NCBI GenBank assembly: GCA_965262615.1
Contig: OZ253545.1
Coordinates: forward strand, 1,408,001-1,472,000
Direction of reading: 5' to 3'
DNA from: Alphaproteobacteria bacterium
Lineage (GTDB): Bacteria; Pseudomonadota; Alphaproteobacteria; GM7ARS4; G965262615
Length of the DNA stretch: 64,000 nt
Below the pieces are notes generated by a model. It saw only the letters and a list, made by a program, of their open reading frames with translations, searched no databases and was not told the DNA's origin. The translations under genes were made by a program, and so were the position numbers. Each line of letters begins with the position of its first letter. Positions within the stretch are counted from its first letter, which is position 1. This document shows, in pieces, positions 1 to 64,000 of the stretch.

Positions 1-1520
1 ACGCCCGCTTTGGTGGCAGCCATCATGGCATAGCGACGCTCCATCTCTCGCACCGTCCAATGAAGAACCGCTATGGCGTTTTGATGCTGCGTCACCACAG
101 GAGTCAGGAGGTGTGGCAGATTTTTGTAGTCGGCAAATTCCAGCGTCTTGGGATCAATCATGACAAAGCGACACCGCTCGGGCGGATGATGCATGATGAG
201 GGATAAAATCATGCCATTGAGAGCCACCGATTTGCCCGACCCAGTCGTCCCCGCAATGAGCAAATGCGGCATGGATTGCAAATCCACCACATGACCACGC
301 CCCACAATGTCCATTCCCAACACCAACGGCAGGCGCGCCCTGCCGATGGCGGCAATGGAGCGTTCCATCACATCCCCCATGAAGACGCTTTGACGCTGTT
401 CATTGGCAACCTCAATGCCAATAACATTCTTGCCTTTGATGGTGGTCACACGCACCGATAATGTGCCCATGGTGCGGGCAATATCATTGGTGAGACTCAC
501 CACACGGGCCATCTTGATGCCGGCGGCGGGTTCAAATTCAAAGAGGGTGACAACGGGACCTTCTTGCACATTCATCATTTGTCCGCCGATGTTGAACTCA
601 TGCAACACGGCGGCAAGACGCTCGGCGCGCGCCCGAATGGACGAAGACACCACCACAGGCTCTTGCGACCGCTGCAGCAAATGATAGGGCGGAGAAGATG
701 CCTGTGGTGGTGGAGGCGGAGACGGTCGCACGGGAGGCGGCGGAGAAGATGTCTCCTGCGTTGGTGGTGGAGGTGGAGGCGTTGGCGGAGACGGTCGCAC
801 AGGAGGCGGCGGAGGTGATGGCTGTGGCAGCGGTGGTTGTGGATGTGGCTGTGGCTGTGGCTGTGCAAAAGATTGCTGTGGCGATGCATATGACTGCTGC
901 ATAGGGGGCGACTGTGGCATAGGCTTATGTGTCCTTGATGGAAGCACCCTTATCAAAAGGTTCAGCCACCAATAGAAATCATGGCGAGACACCGTCATGG
1001 CATAACACAACAGCCACAGCGTCAGTGCCGCCACCACTCCCCACAACCACACCAGCGATGTGCTGTCATGAGGCAAAAAAGAGTGCGCCAATATCAACAC
1101 ATGCATCAATAAATCGTTCAATTCATGATACAGCTGCCAGCCGAGCCAGCCGCCGCCATAGGGTGATGCCCACCCAATGTCGGCATCATCGCCCCAATCA
1201 TGATGCCACGCCACCCACACCGCCGCGCTGATGCTGGTCGCCATCATGAGAACACCAACGCGCCGCCCACGATGAATCACCGCACCACCGCGAGCATAAC
1301 GCACGCTCCACACCACAAACGGCAAGGGCAGAAGCCACGCCGCCATGCCCCACAATTGAACCATCACATCCGCCAAGTGAGAGCCCACCATGCCAAGCGG
1401 ATGATGGGTGGTGTCGTAGGTGTTGTTCCAAGAGGCATCGTCCTCGTCAAAATGGGCAATCACGGCGAACAACAACGCCGCCGTTGCGAGCCAAAACAGT
1501 GTGCCAAGAAGACGCTTCAT
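1..1520 (-). CDS. ftsK: DNA translocase FtsK (runs off the window edge; absent from the ORF track)
   Basis: Manual translation from ATG at 1520: N-terminal membrane segments, Pro/Gln-rich linker, then GPVVTLFEFEPAAGIK, MPHLLIAGTTGSGKS (Walker A) and MIDPK. Confidence 0.95.
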   Translation of the reverse strand, partial: MKRLLGTLFWLATAALLFAVIAHFDEDDASWNNTYDTTHHPLGMVGSHLADVMVQLWGMAAWLLPLPFVVWSVRYARGGAVIHRGRRVGVLMMATSISAAVWVAWHHDWGDDADIGWASPYGGGWLGWQLYHELNDLLMHVLILAHSFLPHDSTSLVWLWGVVAALTLWLLCYAMTVSRHDFYWWLNLLIRVLPSRTHKPMPQSPPMQQSYASPQQSFAQPQPQPHPQPPLPQPSPPPPPVRPSPPTPPPPPPTQETSSPPPPVRPSPPPPPQASSPPYHLLQRSQEPVVVSSSIRARAERLAAVLHEFNIGGQMMNVQEGPVVTLFEFEPAAGIKMARVVSLTNDIARTMGTLSVRVTTIKGKNVIGIEVANEQRQSVFMGDVMERSIAAIGRARLPLVLGMDIVGRGHVVDLQSMPHLLIAGTTGSGKSVALNGMILSLIMHHPPERCRFVMIDPKTLEFADYKNLPHLLTPVVTQHQNAIAVLHWTVREMERRYAMMAATKAG

Positions 1521-1521
1521 G

Positions 1522-2715
1522 TCAGAAGTGTCCTGTCATGGCAAAACGCATGATGCGTCTTTTGAGAAACGGGCAGTGATTGACCATCTCAAGCCCCACG
1601 CTCAGCAAGGGACGCGCCGAGAGCATTCCATCTCGCACAAACCATTGATGCAAGCCATCGGTGGCTGCGCTCACATAAAAGCGGTCTGAACGGCGCGCCG
1701 CTTCATACTGACGAAGCGACACGCCATCGCCAATGTCCAATCCCAAAGACCGCCGATGCGCCACATGGTCCATGAGGGCACGGGCATCACGCCACCCCAG
1801 ATTCAGCCCCTGCCCGGCGATGGGATGCAAAGACTGTGCCGCGTCTCCAACCAAACACCATCGCTGTCCCACAATGCGATGGGCTTTGGTCAAGGACAAC
1901 GGAATCCATCCGCCCATCTGTTCAAGTCTCATCGCCCCCATGATGCCCGCCGCCTCCTCATTAAGAGCATGAACAAAATGCTCGTGTGACCGCAACGATG
2001 CCGCGATGTCTTTTTTCATGCTCCACACCACACAAGAGCGATGAAGCGAGCCTTCGTCCAACAAAGGGAGCAATGCCAGTATATGATCGCGCCCCAACAG
2101 CTCCCACGCCGCACCATGATGAGGACGCTCATGACTCACAATCGCCGTCAATGCCGCCTGCTGGTAATCGCGCCGCAAAGACTGCCCCCCCGTCACTCGG
2201 CGCAAAAAACTATGCCGCCCGTCCGCCCCCACCAACAAGGATGAAGTCAGGTGCGAGCCGTCCGCTAAGATGAGTGTGCCAAACGCCTTCTGCAACGCCA
2301 CCTGTTTGACTTCTCCCGTGATGAGCTCAACCCCGCGTTTTTGTGCTGCGTGCAAAAGAGCGGTCATCATGTGGTCATAAAAAAGCACATAGCCAAAAGC
2401 ATTCGCGCTCACCTCATGGCTTTTGAACTCCAATTGAGGACGCAGCCGCCGCCCATCACACACCGCAATGGTGACCATGGGTGATGCGTTCACCGCCATC
2501 TCGTTCCACACATTGAGTTTTTGCAAAAAGTTCATACTGCCCGCCGCCACCGCAATGGTGCGCGCCGCAGACTCACGATGATAGCGAGAATCAACCACCG
2601 CCACCGACACATTCACAGAACGCAAAGCCAGTGCCAAACTCAAGCCCACCGCACCACCGCCCACAATCAACACATCGTGAGAAGCAGAATTCTTGGCTAT
2701 ACAATTGGTGTTCAT
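1522..2715 (-). CDS. UbiH/UbiL/Coq6-family FAD-dependent ubiquinone hydroxylase
   Basis: GGGAVG dinucleotide-binding motif, LLVGADG, GDAAQSLHPIAGQGLNLG. Confidence 0.9.
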   Translation of the reverse strand: MNTNCIAKNSASHDVLIVGGGAVGLSLALALRSVNVSVAVVDSRYHRESAARTIAVAAGSMNFLQKLNVWNEMAVNASPMVTIAVCDGRRLRPQLEFKSHEVSANAFGYVLFYDHMMTALLHAAQKRGVELITGEVKQVALQKAFGTLILADGSHLTSSLLVGADGRHSFLRRVTGGQSLRRDYQQAALTAIVSHERPHHGAAWELLGRDHILALLPLLDEGSLHRSCVVWSMKKDIAASLRSHEHFVHALNEEAAGIMGAMRLEQMGGWIPLSLTKAHRIVGQRWCLVGDAAQSLHPIAGQGLNLGWRDARALMDHVAHRRSLGLDIGDGVSLRQYEAARRSDRFYVSAATDGLHQWFVRDGMLSARPLLSVGLEMVNHCPFLKRRIMRFAMTGHF

Positions 2716-2718
2716 GGG

Positions 2719-2887
2719 TCAATGCTCATTATCACAATCTCTTGATGAATACTTATTATCACAATCTCTCAATGCTTATTATCACAATCTCTCAATGCTT
2801 ATTATCACAATCTCTTGATGAACGCTTATTATCACAATCTCTCAATGCTTATTATCACAATCTCTCAATGCTTATTATCACAATCTC
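2719..2887. repeat. 7-copy tandem repeat (23/27-bp units, core TTATCACAATCTC)
   Basis: Units of 23,27,23,23,27,23,23 bp read directly; no unique spacers. Confidence 0.95.
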
Positions 2888-2916
2888 TTGTCTTTGCCAA
2901 TCTTTGCCCCTATAAT
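2888..2916 (+). promoter_or_regulatory. sigma70-type promoter for the cytochrome c gene
   Basis: TTGTCT-N17-TATAAT, with a GGAGG ribosome-binding site at 2943 and ATG at 2957. Confidence 0.6.
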
Positions 2917-2956
2917 GAGACTTGCAAAACTCAAACGCTACAGGAGGGCTTTGGTT

Positions 2957-3346
2957 ATGAGACAGATTAATGCAATCGCACTGCGATTGACACTGGCATT
3001 TATGGTTTTCATGGTCACGGCGGGTGCGTCTTACGCCGAGGGTGATGTGAAAAAGGGCGAAAAAGTATTCAAAAAATGTGTCGCCTGTCACACGGTCGCC
3101 AAAGACGGAAAAAACAAGGTGGGGCCCAACTTGTGGAACATTGTCGGTGCAAAATCAGCGCAAAAGGAGGGATTCAAATACTCCGATGCCCTCAAAAATG
3201 CCGACATCGTCTGGAGTGAAGAAAATCTTGACCAGTGGCTCACCAAGCCCAAGAAGTTCCTCAAGGGCACAAAGATGGTGTTTGTGGGACTCAAAAAAGA
3301 GAAGGATCGCGTCAACATCATCAGCTATTTGCAAACGCTCAAATAA
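2957..3346 (+). CDS. Cytochrome c2 / class I cytochrome c
   Basis: Signal peptide, CVACH heme motif, KVGPNL, GTKM axial Met. Confidence 0.93.
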   Translation: MRQINAIALRLTLAFMVFMVTAGASYAEGDVKKGEKVFKKCVACHTVAKDGKNKVGPNLWNIVGAKSAQKEGFKYSDALKNADIVWSEENLDQWLTKPKKFLKGTKMVFVGLKKEKDRVNIISYLQTLK

Positions 3347-3356
3347 CCGCGCCTCA

Positions 3357-4757
3357 TCAATCGCCCGTGACGATGCGCTCCATCAACTGCTTGACGGTGG
3401 GGACAAATCCGTTGCTGTAGAAGGGGTCTTGAGCAAAACGAAACGCGTTGTGTCCTGCGAACACCAGTTCGTTCTCAAGATTGTCGGGGTCATGAGCAGC
3501 CCGTTGCAGAGTTTTTTGAATACAAAAAGAGCGCGGATCGGGACGATGCCCGGTGTTGCCCTCTGAGCCTTGTGCCCAATTGCTAAAGCGACACGCCGAC
3601 AAGCACCCCATGCACTCCACTTGATCCCGATGAATGGTGGCGGCTTTTTTCTCATCAACAAAAACCAGCGTGCCATCGGGTGTGCGCAGAGCCTCGCTCC
3701 ATCCCTGTGCCATCCATGAGGTGATGAGGGCTTGGTCTTTCTCACGCACATAAACAGGACGCTTGCGAGGACCCACGCCATAGCGATGAACAAAATCCTC
3801 TTCCGAATGAGTGCGATACGGAACCTGCCGTGCCGCAATGGCTTCCAGTTCCTTGATGAAATCATTACGCAAAGCCGATGAATAAAATCCAGTGGGACTA
3901 AAACGCTGCAGCAAAACATCACCTTTTTTGAGGGTCAGCAGACGCTTTTTCCAAACATCGGGAATGGGGCTTTCTTGCGTCAGCAGAGGGCGGGTGCCAA
4001 ATTGAAAGGCGATGGGAGCGATTTCAGGGTCATCAATCCAGTCCTCCCACTCTCGCAGACACCACACGCCCCCCGCCATAATAATGGGCACGCGCTGCAA
4101 TCCAAACTGATTCATCATGGCGCGCAAAGCGCGCACACGAGGACGCGGATTCTCAGGCTGATGAGGATGCTCACTATTGGACAATCCATTATGTCCGCCC
4201 GCCCGCCATGGATCCTCATACACCACCGCCCCCAGACGCTCCACGAATTTATGATAGGCGCGCTTCCACAAAGCGCGAAAGGCACGAGCCGAAGACACAA
4301 TGGGATAATAATCAACATTGAAGCTGGCACAAATTTGCGCGAGCCGATAAGGCATTCCCGCACCACAGGTCACGCCATGAATCAATCCTTTGGCTTTTTC
4401 CAGCATTCTTTTGAGAACGGTCTCCGCGCCTCCCATCTCCCAGAGAATGTTGGCATGAATTCGTCCTCTGCCACTGGCGGTCTCATGGGCGACTTTGGCT
4501 TGATAGAGCGCGCCTCTGACGGCGAAATCAATGAGTTCTCCATGCCGCTCGCGCCGCGTCCTGCCCTTATAAATCTGCGGAATGAGATTGCCCTGAGCGT
4601 CATAACAATCGGCATTGACGGCGGAAAAAGTTCCAACGCCGCCCGCGCCCGCCCACGCGCCGGCCGAGCCGCCATCGGTGATAGAGATGCCCTTGCCCCC
4701 CTCAATCAAAGGCAAAACCTCTGCACCTGATAAATGAAGCCCCTCCAACGCTCGCAT
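3357..4757 (-). CDS. Nitronate monooxygenase-family flavin oxidoreductase
   Basis: EGGKG, AGGHNG, IMAGGV, FQFGTR motifs. Confidence 0.85.
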   Translation of the reverse strand: MRALEGLHLSGAEVLPLIEGGKGISITDGGSAGAWAGAGGVGTFSAVNADCYDAQGNLIPQIYKGRTRRERHGELIDFAVRGALYQAKVAHETASGRGRIHANILWEMGGAETVLKRMLEKAKGLIHGVTCGAGMPYRLAQICASFNVDYYPIVSSARAFRALWKRAYHKFVERLGAVVYEDPWRAGGHNGLSNSEHPHQPENPRPRVRALRAMMNQFGLQRVPIIMAGGVWCLREWEDWIDDPEIAPIAFQFGTRPLLTQESPIPDVWKKRLLTLKKGDVLLQRFSPTGFYSSALRNDFIKELEAIAARQVPYRTHSEEDFVHRYGVGPRKRPVYVREKDQALITSWMAQGWSEALRTPDGTLVFVDEKKAATIHRDQVECMGCLSACRFSNWAQGSEGNTGHRPDPRSFCIQKTLQRAAHDPDNLENELVFAGHNAFRFAQDPFYSNGFVPTVKQLMERIVTGD

Positions 4758-4759
4758 GA

Positions 4760-6931
4760 TTAAAAGAATCCTCGTTTTCTGCGCGGCGGCGGACCACCTC
4801 GCCCCCCACCGCCTCGTGACGATGGCGGCGGCAGTTCTCCTTCCAAGCGGCGCATGGTGAGACGCACCCGCCCTCTGTCATCAATCTCCAACACCCGCAC
4901 GGTGACCTTATCTCCCTCATTGACCACATCGGTGGTGCGCTCCACCCGTCCGTGAGCCAATTCACTGATGTGCACCAAGCCATCTTTGCCGCCAAGAAAA
5001 TTGACAAACGCGCCAAAATCCACGCAGCGCACCACCGTGCCCTGATAAATCTTGCCCACCTCGGGCACAGCCGTGATGTTCGCCACCATCTCTTTGGCTT
5101 TCGCAATGGCTTGCGAATCAGTGGCGGCAATACGCACCGTGCCATCATCTTCCACCTCAACCTTAGCACCAGAGACCTCGCAAATCTCGCGAATCACCTT
5201 GCCCCCCACACCAATCACCTCACGAATTTTCTCTTTGGCAATGCTCATAGTCTCAATACGAGGCGCAGACGCACTCAGAGACTCCCTTGCCGCAGGCAGA
5301 GCCTTCATCATTTGCGCCAAAATATGCAACCGCCCCTCGCGAGCCTGACGCAACGCCACTTCCATAATCTCACGAGTGATGCTGGTAATCTTAATGTCCA
5401 TTTGCAACGCCGTGACTCCGTGCTCACTGCCCGCCACCTTGAAATCCATGTCGCCCAGATGATCCTCATCGCCCAAAATGTCCGACAAGACCACAAAGTC
5501 TTGATTCCGCTTGATGAGACCCATCGCAATGCCCGCCACAGGACGCTTGAGAGGAATCCCTCCGTCCATCAATGCCAAGGTGCTGCCACACACCGTCGCC
5601 ATAGAACTGGAACCATTGGATTCCAGTATTTCCGACACCAAACGCAAACTGTAAGGAAATTGATCGCGCGCAGGCAAAACACTGCGTATGGCACGCCATG
5701 CCAGCTTGCCGTGTCCCACCTCGCGGCGAGAGACACCTCCCACCCGTTTGACCTCATTGGTGGAAAAGGGAGGAAAATTATAGTGCAACATAAATGGCTC
5801 ACGATATTCACCCGCCAAATCATCAATAATCTGCTCACTTTGACCGGTGCCCAGCGTGGCAATCACAAGAGCTTGCGTCTCACCTCTGGTAAACAGCGCA
5901 CTGCCGTGCGACAGAGGCAACACACCCACCTCACACGCAATGGCACGAATATCACTGAGTCCTCTGCCATCAATGCGCCTTTTGGTTTGCAAAACGGCAT
6001 TGCGCACAACGCCTTTTTCCACATCATGAAACAACGAAGATGCCGCCGCTTTCTTCTCCGATGATGCTCCGTCTGTCAGAGCCCCACTCACAATCTCATC
6101 ACGCAGACGGTTCAAGGCATCCACCCGTGTTTTTTTGTCTGCCAGCTGATACACCTTGCCCAATTTTTCCTCAGAGGCATCGGTGATGCGCTGACGCAAC
6201 TCACCATGCCATGACGGATGCGCCGCCATCTTGCGTTTGGGTTTGCCACAAACTTCTGCCAATTCATTGATCAATTGAATCACAGGTGCACAGTGATTCT
6301 GACCAAACATCACCGCATCCAACATGGCGGATTCGTCCAATTCATCGGCTTCTGATTCCACCATCAGCACGCCCTCGCTGGTGCATGCCATGACAAGATC
6401 CAGCTGCGACTCTTTGACCTGTTGCAGCGTGGGATTAAGCACCAACTTATGATTGATGTATCCCACCCGAGCCGCACCAATGGGGCCCAAAAAAGGCAAG
6501 TCAGAGACAGTCAGCGCAGCCGATGCGCCAATCATCGCCGCCACATCGGCATCATGATGGGAATCATGCGCCAAAACCGTGCACAAGACTTGAGTCTCAC
6601 AACGATACAACGAATCAAACAACGGACGAATGGGACGATCCACCAAGCGAGAGACAAGAATTTCTTTCTCCGTGGGTCTGCCCTCTCTTTTGAAAAATCC
6701 CCCCGGTATTTTTCCCGCCGCATAGCTGCGCTCCATATAATGGACTGTGAGAGGAAAATAATCCAACTCGGTGTTGATTTTGCGCTCGCCAACAGCGGTC
6801 GCGAGAACCTTGGTCTCGCCCATCGTGACCAACACCGCACCATCCGCCTGACGAGCCATGAGACCGCTCTCCAGCGTCAGAGGCACACCTTGCCAATCAA
6901 TCGTTTTTTTCACATGCTCAAACATTCTCAA
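4760..6931 (-). CDS. pnp: Polyribonucleotide nucleotidyltransferase
   Basis: GKIPGGFFKREGRP, ESNGSSSMA, DHLGDMDFK, KH and S1 domains. Confidence 0.98.
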   Translation of the reverse strand: MRMFEHVKKTIDWQGVPLTLESGLMARQADGAVLVTMGETKVLATAVGERKINTELDYFPLTVHYMERSYAAGKIPGGFFKREGRPTEKEILVSRLVDRPIRPLFDSLYRCETQVLCTVLAHDSHHDADVAAMIGASAALTVSDLPFLGPIGAARVGYINHKLVLNPTLQQVKESQLDLVMACTSEGVLMVESEADELDESAMLDAVMFGQNHCAPVIQLINELAEVCGKPKRKMAAHPSWHGELRQRITDASEEKLGKVYQLADKKTRVDALNRLRDEIVSGALTDGASSEKKAAASSLFHDVEKGVVRNAVLQTKRRIDGRGLSDIRAIACEVGVLPLSHGSALFTRGETQALVIATLGTGQSEQIIDDLAGEYREPFMLHYNFPPFSTNEVKRVGGVSRREVGHGKLAWRAIRSVLPARDQFPYSLRLVSEILESNGSSSMATVCGSTLALMDGGIPLKRPVAGIAMGLIKRNQDFVVLSDILGDEDHLGDMDFKVAGSEHGVTALQMDIKITSITREIMEVALRQAREGRLHILAQMMKALPAARESLSASAPRIETMSIAKEKIREVIGVGGKVIREICEVSGAKVEVEDDGTVRIAATDSQAIAKAKEMVANITAVPEVGKIYQGTVVRCVDFGAFVNFLGGKDGLVHISELAHGRVERTTDVVNEGDKVTVRVLEIDDRGRVRLTMRRLEGELPPPSSRGGGGRGGPPPRRKRGFF

Positions 6932-6939
6932 TTCCCTTC

Positions 6940-7194
6940 CTATCGTCTGATTCCGAGAGAACCGATGAGTGCTTCATATCTCTCCTGACTGCGTTTTTTC
7001 AGATACGCCAACAAGCGGCGCCGTCTTCCCACCATCGCCATGAGTCCATTGCGACTGTGAAAGTCCTTCTTGTGAATCTTCAAATGATTCGTCAGCTCCG
7101 CAATACGAGTCGTGAGCAAAGCCACCTGAACTTCCACCGAACCGGTGTCGTTCTTACCGATTCCGTATTTTTTGATGAGTGCTTTCTTATCCAT
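6940..7194 (-). CDS. rpsO: 30S ribosomal protein S15
   Basis: [21 protein letters not shown]; truB-rpsO-pnp gene order. Confidence 0.97.
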
Positions 7195-7202
7195 AATCCT
7201 TC

Positions 7203-8159
7203 TTATCTCACATCTTTGTCAAAGACACAAACAGTTTTCAGCACATTTTCCTTCCGCCAGCGAAGCAGTGCGATGACGGTGTCTTCATGCTGTGCCACCA
7301 CCATAGAATGTCGTCCATCCGCCGCATCATCCGATTGAGGCACAACACCCAATGAGCGCAACCGCTTTGAGCATCTCAATGACAAAGGCAGACCCTGTTT
7401 GAGCACATCCGCCTCATGAGGTGTTATATCATAACGAGGCGCATCCGCAAGAGCTATGTGTGATGGTAACAATCGTGCCGCAATATTTTCAGGAGAAAGA
7501 GATTCCAGCTGATGCAAATGCCATGCGTGAGTGTCATCAAAGCATCCCACGCGAGTCCGCCGCAATGATGTCACATGACCATAACATCCCAATGCCTCTC
7601 CCAAATCACGCGCCAGTGAGCGAATGTATGTTCCCTGCCCGCAATGACACCGCAGCACCGTCTCATCCGGTGACGGCGATGACACATACTCCAATGAATC
7701 AATGCACACCCGCCGCGGCGACAAAGCAACCGCTTGCTGACGGCGCGCCAGCTCATAGGAGCGTTTGCCATTCACATGAATAGCCGAATAGCGCGGCGGC
7801 ACCTGCCATACCTCGCCACACCAAGCGGACAACTGCTCCTTGATATCCGTCACCGAAGGACGACTGGAAGAGCGTTTAATGACACGCCCATCACTGTCAT
7901 CGGTGTCGGTGGCAATTCCCCAGCGCACCGTAAAAAGATACTGCTTTTTCATTGCCACCACATACGGCATGGTGCGTGTCGCCATCCCCACCGCGATGGG
8001 CAGAATGCCAGTCGCCAACGGGTCTAATGTTCCCGCATGACCTGCCTTGCCTCGTGCCAACAAACGCCGCACCGCGCTCGTCACTTTCATGGAGGTCATG
8101 GCGCGGCTTTTATCAATGACCAACCAGCCATGCCACTTTTGATGTCTCTTGATTGCCAT
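7203..8159 (-). CDS. truB: tRNA pseudouridine(55) synthase
   Basis: [32 protein letters not shown]. Confidence 0.96.
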
Positions 8160-8198
8160 CGCCTCATTGTAACGCAAAAAAGACGGCGGGGTCTATCG

Positions 8199-9065
8199 TC
8201 ATCCCAGCATGGGCGACTCTTTTATCGTGTGTTGCTTTTCTTTTTGCTGATGGCGAATGGTGCGGCGCAATTTGGTAAAGGCGCGTGTCTCAATCTGCCG
8301 CACCCGCTCGCGTGAAATGCCATAGTGATGCCCCAGCGATTCCAATGTGGCGGGCGGCTCACAAAACCATCGCTGCTGCACAATTTCTCGCTCGCGCTCA
8401 TTGAGAGTGGCAAACCCTTTTCGCAAATAGGAGGAGCGGCGATTCATCTCATCCCAATCGGCATAGTCATCCTCCATGACATCCTCCGCCATCAACGAAT
8501 GACCCACCGATCGTCCACCAACGGGCGGCGGGGCATCCAACGACACATCCGATGAACTCATGCGTTCATTCATCTGATGCACCGCCTCAATGGGAACATC
8601 CACCTCATGAGCAATGCGCATGGCATCCTCATCACTCAAAAAATTGCGATGATGAAGACCCAGCCGTGCCTTGATGGAACGCAAATTAAAAAATAACTTC
8701 TTTTGCGATGAAGTCGTGCCAACCTTCACCAATGACCATGAGCGCAAAATGTATTCCTTGATGGCCGCTCCAATCCACCACATGGCATAAGTGGAAAAGC
8801 GATAGCCCAATTCGGGATCAAAATTCTGTGTCGCCTGCAAAACGCCAATATTGCCGTGAGCGATGAGATCCTCCAATGGCAAGCCATAATTGCGATGATT
8901 GCAGGCAATCTTCACCACCAAGCGCAAGTGACACTCCACCAATCGGTTCACGGCGGCGCGATCGCCATCCTTGACCCAACGCCGTGCCAGATCTTGTTCT
9001 TCTGCGCGAGACAAAATGGGAAAATGGCGAATGCGCTTGAGGTAAAATGTCAGACTATCATCCAT
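8199..9065 (-). CDS. rpoH: Sigma-32 family sigma factor
   Basis: RpoH box QKKLFFNLR, RFSTYAMWWI, SRERVRQIE; start inferred at MDDSL. Confidence 0.9.
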   Translation of the reverse strand: MDDSLTFYLKRIRHFPILSRAEEQDLARRWVKDGDRAAVNRLVECHLRLVVKIACNHRNYGLPLEDLIAHGNIGVLQATQNFDPELGYRFSTYAMWWIGAAIKEYILRSWSLVKVGTTSSQKKLFFNLRSIKARLGLHHRNFLSDEDAMRIAHEVDVPIEAVHQMNERMSSSDVSLDAPPPVGGRSVGHSLMAEDVMEDDYADWDEMNRRSSYLRKGFATLNEREREIVQQRWFCEPPATLESLGHHYGISRERVRQIETRAFTKLRRTIRHQQKEKQHTIKESPMLG

Positions 9066-9897
9066 GACTCTTCTCTTGGGATACATATTCCAATGCCCAT
9101 TGCAAAAATCGCATATCCTCGGGCATTTCCATCTCGTAGCGCATGATGCGTCCATCGGCAGGATGGCGAAACTCAAGGCGGGCGGCGTGCAGTGCTTGTC
9201 TTGTGATGGGCATTGCGGGCAATGATTCATAGGGCGAAAAATCGCTACCACTGGCACGGATGCGCCGCCACAATGCATCAAACAAACGGCGCGCCTCATG
9301 ATGGCGACCATACACCCCATCCCCCACCACAGGACACTGATGATGACAACAATGAACTCTGATTTGATGGGTGCGCCCCGTCTTCAATTGAAATCGCACC
9401 TTGCTGGCAAGGGGAAAATCTTTGCCATAAATCTGTTGCACCTCATAGAGTGTGCGCGCCTCTTTTCCGTGTTCTTGCACACTGCGTTTGAGAGCATTGC
9501 TGGAATCACGACCGATGGATTGGGTCATATCGCCACACCGCTCGCCAAGTGCGCCGTAGAGAAATCCCACATAGTGGCGTTCAATGGTTCGTTTTTGCCA
9601 TTGCTGCTGCAAGTCATCGTGAGCGACATTGTTTTTAGCCGCCACCACCAAGCCACTGGTGTCCTGATCCAGCCGATGCACGATGCCGCGCCGATGGTCG
9701 CCGCCGCGTGACGACAAATTCTCACCACAATGGCTGTGCAAAAATGCCGCCACCGATGGACGATTCTTGGGGGACGCTGCGCGCTCCTCATACATGACCC
9801 ACCGTGCCGGTTTCTCCAGCACCAGCAGCCATTCATCCTCGTAGCGACAGACTGGTTTATTGTCTAATCTATTGTTTTGCGTGTGCTGTGCCGTCAT
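9058..9897 (-). CDS. RluA/RluD-family pseudouridine synthase (no obvious S4 domain)
   Basis: GIVHRLDQDTSG, TGRTHQIRVH, RQALHA. Confidence 0.9.
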   Translation of the reverse strand: MTAQHTQNNRLDNKPVCRYEDEWLLVLEKPARWVMYEERAASPKNRPSVAAFLHSHCGENLSSRGGDHRRGIVHRLDQDTSGLVVAAKNNVAHDDLQQQWQKRTIERHYVGFLYGALGERCGDMTQSIGRDSSNALKRSVQEHGKEARTLYEVQQIYGKDFPLASKVRFQLKTGRTHQIRVHCCHHQCPVVGDGVYGRHHEARRLFDALWRRIRASGSDFSPYESLPAMPITRQALHAARLEFRHPADGRIMRYEMEMPEDMRFLQWALEYVSQEKSHG

Positions 9898-9927
9898 GAT
9901 AGAATCCGTTGAACAATAGGATGAGCG

Positions 9928-10236
9928 ATGGAATCATTGATATCCACACGGGCGTTGAAGGTTTTGGTGATTGGCATGGGTGTGCTCATCATCGTGTTTG
10001 CGGCACTGCTCACATGGGGCGTGGTGCGCGGCATGGACACGCCATCATCCCACGATGCCCCCCTTGAGATTATTTTGCAGCAAGGCGAACAACTGCGGGA
10101 ATTCAACAGCGATGACGGCGTGATTTTCATCCGCATTGAGCGCGCCGATGGCAGCCAGCGCATTGTGACTTTTCGTGACCAGCAGTGGCAAGAGCGTGTT
10201 GTCATTCGTCCCTCCATTCGTCCTTCATCTCCCTAA
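9928..10236 (+). CDS. Small membrane-anchored hypothetical protein
   Basis: Single hydrophobic segment (LKVLVIGMGVLIIVFAALL); fills the intergenic gap. Confidence 0.65.
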   Translation: MESLISTRALKVLVIGMGVLIIVFAALLTWGVVRGMDTPSSHDAPLEIILQQGEQLREFNSDDGVIFIRIERADGSQRIVTFRDQQWQERVVIRPSIRPSSP

Positions 10237-10305
10237 AGAAAACATTTGATGAGAACATTGATAGAACATTTTCTTTTTGCTGACAAGTCCTTTTGACAAT
10301 ATTTT

Positions 10306-10334
10306 TTGCTTTTTTTTGCAAAAAAGTTTATAAT
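10306..10334 (+). promoter_or_regulatory. sigma70-type promoter, probably a leaderless gloA transcript
   Basis: TTGCTT-N17-TATAAT ending 6 nt before the ATG at 10341. Confidence 0.5.
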
Positions 10335-10340
10335 GAGGCT

Positions 10341-10760
10341 ATGCGTTATCTTCACACCATGATTCGAGTGCGTGATCTTGAGGCAAGCGTGTCCTTTTTT
10401 GCGGCTTTGGGCTTGCGGGAGGTGTGCCGCAAGGATGTGCCTGAGGGACGCTTCACCCTTGTTTTTCTCGCCGCCGAGGAACAAGAGGGAATCGCCGAGA
10501 TTGAGCTCACCCATAACTATGATGACGAACAGCTCTCGGGCGGGCGCAATTTCGGTCATCTTGCCTTTGAGGTCACGAACATTTATGAGCTCTGTGCTGA
10601 TCTGGCGGCACGGGGCATTGTCATCAATCGTCCGCCCCGTGATGGCTACATGGCGTTTGTGCGCTCGCCGGACGGCATATCGGTGGAACTGTTACAGCAA
10701 GGCGCGCCGTTGCCGCCACAAGAGCCGTGGAAATCTATGCCAAATCAGGGGGAATGGTGA
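10341..10760 (+). CDS. gloA: Lactoylglutathione lyase / VOC-family protein
   Basis: [32 protein letters not shown]. Confidence 0.85.
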
Positions 10761-10766
10761 GGAGGT

Positions 10767-11933
10767 ATGAAATTAGCACAAAATCTGTACTACATTTGTC
10801 ATTGTGATAATTTGACCTCCATCTTGCAAAGAGGAATTTATTGCCGTCAAAAAGTCAATGAAATGCAATTGGAGCAAAAAGATATTCATGATGAATCTGT
10901 CTTGGCTCGCAGAAATAAGACCGTCCCACTCACAAACAAAAATTTGCAAGATTATGTGAATCTGTATTTTCAACCGCGCAATGCGATGCTTTACCGCCTC
11001 ACACGCAATTATCCTTATGAAGAAATTGTCGTGTTATCCATAAAAAGAACCGTTTTGAATCATCCAGATGCACTCGTTTCTAATCGCAATGCTGCAACCA
11101 GCAATGCCGAATTTTTCTCTGCAAGAAATGGTCTCACAGAGATTAGCGATCAAGACTTAAAAAAAACCTATTGGACGGATAGCGATGATACCAAACAAAA
11201 AATGATGGCTGAAGTTTTAGTGCCTGAACACATCGCGCCCGAATATGTGGATTCAATCTATGTTGGCAATGCAAGGACGAAAGAAAAAATCTCTGAAATC
11301 GTCAATAATTTTTCCAATGATGTCATTGAACAATCCGATATATTCTTTCTGCCAACATGGCAACGAAAGATTGCTGATAATCTCTCTATCAGCAAGGGGG
11401 ATATGTTTTTTTCCAATATGCAAACATTCACCATCAGTGTGAATATTGTGGGTGTCATGGGCAAGGGCTTGGCTTCACGAGCTCGGTATCAATTTCCTCG
11501 TGCTTATGTGCAATATGAGGATGATTGTAAAAGTAAAAAACTAAAAATCGGCAAGCCAACTTTATTCAAACGGACAAAAAGAATAGAGGAAGAGCTCGCC
11601 GATGACCCGAAACTATTGAATGAAGACAGACTCAATGGGGAGCGGTGGTTTTTGTTTTTCCCCACAAAACGCCACTGGCGCGAGAATTCCAGACTGGAAG
11701 ACATTGAAGCATCCTTGCAGTGGCTGGTGAAAAACTACGAAAAGCAAGGGATAGAATCCATTGCCTTGCCCGCACTTGGCTGCGGACTCGGCAATCTGGA
11801 TTGGAGCGATGTGGGTCCCATGATGTGTCACTATCTCACGCAAATGAGTATTCAATCATGCATCTATCTTCCTGTGGAAACGGGAACGCCAGACGAGCAA
11901 CTGACTTCAGATTATTTGTTAGACAGAAAATAA
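10767..11933 (+). CDS. DarT-like DNA ADP-ribosyltransferase fused to a DarG-like macrodomain
   Basis: N-terminal half: YYICHCDNLTSIL, DYVNLYFQPRNAMLY, MAEVLV. C-terminal half: KGDMF, VNIVGVMGKGLA, FPTKRHW, PALGCGLGNLDW. Confidence 0.88.
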   Translation: MKLAQNLYYICHCDNLTSILQRGIYCRQKVNEMQLEQKDIHDESVLARRNKTVPLTNKNLQDYVNLYFQPRNAMLYRLTRNYPYEEIVVLSIKRTVLNHPDALVSNRNAATSNAEFFSARNGLTEISDQDLKKTYWTDSDDTKQKMMAEVLVPEHIAPEYVDSIYVGNARTKEKISEIVNNFSNDVIEQSDIFFLPTWQRKIADNLSISKGDMFFSNMQTFTISVNIVGVMGKGLASRARYQFPRAYVQYEDDCKSKKLKIGKPTLFKRTKRIEEELADDPKLLNEDRLNGERWFLFFPTKRHWRENSRLEDIEASLQWLVKNYEKQGIESIALPALGCGLGNLDWSDVGPMMCHYLTQMSIQSCIYLPVETGTPDEQLTSDYLLDRK

Positions 11934-12000
11934 TTATTAGACACCCTTGCGTTTGATGAGTTGGCTAACTACAATGGGGGGCTGGATGTCGCTGAATGGA

Positions 12001-12053
12001 TTGCCGCCACAGGAGCCGTGGAATTCTATGCCCAATCAGGGGGAGTGGTGAGG
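12001..12053 (+). repeat. Second copy of the gloA 3' end (matches 10710-10762)
   Basis: 53 bp with 4 mismatches. Confidence 0.92.
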
Positions 12054-12103
12054 TGAGCGAGGCTCTCGCAAAATCGCTAACAAAATGCTAGATATCTCTT
12101 ACC

Positions 12104-13267
12104 ATGACCGCGAAAAGCATAACGGCATATATCACCCCTTCCGTTTTGCGCTGGGCGCGCGAAAGCATGGGCTATGCCATTGACGATGTGGCAAATCGCC
12201 TCAATAAGAAAAAAGAAACCGTAGAAGATTGGGAGCAAGACGGAACGGAAAGTTTTCCCACCTATAGCCAGCTGGAAAAATTGGCTCAATTTTACAAACG
12301 ACCTATCGCCGTTTTCTACTTCCCCACACCCCCACGGGAAGAGCAAGCAGAAAGCAAATTTCGCACCCTGCCATCCAACTACATTAAAAAATTGACACCA
12401 CCTATGCGCTTTTTGCTCAGAAAAGCGATGGCGAAGCAACTAGATTTGGAGGAGCTGAGAGCTGGTGGATCAATCAATGATGAATTAAAGCAACTCAAGG
12501 GGCGAGACATTAATGCCCAAGATATGGCGGCTCGCGTGAGAAAAATCCTCAACATTCCAATTGGGGAGCAATTTAAGTGGAAAGATTATGACGAAGCTCT
12601 AAAGATTTGGCGCGAAAAACTGGAAGACTGCGGCATCTGGGTTTTCAAAGCTCCTTTTAAGAATGATGATTATTGCGGTTTTTACCTCCCTCATGAGCAA
12701 TTTCCCATCATCTATCTGAACAGCAGCATTGCATCCAAAGCAAGGCAGATATTTACCCTTTTCCATGAATTAGGGCATTTTCTGCTGGACAAAGGCGGGC
12801 TTGACCTCAATGGTAATATAGAAAGCGAGCTGAAAGGAAACTACAAAAAAGAAGAGGTTTTTTGCAATGCCTTCTCTGGAGCTTTTCTTGTGCCACACAT
12901 AGACATTGATTGGAATGATGTGAGTGATGAAAATATTCAGCGCAATGCTGACAAATATAAGGTGAGCCGCGTCGTCATCCTGCGTAAATATTTGGATAGA
13001 GAAGCGATTGATAGCAGCACATACAATGAAAAAATTAGAGAATGGCAACGCGTGTATATGGAAACAAAAGCACGGAAAAATGAAGATAAAAAAGGAAAGA
13101 AAGGTGGTCCCTCTTTCCATGTTGTTCACAGGGATCACTTGGGCAATAAATATCTGACACTAGCATTTACGCGCTATTACCAGAAAACCATCAATGACTA
13201 TCAATTGGCTCAATACCTTGGTGTTCGGCTGGATGGGATACAAAAGATGGAAAATTTCATGAAGTGA
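12104..13267 (+). CDS. XRE helix-turn-helix + ImmA/IrrE metallopeptidase
   Basis: LRWARE...VANRL...WE helix-turn-helix; FTLFHELGH (HExxH). Confidence 0.88.
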   Translation: MTAKSITAYITPSVLRWARESMGYAIDDVANRLNKKKETVEDWEQDGTESFPTYSQLEKLAQFYKRPIAVFYFPTPPREEQAESKFRTLPSNYIKKLTPPMRFLLRKAMAKQLDLEELRAGGSINDELKQLKGRDINAQDMAARVRKILNIPIGEQFKWKDYDEALKIWREKLEDCGIWVFKAPFKNDDYCGFYLPHEQFPIIYLNSSIASKARQIFTLFHELGHFLLDKGGLDLNGNIESELKGNYKKEEVFCNAFSGAFLVPHIDIDWNDVSDENIQRNADKYKVSRVVILRKYLDREAIDSSTYNEKIREWQRVYMETKARKNEDKKGKKGGPSFHVVHRDHLGNKYLTLAFTRYYQKTINDYQLAQYLGVRLDGIQKMENFMK

Positions 13268-13277
13268 GAGACGCAAA

Positions 13278-13775
13278 ATGAAAAAGTATGTGTTAGATAC
13301 GAGATTTTTTATTAATGTGCGCACACATTATCCAAGCATTTATGTTTCTTTTTGGGAAGCATTAAACGAGGCTGCAGAAAACGGCTCTCTCTGTTCAGTA
13401 GATGAGGTGAAAAAAGAGATTGAACAATACGGAGGGAAACAAGAACATTTGCTTGAGTGGGTTAAAACCCACAAACATGTATTTACTAAGCCACAAGAAG
13501 ATGAGCAAAAACATGTTGCGAGAATTTTCGGATTGGAAAGTTTCCAAATCCTTGGCAAAAAGCAAATTAATTCTGGTGCTCCTTGGGCAGATCCTTTTAT
13601 AATTGCTAAAGCGATGCAAATAGATGGAACAGTTGTAACTGAAGAATTGCCTGCGAAAAAAGATAACAAAGGCAAGGCACAAGCTTTAATGAAAATTCCT
13701 GATGTCTGCAAAGAATTTGGTGTCCCGTGTGTATCAATTGAACAATTTATGAAAGACCAAGGGTGGCAGTTTTGA
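13278..13775 (+). CDS. DUF4411-type PIN-like protein
   Basis: YVLDT, FWEAL, ADPFIIAKA, VVTEE, KIPDVC; usual partner of XRE-IrrE genes. Confidence 0.82.
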   Translation: MKKYVLDTRFFINVRTHYPSIYVSFWEALNEAAENGSLCSVDEVKKEIEQYGGKQEHLLEWVKTHKHVFTKPQEDEQKHVARIFGLESFQILGKKQINSGAPWADPFIIAKAMQIDGTVVTEELPAKKDNKGKAQALMKIPDVCKEFGVPCVSIEQFMKDQGWQF

Positions 13776-13849
13776 TTCCTCTCAATATCTCGTTGAAATC
13801 TTGATGGCGATGTGGGGTGTTAAAGTCTTTTGACTTCACACATAACGCC

Positions 13850-14122
13850 TTATTTTTTAACCCAATATTCGGTGAGGTAAATTGTGCGAACAGGCAAATC
13901 AGGCGGCGGTTGCAAAACTGCATATTCGTTTAATCTGCGTAATGCCGCCACATAAAGAATATTGGCATGTTCCACTTGCCAACCATCTTTGCGAAGGTCA
14001 CTAATCATTTCGGTAAATCCCTGAACACCATAAAGAACAATCGCCTCAAGGCGCGTCAGAGGCTTACCCGACAACAAATGCTCCCTAGCCGCAAGACCAT
14101 TGCCAAAATTCAAGCCTCCCAT
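13850..14122 (-). CDS. Small winged helix-turn-helix-like protein
   Basis: HLLSGKPLTRLEA...ISDLRKDG pattern. Confidence 0.55.
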   Translation of the reverse strand: MGGLNFGNGLAAREHLLSGKPLTRLEAIVLYGVQGFTEMISDLRKDGWQVEHANILYVAALRRLNEYAVLQPPPDLPVRTIYLTEYWVKK

Positions 14123-14159
14123 GAGGTCAATCTACCATTATTTTTCTCACCACCTAATT

Positions 14160-14738
14160 TCAATACCTCGTAGAAATCTTAATAGCAATTCGGGAGGCGG
14201 TTTTGATGGCAAGGGAGACGAGGGGATAAAACGGCGCTTTTTCCGCCTCACGGCGCAGAGCCTCATCGTGATGCTCTTGCTCTTCGGCACGAAAATGACT
14301 CACTTTGTCCAGCAGTTTTTTCTCATCGGGTCGCAGTTTGAGTTTTTCCTCTTGTTCTTTGTAGTGGTCGTCAATGACATCCTCCACGGCGACGGTGCAA
14401 GCCATGGCGGTGGGCGCGCCCATCAGAGCCGTCACCAGACCCATCCCCCGAGACGCCACATCCCACAGAGGCAAAAACGCACTGGGACGCACATCACGCG
14501 CCCGCAGGGTCTCCTCAAAAAACGCCAGATGCTCCTTCTCATGGGACAGCATGTCAGCCAAGGCATCGCCATCGGTTGTGTCCCGCAGGATACGCAGCTG
14601 AGCGTCATAAATCCGCACAGCCGCATATTCCCCCGCATGATCCACACGCAGCATGGCGGCGATGTCATCATCGGAGGGCGGGATGTGCTGCTCAGGCTGC
14701 TGGGGTTTGGGGGGGTGTTTTTCGTGTTCTGCTGTCAT
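14160..14738 (-). CDS. coq7: Demethoxyubiquinone hydroxylase (Coq7)
   Basis: LRVDHAGE, EKEH, VEDVIDDHY, EEQEH di-iron motifs. Confidence 0.92.
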   Translation of the reverse strand: MTAEHEKHPPKPQQPEQHIPPSDDDIAAMLRVDHAGEYAAVRIYDAQLRILRDTTDGDALADMLSHEKEHLAFFEETLRARDVRPSAFLPLWDVASRGMGLVTALMGAPTAMACTVAVEDVIDDHYKEQEEKLKLRPDEKKLLDKVSHFRAEEQEHHDEALRREAEKAPFYPLVSLAIKTASRIAIKISTRY

Positions 14739-15324
14739 GAATCATTCTCCATCCTTGGAAGGCGACCACCACCAACACAAGGGCTTCCCATTCGGCGGGA
14801 GACAAGCCCAGAGGTGCTTTTCTTTTGATGCTGTCATGAATGACGCTCCCTGCATAGACGGTGAGTAACAAGGATACAATGACATTCCAATCGGCAAGAG
14901 ACAAGCTCAAAAATGACCACAATACCTGATCGCACGGCACAATGGGGGTCGCCAGAAGTTGCTGGCGTAGGGACTCAAGGTCCTGCGCGCCGCCCAATGC
15001 CGCACACGATGAGCCAAACCATCCCAGCTCCACGCCGCTATGATACGCCGCCACCCCAGCACCAGCTGTGAGAGATAGCAACGCCAGAATCAAAACAAAA
15101 CGGCGCATGACGAGAGGCACGGATGCTATGAGACTCAAAGCGGCACACATCATGGCACCGCCCCACGCCACCCTCTGCCACACACACAACGGACACGGCG
15201 GAAAACTCGCAAAGTATTGAAGATACAGAATAAAGGCGAAGACGAAAAAACCTGCTGTCAAAACAACAAGAGCAACAGCGTGAGGGGTAGAAAAAAAATC
15301 GCTCTTAATCTTATTTATCCACAA
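14692..15324 (-). CDS. dsbB: Disulfide bond formation protein B family
   Basis: PCPLCVWQR, second Cys pair, membrane segments. Confidence 0.85.
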   Translation of the reverse strand: MWINKIKSDFFSTPHAVALVVLTAGFFVFAFILYLQYFASFPPCPLCVWQRVAWGGAMMCAALSLIASVPLVMRRFVLILALLSLTAGAGVAAYHSGVELGWFGSSCAALGGAQDLESLRQQLLATPIVPCDQVLWSFLSLSLADWNVIVSLLLTVYAGSVIHDSIKRKAPLGLSPAEWEALVLVVVAFQGWRMIHDSRTRKTPPQTPAA

Positions 15325-17050
15325 TGTCTAGCCCTTTTCTGTAAGGAACTTTAGCCTTGATAGCTTCGCTCAAAAGTTTTGCTCTTTTATCAATAAAAGT
15401 GTCAAAATCATTTTCCAATATGCCAAAACCAGCCAAAGAATTATCAGTGCCATCGCCAATAAGATGCGTTGCCATTACTTCCCCCATGGAAAGATCATTG
15501 GGAAACTTGTCCATAAAATCTGCCATGTATTCACTCGGAGCTCTATCACTCATCACACCGTTAGCAGACTGAGTGACAAAAGCTGTATTCAAAATATGAT
15601 TGACAAATTCGTTCTTATCCTCATCAATGCCTTGCTGTTTGAGATAATTTTTGGGAAAAACATGATGGTCGTTTAAAGAATTATCTCCACTGCGTTGCTT
15701 GCTTTTAAACACTTCACAACTGCCATCAAAATCAATGGGTTTCAGACTAGCAAGAACACATGCATATGGTTTCGGCGGCTTTTTATTAGAGCCAAACCTG
15801 CCATGTGTTTTAATAAAATCAATTGAGCTATCAACACTCCAGCTGGAATGCTTGTACTCAGGCTCATCCCCTCTAATGATAGCAGATACAACATTCTTTA
15901 TATCCAGAGGAATTCTTGTGCCAGTACTATCAGCATATCTTCTGGATAACACACACCGCCAAAAAAATTCCAAAAGATACTCCCTCTGTTCAGGCGTTAT
16001 ATCTTTCTTCTTCACCCTATTATGAAAAAAAGCGAATGGAATAATAGTCAGCTCAGGGTAAGGCAATAATTTAGAACTGCTAATCCCATAACCATTGTAA
16101 GTGCGAAATTTGTCAATCGTCTTTTTAATTGAGTCACAAACACTCACCCAATTATCGATAAAATCGCCTTTTTTGATCTTTAAAATGCTTTTTTGCCCGT
16201 ACTCCCCCTTCGGCAAAACAGCCGATACATGCAAAACTATTTTCTTATCTAATTGACCATAATCCATTGGTATTAATGTGCTTTTTTCATAGTCCTCATA
16301 TTTTGCCGACAATTCAAAACCCTTATCCTCATCGTAGGTTTTAGCATTCATGATTTCAAATATGTCAAGTGCTTTCCCACCCGTATTAATACGAGTAAAA
16401 ATGTCAGTGGCAACATCCATTAAAGCGTCACTCACTATAACAATTGCAAATTCGTAACCTCCTGACTGCCCCCCGTAACCGACCAGCAAACCTTTGTAAA
16501 GTCCCAATTTCTTCCAGTATTTATGACCATGTATGAAATCATCACTCGCTTTACACAATTCATGGACAGCAATGAAAGAACTTTCATCTCTGTCTCGAAA
16601 GGATGAAGTATCACTAATCCTGTCATCCCTATCTTTTTTTGTGACAACAATCGGCAGCTCATCTTCAATATTAGCAACCAAATCAATGTACATGTCTTTA
16701 AAATCAATTTTTGAAACAGGTTCCCCTCTGATGCAAGCAAACAAGGTAGTAATCCTCTGCTGACCATCCAAAACATTATAGCTGCCGGGCACCAAACGGG
16801 TTGCACTATCAGATTGCCGCTTAGCAATCTCTGTGCCGCCTATCTCTTTGTGATATTTTAATTTTTCGTCTGTAAGCCATACAGTAATAGCTCCTGCGGA
16901 ATAATTCCTCAGAATGCTATCAACAAGACCTGTTGCCTTTTTCTTGCTCCAAACAAAATCTCGTTGAAATTGTGGAATCAAAATTTTGCCATTCTCCACC
17001 ATGCTCATCAAAGTGTGGATTCCCCAAGATGTATTTTCAAGTTTAGGCAT
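15311..17050 (-). CDS. DUF262 (GmrSD-like) protein, candidate modification-dependent nuclease
   Basis: IPQFQRDFVW, LDGQQR, IFTRIN, C-terminal HHVFP...N...N; AT-rich. Confidence 0.85.
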   Translation of the reverse strand: MPKLENTSWGIHTLMSMVENGKILIPQFQRDFVWSKKKATGLVDSILRNYSAGAITVWLTDEKLKYHKEIGGTEIAKRQSDSATRLVPGSYNVLDGQQRITTLFACIRGEPVSKIDFKDMYIDLVANIEDELPIVVTKKDRDDRISDTSSFRDRDESSFIAVHELCKASDDFIHGHKYWKKLGLYKGLLVGYGGQSGGYEFAIVIVSDALMDVATDIFTRINTGGKALDIFEIMNAKTYDEDKGFELSAKYEDYEKSTLIPMDYGQLDKKIVLHVSAVLPKGEYGQKSILKIKKGDFIDNWVSVCDSIKKTIDKFRTYNGYGISSSKLLPYPELTIIPFAFFHNRVKKKDITPEQREYLLEFFWRCVLSRRYADSTGTRIPLDIKNVVSAIIRGDEPEYKHSSWSVDSSIDFIKTHGRFGSNKKPPKPYACVLASLKPIDFDGSCEVFKSKQRSGDNSLNDHHVFPKNYLKQQGIDEDKNEFVNHILNTAFVTQSANGVMSDRAPSEYMADFMDKFPNDLSMGEVMATHLIGDGTDNSLAGFGILENDFDTFIDKRAKLLSEAIKAKVPYRKGLDIVDK

Positions 17051-17209
17051 ATTCCTTATCCTCGCTTTCAGGCATGAATTCGCTTCTCTTGTATGCCACA
17101 CATCTTGCAGAAATAAAAGAGAGAAATCCAATTAATTTGCCAATGTTTTGGTGAGCAAAAGGAATCCTTGTCCCTTGACTTAGTGGCTTGTCAGCCATAT
17201 CACTACCCA

Positions 17210-18254
17210 ATGCGTTACGCTGTTTGGAATAATAAGGGTGGGGTTGGCAAGAGTTTTTTGTCCTTTGTCATAGCGACCGAGTGGATTAAGTCTTATCCTG
17301 AGCATAATGTTCTTGTTGTGGATATGTGTCCGCAAGCCAATGTGAGTGAGATATTGCTGGGTGGCAATGGGGATGGCTCGGATCATCTTGCAAAGCTCCT
17401 AGAAAACCGTAAAACCATTGGCGGTTATTTTGACAAGAGAATAAACTCACCTCACTCCATGATTAAGCCTGATGATGCCACTGATTACGCGCTTCATGTT
17501 GTGGATAGAAACGACAAAATACCCGACAATGTGTATTTGGTTGCTGATTTTTCTATTTCATCTCTGCGATCCATCGCTGGAACTACAGGTGCAGACCATC
17601 AACAATTTATCGGTGATTCCGTTGCCTGAGGACTCGTGGAAGAATGTCCATTTTTGGGTCAAAGACCTTGTTGAATCCATCATAGAGAATAAATTTAGTG
17701 GAAAAGAAACCCTCTGTATCTTGGATTGCAACCCCAGTTTTGCTTCATACACCGAACAAGCCATTCTTGCCGCCGATAGGCTGATTATTCCCTGTAGCCC
17801 TGATGGGTCAAGCGCGAGAGCCATAGAAAATGTTTCAAGGTTAGTCTATGGATTTAATGTTCCTGAGCAATATAGAGTGGCAAGCTTTCGCGCGCAGGTT
17901 GATAGTCACGCAATTGAATTGCCGCAAATTCACAGTGTTGTTTTTAACCGTTCCACCATTTACAGCAAAAAACCATCGTCTGCGTTTCAGGCAATGTTTG
18001 ACCAAGTCAAAAATGCGGTCACAGAATTCATGATAAAAGAAAAAAATCATTTTTCTCAAGGTGAAGAGGGCACTTTTTGTCATATGCCTGACGCACATAC
18101 GGTGGCTGTTGTGGCATCTTCTCTTGGAATACCTTTGCATAAGCTCAGCGCAGGCAAACACGAACTATACGATGGAAGGGAAACGCAAATAGTCGGGGAA
18201 TTGTTCAAAAGATACATGGGAAAAATGAGAGAAATGATTAATTCTCTCACTTGA
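17210..18254 (+). pseudogene. ParA-family ATPase split by an apparent 19-nt insertion
   Basis: NNKGGVGKS and DMCPQAN in one frame; DPSLELQ and DCNPS in another; removing 17547-17565 restores LVAGDPSL. Confidence 0.8.
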
Positions 18255-18269
18255 TTGGGATGTTCAAGG

Positions 18270-18866
18270 TCACATCAGCTTATAGACAATAATTCCACCA
18301 ATTGCGAGGAATGTAATTGCGATGGCGGTGCGCCATCCGAGCCAATACACGGCGAGATGCCACGCCGCTGCGCCCCATCGGCGCACAAAAAACGCCTCCA
18401 GATAAAAACGCAATCCCCGTGACACCAACGACATCACCACAAACCACACAAAATCCAAGCCCACCGCACCTGAGAAAATCGTGATGACCTTGTAGGGAAT
18501 GGGCGTGAATCCGCCCAGAAACACCATCAGCACGCCGTATTCATGATAGAGCGCGACCGTATCCCCAAACAAACTGGCCTCATCGGTGTCACGGATGGTG
18601 AGGAATCCCTCCAGCAGGAATGCGCCGATGGCATATCCCGCCACGCCGCCCGCCACTGATGTCAGGGTGGTGAGCATCGCCAGACGATAGGCCGCGCGTC
18701 GCTCCGCCAGTGCCATCAGCATCAAAGCGGGATCAGGCGGAATGGGAAAAATGATGCTTTCCAAAAAACTCCAGATGGCAAGACTGGCGCGCGCAAATCG
18801 CCCCCGCACCGCGCGAGCCAAACGAGGCGGCAGGACGATGTCATGATTTTGGTTTATGGTGTTCAT
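18270..18866 (-). CDS. YqaA/DedA (VTT)-family membrane protein
   Basis: SFLESIIFPIPPD, FTPIPYKV, SRGLRF; start approximate. Confidence 0.88.
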   Translation of the reverse strand: MNTINQNHDIVLPPRLARAVRGRFARASLAIWSFLESIIFPIPPDPALMLMALAERRAAYRLAMLTTLTSVAGGVAGYAIGAFLLEGFLTIRDTDEASLFGDTVALYHEYGVLMVFLGGFTPIPYKVITIFSGAVGLDFVWFVVMSLVSRGLRFYLEAFFVRRWGAAAWHLAVYWLGWRTAIAITFLAIGGIIVYKLM

Positions 18867-18946
18867 GGCGTGTGTCATGCTTACCCGTTGTGACATCATT
18901 ACGCTAGCTTGATTTTGGCTTTGAGATAACCGATAGTGACCGCCAA

Positions 18947-19030
18947 GCCCCTGTGGCGGAATTGGTAGACGCGACGGATTCAAAATCCGTTAGCCGCGAG
19001 GCTGTGAGAGTTCGAGTCTCTCTGGGGGCA
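18947..19030 (+). tRNA. tRNA-Leu(CAA)
   Basis: GCCCCTG/TGGGGGC acceptor stem, ACGGA-TTCAAAA-TCCGT anticodon arm, long variable arm, GTTCGAG T-loop. Confidence 0.95.
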
Positions 19031-19123
19031 CATTGTGTTGTGGCATATGTGTGTGTTGGTGCATAATTGTGTTGCAGCATATATGTGTGTTGTCGCATAT
19101 TATGTGTTAGCACATTGTGTTTG
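19031..19123. repeat. Degenerate short tandem repeats (GCA..TGTGTT) in the tRNA spacer
   Basis: About 6 imperfect units of 15-19 bp. Confidence 0.6.
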
Positions 19124-19125
19124 AT

Positions 19126-19203
<78 letters not shown>

Positions 19204-19218
19204 TGAGGGGATTTATGA

Positions 19219-19308
<90 letters not shown>

Positions 19309-19394
19309 AAAATGCCTTGCAAGCTTTTATGTCCAATCTTTTGTTCCGCGCTTTACAGTGAGATGGCAATGGTTTAATTGTAACAGCTGGGGAG

Positions 19395-21281
19395 ATGGTG
19401 ATGGAAAAACTGAGAATGCAGAGTGCCAGTGTGACACAAGAAAACATTGAAAAGATTCGCTCTTTGTTTCCTCATTGTGTCACAGAGGTGAGAGATGAGA
19501 ATGGTGACCTTGCCTACAAGATGGATTTTGAACAGCTGCGTCAAGAACTCAGTGAGCATATTGTTGAGGGTGAAAAAGAGCGATATGGCTTGAATTGGGC
19601 AGGCAAGAAGGAGGCGATTCTGGCAGCAAATAGCTCTGTTGCTCAGACACTGCGTCCTGTGCGTGGTGAAAGCGTTAATTTTGATGAGACAAAAAACCTG
19701 TTCATAGAGGGCGATAATCTTGCCGCTCTTAAATTGCTGCGCGACAGTTATTTTGAAAAAATCAAGATGATTTATATTGACCCACCCTATAACACGGGCA
19801 AGGACTTTATTTACAAAGACAATTTTGCCGAGAAAAAAGAAGACTATTTGGAACGCACCGAACAAAAGGATGACAATAGCAATCGTTTGGTGGCAAACAC
19901 TGAGAGCAATGGGCGTTTTCATTCCGATTGGCTCAGCATGATGTATTCGCGTCTTAAACTGGCAAAGCATTTGTTACGGGAGGATGGTGTCATTTTCATT
20001 TCCATTGACGACAATGAACAAGCCAATCTTAAGGCATTATGTGACGACATGTTTGGGGAGGAGAATTTTGAAGGAAATATTCATTGGAGGAGACGACACA
20101 ATCAGCCAAATGACCCTACAAAAATGTTGGCATTGGTAGCTGAGCATATTTTGGTTTACTCAAAAAATAAACAATCACTGAAGGAAGTAGGTGTTGGAAA
20201 AATTGGATTAACAGGTACTTTCAAGAATCCGGATAATGACCCAAGGGGTTCATGGGCATCAAAGCCGTGGAAGGTTGGCTCTGACCAATCAGGCAGTCGC
20301 TATATCATTAAAACTCCTACAGGTGTTGAATATGACGAGGAGTGGATGGGTGATGAAAGCACCTATGAAAGCCTTTTGGGTGACAATAGAATTATTTTTC
20401 CTAATAAAGGCAATGGCACACCAAGAAAAAAATACTTTGAATCAGAAAGAAGAGAAGAAGGACAAAGTGCAACTAATTGGTGGTCGCATAGTGAATTTGG
20501 GCACAATCAAGAAGGAAATGAAGAGATGAAAAATCTTTTTGGCATTAAAAATATCTTTAGTAACCCTAAGCCAAAAAAATTACTCAATGGATTATCTCAA
20601 ATTAGTAATGCAAAAGAAAATGATATCATCCTAGACTTCTTCGCTGGCTCATGCACGACCGCCCATGCGGTGATGCAATTAAACGCCGAAGATGGTGGCA
20701 AGCGGCAATTCATCATGGTGCAATTGCCCGAGCTGTGTGATGAGAAGTCGGAAGCTCACAAGGCGGGCTATCGCACCATTGCCGACATTGGCAGGGAACG
20801 CATCCGCCGCGCTGCCAAGAAAATCAAGAAAGACAATCCCCATTATAAAGGAGACTTGGGATTCAAATCATTCACTCTCGCCCCCTCCAACTTCAAAGTG
20901 TGGGAGAGCGATATGGAAAAAATCACTGATTTAGACCAGCAACTTCTTGACCATATTGACCATGTTGACCCCGCCAGCTCGCCAGAGGATATTCTCTATG
21001 AGCTGCTTCTCAATGCGGGGTTTCCTCTCACCGCCACCATCAACAAGGTCACCATGGCACAAAAAGAGGTGTTTTCCATCAATAATGGTGCTATACTCAT
21101 CTGCTTGGATGAAACCATCACCGCCGATGTGATTGATGCCATGGCGGCGGCGAATCCGCAACAGGTGATTTGTCTGGACAAGGCTTTTCATGGCAATGAC
21201 CAACTGAAGGTGAATGCCGTCCAAACCTTCAAATCGCGCGCTCAACAAAATGAAAGCGAAATTGTCTTTAGAACGGTGTAA
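19395..21281 (+). CDS. mod: Type III RM methyltransferase Mod
   Basis: IYIDPPYNTG, DFFAGSCTT; AT-rich central target-recognition region. Confidence 0.94.
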   Translation: MVMEKLRMQSASVTQENIEKIRSLFPHCVTEVRDENGDLAYKMDFEQLRQELSEHIVEGEKERYGLNWAGKKEAILAANSSVAQTLRPVRGESVNFDETKNLFIEGDNLAALKLLRDSYFEKIKMIYIDPPYNTGKDFIYKDNFAEKKEDYLERTEQKDDNSNRLVANTESNGRFHSDWLSMMYSRLKLAKHLLREDGVIFISIDDNEQANLKALCDDMFGEENFEGNIHWRRRHNQPNDPTKMLALVAEHILVYSKNKQSLKEVGVGKIGLTGTFKNPDNDPRGSWASKPWKVGSDQSGSRYIIKTPTGVEYDEEWMGDESTYESLLGDNRIIFPNKGNGTPRKKYFESERREEGQSATNWWSHSEFGHNQEGNEEMKNLFGIKNIFSNPKPKKLLNGLSQISNAKENDIILDFFAGSCTTAHAVMQLNAEDGGKRQFIMVQLPELCDEKSEAHKAGYRTIADIGRERIRRAAKKIKKDNPHYKGDLGFKSFTLAPSNFKVWESDMEKITDLDQQLLDHIDHVDPASSPEDILYELLLNAGFPLTATINKVTMAQKEVFSINNGAILICLDETITADVIDAMAAANPQQVICLDKAFHGNDQLKVNAVQTFKSRAQQNESEIVFRTV

Positions 21282-21283
21282 AG

Positions 21284-21844
21284 ATGGAAATTAATTATAA
21301 TCTCATATTTGCGGCAATAAGTGCAGCGTCAACTGCAATTGCGGTTTGGATTGCTTGGCAAGCGATGAGTACTTGGAAGAAACAAAAGCGTAGCAAAATA
21401 GCCGAAGAAATCATTATGATGGCATATGAATTAAAAGCTATCATCAATACTGTGAGAAATCCTTTCTCATATTCTGGCGAGGGTTCGTCACGAAAGGTAG
21501 AGCAAGGTGAATCAAGTGACGATAAGGATTGGCTCAATTCTCTGTTTATCCCCATAGAAAGATTGAATAAGCATGGGGATAAATTGTCCGAAGCGCGTAT
21601 TACAAAATTAAAGGCACAGCTATATTTTCCGAATATAGGCGGTGAATTTGATAATCTGAGAAAGATAATTGTGGAAATTGAAGTCGCAGCCGTGACGCGT
21701 TACAGAATGCGCGAAAAAATGCCATCAGAAGAGTCTGAAAAGCAAGAGAATATAATCTGGAACATGAGAAGCAAGGATATTCTGAATGCAAGAATTGAAA
21801 AATGCATCAGCAACATTGAAAAAGAATTGAAGAAGTATTTATGA
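21284..21844 (+). CDS. Hypothetical protein with an N-terminal membrane segment
   Basis: 186-aa ORF starting 2 nt after mod; AT-rich. Confidence 0.7.
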   Translation: MEINYNLIFAAISAASTAIAVWIAWQAMSTWKKQKRSKIAEEIIMMAYELKAIINTVRNPFSYSGEGSSRKVEQGESSDDKDWLNSLFIPIERLNKHGDKLSEARITKLKAQLYFPNIGGEFDNLRKIIVEIEVAAVTRYRMREKMPSEESEKQENIIWNMRSKDILNARIEKCISNIEKELKKYL

Positions 21845-21871
21845 TATAAAAACAGTGTGAAGGAGTAGCAA

Positions 21872-22390
21872 ATGGGCAAGACAACGCGAGTCATCGTATT
21901 TATTGCGTCATATCTGACGACAATCGTTGTGCTTGCCTTCATTTCTGCTATTTTGGTAGAGAATGATTATTATGAAGGTTCAGGGCTGCTTAGGAAATTT
22001 ATGCATGAACATTCAATAAGTGTCATGGTGACGATTACCGCTATTTATCTTTCCTTGGCATTTATCATGTTGGGTAATTCACCAGCAAACCACGACAAAA
22101 AAATCGGAAAAGCTTCACTGAGTCAAAATTTTGAATGGGTTGTCACTGTTCAAGGAATAATCATGGTGCTTCTGCCTATCCTGCAATTAAAATTGTTGTC
22201 GGAAACTTCAGCGCAAGAAATGCCAGAATGTTCACAAAATACTGCAAATTTGCCATGTATCATGTCTTCAAATTTGGAATTAAAAACCTTTAATTTCCTT
22301 TTTAATATTACCTCGCTTTATTTTTTAGTTGCGGCGGGGCTCATAACCACACTAATATCAAAATATCAAAAAAAGGAAGGAAAAAAATGA
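21872..22390 (+). CDS. Hypothetical membrane protein (about 4 transmembrane segments)
   Basis: AAGGAG ribosome-binding site; stop overlaps the res start (ATGA). Confidence 0.7.
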   Translation: MGKTTRVIVFIASYLTTIVVLAFISAILVENDYYEGSGLLRKFMHEHSISVMVTITAIYLSLAFIMLGNSPANHDKKIGKASLSQNFEWVVTVQGIIMVLLPILQLKLLSETSAQEMPECSQNTANLPCIMSSNLELKTFNFLFNITSLYFLVAAGLITTLISKYQKKEGKK

Positions 22391-25080
22391 AACTCAAGTT
22401 TGACCCATCTCTGGACTATCAACAGGATGCCATCAATTCCGTGGTGGATGTGTTTGACGGGCAGCCCGTGGCTCAGTCCAATTTTGCCCTCAGTCACACC
22501 GCGGGCGACTTGGGCTTGGCACAAAACGAATTGGGCATTGGGAATAACCTTCTGCTGGATGATGAGCACATGCTCAAGAATGTCCAAGCCATCCAAGAGC
22601 GCAACGATATTGCAAAAGTCACAACCCTGCAAGGAGGGCGCAATTTCTCCATTGAGATGGAGACTGGCACTGGCAAAACTTATGTGTATTTGCGCACCAT
22701 TTTTGAATTGAGCAAAAACTACGGCTTTAAGAAATTCATCATTGTGGTGCCAAGCGTGGCGGTGCGTGAAGGTGTCCTCAAAAGCATAGAAATGACTCGT
22801 CACCACTTCAACGCCCTCTACAACAACACGCCCTTTGATGCCTTTGTCTATGATTCCTCGCGTCTCAATAATGTGCGTCAATTCGCCACCAGCAATCACA
22901 TCCAGATTATGATCATCAACATTCAAGCTTTTCAGCGTGATGTGGAAACACAAACGCGCGCCAATGTGATTAATCGTGAGAACGATAAGATGTCCGGCTA
23001 CAAGCCCATTGAATTTATCAAAGCCACCCGTCCGATGGTCATCATTGACGAGCCGCAAAGCGTGGATAACACAGACAAAGCCAAACACGCCATCGCCAAC
23101 CTCAACGCCACCACAATCTTGCGCTATTCGGCAACGCACCGCAATCCCTATAATCTGCTTTACAAACTTGACCCCATCAAAGCCTACGACCTCAGATTGG
23201 TCAAACGCATTGAAGTGGCTTCCATCCGCTCCGATGATAATTTCAACAATGCCTATGTGAAACTTCTCAAAACCGACAACAAAAAAGGCATCAGAGCACA
23301 GGTGGAAATCCACAAAAAAAGCAAGAGTGGTCTCATCAAACCCACCAAACTCTGGCTAAAAAATACCGATGACGATCTCTACATCAAATCGGCAAAGCAT
23401 GAAATCTATAGAGAGGGCTATGTGGTCAGTGAAATCAATTGTAAGCCGAACGAAGAGTATATTGAATTTAATTCAGGCAGAACGGTTAAGCTCGGTCAAG
23501 AAATAGGCGGGTTGGGTGATGAAATCATGAAAAAACAGGTCTATGAAACCGTCAAAGAGCATCTGGAAAAAGAACGAGGTGCACAAGACAAAGGAATCAA
23601 AGTGTTGTCTTTGTTCTTTATTGATAGGGTGGCGAATTATCGCATCCACAATGATGACGGCTCTACCAGTCTTGGCAAAATAGGAATATGGTTTGAAGAA
23701 GCTTTCAGCGATCTTCGCCAAAAAGCATCTTTCAAAGATTTAGAAATATGTCAATGGACAACCACTCAACTTCACGATGGTTATTTTTCAAAAGACAATA
23801 AAGGGCGCGCGAAAGATACCACAGGAAAAAGTAAAGACGATGGCGATACCTATAGTCTTATTATGAAAGATAAAGAGCGTCTGCTGAATCCAAATGAGCC
23901 ACTACGGTTTATTTTCTCCCATTCGGCTTTGCGCGAGGGGTGGGATAATCCGAATGTGTTTCAAATTTGTACCCTTAATGAGACTCAATCAATTGAGAAA
24001 AAACGGCAGGAAATTGGACGAGGTTTGCGTCTGCCAGTCAATGACAAAGGGGAGCGTGTTCATGACGACAATATAAATCGCCTCACCGTTATCGCCAACG
24101 AATTTTATGAAGATTTCGCTGCAAAGCTGCAAAATGAATTTGAAGAAGATTGTGGAATTCAATTTGGTGAGAATCGTGTGGAGAATGCTCGCGAGCGTCA
24201 AAAGATTCTTCTTAACAAGCAGGTGCAGCTCAGTGATGACTTCAAACAACTCTGGAATCAAATAAAGCACCGAACCCGCTATCGGGTTGAATTCGCAACA
24301 GGTCGTCTTATCCAAGAAGCGGCTAAGGGCATTAAAGGCATTTTGGTGAGCACGCCATCTTTGGTTCATCAAGAAGGGTCAATAGATATTACGAAGTCTG
24401 GCGTTGAATTCGAATGGATAAGAGAAACGAGGCAAAGAATATCGCCACCTGATATTTTTCCAGACATTCTTGCTCATTTGCAAAATGAGACAGAACTCAC
24501 CCGTGATACGCTTGTGAGAATTCTGAAGAAAGCTAATTGCTTGGATAAGTTCCTTCGCAATCCTCATGTCTTCATGATAGCTGCCAGCAAAGAGATTAAG
24601 CGCGTTATGAGTAAATTGATGATAGAAGGCATTCAATATGAGAAGATAGCTCATCGCTATTGGGACATGAAACTTTTTGAAACAAATGGCAAAAACGAAC
24701 TTATGCGTTATCTGAAAAATCTTTATAGGGTTCGTAATGTGCAAAAAAGCATTTATGATTGGGTGGAATTCAATTCTGATATTGAAAAGCGATTTGCCCA
24801 AGCACTCGATAATGATCAAGATGTGAAGTTATTTATCAAGCTTCCCTCTTGGTTTAGGATAGATACACCTATTGGTTCATATAATCCTGATTGGGCATTC
24901 ATTAGGAAGGATAACGATGAAAAGCTCTATTTTGTTTGTGAAACCAAGGGAGGGCTTGACTCGGATGAGCGCAGCGAAAAAGAAAACCAAAAGATTGAAT
25001 GCGGAAAGAGTCACTGCGACACTATCGGTGTTAAGTACGAAGTGGCAAAATCATTGCGTGACATAGTCACTAGGATTTAA
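22387..25080 (+). CDS. res: Type III RM restriction subunit Res
   Basis: EMETGTGKT, IIDEPQ, SATH, LREGWDNPN, YNPDW...ETK nuclease motif. Confidence 0.94.
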   Translation: MKLKFDPSLDYQQDAINSVVDVFDGQPVAQSNFALSHTAGDLGLAQNELGIGNNLLLDDEHMLKNVQAIQERNDIAKVTTLQGGRNFSIEMETGTGKTYVYLRTIFELSKNYGFKKFIIVVPSVAVREGVLKSIEMTRHHFNALYNNTPFDAFVYDSSRLNNVRQFATSNHIQIMIINIQAFQRDVETQTRANVINRENDKMSGYKPIEFIKATRPMVIIDEPQSVDNTDKAKHAIANLNATTILRYSATHRNPYNLLYKLDPIKAYDLRLVKRIEVASIRSDDNFNNAYVKLLKTDNKKGIRAQVEIHKKSKSGLIKPTKLWLKNTDDDLYIKSAKHEIYREGYVVSEINCKPNEEYIEFNSGRTVKLGQEIGGLGDEIMKKQVYETVKEHLEKERGAQDKGIKVLSLFFIDRVANYRIHNDDGSTSLGKIGIWFEEAFSDLRQKASFKDLEICQWTTTQLHDGYFSKDNKGRAKDTTGKSKDDGDTYSLIMKDKERLLNPNEPLRFIFSHSALREGWDNPNVFQICTLNETQSIEKKRQEIGRGLRLPVNDKGERVHDDNINRLTVIANEFYEDFAAKLQNEFEEDCGIQFGENRVENARERQKILLNKQVQLSDDFKQLWNQIKHRTRYRVEFATGRLIQEAAKGIKGILVSTPSLVHQEGSIDITKSGVEFEWIRETRQRISPPDIFPDILAHLQNETELTRDTLVRILKKANCLDKFLRNPHVFMIAASKEIKRVMSKLMIEGIQYEKIAHRYWDMKLFETNGKNELMRYLKNLYRVRNVQKSIYDWVEFNSDIEKRFAQALDNDQDVKLFIKLPSWFRIDTPIGSYNPDWAFIRKDNDEKLYFVCETKGGLDSDERSEKENQKIECGKSHCDTIGVKYEVAKSLRDIVTRI

Positions 25081-25094
25081 ATATTAAATTGTAA

Positions 25095-25301
25095 TCAGTT
25101 CTCTTCTTCAAAATTCTGCTTCTTGCCATTCGTATGTATACGGCTATCAATCCACTGTTGGATGACAGATGTGTGCCAGCCGATGGCGCGTCCGCCTCGT
25201 TGGAGGGGTTTGGGAAAATTCCCCGCGTCCATCCATTTGTATAAGGGTAGCATTAGAGATGCCGATGCTTTTCAGCACGGGAATTTTGTTTGTTCCTGCA
25301 T
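25095..25301 (-). pseudogene. alpA: AlpA-family regulator remnant (frameshifted)
   Basis: Pieced translation VLKSIGISNATL/YKWMDAGNFPKPLQRGGRAIGWHTSVIQQWI. Confidence 0.75.
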
Positions 25302-25383
25302 ACCCTGAATGATGTCCGAAAGCCGTGGGCGTGGAAGTCATAGCAGTGATTGCGTGGTCACTTCATGAGGGTGGCATCTGAGA

Positions 25384-25426
<43 letters not shown>

Positions 25427-25441
25427 TGAGGGGATTTATGA

Positions 25442-25531
<90 letters not shown>

Positions 25532-25632
25532 AAAATGCCTTGCAAAGCGTTGCGACACCTTGCTTTTAGAAGATTGCAAGCTTTTCCGTCCCACGATACG
25601 ATATAAGTGATACCTAAAAAGATGTTTAAGGT

Positions 25633-27954
25633 TTATACAGAATCTTGTAAGTATAGATGTTTTTGAAAGGCGATGAATGTTTTTCTAATTGTTTCAACAT
25701 TACCTAATTTTTCCTTGGCAGAGGAAAGACTGCTATATTTCAACTCAAGAACTTTACTTAATTTGCTGTCATCCAATTCATCAACGCCATCTCTGACATA
25801 ATTGGTTAGTACAAAATCGACAAATTTGCGCTGCTCCCGTTCCAATGGAGCATAAATATTATCTTTAGCAGCTCGTACGCGTTCGGTGCGGCTCACCGGT
25901 GGAGATGCATAAAGGATATATTCAAGCACATCCAACAAATCGCTATTTTCTGCCTGAAATATTTTTTGTAACCCTTCAAGATTACTCCTATCAAATCCCT
26001 TGTCTTCAAGTCTTTTAAGTAACTCCACCCGTTCTGTGGGATTTGCCCACAGAGATTGCAATTCTTGGTGAGTTTTGAATGTATCCGGCAATTGCAATTG
26101 TTTCAAAAGACTTTTTCTATAGTCTTCCTTTTTGATTAGCTTGCCGTCAATCATCAGCTCTTCTGATGAACGGATTACGACTTCTTGCTCTTTACCGTCT
26201 GCCAGTTTTATTTTTATTTTTTCACTTTGAGGCTGAGTCGGTTTTTTGTTTTCTGACGGCGATTTGCGAGATTTTTTCACTTCTTCGCTTGCCGCATTAT
26301 ATTCGATGTCTTCTTCATGTTGTGTTTTGCCGTCCCAGTTTTCGTCGTGGAATTTATGAGATGCGCCGACAAAATCAATAATGGTAAAATAATCCTTGCC
26401 TTCAAAGAGGCGCGTGCCTCGTCCTATGATTTGCTTAAATTCAATCATGTCATTAATAGGGCGCATGAGGACAATATTGCGAATGTTGCGAGCATCAACG
26501 CCAGTGGAAAGTTTGCGGCTGGTGGTGACGATCGTAGGAATGATTTTTTCGTTATCTTGAAAGCTTCTGAGATGATTATCACCAATTGTGCCGTCTGCTG
26601 ATGTCACTCGCACACAGTAATCGGTGGATTTTTTTTGCGCTTCTTGATTTGTTAAATCTCGTATCAGGGCGGCGTGCTCTTGGGTGTGACAAAAGACGAT
26701 TGTCTTTTCATCTCTATTGATATTGGCGAGCATCAAACGCGTCCGTATCCGTTCACGGGATTCTATTTGAATTTTTGTGTTAAATTCATTTTCTGTGTAG
26801 GTATGATTTTCATCCACTTCACCCTGTAACACTGTGTCATCATCTTCGTAGGTGTATTGGTCTAGTGAGGTTTGGATGCGCTTGACTCTAAAAGGTGTCA
26901 AATAACCATCTTGAATTCCCTCTTTGAGGCTGTAGCTGTAGACGGGGTTGCCGAAATATTTGTAGGTGTTCGCATTATCTTTGCGTTTGGGAGTGGCGGT
27001 GAGTCCCAGCTGCACGGCGGATGCAAAATATTCTAAAATTCCTCGCCATTTGCTTTCATTGTTTGCGCCGCCTCTATGGCACTCATCAATGACGATAAAA
27101 TCAAAAAAGTCGGGTTCGTAATCGCCGAAGTATGGTTTTTCGCCACTCATGAAGGTTTGAAAGATGGTAAAAAAGATGCCAGCGTTTTTGGGGACAGAGC
27201 CTCTTTGGCGTATGGCATTGGGGGTGACTCTTTGCAGGGCATCGGGGGGAAACATGCTGAAGGCGAGATAAGCCTGTCCTGCGAGAAAATTGCGATCGGT
27301 GAGAAAGAGGATGCGAGGCTGTCCGCTTTGTCCGTTTTTAGTCCATCGGCTTTTGAATAGTTTCCACGCGATTTGTGCGGCGATGAAGGTTTTTCCTGTG
27401 CCGGTGGCAAGGGTGAGCAGAATGCGCGATTTTCCCGCGGCGATGGCATCCATCACATTTTGAATGGCGAGTTCTTGATAGTAACGAGATTCTTTGCCAA
27501 TGTTCCGTTGGAGAGGGATGACATCAAATTGATCTTGCCATTGTTTTTGTTTGGGGTTTTGTTTTTTGCCATGAAATTGTTGCCAGAGCGTGTCGGGGGA
27601 TGGGAAGGCATCGCAGAGCCCTTCTTTGCCTGTGGTGCGGCAGATTTGATAGATTTCCTTGCCATTGGCGGCGAATGCCATGGGGGCTTTGAGTTTTTCT
27701 GCATAGTTTTTGGCCTGACCAACCCCTTCGCCCACTTCGGTTTCATCAGACTTGGCTTCAATGGCGGCGAGGATGCGGCTTTTGTGGATGAGAACATAAT
27801 CGGCTGATAATTTGCCTTTTCTCATGCCCCCCGCTTTGATCTCACCCGCGCTGATTTTATACTCACGCCTGACGCGACTGCCCGCCACCACGCCCCAGCC
27901 AGCCTCTTTCAGCTGAGGATCAATCAGATTAGCGCGTGTATCAGCTTCATTCAT
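25633..27954 (-). CDS. hsdR: Type I RM restriction subunit HsdR
   Basis: IEAK nuclease motif, LATGTGKT, DECHR, LTATP, QIIGRGTR. Confidence 0.94.
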   Translation of the reverse strand: MNEADTRANLIDPQLKEAGWGVVAGSRVRREYKISAGEIKAGGMRKGKLSADYVLIHKSRILAAIEAKSDETEVGEGVGQAKNYAEKLKAPMAFAANGKEIYQICRTTGKEGLCDAFPSPDTLWQQFHGKKQNPKQKQWQDQFDVIPLQRNIGKESRYYQELAIQNVMDAIAAGKSRILLTLATGTGKTFIAAQIAWKLFKSRWTKNGQSGQPRILFLTDRNFLAGQAYLAFSMFPPDALQRVTPNAIRQRGSVPKNAGIFFTIFQTFMSGEKPYFGDYEPDFFDFIVIDECHRGGANNESKWRGILEYFASAVQLGLTATPKRKDNANTYKYFGNPVYSYSLKEGIQDGYLTPFRVKRIQTSLDQYTYEDDDTVLQGEVDENHTYTENEFNTKIQIESRERIRTRLMLANINRDEKTIVFCHTQEHAALIRDLTNQEAQKKSTDYCVRVTSADGTIGDNHLRSFQDNEKIIPTIVTTSRKLSTGVDARNIRNIVLMRPINDMIEFKQIIGRGTRLFEGKDYFTIIDFVGASHKFHDENWDGKTQHEEDIEYNAASEEVKKSRKSPSENKKPTQPQSEKIKIKLADGKEQEVVIRSSEELMIDGKLIKKEDYRKSLLKQLQLPDTFKTHQELQSLWANPTERVELLKRLEDKGFDRSNLEGLQKIFQAENSDLLDVLEYILYASPPVSRTERVRAAKDNIYAPLEREQRKFVDFVLTNYVRDGVDELDDSKLSKVLELKYSSLSSAKEKLGNVETIRKTFIAFQKHLYLQDSV

Positions 27955-28006
27955 AATTTTTTTATACCTTTAATCATTAGTCATTGCCACCTTCATTGGT
28001 GTTTTT

Positions 28007-29011
28007 TTACTCATCAGAATTTGCTTGCTTTGATTTTCTGTGTTCAATTTGTTTTTTCCCATCTTTTTTCTGCGTTGCCAAAAATTTTTGCAAACGCTTA
28101 TAATTCAATTGAAAGACACCTTTCTCATCTTGTTCAATAAATTCGGGCGGGTTCAGGGATGGATGAAATTCCGTTCCCTTCTCCATCAGGGCAATCAATT
28201 TCTTAAGCCCCGCCAATAAGCTGGTTTTCATTTCTTGCGGGTTGTTTGGAGTCTTATTTTTCACTTGTTCAATGAGCTCATCAATTTTTTCCCCGATTGT
28301 TATTTTAACCGAGTCGTCAACATGCTCTTCAAAGGTGGGAAATTTCTTTTCACCTTTTGAACTTTCAGCTCTTCTCTTCATCGCCTCATAAGAGAGCCTT
28401 GCTACTTCCGATTCAAACCAAGTTTTCCGCATAGCTATAATTTCATGGGCAATTTTGGCGACACTCATGAAACCATAAAGTGCTATATGCACCGAAATTG
28501 CGATGACATACCATTCTGTCCCTCTATCAAAACCAACAAAGCGAACATCCCCTCGAATCCCTTTTTTCACAACAATAAAATCCAAAATTTCTTGAAGCTC
28601 TGCATTGAATCGGCTCAGGCTCTCAATGTCTTGCGTGTATTCCTGCGGGATTTTTATATTGACAAATTCTTGCTTCTGTTTTTGCGTGACCGATTCAAGC
28701 ATATCATAAAAGATAGGCATATGTTGGTTTATGAAGATAACCACATTATGCAAGGATGCCTGTTCCTTTGAAGAAATCTCAATGTCACGGATATGCCGTT
28801 GTTTGTTGTACCTATTTATTACATTCTGTATGCGCATATCTGTATTATTAACCCAAGGCTGCTTAACGAGCTGCTCAATAGCTGCGATAAAATCACCACA
28901 TTCTGCCAATAAAAAGCGATTGCCGCCGTGAAGTGCTTCAGGGGAATAGGTCAGCACCTTATTTTCATTAACAGCTCGGTCAATGATGCTTTTAAGTTCA
29001 TTGGCTCTCAT
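28007..29011 (-). CDS. Hypothetical protein inside the type I RM locus
   Basis: 334-aa ORF co-oriented between hsdS and hsdR. Confidence 0.7.
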   Translation of the reverse strand: MRANELKSIIDRAVNENKVLTYSPEALHGGNRFLLAECGDFIAAIEQLVKQPWVNNTDMRIQNVINRYNKQRHIRDIEISSKEQASLHNVVIFINQHMPIFYDMLESVTQKQKQEFVNIKIPQEYTQDIESLSRFNAELQEILDFIVVKKGIRGDVRFVGFDRGTEWYVIAISVHIALYGFMSVAKIAHEIIAMRKTWFESEVARLSYEAMKRRAESSKGEKKFPTFEEHVDDSVKITIGEKIDELIEQVKNKTPNNPQEMKTSLLAGLKKLIALMEKGTEFHPSLNPPEFIEQDEKGVFQLNYKRLQKFLATQKKDGKKQIEHRKSKQANSDE

Positions 29012-29108
29012 CAGGCTTTTTACTCGTTGTTCGGATTGACCTCATTGGGTGGCGGGAGCGACAAAGATACAACATGAGGCAGTTGCAAACAAGCCTTTAC
29101 ATTGTGTG

Positions 29109-29723
29109 TCATTGAGCCAAAAGATTGCCTTTGAAGGCTTCATTTAAGATGGAATTTTTGAGGTTGGCAAGTTCCGTTTGTTTTTGTGTGGTGGTGGCGA
29201 GAGCGTGATTGATTTCGTCAAAGATGGCATCCAGCTTGGCGACAATCCGCTCCTGCTCCTCCAGCGGCGGCAGGGGAAGAGTTATAGCTTCTATCTGCTC
29301 TTTGTTAATTGAGTTATAAATTGCACCAGAGCTACCTTTCAAACTATCAGTAAGAGAAAGAAGAATTAGGTAAAGGCAATCTTTGCTTACTCCATCTTTG
29401 GCGCGTATCGCAGCTAGCCCTCTACCAATGCAAATCTCTTCTGTTGCTATATTCAATGCTCCAACGGGGGCGCGAACAGACATTAATATATCGTCCTTAA
29501 TTGCCTTTCTTGTTATTTTAGTTGTCCAAACCGTAGGCGAATTAAGATATTTTTTGCCATAATCTTTTTTCCCCTGATAGAACGGTAATCCGTTACCATT
29601 TTTGTTGTAGTTTTCACCTTTTGGGGCTTGTCCAGCGATAACAATAGCAACATCCCCCAATTTCACCATCTGCCATCCTTTGGGCAGAGGATTGCCATCC
29701 ATGCTCTGTTTGCCATCAGCCAT
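29109..29723 (-). CDS. hsdS: Half-size (single target-recognition domain) HsdS
   Basis: LPKGWQMVKLGD...PLPPLEEQERIVAKLD...LKNSILNEAFKG; 204 aa. Confidence 0.88.
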   Translation of the reverse strand: MADGKQSMDGNPLPKGWQMVKLGDVAIVIAGQAPKGENYNKNGNGLPFYQGKKDYGKKYLNSPTVWTTKITRKAIKDDILMSVRAPVGALNIATEEICIGRGLAAIRAKDGVSKDCLYLILLSLTDSLKGSSGAIYNSINKEQIEAITLPLPPLEEQERIVAKLDAIFDEINHALATTTQKQTELANLKNSILNEAFKGNLLAQ

Positions 29724-30135
29724 TCTTTGTCTGATTCCATGTAAAATTTTGCGCTATGGCAGCAAAAGCGGGATAAAATCGCTTGGTGATGTCTTCAGCC
29801 ACTTTTTGTGCGATTCCCTCATCGTAAATATGGTGTGCCTTGCGGCGACCCTCCACGACACCCAGCCAAAGAGCCTTATCCATAATCAAGCCATGAGCAC
29901 AAGCCTCTCTGACCACATCCTCACCCTGAGCAAGCCCCTTAATGCCGAGCTCTCGCAAACAATCCCTGAAAACATTGATGACCAATTCTTCAGACATTTC
30001 AAAATATTTCACCATCACCGTGCGTTCATTCTCAGATAAAGGACGCTTCTCGGCAAGCTCCGCCATCCTCTTTAGATGACGGAGAGATTTCACATAATTA
30101 CTGAATCTTTGTTTCCAGCGCGCATCATTCATCAT
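29716..30135 (-). CDS. HI0074-like nucleotidyltransferase substrate-binding / HEPN protein
   Basis: RWKQRFSNY, FEMSEEL, W...RRKAHHIYDE. Confidence 0.78.
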   Translation of the reverse strand: MMNDARWKQRFSNYVKSLRHLKRMAELAEKRPLSENERTVMVKYFEMSEELVINVFRDCLRELGIKGLAQGEDVVREACAHGLIMDKALWLGVVEGRRKAHHIYDEGIAQKVAEDITKRFYPAFAAIAQNFTWNQTKNG

Positions 30136-30228
30136 GCTCTCCTCCCAACAGTTCTTTGATGCGTTCCATTGATTGACGCACCTCATGGCGACCCTCTACG
30201 ACACCCAGCCAAAGACGCTTATCTGCAA

Positions 30229-30480
30229 TCAAGAGAAGAAGGTCTGCCCTAACATCATAAGCAAGATGGAAGAACCAAGCCCTAGAAGCCAGTTAAAAAT
30301 CTCAGCTGTCTTTTTATTGATATCTTCTTTCAGTTCGCCTTTGATTTCGGACATACGAAGTTCCACACGGCTTTCGATTCCAGCCACATCTTCCTTAGTC
30401 GCGGCATTTTCTATATGCCTCTCCAAACGCTCGTCCAGACGCGCTACAGTGTGACTGACATCTTCCCAAGGCTGTCCCAT
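30229..30480 (-). CDS. Small coiled-coil protein with a C-terminal membrane segment
   Basis: ATKEDV...ELRMSEIKGEL then WLLGLGSSILLMML; start inferred. Confidence 0.55.
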   Translation of the reverse strand: MGQPWEDVSHTVARLDERLERHIENAATKEDVAGIESRVELRMSEIKGELKEDINKKTAEIFNWLLGLGSSILLMMLGQTFFS

Positions 30481-30586
30481 GCCACTATTTGTATGCGGAG
30501 TGATGATTTTTGTCAAGCACTTATTTGTAGGATAAAATCGCTCGGCTATCTTCTCAAAAGCTTCTGCGAATTCTTGTCGGCATCCG

Positions 30587-32059
30587 TCATGATTCAACTC
30601 CCAAAAGCGTTTTTATTTTCTCTATAGAGAGCTGTGCATCTTTATCCAATTTTTCAACCTCTGCCAATATCTCCCCTGGTGTGCGGGTATCTTTCTTCTC
30701 TTTCCGATGGGGATTGCGCGCCGTCAAATCCCATGTGGTTTTTTCAACATCCTTGAAATGAATTGTCCAGCTGTTGTCGCTATTGGCTCTGGTTTTAGCA
30801 CAGATGAGAAAATCCTGCATGTCCGCTTCAGTCAGAGGCGTTGTCTTGCCAAACTTGCGATTGGGATTCATCTGATAATACCAAACACGCTCCGTCGGCT
30901 TGCCTTTCGTGAAAAACAAAACCACCGTTTTGACTCCCGTGCCGGTAAACGGCGTCTGAGGAAAATCCAAAACCGTATGAAGGTCGCAACTCCGCAAAAG
31001 CTCCTTGCGCAACGCAATGCTGGCGTTATCGGTATTGCTGAGAAAGGTGTTCTTAATCACAACGCCGCCACGTCCGCCCGCCTTCAGCATCTTGATAAAA
31101 TGCTGCAAAAACAAATACGCCGTCTCTCCCGTATCAATAGGAAAATTGTTCCTGATCTCCGAGCGTTCATTGCCGCCAAAAGGCGGATTCGCTAGAACAA
31201 TATCAACGCGATCTTTTTCTTCAATCTCGTTAATGTCCTGTGTCAGGGTGTTTTTGTGAATGATGTTGGGAGTCTTAATCCCATGCAAAATCATGTTCAT
31301 GATGCCAATCACATAGGCTAAAGACTTCTTTTCCGCACCACGAAAGGTATTTTTTTGTAACACATCTTCATCCTTTGTCGTCAGCTGGTCTTGGCTCTTG
31401 CGTAGATAGTCGTAAGCTTCACACAAAAAACCCGCACTGCCGCAAGCACCATCATAAATCGTGTCGCCAATCTGCGGAGCAATGACCTTTATGATCGCCT
31501 TGATCAGTGGGCGTGGCGTATAATACTCGCCGCCATTGCGTCCCGCATTGCCCATGCTCTTAATTTTATCCTCATACAGTGCGCTTAACTCATGACGCTC
31601 TTCAGCAATTCGAAAAAACGGCATCTCGTCAATTCTATCAATAACCTCACGCAAACTATAGCCACTTTGCAACTTGTTAGTGAGCTCATTAAAAATCTCA
31701 CCAATTTTATACTCAATGGTGTCGGCACTTTCTGCCTCCGTTTTGAATTTCCGCAAATAAGGGAAAAGCTCACCTTCCACAAAATATTTCAAATCATCGG
31801 CCGTCTTGGCAATATTGTAATCTAGCGTGCCATCGTCTTTTTTCGGAGCCGCCCAAACATCCCACGAAAAATCAGCCTTGAGAATAGGATTATAGTGCTT
31901 GCCATCAAGCTGCGAAGCTTCCAGCATCTCCTGCTCATAATCAGAAAGATACTTCAAAAATAAAATCCAAGAGGTTTGTTCAATATAATCAAGCTCACTG
32001 CTGCAACCTGCGTCCTTGCGCAGGGCATCATCAATGGCTTTGAATTGGCTCTCAAACAT
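30587..32059 (-). CDS. hsdM: Type I RM methyltransferase HsdM
   Basis: GEYYTPR, DGACGSAGFL, NPPF. Confidence 0.95.
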   Translation of the reverse strand: MFESQFKAIDDALRKDAGCSSELDYIEQTSWILFLKYLSDYEQEMLEASQLDGKHYNPILKADFSWDVWAAPKKDDGTLDYNIAKTADDLKYFVEGELFPYLRKFKTEAESADTIEYKIGEIFNELTNKLQSGYSLREVIDRIDEMPFFRIAEERHELSALYEDKIKSMGNAGRNGGEYYTPRPLIKAIIKVIAPQIGDTIYDGACGSAGFLCEAYDYLRKSQDQLTTKDEDVLQKNTFRGAEKKSLAYVIGIMNMILHGIKTPNIIHKNTLTQDINEIEEKDRVDIVLANPPFGGNERSEIRNNFPIDTGETAYLFLQHFIKMLKAGGRGGVVIKNTFLSNTDNASIALRKELLRSCDLHTVLDFPQTPFTGTGVKTVVLFFTKGKPTERVWYYQMNPNRKFGKTTPLTEADMQDFLICAKTRANSDNSWTIHFKDVEKTTWDLTARNPHRKEKKDTRTPGEILAEVEKLDKDAQLSIEKIKTLLGVES

Positions 32060-32112
32060 ATGCTCTTTATTAGCCTATGGGAACCTTTTCCTCAATCGGA
32101 TGATACTTCTTT

Positions 32113-32235
32113 TTATCCGTTACGCTCTTGTTCCTCGCCATCCGTATGGATACGGCTATCAATCCACTGTTGGATGACAGATGTGCGCCAGCCGATGGCG
32201 CGTCCGCCTCGCTGAAGGGATTTGGGAAAATTCCC
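32113..32235 (-). pseudogene. alpA: Second AlpA remnant (5'-truncated)
   Basis: GNFPKSLQRGGRAIGWRTSVIQQWIDSR; close copy of the 25.1-25.2 kb remnant. Confidence 0.75.
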
Positions 32236-32252
32236 GAGGGTGGCATCTGAGA

Positions 32253-32295
<43 letters not shown>

Positions 32296-32298
32296 CGA

Positions 32299-32388
<90 letters not shown>

Positions 32389-32450
32389 AAAATGCCTTGA
32401 CAACCTAATCAATAGTCAATAGCTTGTGGATAAAATGTTTATAGGAGCTT

Positions 32451-33527
32451 GTGGATAGAATGTTTATAGGGCGTAGAAAGAATCTGAAGGTTATAGATTT
32501 GTTTTGCGGTATCGGCGGCTTGTCTCATGGGCTGATTAAAGAGGGGTTGGATGTCGTAGCTGGGATAGACAATGATGATACCTGTAAATTTGGCTATGAA
32601 TACAACAACAGGGCAAAATTCATACATAAAGATATTCTTGATGTAAGCGAAAACGAAATCAATCGTTTGTTTGGTGAAAAAGATAAAACAATTCGGGTGT
32701 TGGTTGGCTGTGCCCCTTGCCAGCCATTTTCAAAGCTGACTTTTGAAAAAGTTACCAAGAGAAAACTAAAGCCTTTGGAAAGATTTGCTCACTTGATAGA
32801 AACAACATTGCCTGACATCGTATCAATGGAAAATGTGAGAGACCTTGATAATGCTGAAAAACATAGTGCTTTCAAAGATTTTTTAGACACCCTTAGAAAC
32901 AATGGGTATGAGTATAGCTATGAAATAGTTGATGCATCAGACTATGGCGTTCCACAGAGGCGCAAAAGACTTGTTCTGTTGGCATCTCGCTTCGGCGAAA
33001 TCAAATTAATAGAGAAAACACACGAGAAAAAGAAAGCCACTGTGCGCGATGCCATAAAAAATCTTGAACCAATAAAATCGGGGGAAACGAGCAAATCTGA
33101 CCGACTTCACAGAGCTAGAAAATTGGGCGAGACTAATCTCAAGAGAATCAAATCCACCCCCCATGATGGCGGCGACTCTAGTGGCTGGCATGAAAGTTTG
33201 GTTTTGGAGTGTCACAAACAGGGGAATGGCAAAGATTACAGAACATCGGTTTATGGGCGCATGTGGTGGGATAAGCCCGCTCCTACCATGACAACCTATT
33301 GCGTTAGTTTAGGCAACGGACGCTTCGGACACCCCGAACAAGACCGAGCAATCAGTTTGCGTGAGGCGGCAATTTTTCAAACATTCCCAAAAAACTATTG
33401 CTTTGTTGACCCGAAAAAGCCTATTGTTGTTCAAGATGTTGCCAAATTCATTGGAAATGCAGTTCCAGTGAAACTTGGAGCAGTCATCGGCAGAAGCATC
33501 AAAAAACATGTGAGGAAGTATGTCTGA
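32451..33527 (+). CDS. dcm: C5-cytosine DNA methyltransferase
   Basis: DLFCGIGG, PCQPFS, ENV, PQRRKR, GNAV. Confidence 0.95.
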   Translation: MDRMFIGRRKNLKVIDLFCGIGGLSHGLIKEGLDVVAGIDNDDTCKFGYEYNNRAKFIHKDILDVSENEINRLFGEKDKTIRVLVGCAPCQPFSKLTFEKVTKRKLKPLERFAHLIETTLPDIVSMENVRDLDNAEKHSAFKDFLDTLRNNGYEYSYEIVDASDYGVPQRRKRLVLLASRFGEIKLIEKTHEKKKATVRDAIKNLEPIKSGETSKSDRLHRARKLGETNLKRIKSTPHDGGDSSGWHESLVLECHKQGNGKDYRTSVYGRMWWDKPAPTMTTYCVSLGNGRFGHPEQDRAISLREAAIFQTFPKNYCFVDPKKPIVVQDVAKFIGNAVPVKLGAVIGRSIKKHVRKYV

Positions 33528-35241
33528 AAGTGATTTTAAATTTGAATTATCATTAAGCATTCTCAATCACTTGGGAAGAAACTTGTATCGCAGTTTTACA
33601 ACTGTGTTGGGCGAGGCTATCTCTAATGCATGGGATGCAGATGCAAAAGAAGTCCATATTCATATAGATAAAAGAAGGGATGTTTTTTTTATTAAGGATG
33701 ACGGCTTTGGAATGACAAAAGAAGATTTTCAAGACAAATTTTTGAAGATTGGATATTCAAAAAGAAATTCGGGAGCGACAACGACAAAAGGGGGCAGACC
33801 AATTATAGGCAGAAAAGGCATTGGAAAATTAGCTCTGTTGTCTTGTGCTGACAGCATTGCTGTGATTTCGAAAGTAAGTGGAGGCGACTATACTGGTGGC
33901 ACTATTGATAATTCTGATTTAGATGACGCTATAAAAGATGACTTAAAAGCAGATAAGTACCTTCTTGGCGGTTGGAACATACGGGACTTCTCTAGGTATA
34001 CAATAAACCACAATCATGGGACTATTATTAGATTCAAAGGCATCAAAGGGGGCATAAGGAGCAGCTTGGAATTTTTGAAAAAAACCATGGCATTGTACTT
34101 TAGGTTCTCTCTTGTAGACCCAAATTTTAAAATTTACATAAATGATACCGAAATCACACTTGGCGAATTGAATAAATTGGCGGAGAAAACACAATTTCTT
34201 TGGAACATTAACAATTTCCAAGACCCGTATATCAGTCAACATTTGAAAAATTTAAAACAGACTGAAGCAATCGACATGGGGAAAGGGGTAGAAGGTTTTA
34301 TTGCTTCAGTGGAAAAACCAAGAAACTTGAGCATAGAAGGCATGGATGAAAAGGTGAGCATTGATCTTTTTGTCAATGGCAGACTTCGCGAGAAAGATGT
34401 TCTGAAAAATGTCACAATCGTGCAAGTAGCAAAAAACTACTTGTATGGACAAATCCATTTTAATGACTTGGATGATGATGAAGATAGATTTACCAGTAGT
34501 CGCGAGAGTATCGTCGCCGATGACCCTATGTATAATCAATTCCTGACAGATTTGGAAAAGAAGATTAGACAAATCGTGAGAAAATGGGATGAATTGAGAG
34601 ATGGAGTAAGGGATGACGGTGACCCCGAAAATGATAGAATTCCTGAAGCTACAAGGAAAGCGAAAGAGCTTGTCAACAAAGTCTCAAAAAGGCACTTTTC
34701 GTCAAAATACTCTGAAAAGGTCGTAACGGCTTTGCAAGAAGAAGCACAATATAATTTGATTTCTTACACGCAGTGTTTTATCTCGGAAAATTTGTTAAGG
34801 AACTATATCAGGGACAATAATCTTGTGCCGATGTCTTGCATGAAGATGCATGATGGGAAAGACTGTAAGAACCATCCAAAAAGCAAAAAAAATAAAAATG
34901 ATTGGTGTCCTTATTGTAGGGGAGTCTATCGTAGAAAAAATTATGCTTCTGAGAAAGAAAAAGCAAAATTATCTTTTGCAATAAGAGCCAATGGGCGAGA
35001 TATTTTGGGATATTTAGACTATGAGGAGTTGGCAGAAATTATTAAATCTGGTGCTGACAGAAAAGCACTAGAATATAGGGTTATTAGAGCCGAAGGAAAA
35101 GGATACAGACTGTGCAGAAATGTTGTCATGCATACATCTCTTTTAACAGAAGAGGCAAAAACTAGATTGACTTCCATTCTTGATAATATTGCAGCGGCAA
35201 TTGATGATTTCGTTGCAAAAATTAAGCCCAAATCAAAATAA
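33520..35241 (+). CDS. GHKL (MORC-like) ATPase with a putative C-terminal HEPN domain
   Basis: EAISNAWDA, DDGFGM, GRKGIGK, HGT; C-terminal ENLLR...YLDYEEL...RNVVMH. Confidence 0.8.
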   Translation: MSESDFKFELSLSILNHLGRNLYRSFTTVLGEAISNAWDADAKEVHIHIDKRRDVFFIKDDGFGMTKEDFQDKFLKIGYSKRNSGATTTKGGRPIIGRKGIGKLALLSCADSIAVISKVSGGDYTGGTIDNSDLDDAIKDDLKADKYLLGGWNIRDFSRYTINHNHGTIIRFKGIKGGIRSSLEFLKKTMALYFRFSLVDPNFKIYINDTEITLGELNKLAEKTQFLWNINNFQDPYISQHLKNLKQTEAIDMGKGVEGFIASVEKPRNLSIEGMDEKVSIDLFVNGRLREKDVLKNVTIVQVAKNYLYGQIHFNDLDDDEDRFTSSRESIVADDPMYNQFLTDLEKKIRQIVRKWDELRDGVRDDGDPENDRIPEATRKAKELVNKVSKRHFSSKYSEKVVTALQEEAQYNLISYTQCFISENLLRNYIRDNNLVPMSCMKMHDGKDCKNHPKSKKNKNDWCPYCRGVYRRKNYASEKEKAKLSFAIRANGRDILGYLDYEELAEIIKSGADRKALEYRVIRAEGKGYRLCRNVVMHTSLLTEEAKTRLTSILDNIAAAIDDFVAKIKPKSK

Positions 35242-35250
35242 CATAGCTCT

Positions 35251-36471
35251 TCACCCCACTGCCCAGAGAAATCCTTGAATAATTATTGCGTTCATGATGT
35301 CAATGAAGAACGCGCCCACCAGAGGCACCACCAGCAACGCCTTGGCGGACACGGCGTATTTCTCACCCACCGCGTGAATGATCGCGAGAGCCGTTGGGGT
35401 TGCTCCCATGCCGAAGCCGCAGTGTCCGCCGGCAATGACCGCCGCATCATAGCCGCCCCCCATCACGCGGTAGGTCACGAAAAATGCGAAGACCGCCATC
35501 ATCACCACCTGAGCGGTTAAAATCACCAGCAGCGGCGTTGCCAATGATGCCAGCTGCCACAGCTTCAATGACATCATCGCCAAGCCCAGAAAGAACGCCA
35601 GTGCAACGCCGCCCAAAACAGCAATCAATTGGGTGTCAAAGCGATACCAGCCAAAATAATCCGCTCCGTTGCGAATGATGACCCCCGCCACAATCGCCCA
35701 AATAAAACTGGGCATGGTGACATCAATCACGCCGCCCTTGCCCACAACCTGACTCATGGCAAACGCCGCCAGCACACACACCAACAATGCCGTGATGTGG
35801 GAAAACAAATGATGGGTGTCATTGTGCTCATCGGACCCACCAGACTTTTGCGGGTTTTGCGTCTGGCTCTTGGTGACGGCGGGCGGCGTGATGCCATGAC
35901 GCTCCATCAACAACCGCACGATGCGCCCGCCCAGCAGTCCGCCCGCAATCAAGCCAAAAGTGGCACAGACAAATGCCACCTCACGCGCCGCACTGAGCCC
36001 ATACGCGTCACGAAAAACCTCCGACCACGCAAAGCCGGTGTCGTGTCCGCCCGACAGCGTGATAGACCCCGCCAGCAAGCCAAGGGGCGCATCCAATCCC
36101 ACCAGCATCGCCATGGTGACCCCAACCGTGTTTTGTGCCAGCAGCAGCAATGTCGCCACCGCTAGAAACAACACAACGCCTCGCCCGCCCTCAATCAGCA
36201 GACGAATGCTGGCGTTCAGCCCCACGCTGGCAAAGGTGGCGATCATGAAAAACGGCAGCAACGCCTCCAAAGAATGACGCAAATCACCTCCAATCAAACC
36301 GCCCTGCCGCCAGCCCGTGCTGTGCGCCAGCAAGGACGCCACCGCAAACACCAAGCCTCCCACCACGGGCGCAGGAATGTTGTTGCGATCCAAAACCGTC
36401 ACTCGCGCATTCACAACGCGTCCGCCATACACAACCGCCGCCGCAAGAACAATAATAAGAACTGGCATCAT
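35251..36471 (-). CDS. gltS: Sodium/glutamate symporter
   Basis: IPAPVVGG, GSITLSGGH, GHCGFGMGATPTA, VPLVGAFFID. Confidence 0.92.
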   Translation of the reverse strand: MMPVLIIVLAAAVVYGGRVVNARVTVLDRNNIPAPVVGGLVFAVASLLAHSTGWRQGGLIGGDLRHSLEALLPFFMIATFASVGLNASIRLLIEGGRGVVLFLAVATLLLLAQNTVGVTMAMLVGLDAPLGLLAGSITLSGGHDTGFAWSEVFRDAYGLSAAREVAFVCATFGLIAGGLLGGRIVRLLMERHGITPPAVTKSQTQNPQKSGGSDEHNDTHHLFSHITALLVCVLAAFAMSQVVGKGGVIDVTMPSFIWAIVAGVIIRNGADYFGWYRFDTQLIAVLGGVALAFFLGLAMMSLKLWQLASLATPLLVILTAQVVMMAVFAFFVTYRVMGGGYDAAVIAGGHCGFGMGATPTALAIIHAVGEKYAVSAKALLVVPLVGAFFIDIMNAIIIQGFLWAVG

Positions 36472-36557
36472 GGTTCAATCTCCTGTTGCCGTGAGTGTAA
36501 CAAATGCTTGCCATTAATCAAAATGGTTAAACCAAAAATGGTTAAACCAGCTGAGAA

Positions 36558-36986
36558 TTAAGGACAGAGGTCTCTTGTGAGCAGATGTTGATGTTTCTTG
36601 TTCTGGTATATGCTCCCTCCGACAATATCCTTATCCGTGAAGTCGGCGTGCAGTTTCCTATCACTTGAGATCAACAGCTTGACCCTAGACACCTGAGCCA
36701 GAGCAATAATGTGGTGGTCATTAGAGCGAAGGTTCGATGATTGCAGTAATTTTTTCATCGCTTGCTCTACTTTGTTTTCAGGGATATATTTAACCCGTGG
36801 TGTTCTTCGGCGAGCTTTGAACCAGTCTTTCATTCCTTCGTGCCCTTCCAATTCCCTTTCCATTTCCTGCGTTGGCGAATAGGCTATTTTTCCACCTTTC
36901 TCTAACCACTTTCTCACAGGCTCCATATCTGGATTTCTCGGATTGAGAAAGTCACTGTATTTGTTTGTGTCCAGAATTAAACACAT
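36558..36986 (-). CDS. PIN-domain protein
   Basis: LILDTN, DHHIIALA, LISSD..L..DF. Confidence 0.75.
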   Translation of the reverse strand: MCLILDTNKYSDFLNPRNPDMEPVRKWLEKGGKIAYSPTQEMERELEGHEGMKDWFKARRRTPRVKYIPENKVEQAMKKLLQSSNLRSNDHHIIALAQVSRVKLLISSDRKLHADFTDKDIVGGSIYQNKKHQHLLTRDLCP

Positions 36987-36989
36987 GAA

Positions 36990-38348
36990 TCAATCCTCCG
37001 CAAAGCCAAGCAGTCTGTCGGATTCTTTGAGAAAAAAATCCCTGTATCCGTCCGGTGCTCCCAAGAAGTTTGCCTGTGCATCAAATGTGATGTTATAAAC
37101 ATCAACACTGTCGTCCAAAGGCTCCAGATAAATGAGTGAAACATCTTCGGGGAGTATGTTTCCTTTCATGATTTCAATGCGGGCGCGATCAATCATGGCA
37201 TCGCTGTGGGTCTCAATGATAAAATTATGATGTTTGTCTTTCATCAGATTTACGAGCAGGGAAGACAATTCCGCCTGACCTCTGGGGTGCAAATGCACCT
37301 CTGGTTGCTGCATCAAAAAGCTCACGGGGCGTGGTGCACTCAACAGACGAGCCAGAATGGGAAGAATCTGGCTGATGCCATAGCCTATATCTATCATATT
37401 CATATTGCCCTCTTGTTTTCTGACTTTGAACTGCAATTGAAACGGGTCCCCCATGGATTCTCCAAGATTTCTGACATCAATGTCCGTGAATAATTCTGAA
37501 GACTGACCAAATTCAACCAATCGTTCTCTGAGTTGCTGCCATTTCTTTGAATCTTTCCGTGACATGTTCCCCAACATCATTGGAACATCAGCACCATCGG
37601 AACTGATGACCTCGCTCAAAGGATCATAGGTGCGCTGTGGCTTGGAACGCATGGGTGCGAAACTATAATTTCTTTTCATATCCTTTCTTCCCATATACAC
37701 GAAGTGTGGATGGATGTTCCTTATTGATTGCAGGATGTTCCTTATTGATTGCAGGAGTTTGCTTTCATTGGAGGACAGTGCTTTCTCTTCTTTCTTCCAT
37801 CTGAGCAAAGAACTCACAGAACCCAAAACTTCAAAGATATTTCTAGGAACAGAACCCCCTGATACATCATTGATACGGAATATTTTCTTGCCATCCGTTT
37901 CAGAAAAGTCAATCGGTTTATCTTTCCGAGCACCTCTAAGGATAATGAATTCGTTGTCGCGACTAGATAATTTCTGTTCCCGAACAACGGGTTCAGAGCC
38001 TTTTTCTTTCTCACTGAGGGTCAAAACATATTCATATTCAATGTTTTCATTCCTGCTTTCAGACTGAAATTCATAGCCCAGCTTAAAGCTTTTCTCTTTA
38101 GGAGCAGGTTTTCTGACAATGTCTGCAAACACACCCATCTGATACGGCGCAGCATTGAAGTCCATGCCTTCTCTCTTTGTAGAACGATCTCTTGCCATTG
38201 CAAAACGAAATAGTGTGTCAAAACAGCCGAGAATGGTGGATTTGCCGGTGCTGTTCTCGCCCACCAGAAAGGTCAGGGGGCGGATGTCAAATTCATGCCT
38301 GCCGGCGAAACAGCGGACATCTTCAATGATTAATTTTCGGATGTTCAT
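36990..38348 (-). CDS. ABC-type (AAA_15/AAA_21-like) ATPase
   Basis: GENSTGKS, IGYGISQ signature, QQPEVHLHP, ETHS. Confidence 0.85.
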   Translation of the reverse strand: MNIRKLIIEDVRCFAGRHEFDIRPLTFLVGENSTGKSTILGCFDTLFRFAMARDRSTKREGMDFNAAPYQMGVFADIVRKPAPKEKSFKLGYEFQSESRNENIEYEYVLTLSEKEKGSEPVVREQKLSSRDNEFIILRGARKDKPIDFSETDGKKIFRINDVSGGSVPRNIFEVLGSVSSLLRWKKEEKALSSNESKLLQSIRNILQSIRNIHPHFVYMGRKDMKRNYSFAPMRSKPQRTYDPLSEVISSDGADVPMMLGNMSRKDSKKWQQLRERLVEFGQSSELFTDIDVRNLGESMGDPFQLQFKVRKQEGNMNMIDIGYGISQILPILARLLSAPRPVSFLMQQPEVHLHPRGQAELSSLLVNLMKDKHHNFIIETHSDAMIDRARIEIMKGNILPEDVSLIYLEPLDDSVDVYNITFDAQANFLGAPDGYRDFFLKESDRLLGFAED

Positions 38349-38526
38349 ATCCTCACCTCTATGTTCATATTCTCACCTCTATGACGGTCACGAAGTCGTT
38401 ACCCAATGTGTCTGTCACTTTGATGGTGACTTTGCAAGTGTCTGAGTTCCATTCGCGGAATTTCTCTATCGTAAGCCATTGCCACGCTGCCATCATTCAG
38501 CCTATAGATAGCACAAGCTGCAGCCG

Positions 38527-39786
38527 ATGACAAAGGCATCTCCTCATAGTTCAACAGGCACACTATCTGATGTGCGGGTTATTGATTTGACTCGGGTGCT
38601 GGCGGGTCCCACCGCCACTCAAATTCTTGGCGACCTTGGTGCGGATGTCATCAAAATAGAACACCCCACCCGAGGCGATGATTCCCGCCGCATGGGACCG
38701 CCCTACATCAAAGACCGCGACGACAAAGACACCAGCGATAGCACCTACTGGGCAAGCGTCAATCGCAACAAACGCTCTCTTGCCCTTGATATCACCCACC
38801 CCGATGGACAGGACATCCTCCGCTCTCTTGCCGCCAAAGCCGACATTTTCATTGAAAACTTTCGCCCTCTTAATCTCAAAAAATACGGACTGGACTACGA
38901 AACACTATCCAAAATCAATCCCCGATTGATTTATTGTTCCATCACGGGTTTTGGTCAAACAGGCCCCTACGCCACTCGCGGCGGCTATGATTTTCTCGTG
39001 CAAGCCATGGGCGGCTTGATGAGCGTCACCGGTGAGCCGAACGGCACGCCCGTCAAAGTGGGGGTGGGAATCGCCGATATCATCACGGGACTCTACAGCA
39101 CCATCGCCTGCCTCGCCGCCCTTCATAAACGCCAAGAAAGCGGCAAAGGGCAATCCATTGATATGGCGTTGTTTGATTCTCAAATCGCCGCTCTGAGCTA
39201 TGTGGGACAATCATACCTGTCGTCACAGCAATTGCCGGAACGCTTGGGCAATGAGCATCCTCACATTGTTCCCTATCAGATGTTTGCCGCGCGCGATGGA
39301 TTGATCATTCTCGCGGTGGGCAATGATGCCCAATTTGAGCGATTCTGCCAATTTGCTCACTGCACCGAATTGGCAAGCGATTCCCTCTTTGCCACCAATG
39401 ATGGACGGGTGCGCCACCGAGCCCAGCTCACGCCACGCATCGCCGCCATCATTAAAAAACACGATGTCGCTTACTGGGTGGATGGACTCAATGAGGTGCG
39501 TGTGCCCTGTGGCTCCATCAATGACCTAAGCCAAGTCTTTGCAGACGACCAATTGAAGGCGCGCTCTATGGTGCGTGACATGAATCATAGCAAGGGTGGC
39601 ACTCTGCCTGTCATTGCCAGCCCCATGCATCTCAGTGAGCATCCCGTTTCCTATCGCATCGCCCCGCCCCTTCTGGGTGAGCATAGTCACGCCATTCTCA
39701 CCGACCTGCTACAGATGACACAAGACCGCTATAGCCAGTTGCGCAGCGATGGAATTATCACCGACAAAGATGATAATTCCTCATGA
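38527..39786 (+). CDS. CaiB/BaiF class III CoA-transferase
   Basis: DLTRVLAGP, NRNKRS, ENFRP, GFGQTGPY, YD. Confidence 0.93.
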   Translation: MTKASPHSSTGTLSDVRVIDLTRVLAGPTATQILGDLGADVIKIEHPTRGDDSRRMGPPYIKDRDDKDTSDSTYWASVNRNKRSLALDITHPDGQDILRSLAAKADIFIENFRPLNLKKYGLDYETLSKINPRLIYCSITGFGQTGPYATRGGYDFLVQAMGGLMSVTGEPNGTPVKVGVGIADIITGLYSTIACLAALHKRQESGKGQSIDMALFDSQIAALSYVGQSYLSSQQLPERLGNEHPHIVPYQMFAARDGLIILAVGNDAQFERFCQFAHCTELASDSLFATNDGRVRHRAQLTPRIAAIIKKHDVAYWVDGLNEVRVPCGSINDLSQVFADDQLKARSMVRDMNHSKGGTLPVIASPMHLSEHPVSYRIAPPLLGEHSHAILTDLLQMTQDRYSQLRSDGIITDKDDNSS

Positions 39787-39854
39787 TTGTGTCTTGACTT
39801 TTACGCCTTGCCGTAGCATCATACGCCCTCTGTATTGTTGGGAGATAGAAACTC

Positions 39855-40229
39855 ATGTCTTTTTTTCGTTTAATGCTCGTGCCGATTGCGCTGTGTTGGG
39901 TGTGGACACTGTCCATTGGTGACTCGCACGCCCAGTGTATTTCACAAAGCCCAGACAGCGCAGTTTGTGACGAGTATGATGGTTTGCTTGATGACTTTGA
40001 CGATGCTCAAGGAGGCAATGCTGTGGCGGCGGCATTGTCTGGCATCCATATATCCAATCGCGCCCTTCACAAACTGGCTTTCAGTGCGGGGTATTTTGAA
40101 CAGTACGGCGCACTCGCCGTCCAGACAGCCGTGCGCTTTGATGATACTTTCTTCTGGGATGGCGGCATCGGAATCAACATCCCCGATAACGCACTCGGAG
40201 GAAGAGTTGCCATATCAGGTGAATGGTAG
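39855..40229 (+). CDS. Signal peptide + YadA-like anchor protein 1
   Basis: GGNAVAAAL helix, alternating beta-strands, C-terminal GEW. Confidence 0.65.
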   Translation: MSFFRLMLVPIALCWVWTLSIGDSHAQCISQSPDSAVCDEYDGLLDDFDDAQGGNAVAAALSGIHISNRALHKLAFSAGYFEQYGALAVQTAVRFDDTFFWDGGIGINIPDNALGGRVAISGEW

Positions 40230-40235
40230 GAAGAT

Positions 40236-40595
40236 ATGACAGTCAACAAAAAAAATCTTCTGTGTGTTCTGTGTCTTGCCCTTGGAATTGCCATGCCGGT
40301 CACCGCACACGCACAGGTCGTCCGTCCTGCTGATAATCGATTCCTCAGAGAGGAACTGGATATTGTGCGCGAAGCCGTTGCCATGTCCATTGCCCTCAAC
40401 CATGCCGATGTCAGCACCAACAAAAAACTCAAACTGTCCTTCGCCACAGGATTCTATGATGATGCCGTCGCCGTTGCGGCAATGGCTGGCTATCGTCCGC
40501 CAAAATTTGATGCCTTCACACTCAGAGCAGGAGTCGCGTACGGTATCGAAAATGAAGAATACGCTGGATCGTTCGGATTCGCAGCCCAATGGTAA
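40236..40595 (+). CDS. Signal peptide + YadA-like anchor protein 2
   Basis: AHA cleavage site, EAVAMSIAL, ATGFYDDAVAVA, C-terminal AQW. Confidence 0.65.
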   Translation: MTVNKKNLLCVLCLALGIAMPVTAHAQVVRPADNRFLREELDIVREAVAMSIALNHADVSTNKKLKLSFATGFYDDAVAVAAMAGYRPPKFDAFTLRAGVAYGIENEEYAGSFGFAAQW

Positions 40596-40615
40596 CCCTT
40601 GCAGGAAATAGTCCC

Positions 40616-40948
40616 ATGAAACCACTCTCATCCATCATCATCGCCTGTCTGTTGTTGTTTGCCCCTGACACAAACGCACAAAACGCACAGGTGAGAAGCC
40701 ACATCGCCAACCTTGCCGAAGATGCCGATGATAATACCGTCATCGGACTCGCGTTGGACGGACTGTTTGTTCATCCCGATAAAAAGTATGCCTTGTCTCT
40801 TGATAACGGCAGCTACTCCAAGGGCAACGGCATCGCCATCCAGTTTGGCTACCGATACGATAAAAAATGGTCTGGGGATGGCGGAATTTCCTTCTCGGAA
40901 AAAACGCAAAAACTGGGGGCGCGCATCTCTGTCGGCAGAGAGTGGTAA
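40616..40948 (+). CDS. Signal peptide + YadA-like anchor protein 3
   Basis: GSYSKGNGIAIQFGYRY, LGARISVGREW. Confidence 0.65.
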   Translation: MKPLSSIIIACLLLFAPDTNAQNAQVRSHIANLAEDADDNTVIGLALDGLFVHPDKKYALSLDNGSYSKGNGIAIQFGYRYDKKWSGDGGISFSEKTQKLGARISVGREW

Positions 40949-41450
40949 AAAACGGTCAATCCCGCAGCAAATCATTGATGGATGTCTTGGCGCGCGTCTG
41001 AGCATCCACCTTTTTGACAATCACCGCCGCCGCCAATGACGCGCCGCCCGCCTGCTTGGGTGCTGCCGTCCCCGGCACCACCACCGAATAGGGTGGAACG
41101 AAGCCATAGGTCACCTCTTATGCCTTGTCTCTTGATAACGGCAGCTACTCCAAGGGCAACGGCATCGCCATCCAGTTTGGCTACCGACACGATAAAAAAT
41201 GGTCTGGTGATGGCGGAATTTCCTTCTCGGAAAAAACACAAAAACTGGGTGCGCGCATCTCTGTCGGCAGAGAGTGGTAAGAAACGGTCAATCAATCCCG
41301 CAGCAAATCATTGATGGATGTCTTGGCGCGCGTCTGAGCATCCACCTTTTTGACAATCACCGCCGCCGCCAATGACACGCCGCCCGCCTGCTTGGGTGTT
41401 GCCGTCCCAGACACCACCACCGAATAGGGTGGAACGAAGCCATAGGTCAC
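40787..41450. repeat. Tandem duplication of about 330 bp (40787-41114 and 41119-41450)
   Basis: Both copies span the convergent 3' ends of anchor gene 3 and dapD; scattered substitutions. Confidence 0.93.
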
Positions 41451-42110
41451 ATCTCCTGATTCTCGGTCAATAATCTTGGTGGAGGCGCCAATAAAAACGC
41501 CCATAGACAAAACCGAGCCTTCACCAATCACAACCCCTTCGGCAACTTCAGAGCGCGCACCAATAAAACATTCATCCTCAATAATCACCGGTGCCGCTTG
41601 CAAAGGCTCTAACACGCCGCCAATGCCCGCTCCTCCCGAGATATGACAGCGCGCCCCCACTTGGGCACATGAACCCACCGTTGCCCATGTGTCAATCATT
41701 GTGCCTTCGCCCACATGCGCCCCCACATTGACAAATGACGGCATCACAACAACATTCCTGCCAATATACGCCGACTGACGCACCACCGCCCCAGGAACCA
41801 CGCGAATACTTGCCTGCTCCCATTGTGCTTTTTTCCAATGGGCAAATTTCAGTGGCACTTTATCATACGCCATGAAGCCACTCACCACATCATTGCCACG
41901 GAGCATAAAGGACAGCAAAATCGCCTGTTTGAGCCACTGATGCACCTGCCAGCCGTCATCACTCTTGCTGGCAATGCGAAGCCGTCCTTCATCCAGTGCT
42001 TGCAGAGCATCATTCACCGCCTTGATGATGGCGGCGGGGGGATTGTTCTTCCATGTCTCACGGGAGGCGTATGCCTCTTCAATGGTCTTTTGCAGAGGTG
42101 TGTCATTCAT
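41292..42110 (-). CDS. dapD: Tetrahydrodipicolinate N-succinyltransferase
   Basis: [29 protein letters not shown]. Confidence 0.97.
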
Positions 42111-42961
42111 GATTTGATCAGTGTTCCTGCTCCGTGATGGGTGAATGTCTCCAGCAGGATGGCGTGCGGCATGAGTCCATTGACAATCACCGCGGCTTCC
42201 ACGCCTTCTTCAATCGCCTTGATGCATGTTTCTACTTTGGGCAGCATGCCTCCCTGAATGATGCCTTTTTTAATGAGGGCACGCGCCTCGCGAATGGTGA
42301 GTTGCTCCATCAATTGTCCTTTTTCATTGAGTACGCCGCTGACATCGGTCAGCAGCAATAGCCGTGATGCGCCACACACCGCGGCAATCGCTCCCGCCAT
42401 GACATCGGCATTGATGTTATAAGTCTGTTGGTTGTCATCACAGGCGATGGGGGCAATGACGGGAATGATATCCGCCCGCTTGAGCAAATGCAACACCTCT
42501 GGATTGACTTGAGACGGCTCTCCCACAAACCCGATGTCTTGATTATGTTTGGTTTTTTGAGCGCGCACCATGCCGCCATCCTTGCCGGACAGTCCCACCG
42601 CCATGCCTCCTTGTTCCTCAATGGCGGTGACGATTTTCTTGCTGATGCTTCCCAGCACCATCTCAACAATGGAGACGGTATTGGCATCACTGACACGCAA
42701 TCCATCCACAAATTCGGTTTTGACATTCAATCGCTTGAGCATGTCGCCAATCTGAGGCCCTCCGCCATGCACCACATCAACATGAATTCCCACCTGCCGC
42801 AGCAACGAGACATCTTTGGCAAATGTGAGCAACGGCTCTCCCTCTTGCATCGCCGAGCCGCCCAGCTTGACCACAAAAGTCGCCCCCTTGTGACGGCGCA
42901 TATAGGGCAATGCTCCCGCTAAAATCGCCGCCTCCTGATGAGCTTTGATTTCCTTCATCAT
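42107..42961 (-). CDS. argB: Acetylglutamate kinase
   Basis: [25 protein letters not shown]. Confidence 0.96.
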
Positions 42962-44646
42962 CGTCCCTCACGCCCCGCCGCACCCAATGGATGCCGCTTG
43001 AGCAACATGTACTGCTGCAGCATGGACAAAATATTATTCCATGTCCAGTAAATCACCAGCCCCGCAGGAAATGATGCCAAAATCACCGTAAAAATGAACG
43101 GCAAAAAAGCAAACACTTTTGCCTGAATGGCATCCATGGGGGTGGGACTCATCCTCTGATGCAAAACCATCGTCCCGCCCATCACGAGGGGCCAGATGCC
43201 CACATGCAGCCATGACGGCAACTCCCAACTCACCAAGCCAAACAAGGTAAACAGATTGGTGGGATCGGGCGCGGACAAATCAGCAATCCAGCCCCAGAAC
43301 GGAGCTTGGCGCATCTCAATGGACACAAACAACACCTTGTACAGAGCAAAGAAAATGGGTGCTTGCAATAAAATCGGCAAACATCCCGCCGCAGGATTCA
43401 CCTGATGCTTCTTGTACAATGCCATCATTTCCTGATTGAGCTTCATTTTATCATCACCATACCGCTCTTTGAGTTTGAGCAATTGCGGATGCAACTGCCG
43501 CATGGCATTGATTGCCCTGAAGGACTTATCCGCAAGAGGATACATCAAGAGGCGAAAAAAAACCGTCATCACAATGATGGCAATCCCCATGTTGCCAAGT
43601 CCCTCATTGAGCCACAGCAACAAACGCAACAACGGCTGGGTGAGAAAGTAAAACCAGCCAAAATCAATTGCCAATTCAAATTGAGGAATGTCGTTATTTC
43701 GCTCGTAAGACTTCAGCTCATCGAAGTTTTTCGCTCCCACAAAGAGTTGACTCTCGTACTGAGCGCGCCCATCGGGCGGGACAATGACGCTCTGGGCAAT
43801 GAAATCCGCCTGATACTTGTCATTGTGCTGAACAAATCGGGCTCTGATGGCATCCCCCTGCTGGGGAATAAACGCCGCCAGCCAGTATTTATCGGTGATG
43901 CCAAGCCAGCCATCGGTGCTGTCGTATTGCTGGCTGTCTTGCCAGTCACTGTAGCTGACCTCCACCAGCTGCTCATCCAAAAAGGCAACCCCTCCTTCGT
44001 GCAGGATGTAAAACTGCCCCCCTTGCGGCGCACCACTGCGGCTCATGAGACCATAGGGATACAAGACCACCGCCTGCCCACCATTGTTGATGACCGTTTG
44101 CGTCACCGTCAGCATATAGAGGTCATCCATGTGCCACTGTTGCTGAAAAATGATGCCGTCTCCATTATCAAATTGAAGCGTCACGGGATTGTCGGGCGTG
44201 AGCTCATTGTTGTCGGTGAGCCAGACACTGTCTTTGTCGGGCGTGGTGACCGAACCATCGGAGAGCCATCCATAGCGCAGGGAAAAGGCATCGTCTCGTT
44301 CATGAGGAATCAGCAAACGCACCTGAGGGCTATCGTCTGCCAATGATTCTTGATACCGCTGCAGCACGGCATCATCCCAATACGCGCCTCGCAACGAGAG
44401 ACTGCCTCGCAACGCCTCATTGCGCAGCGGCAGACGAGGGGCAGCGCGAGCTTTTTGTCGTTCTTCCTGCTGGGCAATGACACGCTGGGAACTCTGAGGG
44501 ATGGGCGGTGCATCATCGGCGGCGGGCAGAGGAGCATCGGCATCAGGCTCGGGGGGCGGCAATTGAGAGAGGCGTTGCGTCTCAAAAAACATGAGAATCG
44601 CCATAGACAGCACCATGGCTAGCAACAAATTGGCATTATCCTGCAT
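42958..44646 (-). CDS. yidC: Membrane protein insertase YidC
   Basis: IDFGWF, NPAAGCLP, WIADLSAPD, YWTWNN. Confidence 0.97.
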   Translation of the reverse strand: MQDNANLLLAMVLSMAILMFFETQRLSQLPPPEPDADAPLPAADDAPPIPQSSQRVIAQQEERQKARAAPRLPLRNEALRGSLSLRGAYWDDAVLQRYQESLADDSPQVRLLIPHERDDAFSLRYGWLSDGSVTTPDKDSVWLTDNNELTPDNPVTLQFDNGDGIIFQQQWHMDDLYMLTVTQTVINNGGQAVVLYPYGLMSRSGAPQGGQFYILHEGGVAFLDEQLVEVSYSDWQDSQQYDSTDGWLGITDKYWLAAFIPQQGDAIRARFVQHNDKYQADFIAQSVIVPPDGRAQYESQLFVGAKNFDELKSYERNNDIPQFELAIDFGWFYFLTQPLLRLLLWLNEGLGNMGIAIIVMTVFFRLLMYPLADKSFRAINAMRQLHPQLLKLKERYGDDKMKLNQEMMALYKKHQVNPAAGCLPILLQAPIFFALYKVLFVSIEMRQAPFWGWIADLSAPDPTNLFTLFGLVSWELPSWLHVGIWPLVMGGTMVLHQRMSPTPMDAIQAKVFAFLPFIFTVILASFPAGLVIYWTWNNILSMLQQYMLLKRHPLGAAGREGR

Positions 44647-44648
44647 GG

Positions 44649-44900
44649 CTATTGTTTCTTCTGGGATTTCTTCTGTTTGGGAACAGGGTCATACCCCTGC
44701 CCGCCCCACGGATGACAGCGCGTCACCCGCCGTATCGTGAGCCACATGCCATGTCGCCATCCATGCACACCAATGGCTTGTCTCATGTAGGCAGAACAAG
44801 TGGGCACAAAGCGGCAGTGTCCATGAGTGTGCAGCATGAGGGCGAGAACGCGATAAACCATCAGCAGCCCATCCAACAGCCAAAGCGACAGGGGTTTCAT
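44649..44900 (-). CDS. yidD: Membrane protein insertion efficiency factor
   Basis: [21 protein letters not shown]. Confidence 0.93.
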
Positions 44901-45235
44901 TCAGCAACCTTCGCGCACGCAACACGCAAGTCACGGCACAACAAAGCAAACGGACGGGTCTTTGCCTCACGGCGAGCAATCAGCACCGTGTCTTGACGGA
45001 GCCGCCGCAATTGGTCTTGTTCCAAATTGACCACCGCCCGCAACCGCCGTTTGATGCGATGACGCACCACCGAATTGCCCGTCTTGCGACTGACCGTCAA
45101 TCCATAGCGACTCTCATCGTGTCCTTGAGGCATGGATATCAAAACGAAGGCAGGGGTATAACAGCGCGTGCCGTTTTTTTGCACTCGCACATAGTCATTG
45201 CGCTTGCGTAATCTATGATCTCTGATAAAGTTCAT
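44897..45235 (-). CDS. rnpA: RNase P protein component
   Basis: [22 protein letters not shown]. Confidence 0.93.
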
Positions 45236-45366
45236 GCCGACAGGACATGCCGCCCACGAGCTCTGCGGCGCGCCAGCAAACGCCGACCGGCTTTGGTCGC
45301 CATACGAGCACGAAAGCCATGCCGACGCTTGCGCACAAGAACGCTTGGTTGATATGTCCGACGCAT
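45232..45366 (-). CDS. rpmH: 50S ribosomal protein L34 (below the ORF-track size cutoff)
   Basis: [44 protein letters not shown]. Confidence 0.97.
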
Positions 45367-45423
45367 CTCTCTTCTCCTTTAAGGATTCGCCTTGTTTTCT
45401 ACAATGTCATAGGATTTTAGTCA

Positions 45424-46059
45424 ATGCAGCACCATCACATAAAGTCAGACCATGATGCTCATTATCAAGCCATTAATGAGCAAAAACGCATCATTAAACG
45501 CATGAAGCGTGCATTGGTGCTGTTTGTGATTGCCATCACGCTGGGAACGGCGACTTATATCGGTCTTAACACAAAGGAAGAATCTCCTTTAATCTCGCAA
45601 GAGGATGACCTCGCCGCCATCAGAGAATACGCCATAGAGCCCATCTATCGCTTCAGCGATGATGACCAACGCTATCATGTGGTGCGCGCCGACTGGGGAC
45701 GCGTCAGCAAAGACAACAGCGATGAGATTCTTCTCAAAGAAATCAGAGGTGACAGCTATCAAGCCGACAATGCGGTGGCGCGCTTTACGATTGTGGCAAC
45801 AGGAGGCATTCTCAATCGCAAAAGCCAGCGACTCACATTGTTGTCAGGCGTCCAGCTGCAAACTCATAACGGATACGACATTCGCACCGACACGGCTCAG
45901 CTGCTGCTGAACAGACGCACTGCCTCTGGTGATGATGCGGTGACCATTCATCATCCTCGCTCGGTTGCTCAAGCCACTGGTTTTCGCATCACCGATGATG
46001 GCGCAACCATTCAGTTGCGTGGTCCCGCCACCATCACCTTGCTCCCGCAAAAGCCATAG
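45424..46059 (+). CDS. lptC: LPS export protein LptC-like
   Basis: One membrane segment followed by a beta-jellyroll-like pattern (LTLLSGVQL, GYDIRTD, ATGFRI). Confidence 0.7.
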   Translation: MQHHHIKSDHDAHYQAINEQKRIIKRMKRALVLFVIAITLGTATYIGLNTKEESPLISQEDDLAAIREYAIEPIYRFSDDDQRYHVVRADWGRVSKDNSDEILLKEIRGDSYQADNAVARFTIVATGGILNRKSQRLTLLSGVQLQTHNGYDIRTDTAQLLLNRRTASGDDAVTIHHPRSVAQATGFRITDDGATIQLRGPATITLLPQKP

Positions 46060-48892
46060 GAGCGGACACAAGAGACGGTGCAACATGAGGAAAGGGAATG
46101 CCTTCCACCAAGTCCAACGCCAGAGCTCGCGTGCCTCGTTCAATGTCCATGCGCACCAATAAATCGGTTTTGCGTCCGTCCATCTCCGCCATGGGCAATC
46201 TGAGCAGAGCCGTTGCGCCATCACCCACAGTGGATTCTTGCGACAGCGCGCCGTAGCGTTCAATCAGACGCAACAACCCCCAACTGCCATGACTGGCATA
46301 CCGCTCTTGTGCCATCCGTTGCTGACGGCGATGAATGGCATCCTCATACCATGCCGTGGAATCGTCTGAGCCGCGCGTTCCCCATGCCAGAGCCAAATCA
46401 ATGCCATCGCCCGCTTGCAAATCCATGCGCGCCGCACCCTCCGAAAGAGACAAGCGATGCATCCCACTGCTCACATACAATGCCTTGAAAAAATGACCAC
46501 TGGGCGAAGCCGTCACCTTGCCGATGTCAAAGCGCAGCTGAAGGGGCAACGAATCAATGGGGGCAATCGCCTGCAGTATATGAAGAGCGTGACGCAAAGA
46601 CAGCAAAAAAACAGCAATGGAGCGATCAAAATCGCCGCCCTGAGCCACATGGTGCATCACATCATCATAGAGCCAATCAATGTCATCGCCCCAGCGAGAG
46701 AAAAAATCATACACATCCAGCAGTGAATGATCCGCCGCCGCCAGAGGCGCAAACGGATATTTGCCCGCTAAACGCTGATTAAACGCAGCCGCAAGTGATT
46801 GATAACGCACCGCCACATCTCTATAGCCCGCAAAATTTTGACACAATGAAAACAATTGATGCTGCCACTGGGAAAATCGTTGATGGACAAAATCCTTTTG
46901 TTCCACCGCGCTAGGTGCAAACGGAAACCACACATTGCACATGGGCTCTTTGCGATACTGCGTACTTTTTTCCACCCAGCCATCAAAATTCGCCATAACA
47001 ATGGCATCGTTCATCAGATTGTCCAGCAGTGCATAGGGTAGCAATTCTCCATCATTTCGCCATCCGTCTTTTTGCACCAATTGAGCATAGGGCGTGACGA
47101 GGGTCACCCACTCATGCAATTGGTTTTTTTGCTGCTGTAGCCATTGTTGCAAATCGGTTGTGCCCAATTGCGCCGCCACCTTCTGATATCCGCCATCACC
47201 CAAAACAAACGAAGACGGCAGACGCAAAACCGCCGAATGCCTCAGGGATTCAGAGGCATATTCCATATGACGATACGCCCAGCTGGTGACCATCCATCCC
47301 AAGAGCGATTCCGATTGCTGGCTGGTGTCCATGCCATAGCTCATCATTTGATGCTGCAGACTTTTTTCAAACGCCAGCAGATGCGACAACTGATGGCTGG
47401 CAACCAAGTGACGGCGTAAAATATTTTTCACCGCATGGTAGTTCTGACGCTGTGCTCCGATGGCAGATTGATCATAAGTCCATGCTCTGCCCACCATGCG
47501 CGCCAGTTCATGATTCATCACCCCATAGGCAAAATTGGATAACACCGATTGCCAGCCTTGAGGCAACGAATTGAGAGGCACGGTAAGATGATGCAGCAAC
47601 TGCCGAGCATCCCGCACCGCCTCATCCAAAAGATGCTGCTGCCAATTCACCTGCAACGATGACACCGCCACCTTTTGCAATGACGGCACGGGATTGTGAT
47701 TCATGTTGATCTGTGCCGTCACATGGAGCAGCTGACTCAATGCCAGCCACGAATCTCGGCTACCATCGGATAAGCGATAACCTCCGGTATCGTTCTCGTG
47801 AAATAATGGCTCTCCCAGCAGTGTCATGGAACGAATTAGTTGAATCTTTCTGGCTTTGTGCGTTTGATTATAGTGGCGTTTCAATTGCTCTTCGGCTGTG
47901 TCTCCCAACAAGGAGATGGCACGCATATTGTCAAAAAACACCTCCATCATGCGCTGTTCCTGATGATGCCATTGCTCACTGTGTGTTGCCCAGTGATCCA
48001 TCAGCTGCCAGTTTCTGTTCATGACGGTGAGCATATGTCGCCATCCCGTCAAAGGCACATGACCAATCTGCTCACCCAGTTCAACCAAAGCATGAGATTG
48101 ATCCGTGAATGATTGCATCACCGGCAGGATGTCATGCCAATGCCCGCCATAAAACGACAAATTCTCCAGCATGGCGGTGGCGCGCTGCATCATGGACTGC
48201 TGTGAGGCGGGATGGGCAAACAATTGTGCCGAGGCAATGCTCACAGACTTGATGGCAAGGGAATCATCCTTGAGCCACAGCGCAGGCAGAGACACAGGAT
48301 GCAAAGAAGACAATAAATGGGCAAGCCCCCGCAAATCACCGCGCAAAAATTGATTCCAATGGCTATGATGGGATTGCAAATTGCGCAATTGATCATAAAA
48401 GTCGGCACTCGCCCGTAGGGCATCATTGAGCGATGCCGTCACAGGGTTTTTTGCCAATTGCTGAACAGTGGCGCGCAGGTGATTTTCAATTGCCAGCGCC
48501 ACCACAGTGAGCAGTGCATGACGAATACGCCCGGTGGTGTCTTGCAGCTCATGACGATACAACCACGATGCCACCACAGGGTAATATCCGGTGAGCAAAT
48601 CCGCCTCCCGATGTGCCAGCGTCAAAGCCGCCGCCAATGCCTGCTGATCACTGCCGTGATGGTTGTCAAGAAACCCATCGCGCAATTGCTCGGCTTGAAT
48701 CGCCAGAGACAACAGATGACGATGACGACTGCCGATATCATCGCGCAACAAAAGACCCGCCGCCAATATGGATGCCACCAGCGCACACCACAAAAACAAG
48801 CCGCGGCGGCGATGAGAGGCAACCACCATCAGAGCAGGATGACGCAACGCCACCGTCAGTGACTTTGGCTTATCACGCTGGGTGGAGGTCAT
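46034..48892 (-). CDS. Large membrane-anchored protein with a TssM/IcmF-like C-terminus
   Basis: N-terminal membrane segment, long helical region, FNQRLAGKYPF...SLLDVYDFF and GSWGLLRL; ATG overlaps the sctF stop. Confidence 0.6.
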   Translation of the reverse strand: MTSTQRDKPKSLTVALRHPALMVVASHRRRGLFLWCALVASILAAGLLLRDDIGSRHRHLLSLAIQAEQLRDGFLDNHHGSDQQALAAALTLAHREADLLTGYYPVVASWLYRHELQDTTGRIRHALLTVVALAIENHLRATVQQLAKNPVTASLNDALRASADFYDQLRNLQSHHSHWNQFLRGDLRGLAHLLSSLHPVSLPALWLKDDSLAIKSVSIASAQLFAHPASQQSMMQRATAMLENLSFYGGHWHDILPVMQSFTDQSHALVELGEQIGHVPLTGWRHMLTVMNRNWQLMDHWATHSEQWHHQEQRMMEVFFDNMRAISLLGDTAEEQLKRHYNQTHKARKIQLIRSMTLLGEPLFHENDTGGYRLSDGSRDSWLALSQLLHVTAQINMNHNPVPSLQKVAVSSLQVNWQQHLLDEAVRDARQLLHHLTVPLNSLPQGWQSVLSNFAYGVMNHELARMVGRAWTYDQSAIGAQRQNYHAVKNILRRHLVASHQLSHLLAFEKSLQHQMMSYGMDTSQQSESLLGWMVTSWAYRHMEYASESLRHSAVLRLPSSFVLGDGGYQKVAAQLGTTDLQQWLQQQKNQLHEWVTLVTPYAQLVQKDGWRNDGELLPYALLDNLMNDAIVMANFDGWVEKSTQYRKEPMCNVWFPFAPSAVEQKDFVHQRFSQWQHQLFSLCQNFAGYRDVAVRYQSLAAAFNQRLAGKYPFAPLAAADHSLLDVYDFFSRWGDDIDWLYDDVMHHVAQGGDFDRSIAVFLLSLRHALHILQAIAPIDSLPLQLRFDIGKVTASPSGHFFKALYVSSGMHRLSLSEGAARMDLQAGDGIDLALAWGTRGSDDSTAWYEDAIHRRQQRMAQERYASHGSWGLLRLIERYGALSQESTVGDGATALLRLPMAEMDGRKTDLLVRMDIERGTRALALDLVEGIPFPHVAPSLVSAPMAFAGAR

Positions 48893-49137
48893 TGAATGTT
48901 TTTGACAATTCCCCGCACGGCATCCGCCACGGCTTTGACAACTGTGCTCTCCATCTCCGTCATGATAGACCACCGTTGCATGGCAACCTCCAGCTTCATG
49001 ATATCGGCGGTGCTGCCGGATTGCGCTGCACTCTGAGCTTCCACGACCTTTGATTCGGCACCACTGACCGCATCGCTCATTGAGGAAAACGCCGAATCCA
49101 CACTTTGTCCCCCTGCTGTATTGACATCATTTGCCAT
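48889..49137 (-). CDS. sctF: T3SS needle subunit
   Basis: 82 aa; KLEVAMQRWSIMTEMESTVVKAVADAVRGIVKNI matches the YscF/PrgI C-terminal helix. Confidence 0.85.
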   Translation of the reverse strand: MANDVNTAGGQSVDSAFSSMSDAVSGAESKVVEAQSAAQSGSTADIMKLEVAMQRWSIMTEMESTVVKAVADAVRGIVKNIQ

Positions 49138-49148
49138 TGTCCGCTCCC

Positions 49149-49394
49149 TTAGTTGAGTCCCTCCGTGCCATGAACCGACTGCCAATACAGACGAACCGTC
49201 TGCAGTGAGGCGATCAGTGCATCTTGCAACAGTGATTGCTGTTGATGCTCGGCAGGCTTCATGCCTGCGGCTAAATCCTTTTTGATGGTCTGAATATGCT
49301 CTTCTAACATGCGCTCCAGTTGCTGTTTGTATGAGCCATCGCCGTCTTGAGTCAAACGCTCTTCAATGTCCAGCATGATGATGGGGTCAGTCAT
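49149..49394 (-). CDS. yscE: YscE-family needle co-chaperone
   Basis: LDIEERL..D.DG, LAAGMKPAEHQQ; sits between sctD and sctF. Confidence 0.75.
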   Translation of the reverse strand: MTDPIIMLDIEERLTQDGDGSYKQQLERMLEEHIQTIKKDLAAGMKPAEHQQQSLLQDALIASLQTVRLYWQSVHGTEGLN

Positions 49395-50685
49395 GATGAT
49401 TCTCCAATTGGGGGGAAAAAATGTAGTCATAGTCATGACCGCCGTGAGTCAATAACAAGCGATCCGACTCAATGGAGGCGAGGGTAAAGCCGTCAGACAA
49501 GGATGCACCCTCCTCAACCATGTGATGATCTCCTAAAATCACAAACGAACGAGGGCCCTTCACCACCGTTTGAATGGTCATGGCAAAGTGCGGAACTGAT
49601 TTCACATGATCATCCAGCACAATATGACCGCCGAACGCCGATGAGAACATCCCTTTGACCCGATTCCAGTGAGTGAAATCATCATCGTTCAACAAGCCGT
49701 AGGAATGAATCGTGCCATCGTCAACACGCAATGATACCGCCAAATTTTCTTTTTTGATGTTGTCACGCACATGAGAGGCAAAATCTTGCACCGTGATGAC
49801 CTGACTGTGAATCACAATCTGCGGCGCAAGGTCGTCACGCAATAAGGCAAGGGTTTTTTCATAATGGCGATAGGAAGACACCACACCCGCTATGCGAAAA
49901 TGCGCGCCGCCATCATCATAGACATCCAGTGCCATGCCGTATGCTTCCAGTCCCGCCCGCAACGATTGTGCCACGCTCGCCGTCACCACGATGGTGGTTT
50001 GAATCCTCCCCTGCCACGCTTTGGTGTATTGACGCAAATGTGCCAGCGTCTGACTTCGGCGCACACTGCCCGACAATTGAATGCCGCCATCCTTCAGCGA
50101 AGTCACCGTGACATAATCCATGTCGTCATTTTTGGCGATAAACTGCTGCAAGGCAATCAGGGGGGTAGGAGCGGGCATGGATGCAACCACCTCTTGTTTG
50201 TCTTCTTGAGGAACGGATGACCAATAAAACGCCGTGCTTGCCGCAAATGTCATCATCATTCCAGCCGCCACAGAAAGCACCGCCGCACCATGGGTATGAC
50301 TGGATTGGCGTTTAACAGGTTTCTCCTCCTTGCCACTGGATGTTGCGGGCGTGTCTGTGGTGGGAGCAGATTCATCCTCAACAGAGGAGGAAGACGCATG
50401 AGACAAATCAGCAAAATTCGTCTCGCTTGTTCCCAAACCGATGCGCACACCGCCCGCCATAAACACACACGGAAATTCCAAAGCGAGCGCCTCGTCTTCC
50501 TGATGCAACACATAACTGCCGTCATCCTGATGCTCCAGTGTGACCGCCGTCACATCATCATCGCTGAGAATAATATCGCAATCGGACTCTCGCCCAATAG
50601 ACAAAGACGACACCGCCATGGAGGCTTGCGCACCCTCATGGTGTCCACTGAGAATTTTAACAATTATTGCTTGTCCATCCGTCAT
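49387..50685 (-). CDS. sctD: T3SS inner-membrane ring protein
   Basis: ILSGHHEGA...IGRESDCDIILSD FHA-like domain, membrane segment, ring-building repeats, GASLSDGFTL. Confidence 0.85.
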   Translation of the reverse strand: MTDGQAIIVKILSGHHEGAQASMAVSSLSIGRESDCDIILSDDDVTAVTLEHQDDGSYVLHQEDEALALEFPCVFMAGGVRIGLGTSETNFADLSHASSSSVEDESAPTTDTPATSSGKEEKPVKRQSSHTHGAAVLSVAAGMMMTFAASTAFYWSSVPQEDKQEVVASMPAPTPLIALQQFIAKNDDMDYVTVTSLKDGGIQLSGSVRRSQTLAHLRQYTKAWQGRIQTTIVVTASVAQSLRAGLEAYGMALDVYDDGGAHFRIAGVVSSYRHYEKTLALLRDDLAPQIVIHSQVITVQDFASHVRDNIKKENLAVSLRVDDGTIHSYGLLNDDDFTHWNRVKGMFSSAFGGHIVLDDHVKSVPHFAMTIQTVVKGPRSFVILGDHHMVEEGASLSDGFTLASIESDRLLLTHGGHDYDYIFSPQLENHHD

Positions 50686-50738
50686 CAATGACTGCTCCTG
50701 CACGATTTTTATCTCTTTTGGTAACAGCTGGCATGGAT

Positions 50739-51158
50739 ATGTCACATACAGACCATGAGCTTCGTCACGCCATGAATCAGTTAGAATTGATCATTGAAAA
50801 TTTCACGGCATTGCGTCAGATCACGCCCATCAGACGCAAAGGGGAGCTGTTTTTATTTCCCATTGATGATTCATTTACCCTGCGATGTTCCACCTATCGC
50901 GATGATGTCATCTTTGAGGCGACCGTTGCTCAAGGGAAAATGGACAGCACATGGCTGCACGACATGATGCGCATCAATCTGGGACGACAAAAAGAAAACA
51001 GCGACCTCATCGGCTATGATGCCAAAGAAGATGCCATCATTTTGTATATGCGCCATCCATTGCGCGAGCTGGATGTGCATCAGTTTGCCCATATTTTTGA
51101 CCAAATGACCATGTCACTACGCTTTTGGCAAAACCTCAAAGAGAGCCACGCCGCTTAA
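50739..51158 (+). CDS. CesT/YscB-type T3SS chaperone
   Basis: 139 aa; MRINL, IGYD, C-terminal amphipathic helix ending FWQ; directly upstream of the secretin. Confidence 0.7.
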   Translation: MSHTDHELRHAMNQLELIIENFTALRQITPIRRKGELFLFPIDDSFTLRCSTYRDDVIFEATVAQGKMDSTWLHDMMRINLGRQKENSDLIGYDAKEDAIILYMRHPLRELDVHQFAHIFDQMTMSLRFWQNLKESHAA

Positions 51159-51176
51159 TGAAAGACGGAGGATGAT

Positions 51177-52760
51177 ATGAGAATTGTCACATTCCTCATC
51201 GCGATGGTGCTGTCATCGGTGACTGTCGTGCATGGCTATGAGCTGCCGTGGAAAAAGGAGTCATTTTCCTATTACGGCAATGGAGAGTCACTCACTCAGG
51301 TGCTCAACAATTTTTCATTGAGCGTGGGAACGCACATCATCGTCAGCGATCAGGTGACAGGAACGCTGCAAGGTGCGTATTTTGCTCCCACAGCGCAGCA
51401 TTTCTTGCATCAATTGAGTGAACGGTACGGTTTGGTGTGGTATTACGATGGCGAGGTGTTGTATGTCTATCATCGCAACCAGTTGCAACAACGCCATCTT
51501 CATTCCGACATGATGACCGCGAGCGAATTGCAAAGACGCATTGAAAATCATCCCGCATGGAATCATCGCTACCAAATCTACACAGATGACACCGATGAGC
51601 AGGTGATTGTCACCGCGCCACCCCGTCTGATGGCGTTGCTGGAGAATTGGCTGGAGCAATGGAAAGAAGAGGAATCCTCAAGTCTTTATGTGAGTCGTAT
51701 TTTTCAGCTGCGCTATGCGTGGGCGACCGACAAAAAATTCAAAAACCGAGATGACACCATCGTGATTCCGGGCGTGGTGACGCTGCTGAAGAAAATCTTT
51801 GCCGGACAAGTCCCGCCGCCAAAAACCGAACAGACACCTCATGACAGAACCGCCAAAGGCGTTCTGGAGAACACGAAAAACCCCACCCAGACACAAACAG
51901 ACCCCAAGCCTATTTTTGACACACGCAATGATGTGCGCATTGAAGCAGATGTGCGTCTCAATGCGATTGTTATTCACGCGCCGCGCTATCAAATGGCGAT
52001 GTATGAAGAACTGATTGCCGAACTGGATGCTCCCGCAGGATTGATTGAAATTGAGGCAATGGTGGTGGATGTTTCCATTGAGAAAAGTGACGAGTTGGGC
52101 ATTTCGTGGCGACTCAGCAATGACCGCCATGCCATTGGCTACGGCACAATTGACAGCTCACTCAGTGTGGGCGAGGTGGTTGCCAATGTGGGTGCCGGGG
52201 TGAATTTTTCCACCCTGGCGGCATCGGGGGCACGGCAATTTTTGAGCCGTATCAGTGCCCTGAAAACGCAAGGCAACGCGCGCGTGATGTCACGCCCGTC
52301 TGTGCTCACCATTGATAATTTTGAGGCGGTGCTGGATTTGCATCAAACCTTTCATGTGCGGGTGGCGGGTCATGAGGCGGTGGAGCTCTATCCCATCACG
52401 GTGGGCACATTGCTCAAGGTGACGCCTCACATTATTGCGTCTCGTAAGGATCGCGGCATTCAGCTGGCGATTGCCATTGAGGATGGCAGTATTCTGCAGC
52501 AAACGGTGGATAACATTCCCATTGTTCGCAACAACACCATCAACACCCAAGCCATTATTGGCGAGCATCAGAGCCTGCTCATTGGCGGACACTATTATGA
52601 GAGCGAGAGCGATCGCGATGAGGGCATTCCCATTTTGCAAGACCTGCCGTTGATTGGCATGCTGTTCAGCCGTGAGCGCACCGAGCGCACCCGCATTGAG
52701 CGTCTTTATTTAATCACGCCGCGCATTATTGCGTTGCCCTCTGCCATGCTTCAGAATTGA
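51177..52760 (+). CDS. sctC: T3SS secretin
   Basis: LVWYYDGEVLYVY, LRYAWATD, PGVVTLL, SRPSVLT, IPILQDLPLIGMLF. Confidence 0.93.
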   Translation: MRIVTFLIAMVLSSVTVVHGYELPWKKESFSYYGNGESLTQVLNNFSLSVGTHIIVSDQVTGTLQGAYFAPTAQHFLHQLSERYGLVWYYDGEVLYVYHRNQLQQRHLHSDMMTASELQRRIENHPAWNHRYQIYTDDTDEQVIVTAPPRLMALLENWLEQWKEEESSSLYVSRIFQLRYAWATDKKFKNRDDTIVIPGVVTLLKKIFAGQVPPPKTEQTPHDRTAKGVLENTKNPTQTQTDPKPIFDTRNDVRIEADVRLNAIVIHAPRYQMAMYEELIAELDAPAGLIEIEAMVVDVSIEKSDELGISWRLSNDRHAIGYGTIDSSLSVGEVVANVGAGVNFSTLAASGARQFLSRISALKTQGNARVMSRPSVLTIDNFEAVLDLHQTFHVRVAGHEAVELYPITVGTLLKVTPHIIASRKDRGIQLAIAIEDGSILQQTVDNIPIVRNNTINTQAIIGEHQSLLIGGHYYESESDRDEGIPILQDLPLIGMLFSRERTERTRIERLYLITPRIIALPSAMLQN

Positions 52761-52763
52761 TCC

Positions 52764-53534
52764 TCAAAATTGATCTTTGTGCTGACGCAAATGTGCCACC
52801 ACATCAGCGGGTGAGCTGTCCGCCATGTGAAGGGTGCGTTTGAATTCATCATCATCGGCGCGCATGTAGGGGTTGCATTGTTTTTCATCGCCCAATCGTG
52901 CGGGAATAGTGGGTTCGTCATCAAGACGCAGCTGCTGTGCCTGTGCTATGCGGTTTTGCAACGCTGTGTTGTCGCCATCCACTTGCAAGGCAAAGACACC
53001 GTTGGCAAGGGTGTATTCATGACCGCAATAAACAAGAGTCTCGTCAGGCAATGACCGCAGACGCGTCATGGTGAGCCAAAGGTCATCGCCGTCACCCTCA
53101 AACAGTCTGCCGCAGCCAAGCGAGAATAAACTGTCGCCGCAAAACAGTGCGGACGCATCGGCAAAATAATACGCCACATGTCCCATCGTGTGCCCAGGCG
53201 TTGCGATAACTCGGACTTTGCTATCCCCCAGCTGCCAGAGGTCATCGTGCTGGACGGGGTGCTGGACGGTGATTCCCATCGCAGCAAGAGCTTCTTGTTC
53301 GGCAGACGGCGCGACAACTCGCGCGCCGTATTGCTGCACCAATGACGGCACGCCCGCCACATGGTCACCATGCCGATGGGTGATGACAATCCAATGCAAC
53401 GGTTCGTCTTGCAAAGCCTCAATGACGGGCTCGGGCTCGGCGGGGTCAACGATTGCCGTTTGTCCGCTTGCCTCATCGCGCACGAGATAGGCATAATTGT
53501 CACTGAGCATCTTGACGATTGTGATGTCCATCAT
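52764..53534 (-). CDS. gloB: Hydroxyacylglutathione hydrolase
   Basis: THRHGDH, TPGHT, GDSLFSLGCGR, HEYT. Confidence 0.95.
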   Translation of the reverse strand: MMDITIVKMLSDNYAYLVRDEASGQTAIVDPAEPEPVIEALQDEPLHWIVITHRHGDHVAGVPSLVQQYGARVVAPSAEQEALAAMGITVQHPVQHDDLWQLGDSKVRVIATPGHTMGHVAYYFADASALFCGDSLFSLGCGRLFEGDGDDLWLTMTRLRSLPDETLVYCGHEYTLANGVFALQVDGDNTALQNRIAQAQQLRLDDEPTIPARLGDEKQCNPYMRADDDEFKRTLHMADSSPADVVAHLRQHKDQF

Positions 53535-53548
53535 GCAGTAATGATGTC

Positions 53549-54151
53549 ATGAATAAGCGATTATTGAAATATGTATTTTTCTTCTGCTTTGGCGTGTTTG
53601 TCATCCAGCCCACAGACGATAGCCGTCCTGTTGTGCTGTCGCCTGATGCCGATATGAAACGCGCCGATGAGACGCGCTTCATTGTGCCTCTTGTTCCCAT
53701 CAAGCCCCTATCTCGTCCTGTTGATGAATCCAGCTTGCGCCAACAAGGCGTTATCACGGCGGAGGCGGGTCGTCTGATTGTGGAACAGGCGTTGGCACAA
53801 GCTCTGCCTGATGATGTGGTGGCGGCACAAAGTCATTATGTTCCCGTTGATAGGGGACGCATTCTCAGAGCCACCCCCAAAGAAGCCATGAAGAATGATG
53901 TGCCACGCGCCCTGGTCGCGCATCGTAGGGTGACGCTGATTTTGACCAAAGAGGGCTCGGGTGAGGTGCTGGGTTTTTATCGTTTGCAAAATGGCGATGC
54001 CTACCTGCCTCCCGATGAGGATGGCTATGGCATTGTCACCGATCGCCTGTCGGCTTTGACCCTGTATGAATATGGCGAGGAGCGTGTGCTTTTTCAAAAC
54101 AACACCAACGATGCCGGCGCGCTGTTTTTCGCAAAAATCTCAAAGGGATAA
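53549..54151 (+). CDS. Hypothetical exported or membrane-anchored protein
   Basis: N-terminal basic + hydrophobic segment; 200-aa ORF. Confidence 0.6.
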   Translation: MNKRLLKYVFFFCFGVFVIQPTDDSRPVVLSPDADMKRADETRFIVPLVPIKPLSRPVDESSLRQQGVITAEAGRLIVEQALAQALPDDVVAAQSHYVPVDRGRILRATPKEAMKNDVPRALVAHRRVTLILTKEGSGEVLGFYRLQNGDAYLPPDEDGYGIVTDRLSALTLYEYGEERVLFQNNTNDAGALFFAKISKG

Positions 54152-54152
54152 T

Positions 54153-54416
54153 TCAGCGCGCACCACTGATACTTCTTAACTTGATGACTTTTCCATCAAA
54201 GGTGTAAAATAACCTGTAGTGGTCACCCTTTATCGCTGTCGAGAACGGAACAACCCACAAATTATCCTTGCCACTGGCTAATTTGCCAAAATGAGGCTCG
54301 GAGCGAAGAACTAAAATAAGACCTCTCAAAGGTGTTGCAAAATCATCCTTGTGGATTTCCGTTAATCTTTCTACTCGTCTTTTAAATTTCTCTTCTAAAT
54401 GAATTTCATAATTCAT
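54153..54416 (-). CDS. Putative RelE/ParE-like toxin
   Basis: 87 aa, basic, P.FG...YRLFY pattern; ATGA-coupled to the antitoxin. Confidence 0.6.
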   Translation of the reverse strand: MNYEIHLEEKFKRRVERLTEIHKDDFATPLRGLILVLRSEPHFGKLASGKDNLWVVPFSTAIKGDHYRLFYTFDGKVIKLRSISGAR

Positions 54417-54982
54417 GCTGCTTCCTCTAAATCTTCTTCTGTCAAATCATCGCTATTCATGACAAAAATAGCCTCATAGGGAATGACATCACCTTGCTTG
54501 AATGCACTCCATGCGGGGTATGTGTGTGATAATGCGGTGACCTCACTTGCGCTCTTGTCTTTGAGCTCCAAAACGATGTCATCAATGAGCATGATTTCAT
54601 CTTTGGTGAAATCACTCATATCTGCTTCTTGCTCATGTTTTATTTTTTTCTGCCCCAACCCGTGATATTTTTCATCTTTGACAGAGCACAAACCCTCCCC
54701 CACCATTTCACTGATGAGAGAATTGATTTTTTGCGGAACGGGACCATTAGGCATGACAAGATACCGATACCATGTAATCGCACTGCGCAATTTCATGAAG
54801 GCAAAGAAATCACAAAAGAACAAAATTTTGTCCAATTTTTTCACGCCAAAAGACGCATCGCTTTCGGACTTTTGCGCGATGTAAAGAATCAGATTTTTCA
54901 TCTTTGCATGGTCGGACTCGTGGCTCTCGCCCACTGACGGTGCTAATATGGCATCCAACAAAGAATTATTTTGCGCGGTCAT
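54413..54982 (-). CDS. Panacea (DUF4065/SocA-like) antitoxin
   Basis: KKLDKILFFCDF, AITW, NGPVP, LSH...W. Confidence 0.82.
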   Translation of the reverse strand: MTAQNNSLLDAILAPSVGESHESDHAKMKNLILYIAQKSESDASFGVKKLDKILFFCDFFAFMKLRSAITWYRYLVMPNGPVPQKINSLISEMVGEGLCSVKDEKYHGLGQKKIKHEQEADMSDFTKDEIMLIDDIVLELKDKSASEVTALSHTYPAWSAFKQGDVIPYEAIFVMNSDDLTEEDLEEAA

Positions 54983-55091
54983 CGTCCATCTCCAGCCCAT
55001 AGATATAAAACACTTTACCATCAAACGCAACAGCGTCACCTGACACCTTTTGACGCACACACATTCATCATTTGGTATCATTTAGGATTAT

Positions 55092-55505
55092 TCAGCGCGC
55101 GTTTTGTATCCTGATGATGTCCTTTTCGTTTTTATTGACCCTTTCGCCAAGCACATGCATTTCGCTCATGTGCACATTGAAACGGTCATCAATGCCGTTG
55201 AGCCTGTTATACATATAACCCATTTGCTGTTCTATGTTGATGAGGCGTTCGCCATGTTCTTCTTGGGTGCGTTTGATGGCAGCCGTATCCTGTTGAATCA
55301 AGGACACATCGCTCTGTATTTTAGCAACATTTGCTTCTATTCTGCTGATATCCTCCCTCATTTCACTGAGATCCATGCGCGGTGCAAAATGCAAAGTGGC
55401 AAGAATCATGGCAAGAAACACAAGACCCAAGGCGACACCGCCGAGAATTGCGTTGTTTCTTTCAATCCAGTTTGCCAATTTACCTGCCACCAACAGCTCA
55501 CTCAT
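55092..55505 (-). CDS. Membrane segment + coiled-coil protein, paralog A
   Basis: GGAGG ribosome-binding site; near-identical to the adjacent paralog with 7 extra residues. Confidence 0.75.
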   Translation of the reverse strand: MSELLVAGKLANWIERNNAILGGVALGLVFLAMILATLHFAPRMDLSEMREDISRIEANVAKIQSDVSLIQQDTAAIKRTQEEHGERLINIEQQMGYMYNRLNGIDDRFNVHMSEMHVLGERVNKNEKDIIRIQNAR

Positions 55506-55620
55506 AGAATCCCTCCGAATACTTAGTGGTAATTTAATATCTTTGATCGGCAAACGCAATAGCGTCACCTGACACCTTTTGACGCACACACATTCGTCAT
55601 TTGGCATCATTTGGCATTAT

Positions 55621-56013
55621 TCAGCGGGCGTTTTGTATCCTGATAATGTCCTTTTCGTTCTTATTGACCCTTTCGCCAAGCACATGCATTTCACTCATGT
55701 GCACATTGAAACGGTCATCAATGCCGTTGAGCCTGTTATACATATAACCCATTTGCTGTTCTATGTTGATGAGGCGTTCGCCGTGTTGTTCTTGGGTGCG
55801 TCTGATGGCAGCCGTATCCTGTTTAACGGAGGATACATCTTGCCGTATTTGAGCAATATCCTCCCTCATTTCACTGAGATCCATGCGCGGTGCAAAATAC
55901 AAGGTGGCAATGATCATGGAAAGAAACACAAGACCCAAGGCGACACCGCCGAGAATTGCGTTGTTTCTTTCAATCCAGTTTGCCAATTTACCTGCCACCA
56001 AAAACTCACTCAT
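55621..56013 (-). CDS. Membrane segment + coiled-coil protein, paralog B
   Basis: Tandem duplicate of 55092-55505. Confidence 0.75.
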   Translation of the reverse strand: MSEFLVAGKLANWIERNNAILGGVALGLVFLSMIIATLYFAPRMDLSEMREDIAQIRQDVSSVKQDTAAIRRTQEQHGERLINIEQQMGYMYNRLNGIDDRFNVHMSEMHVLGERVNKNEKDIIRIQNAR

Positions 56014-56219
56014 AGAATCCCTCCGAATACTTAGTGGCAATATAATCCTTTTCGCCATCAATCGCAATAGTCACTTGACACCCTTGAATTCGCGCCCATT
56101 TATCTTTTGCGATGGGGGGGATTTTTATAAAACTTTTAGTTGTATTTATGTGAGATGTGGTGTATGATGAGTGCCATGACCCACCTTGATTTTTATCGCG
56201 TTTTATCACACCATCACTG

Positions 56220-56348
56220 TGTCGAGACAAGACACCCACTGAGGTTGGGTGTCCCATTGAATACAACACCCAACGGCTTGCCGTCAGTGCGAGCTGCGGC
56301 TGGCTTATGGGAAATAGGTGGGGATGCGACAGTGTCTTGTGCTCGACA
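56220..56348 (+). ncRNA. Unassigned structured RNA, copy 1
   Basis: Closing stem TGTCGAG-ACAAGACAC / GTGTCTTGT-G-CTCGACA, 9-bp inner hairpin, GCGA tetraloop. Confidence 0.75.
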
Positions 56349-56493
56349 ACACCCAATCAATGGGTGTTTCAGCGAAACAGGAGCTGTGCCGTGAAAACAC
56401 AACCTTGGTGGATGATTGTTTGTCTAAGGTGGGGTGCGTGATGAGTGTCATGACCCATCTTGATTTTTGCCGTGTTTTATCACACCATCACTG

Positions 56494-56622
56494 TGCCGAT
56501 ACAGAACACCCACCTCGGTTGGGTGTCTCGCTAAATACAATACCCAGCCGCTTGTCATCAGCGAAAGCTACGGCTTGCCTACGGGAAATAAGCGGGGATA
56601 CTACAGTGTTCTGTTATCGGCA
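56494..56622 (+). ncRNA. Unassigned structured RNA, copy 2
   Basis: Closing stem TGCCGATACAGAACAC / GTGTTCTGTTATCGGCA, GAAA tetraloop. Confidence 0.75.
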
Positions 56623-56766
56623 ACGCCCAATCAATGGGTGTTTCAGCGAAACAGGAGCTGTGCCGTGAGAACACAACCTTGGTGGATGATTGTTTGTCTA
56701 AGGTGGGGTGCATGATGATTCTCATGACCCGCCTTGATTTTTGTCGTGTTTTATCACACTATCTTT

Positions 56767-56896
56767 TTACGGAAAGTGGAACGCCCACTAGGGTTGGGTG
56801 TCCCACCAAATACAACACCCAACGGCTTGCCGACAGTGCAAGCTGTCACTGCCTATGGGAAATAGGTGGGGAGACAAAGCGTTTCACTTTCCGTAA
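56767..56896 (+). ncRNA. Unassigned structured RNA, copy 3
   Basis: 18-bp closing stem TTACGGAAAGTGGAACGC / GCGTTTCACTTTCCGTAA, GCAA tetraloop. Confidence 0.75.
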
Positions 56897-56944
56897 CACC
56901 CAATCACTGGGTGCTATCTTGAAGAGTGAAACAGGAGCTTTGTT

Positions 56945-57388
56945 GTGAAAACACAACCTTGGTGGATTGTTTTTTGTTTCGTATTGGTCATCACATCGGC
57001 TCATGGCGATGGCACGGTTATGAAGTATCCTATCTCGGCGCGCGCCATGCGGGTCATTGATGGTGACAGCATCGTCATCTCGGCACACCTTTGGCTCAAT
57101 CTCTATCAAGAAACCGTTTTGCGTCTTGCCCATGTGGATGCTCCCGAACTCAGAGGCAAGTGTCCCGAAGAAAAAGTCAAAGCCGAAGAAGCGTTGCGAT
57201 TCGTCAAACAATGGCTTGAAGGCAGCGACACGCTGACCATTCATGATATCAAACAAGGCAAATTCGGCGGACGGGTCGTGGGACGCATCACCAACGAACG
57301 CAATGAAGACTTAGGACAATTGCTGCTGGCAAGACAACTGGCGCATCCCTACACAGGAGAACGCCGCCGCAGCTGGTGTGTTTCGTGA
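56945..57388 (+). CDS. Thermonuclease (SNase)-family protein with a signal peptide
   Basis: RVIDGDS, LRLAHVDAPE, KFGGRVV, DLGQLLL...LA..Y. Confidence 0.9.
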   Translation: MKTQPWWIVFCFVLVITSAHGDGTVMKYPISARAMRVIDGDSIVISAHLWLNLYQETVLRLAHVDAPELRGKCPEEKVKAEEALRFVKQWLEGSDTLTIHDIKQGKFGGRVVGRITNERNEDLGQLLLARQLAHPYTGERRRSWCVS

Positions 57389-57396
57389 AAACATTT

Positions 57397-57440
57397 AATG
57401 ATGACCAATTCATCATTTCATCATTTCATCATTTCATCAT
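57397..57440. repeat. (TTCATCAT)x4 with an upstream complementary AATGATGA; possible terminator between convergent genes
   Basis: Read directly. Confidence 0.55.
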
Positions 57441-59377
57441 GATAAGTTTTTGTGTCCTTTAATGAGATCTTCCACCACTGAGGGGTCGGCAAGAGTGGAA
57501 GTATCCCCGAGCTCGTCATATTCATGGGCGGCGATTTTACGCAAAATGCGCCGCATAATCTTGCCGGATCGCGTCTTGGGCAAGCCCGAAGCCCACTGAA
57601 TCACCTCAGGGGCGGCAAAAGCTCCAATGGCTTTACGCACATCCTGCACCAATTGCTGACGCAGCTCGTCATCGCCCTCAACGCCCGCCATGGGGGTGAC
57701 ATAGGCATAAATCGCCTGCCCCTTGACATCATGCGGCGCACCCACAACGGCAGCTTCCGCGATGGAATCATGCGCCACCATCGCCGATTCCACCTCAGCC
57801 GTGCCAATGCGATGACCGGACACATTGATGACATCATCCATCCTGCCGGTAATCCAGTAATAACCATCCTTGTCGCGCCGACAGCCATCACCCGAAAAAT
57901 AGTAGCCCTTGTAGGTGGAAAAATACACCTGCTCAAAGCGGGCATGATCCCGATAAACAGTCCGCATCATACCGGGCCACGGCTCCTTGATACAAAGCCC
58001 GCCGCGACACTCCCCTTCCAGTTCCTTGCCGTCACTATCCACAATGACCGGCTTGACGCCAAAAAACGGCAGTGTCGCCGACCCCGCCTTCAACGGCACA
58101 GCTCCCGCGAGCGGCGTAATCAGAATGCCGCCCGTTTCCGTCTGCCACCATGTGTCCACAATGGGGCAGCGTCCATCGCCCACCGTGTGATAATACCACT
58201 CCCACGCCTCAGGATTGATGGGTTCTCCCACCGACCCCAACAGACGCAATGAACTGCGTTTGCACGATTGCACCCACTTGTCACCCTCACGCATCAAGGC
58301 ACGAATGGCGGTGGGCGCGGTGTAGAAAATGCTCACTTTGTGTTTATCCACCACCTGCCAAAAACGCGAGGCATCAGGATAATTGGGCACGCCCTCAAAC
58401 ATCAGCGTGGTCGCCCCATTGGCAAGAGGCCCATACACAATGTAACTATGACCCGTCACCCATCCCACATCGGCGGTGCACCAGTAGATGTCACCCTCTT
58501 GGTAATCAAAAACATATTTGAAGGTCATGGAGGCATAGAGCAGGTATCCGCCTGTGGTGTGCAAAACGCCTTTGGGCTTGCCGGTAGAACCTGATGTGTA
58601 AAGAATAAACAGCGGGTCTTCGGCATTCATGGGCTCTGGAGGACAGTCGGTGCTGGCGGCATCCACGAGAGTTGTATAATCCACATCGCGCCCCTCTTGC
58701 CAATTGATGTCCCCTCCCGTTCGTTTGAACACAACCACATGTTTGACTTGAGGACACTGCTTGAGAGCCTCATCGGTATTGGCTTTGAGAGGAATAGCCC
58801 GTCCGCCGCGCACCCCCTCATCCGCCGTGATGACATAGTGGGAATCGCAATCGTTAATGCGTCCCGCAAGAGAATCAGGGGCAAAGCCGCCAAACACCAC
58901 CGAATGAATCGCGCCAATACGAGTGCATGCCAGCATCGCCACCGCCGCCTCCACCACCATCGGCATGTAGATGGTCACGCGATCGCCCTTGCTCACGCCC
59001 AACGACTTCAATCCATTGGCAAGACGGCACACCTTTTCATGCAATTGCCGATAGGTGATGTGACAATCATCGCTGGGCTCATCCCCCTCATGAATGATGG
59101 CAATCTCATCGCCTCGTGTCGCCAAGTGGCGATCCACACAATTGGCACAGACATTCAGCACCCCGTCTTCAAACCAACGGACATGCACTGCGTCACCAAA
59201 CGAAAAATCTCGCACTTTTGTAAAGGGCTTCATCCAATCCAGACGCTGCATCGCCTGTTTGCGCCAGAAGTTCTCGGTGTCACCCACAGATTCTTCATAC
59301 AAGGCGGCGCGCTCAGAGCCATTGATGAGAGCCTTTGCTTCCCACTCTTTTTTCACAGGATATGTGTGGTCGTTCAT
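57437..59377 (-). CDS. acs: Acetyl-CoA synthetase
   Basis: [27 protein letters not shown]. Confidence 0.98.
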
Positions 59378-59405
59378 GGTGCTATCCTAGCACAAAAATT
59401 ATCCA

Positions 59406-59678
59406 TCACAAAGTGACTTTATACGCGATGATTCGCACATCGCTAAAAACGCCCGCCACAGAGTAAGGGTCGTGAGAGATGAAAGACTCCGCATCCTCAC
59501 GAGAATCGCAATCAATAATAATGAGACTGCCAATCACATCGCCATTCTCATTGAGCTGAGGCCCTGCGGTGAGAATGCTCGCTCTCCGCGTGTTCAAATG
59601 GGCAAGGTGTTGGTCTCTGATTTGTGAGCGCAACTGCTGTCCCTGCTCGCCGTCACGACAATCAATGATAAAATGCAT
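59406..59678 (-). CDS. YciI-family protein
   Basis: R..HLAHL, AGP, GSLII, DPY. Confidence 0.88.
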   Translation of the reverse strand: MHFIIDCRDGEQGQQLRSQIRDQHLAHLNTRRASILTAGPQLNENGDVIGSLIIIDCDSREDAESFISHDPYSVAGVFSDVRIIAYKVTL

Positions 59679-59694
59679 GGCTTCCTCCTGCGGG

Positions 59695-60674
59695 TCATTC
59701 GGTGGTAAAGGGTCTCTCCAACAATTCATGCATCACATTCTCCACAGATGCATCACGGTACAAAATATCGGCAATGCCCTGAATCAGTGGAGCTGAAATA
59801 TGACCTGTTGTGGCTCTTTTTTCAATACTGAGCACACTGTGAAATCCCTCACAGACTCCCGACACTTTTTGCAAGGCATCGGTGATGCTCAAGCCCTGTC
59901 CAATGTGAAATCCCAGTTGCCAATTGCGCGAGAGGGGCGAATAGGCGGTGAGACACAAATCACCGTATCCTGCGAGGCCGCTCATGGTTTCTTTTTTTGC
60001 GCCCAGAGCCACCGCCAGACGCATCATCTCCACCTGCGCTCGTGTGATGAATGCGGCGCGCGCATTATCTCCCCACCCGCGCCCTCAATGATGGCAGCCC
60101 CAACGGCAAAGACATTTTTCATCGCCCCTCCCAGCGCACACCCCAGAGGGTCATCACTGCCATAGAGGCGAAAAAACTTATGCCCCAATTGATTGACCAA
60201 ATTCAATGACTGAGACATGGTGTCCGCCGCCAGCAGTGAGGCGGTCGGCAATGATTGTGCCACCTCGTGAGCAAGATTGGGTCCCGACAACACCGCCACC
60301 TGTCCTTGCAAATGCCGCCTGACCATCTCATAGGGCAGTGCGCCATCATGCATGCCTTTGGTGCAAAGAATGTAGCTGCGGGATTTTGCATCATGAGGCG
60401 ACAGCTGCGTGATGGTGGATGTTAAATGGGTGGTGGGCACCGCCAGCAAACAATGCGCCGCCATTGAGACTGATTCCAGTGAGTGCGTCACCTCCACAGA
60501 GGCGGGCAAAGCATGGTTGGGCAGACGCTTGTTATTGACTCGTTCCTCACCAATGGCTTTGGCGCGCGCGAACGACGATGCCACCAAAGTGACAGGATGA
60601 TGCTGCCCCAGCGTCATGGCAAGGGCAGTTCCCCACGCACCCGCGCCAACAATGACAAGAGACGGTGCACTCAT
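59695..60674 (-). pseudogene. gpsA: NAD(P)H-dependent glycerol-3-phosphate dehydrogenase with a 1-nt frameshift near 60075 (or a sequence error)
   Basis: GAGAWGTA, LSGPNLA and GGAMKN in one frame; GDNARAA, GLAGYGDL and SRN in another. Confidence 0.8.
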
Positions 60675-60776
60675 GATGTCATGGTGCATATTTTGACGCG
60701 TCTTGCAATCAATCACGAACTTTTGTGGTGCTAGCGTCACCAACAAGATGACATCACCATCCAACGAGAGGATACC

Positions 60777-62087
60777 ATGATTCAGAACATCTATAACAAA
60801 CTGGAGCTTCATCGCTTCACCAATGCGGCAAACGCCCGAGGTGCCGCCGACAACGCCCCTCTCAAACCCGAAACACGGAAAATGAGATTGAAGCTGTTTG
60901 GAACACGAATCGCTAATTTTTTCACCTTTCGCTCCTTTCGCGGACGCGACTGGCAGTCACAAAAGGATTTGGCTCTGTATAATTCCTTTCAGAATGCCCT
61001 CAAAACAAATTTCAGCGAGACCTCCAATACCCAAGATGTGCTCGCTGTTTTGAGTAAACATCATGTGGTGCGATCGCGCAGACCCACTGTGGCACAAGCG
61101 CGTGAAGTCATTCGTGAATTAGAATTGAAAGACCGCAGAGTCAAAAATGAACTGGGACTTCTCAATGACCCCAACGGTAGAGAAGGCAAAGACAATCCCA
61201 GCTACACAGGAGTCGTTTCATCACGCAGTGGCAGCTCAACACCTCTGACCGAAGCCCTCTATGAAACGCTTCCCGCACACAGCAATAGCGGCGATGGTGA
61301 CTATTCCACCATTCCCGACCAGCCGCAAGAAGAAGGACTCTATGCCACCGTCAGAGATACCGACCAAAGACGCGGCGTCAATGTGGGCGAAGGAATGAAC
61401 AACATCGGCTATACCGGTGAGATGAGATCTCCGCCGCGTCAACGCTCCAGAAGTGTGGGCAGTGAGTCATCGGTTGACAATCATACCTACGCCACCGTGA
61501 AACCCAAAAGCCAAAGAGGCGGCAACCGTGCGGCAGTGGACAACAGTTCAGAGGATATCTACTCTCAGCCGACCAACCAGCCTCGCCCGAGTCGCGCTCG
61601 TGTGGCAAATAAAGCTCGCAGAGGTCAAATGCGTAACAGACCCCTTCCTCCCGAACCCACATACGATCATATTGAGCGCGATGGTGCAGTCAGAGGCAGC
61701 AGCACAGCGAGCGAGGGTCCCTACGCCACCCTGCGCCAAGACAGCACCGCCAGCGATTATGAAACACCCGTCTCCAATCGCAGCCAAAGCCAGCAAAATA
61801 TCGCGAGCGATTACGAAGCTCCGATCGCCACTCGTGGCAGAAGCAAAAGCGACAGCAACATTTATGAAACCCCCATTGATGGACTAAGATCTTCCCAGCG
61901 CCGAGGCAGCCAAACCATTTATGATGTCCCCCCTGATGCTCAACAACAAGAAAATCCTTATGACAATCCGTGGGGGCAAAGGTCTGAGGCTCTCAACAGA
62001 GGCATCGCCGCCAATAAAGCCAAAAAAGCCGCAGACACCGCACGAGCTCAAGCGGCGCGCAGCAAACCCAAGACCCAAGACACCTGA
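60777..62087 (+). CDS. Candidate secreted effector with many Tyr-phosphorylation-like motifs
   Basis: Low-complexity S/R/D/Q-rich tail with LYETL, DYSTI, LYATV, TYATV, IYSQP, TYDHI, PYATL, DYETP, DYEAP, IYETP, IYDVP, PYDNP and RPLPPEP. Confidence 0.7.
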   Translation: MIQNIYNKLELHRFTNAANARGAADNAPLKPETRKMRLKLFGTRIANFFTFRSFRGRDWQSQKDLALYNSFQNALKTNFSETSNTQDVLAVLSKHHVVRSRRPTVAQAREVIRELELKDRRVKNELGLLNDPNGREGKDNPSYTGVVSSRSGSSTPLTEALYETLPAHSNSGDGDYSTIPDQPQEEGLYATVRDTDQRRGVNVGEGMNNIGYTGEMRSPPRQRSRSVGSESSVDNHTYATVKPKSQRGGNRAAVDNSSEDIYSQPTNQPRPSRARVANKARRGQMRNRPLPPEPTYDHIERDGAVRGSSTASEGPYATLRQDSTASDYETPVSNRSQSQQNIASDYEAPIATRGRSKSDSNIYETPIDGLRSSQRRGSQTIYDVPPDAQQQENPYDNPWGQRSEALNRGIAANKAKKAADTARAQAARSKPKTQDT

Positions 62088-62131
62088 AGTAAAGACTTGG
62101 CTGGAGGGCATCATTGGGTTACATGACAAGG

Positions 62132-62821
62132 ATGATGCCCTCCATTGGTCACGCCGCTCTCATTGTCGCCGCGGGCAAAGGCACGCGCTTTGGCAAAGGC
62201 ACTGAGCCCAAGCAGTACTATGTCATCAATGGACGCGCCCTGCTGTGCCATGCGGCGTTGTGTTTGATCAATCACCCCCGCATTGATTATGTTCAGGTGG
62301 TGATTCATCCCGATGATCGCGCGCTGTATGATGAGGCGATGGCGGATGTGTCATTGCCGCCGCCTGTGGATGGCGGGGCGACTCGTCAGCAATCGGTGCA
62401 TCATGGCTTGGAGGCGTTGCGTCATCTCAATCCTGCCAGCGTTTTGGTGCATGACAGTGCGCGCCCCATCGTGCCTCACGCCGTGATTGATCGCCTGCTG
62501 GATGCACTCACGCACCATGATGCCGCCATCCCCTGTCTGCCCATTCATGACACCGTCAAGGAACATCACAATAACAACATCACCGCCACCCTCAACAGAG
62601 AGCATTTGGTGTGCGTGCAAACACCGCAAGCTTTTTCCTATCCCTTACTGCTCAATTGTCATCGCCACGCCACAAGCACCGTCACCGATGATGCCGCCCT
62701 GCTGGAGCAAAGCAAAACAAAGATTGCCCTTGTGGATGGAAGTCGCCATAGTATGAAGGTGACCACCGCCGATGACATCAAGCTGGTGTCATTTTACATG
62801 AAGCAACACGCCCCATCCTAA
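62132..62821 (+). CDS. ispD: 2-C-methyl-D-erythritol 4-phosphate cytidylyltransferase
   Basis: AAGKGTRF, PKQY, HDSARP, QTPQAF, TDDA. Confidence 0.95.
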   Translation: MMPSIGHAALIVAAGKGTRFGKGTEPKQYYVINGRALLCHAALCLINHPRIDYVQVVIHPDDRALYDEAMADVSLPPPVDGGATRQQSVHHGLEALRHLNPASVLVHDSARPIVPHAVIDRLLDALTHHDAAIPCLPIHDTVKEHHNNNITATLNREHLVCVQTPQAFSYPLLLNCHRHATSTVTDDAALLEQSKTKIALVDGSRHSMKVTTADDIKLVSFYMKQHAPS

Positions 62822-63324
62822 TGCCGAGTTATCCCGACATTCGCACCGCCACCGCCTATGATGTTCATCGCTTTGGCGAGGGTGACTCCATTACCTTGTG
62901 TGGCGTGACCATTCCGTTCCATCGGTGTCTGGTGGGTCATTCCGATGCCGATGTGGCACTGCACGCCCTGACGGATGCACTTTTTGGCGCACTGGGTGAT
63001 GGTGATATCGGCACGCATTTCCCCCCCAGCGACCCTCAATGGCAAGGAATGGATTCCATACATTTTTTGCGTCATGCATTGCAACTGATGAAGACCCGCG
63101 GCGGCATTCTCAACCATGCAGATATCACCATTATCTGTGAAGAGCCTCATGTGGGAGCGTGGCGCAAAGCAATGGTGACCCAATTGGAAAAGGCACTGGA
63201 TTTGCCCGCTCAGCGCATCGGACTCAAAGCCACCACCAGCGAAGGCTTGGGATTCACTGGACGCAAAGAAGGCATCGCCGCTTTGGCGCAAGTGACCCTC
63301 ATATTTCCATCCGATGAGACTTAA
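62821..63324 (+). CDS. ispF: 2-C-methyl-D-erythritol 2,4-cyclodiphosphate synthase
   Basis: YDVH, HSDADV.LHA, GDIG.HFP, KATTSE. Confidence 0.96.
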   Translation: MPSYPDIRTATAYDVHRFGEGDSITLCGVTIPFHRCLVGHSDADVALHALTDALFGALGDGDIGTHFPPSDPQWQGMDSIHFLRHALQLMKTRGGILNHADITIICEEPHVGAWRKAMVTQLEKALDLPAQRIGLKATTSEGLGFTGRKEGIAALAQVTLIFPSDET

Positions 63325-63799
63325 CGCACATCCCTCATTGCCTCTTGCCAGTGCGTGGGGCTGTGGCTTGTTTCCCTTTGCTTCGGGCACTTTCACCTGT
63401 GCCATGATGACGGTCATCGCCCTGTTGCTGGCGGCACTGTTGCCATCATCATGGCTCATGGTGCTGTGGCTGAGCGTGGCATTTTTTTGCACCGTTCTCG
63501 GACTGCGCGCCACCCGCCACCTGCTGACAAGCCATGTCGTCTCCCACAAAAATGACGACCCCTCTTTTGTGGTGATTGATGAGTGCGCTGGACAGGCTCT
63601 TGTTTTTGCCGCCGCCAGCACCCAGCTGGAGACCATCGCCGCTTTTTTTCTCTTTCGCTTTTTTGACATCAGCAAACTGCCCCCCGTCAATCTATTGGAA
63701 CGCCTGCCCGCCGAGTGGGGTGTCATGATGGATGATGTGATGGCGGGCATCTATGGTGTTGCCGCTTTGCTTATTGCCTCTGCTTATGGACTCTGGTGA
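63314..63799 (+). CDS. pgpA: Phosphatidylglycerophosphatase A
   Basis: ASGT, DPSFVVIDE, FRFFDI.K, GVMMDD..AG. Confidence 0.93.
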   Translation: MRLNAHPSLPLASAWGCGLFPFASGTFTCAMMTVIALLLAALLPSSWLMVLWLSVAFFCTVLGLRATRHLLTSHVVSHKNDDPSFVVIDECAGQALVFAAASTQLETIAAFFLFRFFDISKLPPVNLLERLPAEWGVMMDDVMAGIYGVAALLIASAYGLW

Positions 63800-64000
63800 G
63801 CTGGCACAATTATTGATGACTTCCTGTCGCCGCAAGGCTCTCACCTTCGGCACGGCGGAATCCTGCACCGGCGGCATGATCGCCAGCCTTCTCACCGACA
63901 TGGCGGGGGCATCAACATTTTATCGCGGCTCCATCATCTGTTATCACAATGACATCAAACGCGATCTTTTGCACATTGATGAAAACATCTTGCACACCCA
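63786..64000 (+). CDS. CinA/PncC-family protein (runs off the window edge)
   Basis: Manual translation MDSGELAQ...TAESCTGGMIA...GAS...Y.N..K. Confidence 0.88.
   Translation, partial: MDSGELAQLLMTSCRRKALTFGTAESCTGGMIASLLTDMAGASTFYRGSIICYHNDIKRDLLHIDENILHT

Follow-up and report, generated by a model that had tools for sequence, protein, structure and literature searches.

The 64,000-nucleotide stretch of DNA analyzed here (the window) contains three tandem repeats immediately 5' of a gene for a thermonuclease-family protein, which raises the questions of what the repeats encode and whether they bear on the expression of the gene that follows. The initial annotation of the locus saw in them three paralogues of a structured RNA that it could not assign to any known family. 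We find that they are indeed paralogues, but that they form a divergent branch of a known family, sRNA-Xcc1 (RF02221), and we propose that each is organized as a leader antisense RNA comparable to the c4 and CI RNAs of phages P1/P7 and P4.

Organization of the repeat array

The three tandem 274-bp units first described are recovered by Tandem Repeats Finder (period 274, 2.6 copies at 56159-56872), by a repeat search (spacings of 274/274-280 between units) and in a three-way unit alignment with a mean column identity of 88%. Every unit comprises a promoter-like site, a covarying fold of ~115-140 nt, an AGGAG ribosome site and the opening 16 codons of the thermonuclease-family gene. In finer detail the elements run in the order promoter-like site, upstream segment a1, core, hypervariable segment a', 3' strand of helix P1, ribosome binding site and reading frame, as follows:

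56186-56214, + strand: unit 1 promoter-like site TTGATT-N17-CACCAT, from sequence reading
56220-56235, + strand: unit 1 a1, the 5' arm of the closing stem, partner a' 56332-56348 (duplex -25.0 kcal/mol, z -3.45, 0/300 shuffles)
56244-56357, + strand: unit 1 sRNA-Xcc1-like core (RF02221 16.5 bits; model R1 73.8 bits)
56244-52/56349-57 and 56253-58/56317-22, + strand: helices P1 and P2 of the unit 1 core
56280-56300, + strand: GCGA-capped inserted hairpin of the unit 1 core, whose other parts are the AAUACAA loop, GGGAAAUA and a' (56332-48)
56379-56441, + strand: unit 1 AGGAG, GTG start at 56391 and 16-codon nuclease stub
56460-56488, + strand: unit 2 promoter-like site, from sequence reading
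56494-56509, + strand: unit 2 a1, partner a' 56606-56622 (-25.0 kcal/mol, z -4.56, 1/300 shuffles)
56518-56631, + strand: unit 2 sRNA-Xcc1-like core with GAAA-capped insert (RF02221 21.4 bits; R1 75.4 bits)
56653-56715, + strand: unit 2 AGGAG, GTG start at 56665 and 16-codon stub
56734-56762, + strand: unit 3 promoter-like site (CACTAT), from sequence reading
56768-56784, + strand: unit 3 a1, partner a' 56879-56895, 17 continuous pairs (-28.1 kcal/mol, z -5.75, 0/300 shuffles)
56793-56904, + strand: unit 3 sRNA-Xcc1-like core with GCAA-capped insert (RF02221 23.9 bits, E 0.49; R1 70.5 bits)
56921-56937, + strand: unit 3 a2 (GAAGAGUGAAAC), adjoining the Shine-Dalgarno AGGAG and complementary to unit 3 a' by duplex prediction
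56945-57388, + strand: thermonuclease-family (SNase) gene, 147 aa, GTG start, hydrophobic N-terminus

The motif TTGATT-N17-CAC(C/T)AT is present in every unit, as had been observed, with 26-27/29 identical positions among the units, and by eye -35/-10-like hexamers lie at an equal distance in other family copies of the genome; a sigma-70 consensus scan did not call the promoter-like sites of the units, and a terminator scan called none 3' of the core. Divergence among the units sits mainly in a1 (16-22/29-30 identical) and a' (12-19/26-27), with P1, the loops and the ribosome site 80-100% identical. The whole gene follows unit 3 only, units 1 and 2 being followed by the 16-codon stubs already recognized. 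Its product scores 19.9 bits against Pfam SNase (below the cut-off of 21), has thermonuclease NucI as its sole NCBIfam match (15 bits), and yielded nothing below E 0.2 in a PDB sequence search; many of its 67 homologues carry PF00565 or are named thermonuclease family or YncB. Its putative signal peptide was judged by eye only.

Strand, fold and covariation

Folding z-scores of the three units are -3.0, -3.6 and -7.3 on the + strand and -3.6, -2.7 and -4.4 on the - strand; because the - strand folds well too, folding energy alone cannot set the strand, and the assignment to the + strand, on which we agree with the initial annotation, follows from the G-U pairs. The words GTTGGGT and ACCCAAC, which we take to match attC core words, invited a reading as an integron attC site; this was rejected, given that their order and spacing are unfit for attC and that the G-U pairs point to RNA.

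The core consists of P1, P2, a conserved AAUACAA/GGGAAAUA internal loop and P2b, which bears the inserted GNRA-capped hairpin. In a 17-copy alignment pairing reaches 96.7% in P1 and 97% in P2, with changes in both partners at 5 and 4 pairs, respectively; paralogues being non-independent, such counts overstate the support. AAUACAA is invariant in the same alignment, and the invariant loop nucleotides have covarying helices on both sides. The observed score of the fold was reached by none of 500 shuffles. The earlier view that selection acts on RNA structure is upheld. The individual helices proposed at the outset fared differently. The pairing of the CCCA loop with a downstream UGGG extends to 6 bp with 2 compensatory pairs and corresponds to the family's P2. 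The caps GCGA, GAAA and GCAA of the second hairpin are present, but pairing in that hairpin reaches just 83%. For the inner hairpin GUUGGGUGU/ACACCCAAC we find no confirmation: it has no compensatory change among the units and competes with P1, in which GUUGGGUGU pairs with the 3'-end ACACCCAAU. In contigs from public runs (four runs, one study), strain variants retain the pairs and the GNRA loop; a search for runs recorded as RNA that contain the stretch returned none.

The closing stem, which had been described as varying in sequence while staying paired, does so over 17 pairs, with 98% of cells paired and changes in both partners at 9 of the pairs; when the partner is shifted by 1-3 columns, pairing falls to 36-47%. 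This stem is the upstream segment a1 paired with the hypervariable a', which occupies the usual place of the family's P3 hairpin, and in the window units only 1-3 of the 4 P3 positions are paired. Of the 22 own-genome copies, 10, the three window units among them, have an a1:a' duplex at z <= -3, and half of the copies from other genomes (7/14) have one at z <= -4. In predicted folds the core alone adopts the Xcc1 fold of P1, P2 and P2b (-47.4 kcal/mol for unit 1, -43.1 for unit 3), inclusion of a1 leads to formation of the closing stem, and without a1 the Shine-Dalgarno region is paired by a'. The 3' strand of P1 can alternatively pair with a repeat of the P1 5' strand that lies immediately downstream; in the predicted folds this helix, P1 and a1:a' are mutually exclusive.

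A divergent branch of sRNA-Xcc1

Against Rfam the three units give weak matches to sRNA-Xcc1, below the gathering cut-off (16.5-23.9 bits vs 53). The best own-genome copy, also below the cut-off, scores 41.2 bits (E 4.6e-6). A covariance model (R1) derived from 17 of the copies in this genome recovers 22 copies there at E <= 3.4e-8, seven arrays of 2-3 and five singles in 1.54 Mb. R1 also detects three tandem RNAs in another genome (G017) at E about 1e-7, and these score 55.8-57.9 bits against RF02221, above the cut-off of 53. The reciprocal detection with members above the cut-off, and the helices P1, P2 and P2b together with the AAUACAA...GG(G)AAAU internal loop common to the units and the family, place the units in sRNA-Xcc1, and the view that no known family could be assigned falls away. 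Further likenesses come from the accessible portions of published reports: tandem arrays in Xylella fastidiosa as here (PMC12189769), and location of the RNA 5' of a gene on the same strand (10.1101/2025.06.18.660453; 10.1101/2020.03.17.996009). The units differ from other members in a 36-37-nt insertion in the P2b loop that includes the GNRA-capped hairpin (Rfam alignment), in the absence of the P3 hairpin, with a' paired instead to the adjoining a1, in the 22 copies within a single 1.54-Mb genome, and in downstream genes that encode the nuclease, lipoproteins and small secreted or membrane proteins. The nuclease array is one of the seven, and an array of this RNA is not special to the nuclease.

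RF02221 occurs above the Rfam cut-off in 24 of the 151 genomes searched, in the same phylum, and on phages, integron cassettes and genomic islands. The genes downstream of the family are mutually unrelated (nuclease, lipoproteins, DUF6804, YHYH protein, antirepressors, Rha). Among ten proteins downstream of RF02221, two combine Bro-N with a P22 antirepressor C-terminal domain and two are Rha. In phage Aaphi23 an 86-bit sRNA-Xcc1 lies 5' of ant; words that match the P3 loop and linker of this RNA occur at the ant ribosome site and again ~100 nt upstream. The title of Chen et al. 2011 reportedly terms sRNA-Xcc1 trans-acting, and the literature, in its accessible portions, treats it as a trans-acting, virulence-linked sRNA without a mechanism. 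As far as the available text of the reports goes, it was first found in Xanthomonas campestris as a discrete 88-nt RNA with mapped ends (PMC2996969), has tandem homologues, sXF1-5, in Xylella fastidiosa Temecula1 (PMC12189769), and precedes symE in Xanthomonas integron cassettes and an ORF6N gene in APSE phages (10.1101/2025.06.18.660453; 10.1101/2020.03.17.996009).

Complementarity of a' to downstream ribosome sites

In unit 3 the predicted duplex of a' with a2 at the nuclease ribosome site has an energy of -20.2 kcal/mol (z -2.46, 11/500 shuffles) and a rank of 0.0046 among 439 ribosome-site windows. For unit 2 the long window gives z about -0.6 to -0.8 and rank 0.10, and the start region UGCCGUGAGAACAC is complementary to the unit's own a' (-17.2 kcal/mol, rank 0.023 among 1315 start-codon windows). 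Unit 1 a':a2 is without significance (z -0.6, rank 0.17). These duplex predictions support pairing of a' with the nuclease ribosome site in unit 3, support it weakly in unit 2 and show none in unit 1. Pairing of the a' segments of units 1 and 2 across the real nuclease start codon was rejected as a candidate: RNAduplex gives energies of just -7.3 and -8.0 kcal/mol, at ranks of 0.88 and 0.66 in the set of 1315 start windows. Averaged over the 22 own-genome copies, the a2 z is no stronger than -0.69, cognate a':a2 ranks span 0.005 to 0.91, and 14 of the copies have a recognizable ribosome site and start within 120 nt.

In the wider family, the P3 loop and linker of 28 confirmed RF02221 loci show complementarity to the ribosome site that follows: complementary runs of at least 8 nt occur in 8/28 cognate vs 6/756 non-cognate pairs, and runs of at least 7 nt in 16/28 vs 36/756, non-cognate matches being partly those of related loci with a common UUUUCGG linker. 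A less stringent 30-nt duplex comparison across RF02221 loci gave noisy values (mean z -1.41, only 9/30 at z <= -2). At one locus (L032 in genome G016) ~18 nt immediately 5' of the ATG are complementary by eye, with a duplex z of -7.3; in the G017 paralogues a1, a' and a2 covary, also by eye; and in G056 a single downstream ribosome site is shared by three copies with differing a'.

Comparison with phage leader RNAs

The c4 antisense RNA of phages P1 and P7 is derived from a leader, pairs with an upstream a1b1 and a downstream a2b2 segment, and is processed by RNase P. The P4 CI RNA is likewise leader-derived, with loops that pair with upstream (seqA) and downstream (seqC) complements, according to the accessible part of the source (PMC4825925). 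The units resemble both in having an upstream target copy, an antisense segment inside a structured RNA and a downstream target at a ribosome site, and the wider sRNA-Xcc1 family is also associated with antirepressor genes, 4 of 10 RF02221 downstream proteins being of antirepressor or Rha types. C4-type flanking complements are found upstream in all three units (a1, z -3.5 to -5.8), while the downstream a2 has z -2.46 in unit 3, is weak in unit 2 and absent in unit 1. Membership of the C4 family (RF01695) itself was rejected: its covariance model has one whole-genome match, at E 8.6, at none of the copies, and since it matches no copy the likeness is one of layout and not of shown homology. 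The c4 and CI RNAs control an antirepressor or replication operon of a phage; the gene here is a chromosomal nuclease and not a phage antirepressor. A literature search on c4 antisense and Xcc1 together found no published link between the two. A looser parallel is IsrK (RF01394) of the Salmonella prophage Gifsy-1, a leader RNA that, in the portion of the source available, controls translation of the orf45-anrP antirepressor via alternative structures (PMC4825925). The units may be compared to it as an island-encoded leader RNA with alternative structures and control of downstream translation, but IsrK activates and does not repress, its structure is unrelated as far as tested, and it has no Rfam match at E <= 10 in 55000-58000.

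Proposed mechanism and alternatives

What the sequences show is the family assignment, the covarying helices, the duplex of a1 with a' and, across the wider family, a match between a' and the ribosome site that follows. In light of these, we consider it somewhat better than an even chance (about 55%) that each 274-bp unit is a transcription unit for an sRNA-Xcc1-family leader antisense RNA that would act like c4 or CI; that the leader is transcribed and processed, in which direction it regulates and that it switches is what we infer by analogy. In the full primary transcript a1 would pair with a' in the closing stem, leaving a' masked and the ribosome site open. An RNA that lacks a1, either processed or acting on another transcript, would take the Xcc1 fold and expose a'. 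Once free, a' could bind the a2 segment at the ribosome site as well as the a1 of transcripts still being made, turning the downstream gene off. Unit 3 alone would control a whole gene in the window, that of the thermonuclease, and units 1 and 2 would be extra, allele-like copies.

Units 1 and 2 could also be functionless by-products of unequal recombination, with unit 3 alone of importance and the compensatory differences having arisen in single leaders of different strains. This we regard as somewhat unlikely, even though a contig from public run X3 joins 56423 to 56994 and so places a single unit-1-like copy (8 differences in about 125 nt) immediately ahead of a whole, diverged nuclease gene, public-run depth drops across 56450-56980, stubs 1 and 2 agree at 32/33 positions, and a' of unit 1 is without a good local target. 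Against it, the upstream units each retain the promoter-like site, all helices and the GNRA cap, and array retention is suggested by six other arrays of the same genome together with those in G017 and, from the accessible text, Xylella fastidiosa (PMC12189769). The by-product explanation touches units 1 and 2 alone and could hold alongside the leader antisense mechanism. Retention of the fold ahead of a mere stub had been taken initially to favor a function in trans, and the units might accordingly be read as three small RNAs whose different a' seeds address unlinked mRNAs, the adjoining gene being incidental. The discrete 88-nt RNA of Xanthomonas campestris (PMC2996969, as far as its available text goes) and the rule in this genome that arrays of 2-3 copies carry different a' would suit such a function. 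We nevertheless hold it to be improbable, given that a whole-genome search for targets of the three a' segments found, the cognate a1 excepted, nothing beyond 13-15 nt (E 0.25 or worse), and that a' pairs best with the flanking a1 and, across the wider family, with the ribosome site that follows.

A leader in which a ligand or protein bound to the invariant AAUACAA/GGGAAAUA loop shifts the RNA between closing-stem and P1 states appears a shade less probable again. Its invariant loop nucleotides between covarying helices, the mutually exclusive helices and the position in a 5' leader would all fit; the heterogeneous downstream genes are unlike those of a metabolite riboswitch, an Rfam search of 55000-58000 matched no riboswitch family at E <= 10, and a hypervariable segment that changes in step with neighboring sequence is characteristic of antisense specificity. 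A protein partner of the conserved loop would be compatible with the leader antisense mechanism. Type III toxin-antitoxin systems such as ToxIN consist of short tandem RNA repeats in one transcript that are cut by the adjoining endoribonuclease toxin. The initial annotation noted a loose resemblance to these, and tandem structured RNA repeats do lie 5' of a nuclease gene here; an RNA antitoxin processed by that nuclease and inhibiting it is, however, exceedingly improbable. The units are 274 nt long with their own promoter-like and ribosome sites, the protein is of the SNase/thermonuclease type with a hydrophobic N-terminus and not a ToxN-type endoribonuclease, and the RNA family also precedes lipoprotein and antirepressor genes.

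Implications

A sub-threshold Rfam match combined with a search for paralogues in the same genome was sufficient to place an RNA that had seemed unassignable. If the leader antisense reading is true, an antisense word matched to the next ribosome site, often with an upstream masking copy, would provide sRNA-Xcc1 with a mechanism that can be tested by mutation. The layout ties sRNA-Xcc1 to the classic P1 c4 and P4 CI systems. More tentatively, and at odds below even, sRNA-Xcc1 as a whole might represent a third lineage of programmable immunity RNAs of the c4/CI type, in which a constant scaffold (P1, P2 and the conserved loop) holds a swappable antisense word (the P3 loop or a') that matches the ribosome site of the next gene, often with a self-masking upstream a1. 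In this 1.54-Mb genome the module would have moved off phages and expanded to 22 copies that gate a nuclease gene along with those of lipoproteins and small secreted proteins, and tandem arrays would carry alternative specificities or alleles. By analogy, such a module may have been re-used on the chromosome to control a potentially harmful secreted nuclease.

Organization of the array and its neighborhood

The array comprises three head-to-tail 274-bp units (approximately 56150-56975 within the window), with a mean column identity of 88% in the three-unit alignment. Tandem Repeats Finder assigned it a period of 274 and 2.6 copies, and a repeat search gave spacings of 274-280. Each unit contains, in order, TTGATT-N17-CAC(C/T)AT, a long fold, AGGAG, a GTG start and a 16-codon frame start (the stub), with the reading frame running on past these codons only after unit 3 to yield a 147-aa protein (56945-57388). 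The promoter-like sites were below the threshold of a promoter scan. The protein scores 19.9 bits against Pfam SNase, just below the cut-off of 21, and many of its 67 homologues contain PF00565 or are named thermonuclease family or YncB; it belongs to the thermonuclease (SNase) family. A hydrophobic N-terminus, recognized by eye, suggests that it may be secreted. The surrounding loci are as follows:

51177-52760 (+): 527-aa frame 5 kb upstream that may contain a second SNase-like domain; its 21-nt word at 52015-52035 shows 86% identity to the nuclease's ...VDAPE-coding stretch (57126-57146)
54153-55081 (-): SocA/Panacea-domain frame (222 aa, 55.6 bits), then an 87-aa frame without a family, the two possibly being toxin and antitoxin; the N-terminal words MIPNDECVCVKRCQVTLLRL are found again where the next frame begins (55092-55610)
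55003-56070: second tandem duplication just upstream of the array (period 508-529 bp, 92% identity) with two minus-strand frames of 172 and 148 aa, each with an N-terminal hydrophobic stretch, a coiled-coil-like remainder and no Pfam family above cut-off
57409-57440: perfect 8-nt microsatellite (TTCATCAT x4) separating the nuclease stop from the acetyl-CoA synthetase gene that converges on it (57437-59377, -)

The repeated RNAs are a divergent branch of sRNA-Xcc1

An Rfam E-value scan of 55000-58000 recovered weak matches to sRNA-Xcc1 (RF02221; cut-off 53 bits) in unit 3 (23.9 bits) and unit 2 (21.4 bits), and no other family above chance level in this stretch. Searching the window's own genome (1,542,258 bp, one contig) with RF02221 gave 18 matches at E <= 10 (best 41.2 bits, E 4.6e-6), of which 17 share an obvious common core. 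In an alignment of these 17, helix P1 is 96.7% paired with five pairs changed on both sides, and P2 is 97% paired with four; the covariation score was matched by 0/500 shuffles, and pairing falls from 89.5% to 32-54% when partners are slid. The word AAUACAA is invariant in 17/17 copies, and the strand facing it, G(G/U)(A/G)AAUA, is almost invariant. With a covariance model derived from this alignment, 22 copies were detected in the genome at E <= 3.4e-8, the three window units scoring 70.5-75.4 bits; the 22 copies fall into five singles and seven arrays of two or three copies:

570659-570960
683168-683440
827857-828136
866056-866726
1348790-1349049
1392373-1392826
1464244 (start of the window's array)

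Within the other six arrays, tiny frames (MTLITYQEASETPPHR, MTPIAFQNTTPSRPSLS) follow some of the members, and lipoprotein, DUF6804 or YHYH genes follow the terminal ones.

The same model found matches in 5/60 other genomes of the class and in none of three genomes (0/3) of the same order. In one of these five genomes, G017, three copies spaced at ~1 kb exceed the Rfam cut-off for RF02221 itself, with 55.8-57.9 bits. Given the weak RF02221 matches, the 22 paralogues and these above-cut-off copies, the window RNAs are a divergent branch of sRNA-Xcc1, and the initial annotation's view that they are unassignable to a known family has to be abandoned. They score far under the family cut-off, lack the P3 hairpin of typical members and possess a 36-37-nt P2b-loop insertion, including the GNRA-capped hairpin, that is absent from typical members in Rfam's alignment. 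Published work describes five tandem homologues at ~381-bp spacing in Xylella fastidiosa (PMC12189769), copies upstream of symE in integron cassettes (10.1101/2025.06.18.660453) and of an ORF6N gene in APSE phages (10.1101/2020.03.17.996009), and an 88-nt species in Xanthomonas campestris (PMC2996969); tandem arrays and the gene-upstream position are already known.

Competing structures within a unit

Much of the fold proposed from the sequence alone was borne out. Of the 17 pairs in the closing stem, 9 have changed on both sides, and 98% of its cells are paired; the GNRA caps GCGA, GAAA and GCAA are present. The pairing of the first loop with a downstream segment is real and extends to 6 bp; this supposed pseudoknot (CCCA with UGGG) is in fact helix P2 of the family. 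The plus-strand assignment also stands, resting on G-U pairs rather than energy, because both strands fold better than shuffles.

The inner hairpin of the earlier fold, GUUGGGUGU with ACACCCAAC, takes up the P1 5' strand, whose partner in the family fold is ACACCCAAU at the 3' end. Neither the inner hairpin nor P1 displays compensatory change within the three units, although P1 does so in the 17-copy alignment. Copies with the long P2b insert (e.g. 570659, 937451, 961127 and the window units) have GAC or AAC after AAUACAAN-ACCC, always matching the copy's own P1 5' strand (GUCGGG or GUUGGG). Hence, the inner hairpin covaries between subfamilies and could represent either a genuine alternative pairing or a vestige of the insert's origin.

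The closing stem is formed by an upstream arm, a1, just after the promoter-like site, and a hypervariable segment, a', which lies between P2 and the P1 3' strand and occupies the site of P3 in other family members. Since the closing stem and P1 cross each other, they are alternative states unless a pseudoknot forms. With full leaders RNAfold forms the closing stem (-75.0, -66.4 and -81.8 kcal/mol) along with a small hairpin in which the P1 3' strand pairs with a second copy of the P1 5' strand lying downstream; in the leader without a1, a' pairs with the Shine-Dalgarno region, and the core alone adopts the Xcc1 fold in units 1 and 3.

Divergence and partners of the hypervariable segment

Divergence between the units is concentrated in a1, a' and, compensatorily, P2, as would be anticipated for a segment that sets specificity and for its partner.

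Identity between units, by segment
a1: 16-22 of 29-30
a': 12-19 of 26-27
Promoter-like site: 26-27 of 29
P1 5' strand: 9 of 9
GGGAAAUA: 8 of 8
Ribosome site to start: 12-15 of 15
Stub: 27-32 of 33

Against 300 dinucleotide shuffles, the a1:a' duplex reaches z <= -3 in 10/22 copies of the genome, all three window units among them (-3.45, -4.56 and -5.75 in units 1, 2 and 3), and the cognate duplex is better than every non-cognate pairing in 10/22; the copies are non-independent paralogues. In five other genomes z <= -4 is seen in 7/14 copies, relatives again being non-independent.

Pairing of a' with a downstream target at the ribosome site (a2) is mixed across the genome's copies. In unit 3, a' pairs with GAAGAGUGAAAC beside AGGAG (-20.2 kcal/mol, z -2.46, 11/500 shuffles; rank 0.0046 among 439 other ribosome-site windows), and in unit 2 it fits the start-codon region of its own stub (rank 0.023 of 1315); the unit 1 segment has no significant downstream partner in the energy and rank tests. 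A recognizable ribosome site and start occur within 120 nt in only 14/22 copies, about half of which rank at or near the top tenth (0.0046-0.1025) and the rest up to 0.91. Elsewhere, about 18 nt of a' in genome G016 (locus L032) are by eye complementary to the sequence just before the ATG (duplex z -7.3), with a similar a1 also present, and the G017 paralogues show, again by eye, matched differences in a', a1 and a2. Genome G056, where three copies have different a' segments but one common ribosome site, counts against a universal a':ribosome-site rule.

Variation between strains

The region was compared with contigs from four public runs, all belonging to one study. In a contig of run X3, position 56423 is connected to 56994 through 16 other letters, which leaves one unit-1-like copy (8 differences in ~125 nt) immediately ahead of a nuclease gene that is ~15% diverged (36 differences in 240 nt); depth over 56450-56980 is also lower in these runs. 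Therefore, unit number varies between strains: the array's copy number is polymorphic and a type-1 unit is the sole leader elsewhere. Units 1 and 2 may be alleles joined by recombination, which could explain their functional look; a search of their own genome found no trans target for either a' segment. The contig variants keep the RNA structure:

56255 C>T: P2, C-G to U-G
56257 T>C: P2, U-G to C-G
56291 G>A: loop, GCGA to GCAA, still GNRA
56351 A>G: P1, A-U to G-U

A c4-like layout across the wider family

Across the phylum RF02221 scores above cut-off in 24/151 genomes and at E <= 1e-4 in 35/151, both counts including the window's genome. One locus per genome was returned for 30 genomes, with a ribosome site and ATG found for 28, and the 24 nt that precede the P1 3' strand, covering P3 and the linker, were compared with the next gene's ribosome-site window. 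Perfect complementary runs of at least 7 nt occur in 16/28 cognate against 36/756 non-cognate comparisons, and runs of at least 8 nt in 8/28 against 6/756, relatives being non-independent. By eye, the P3 loop typically matches the GGAG-ATG spacer or the bases just before GGAG, and the linker (e.g. UUUUCGG) those on the opposite side. Results were far noisier in a less strict energy test over 30 nt (mean z -1.41; z <= -2 in 9/30), with upstream complementarity at z <= -2 in 14/30. Downstream frames were obtained for 21/30 loci, and the 10 proteins run against Pfam include two with Bro-N plus the P22 antirepressor C-terminal domain, two Rha and six without a family. Phage Aaphi23 (NC_004827.1; locus L075, 1500-1760) contains an 86.1-bit sRNA-Xcc1 in the interval that separates ant from a Q-like antiterminator gene. 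The P3 loop, CUGUUUG, is complementary to CAAACAG, a word immediately ahead of the ant GGAG, and the linker, UUUCGA, is complementary to UCGAAA; both target words also occur ~100 nt upstream, before a terminator-like hairpin. The phage record annotates no RNA at this site.

The layout thus has three parts: a copy of the target lies upstream, a structured leader RNA carries the antisense word, and the gene that follows, often one for an antirepressor, has the target at its ribosome site. Phage P1/P7 c4 shares this three-part layout, with a1b1 and a2b2. So does the CI RNA of phage P4, with seqA and seqC (PMC4825925). As the Rfam C4 model matches none of the copies, we suggest that sRNA-Xcc1 works like c4/CI rather than being a member of that family. 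From this shared layout, we propose that in sRNA-Xcc1-type RNAs, including unit 3, a' would pair with the next gene's ribosome site and thereby hold down translation, and that in the window's branch the adjacent a1 would mask a' within the intact primary transcript. Transcription, processing and the sign of regulation are inferred here, as is a possible function for the conserved loop, perhaps as a protein-binding site. Neither complementarity to the next gene's ribosome site nor likeness to c4/CI was found in the sRNA-Xcc1 literature searched, which did not include Chen et al. 2011. The main interest lies less in the array itself than in the mechanism suggested for a widespread family.
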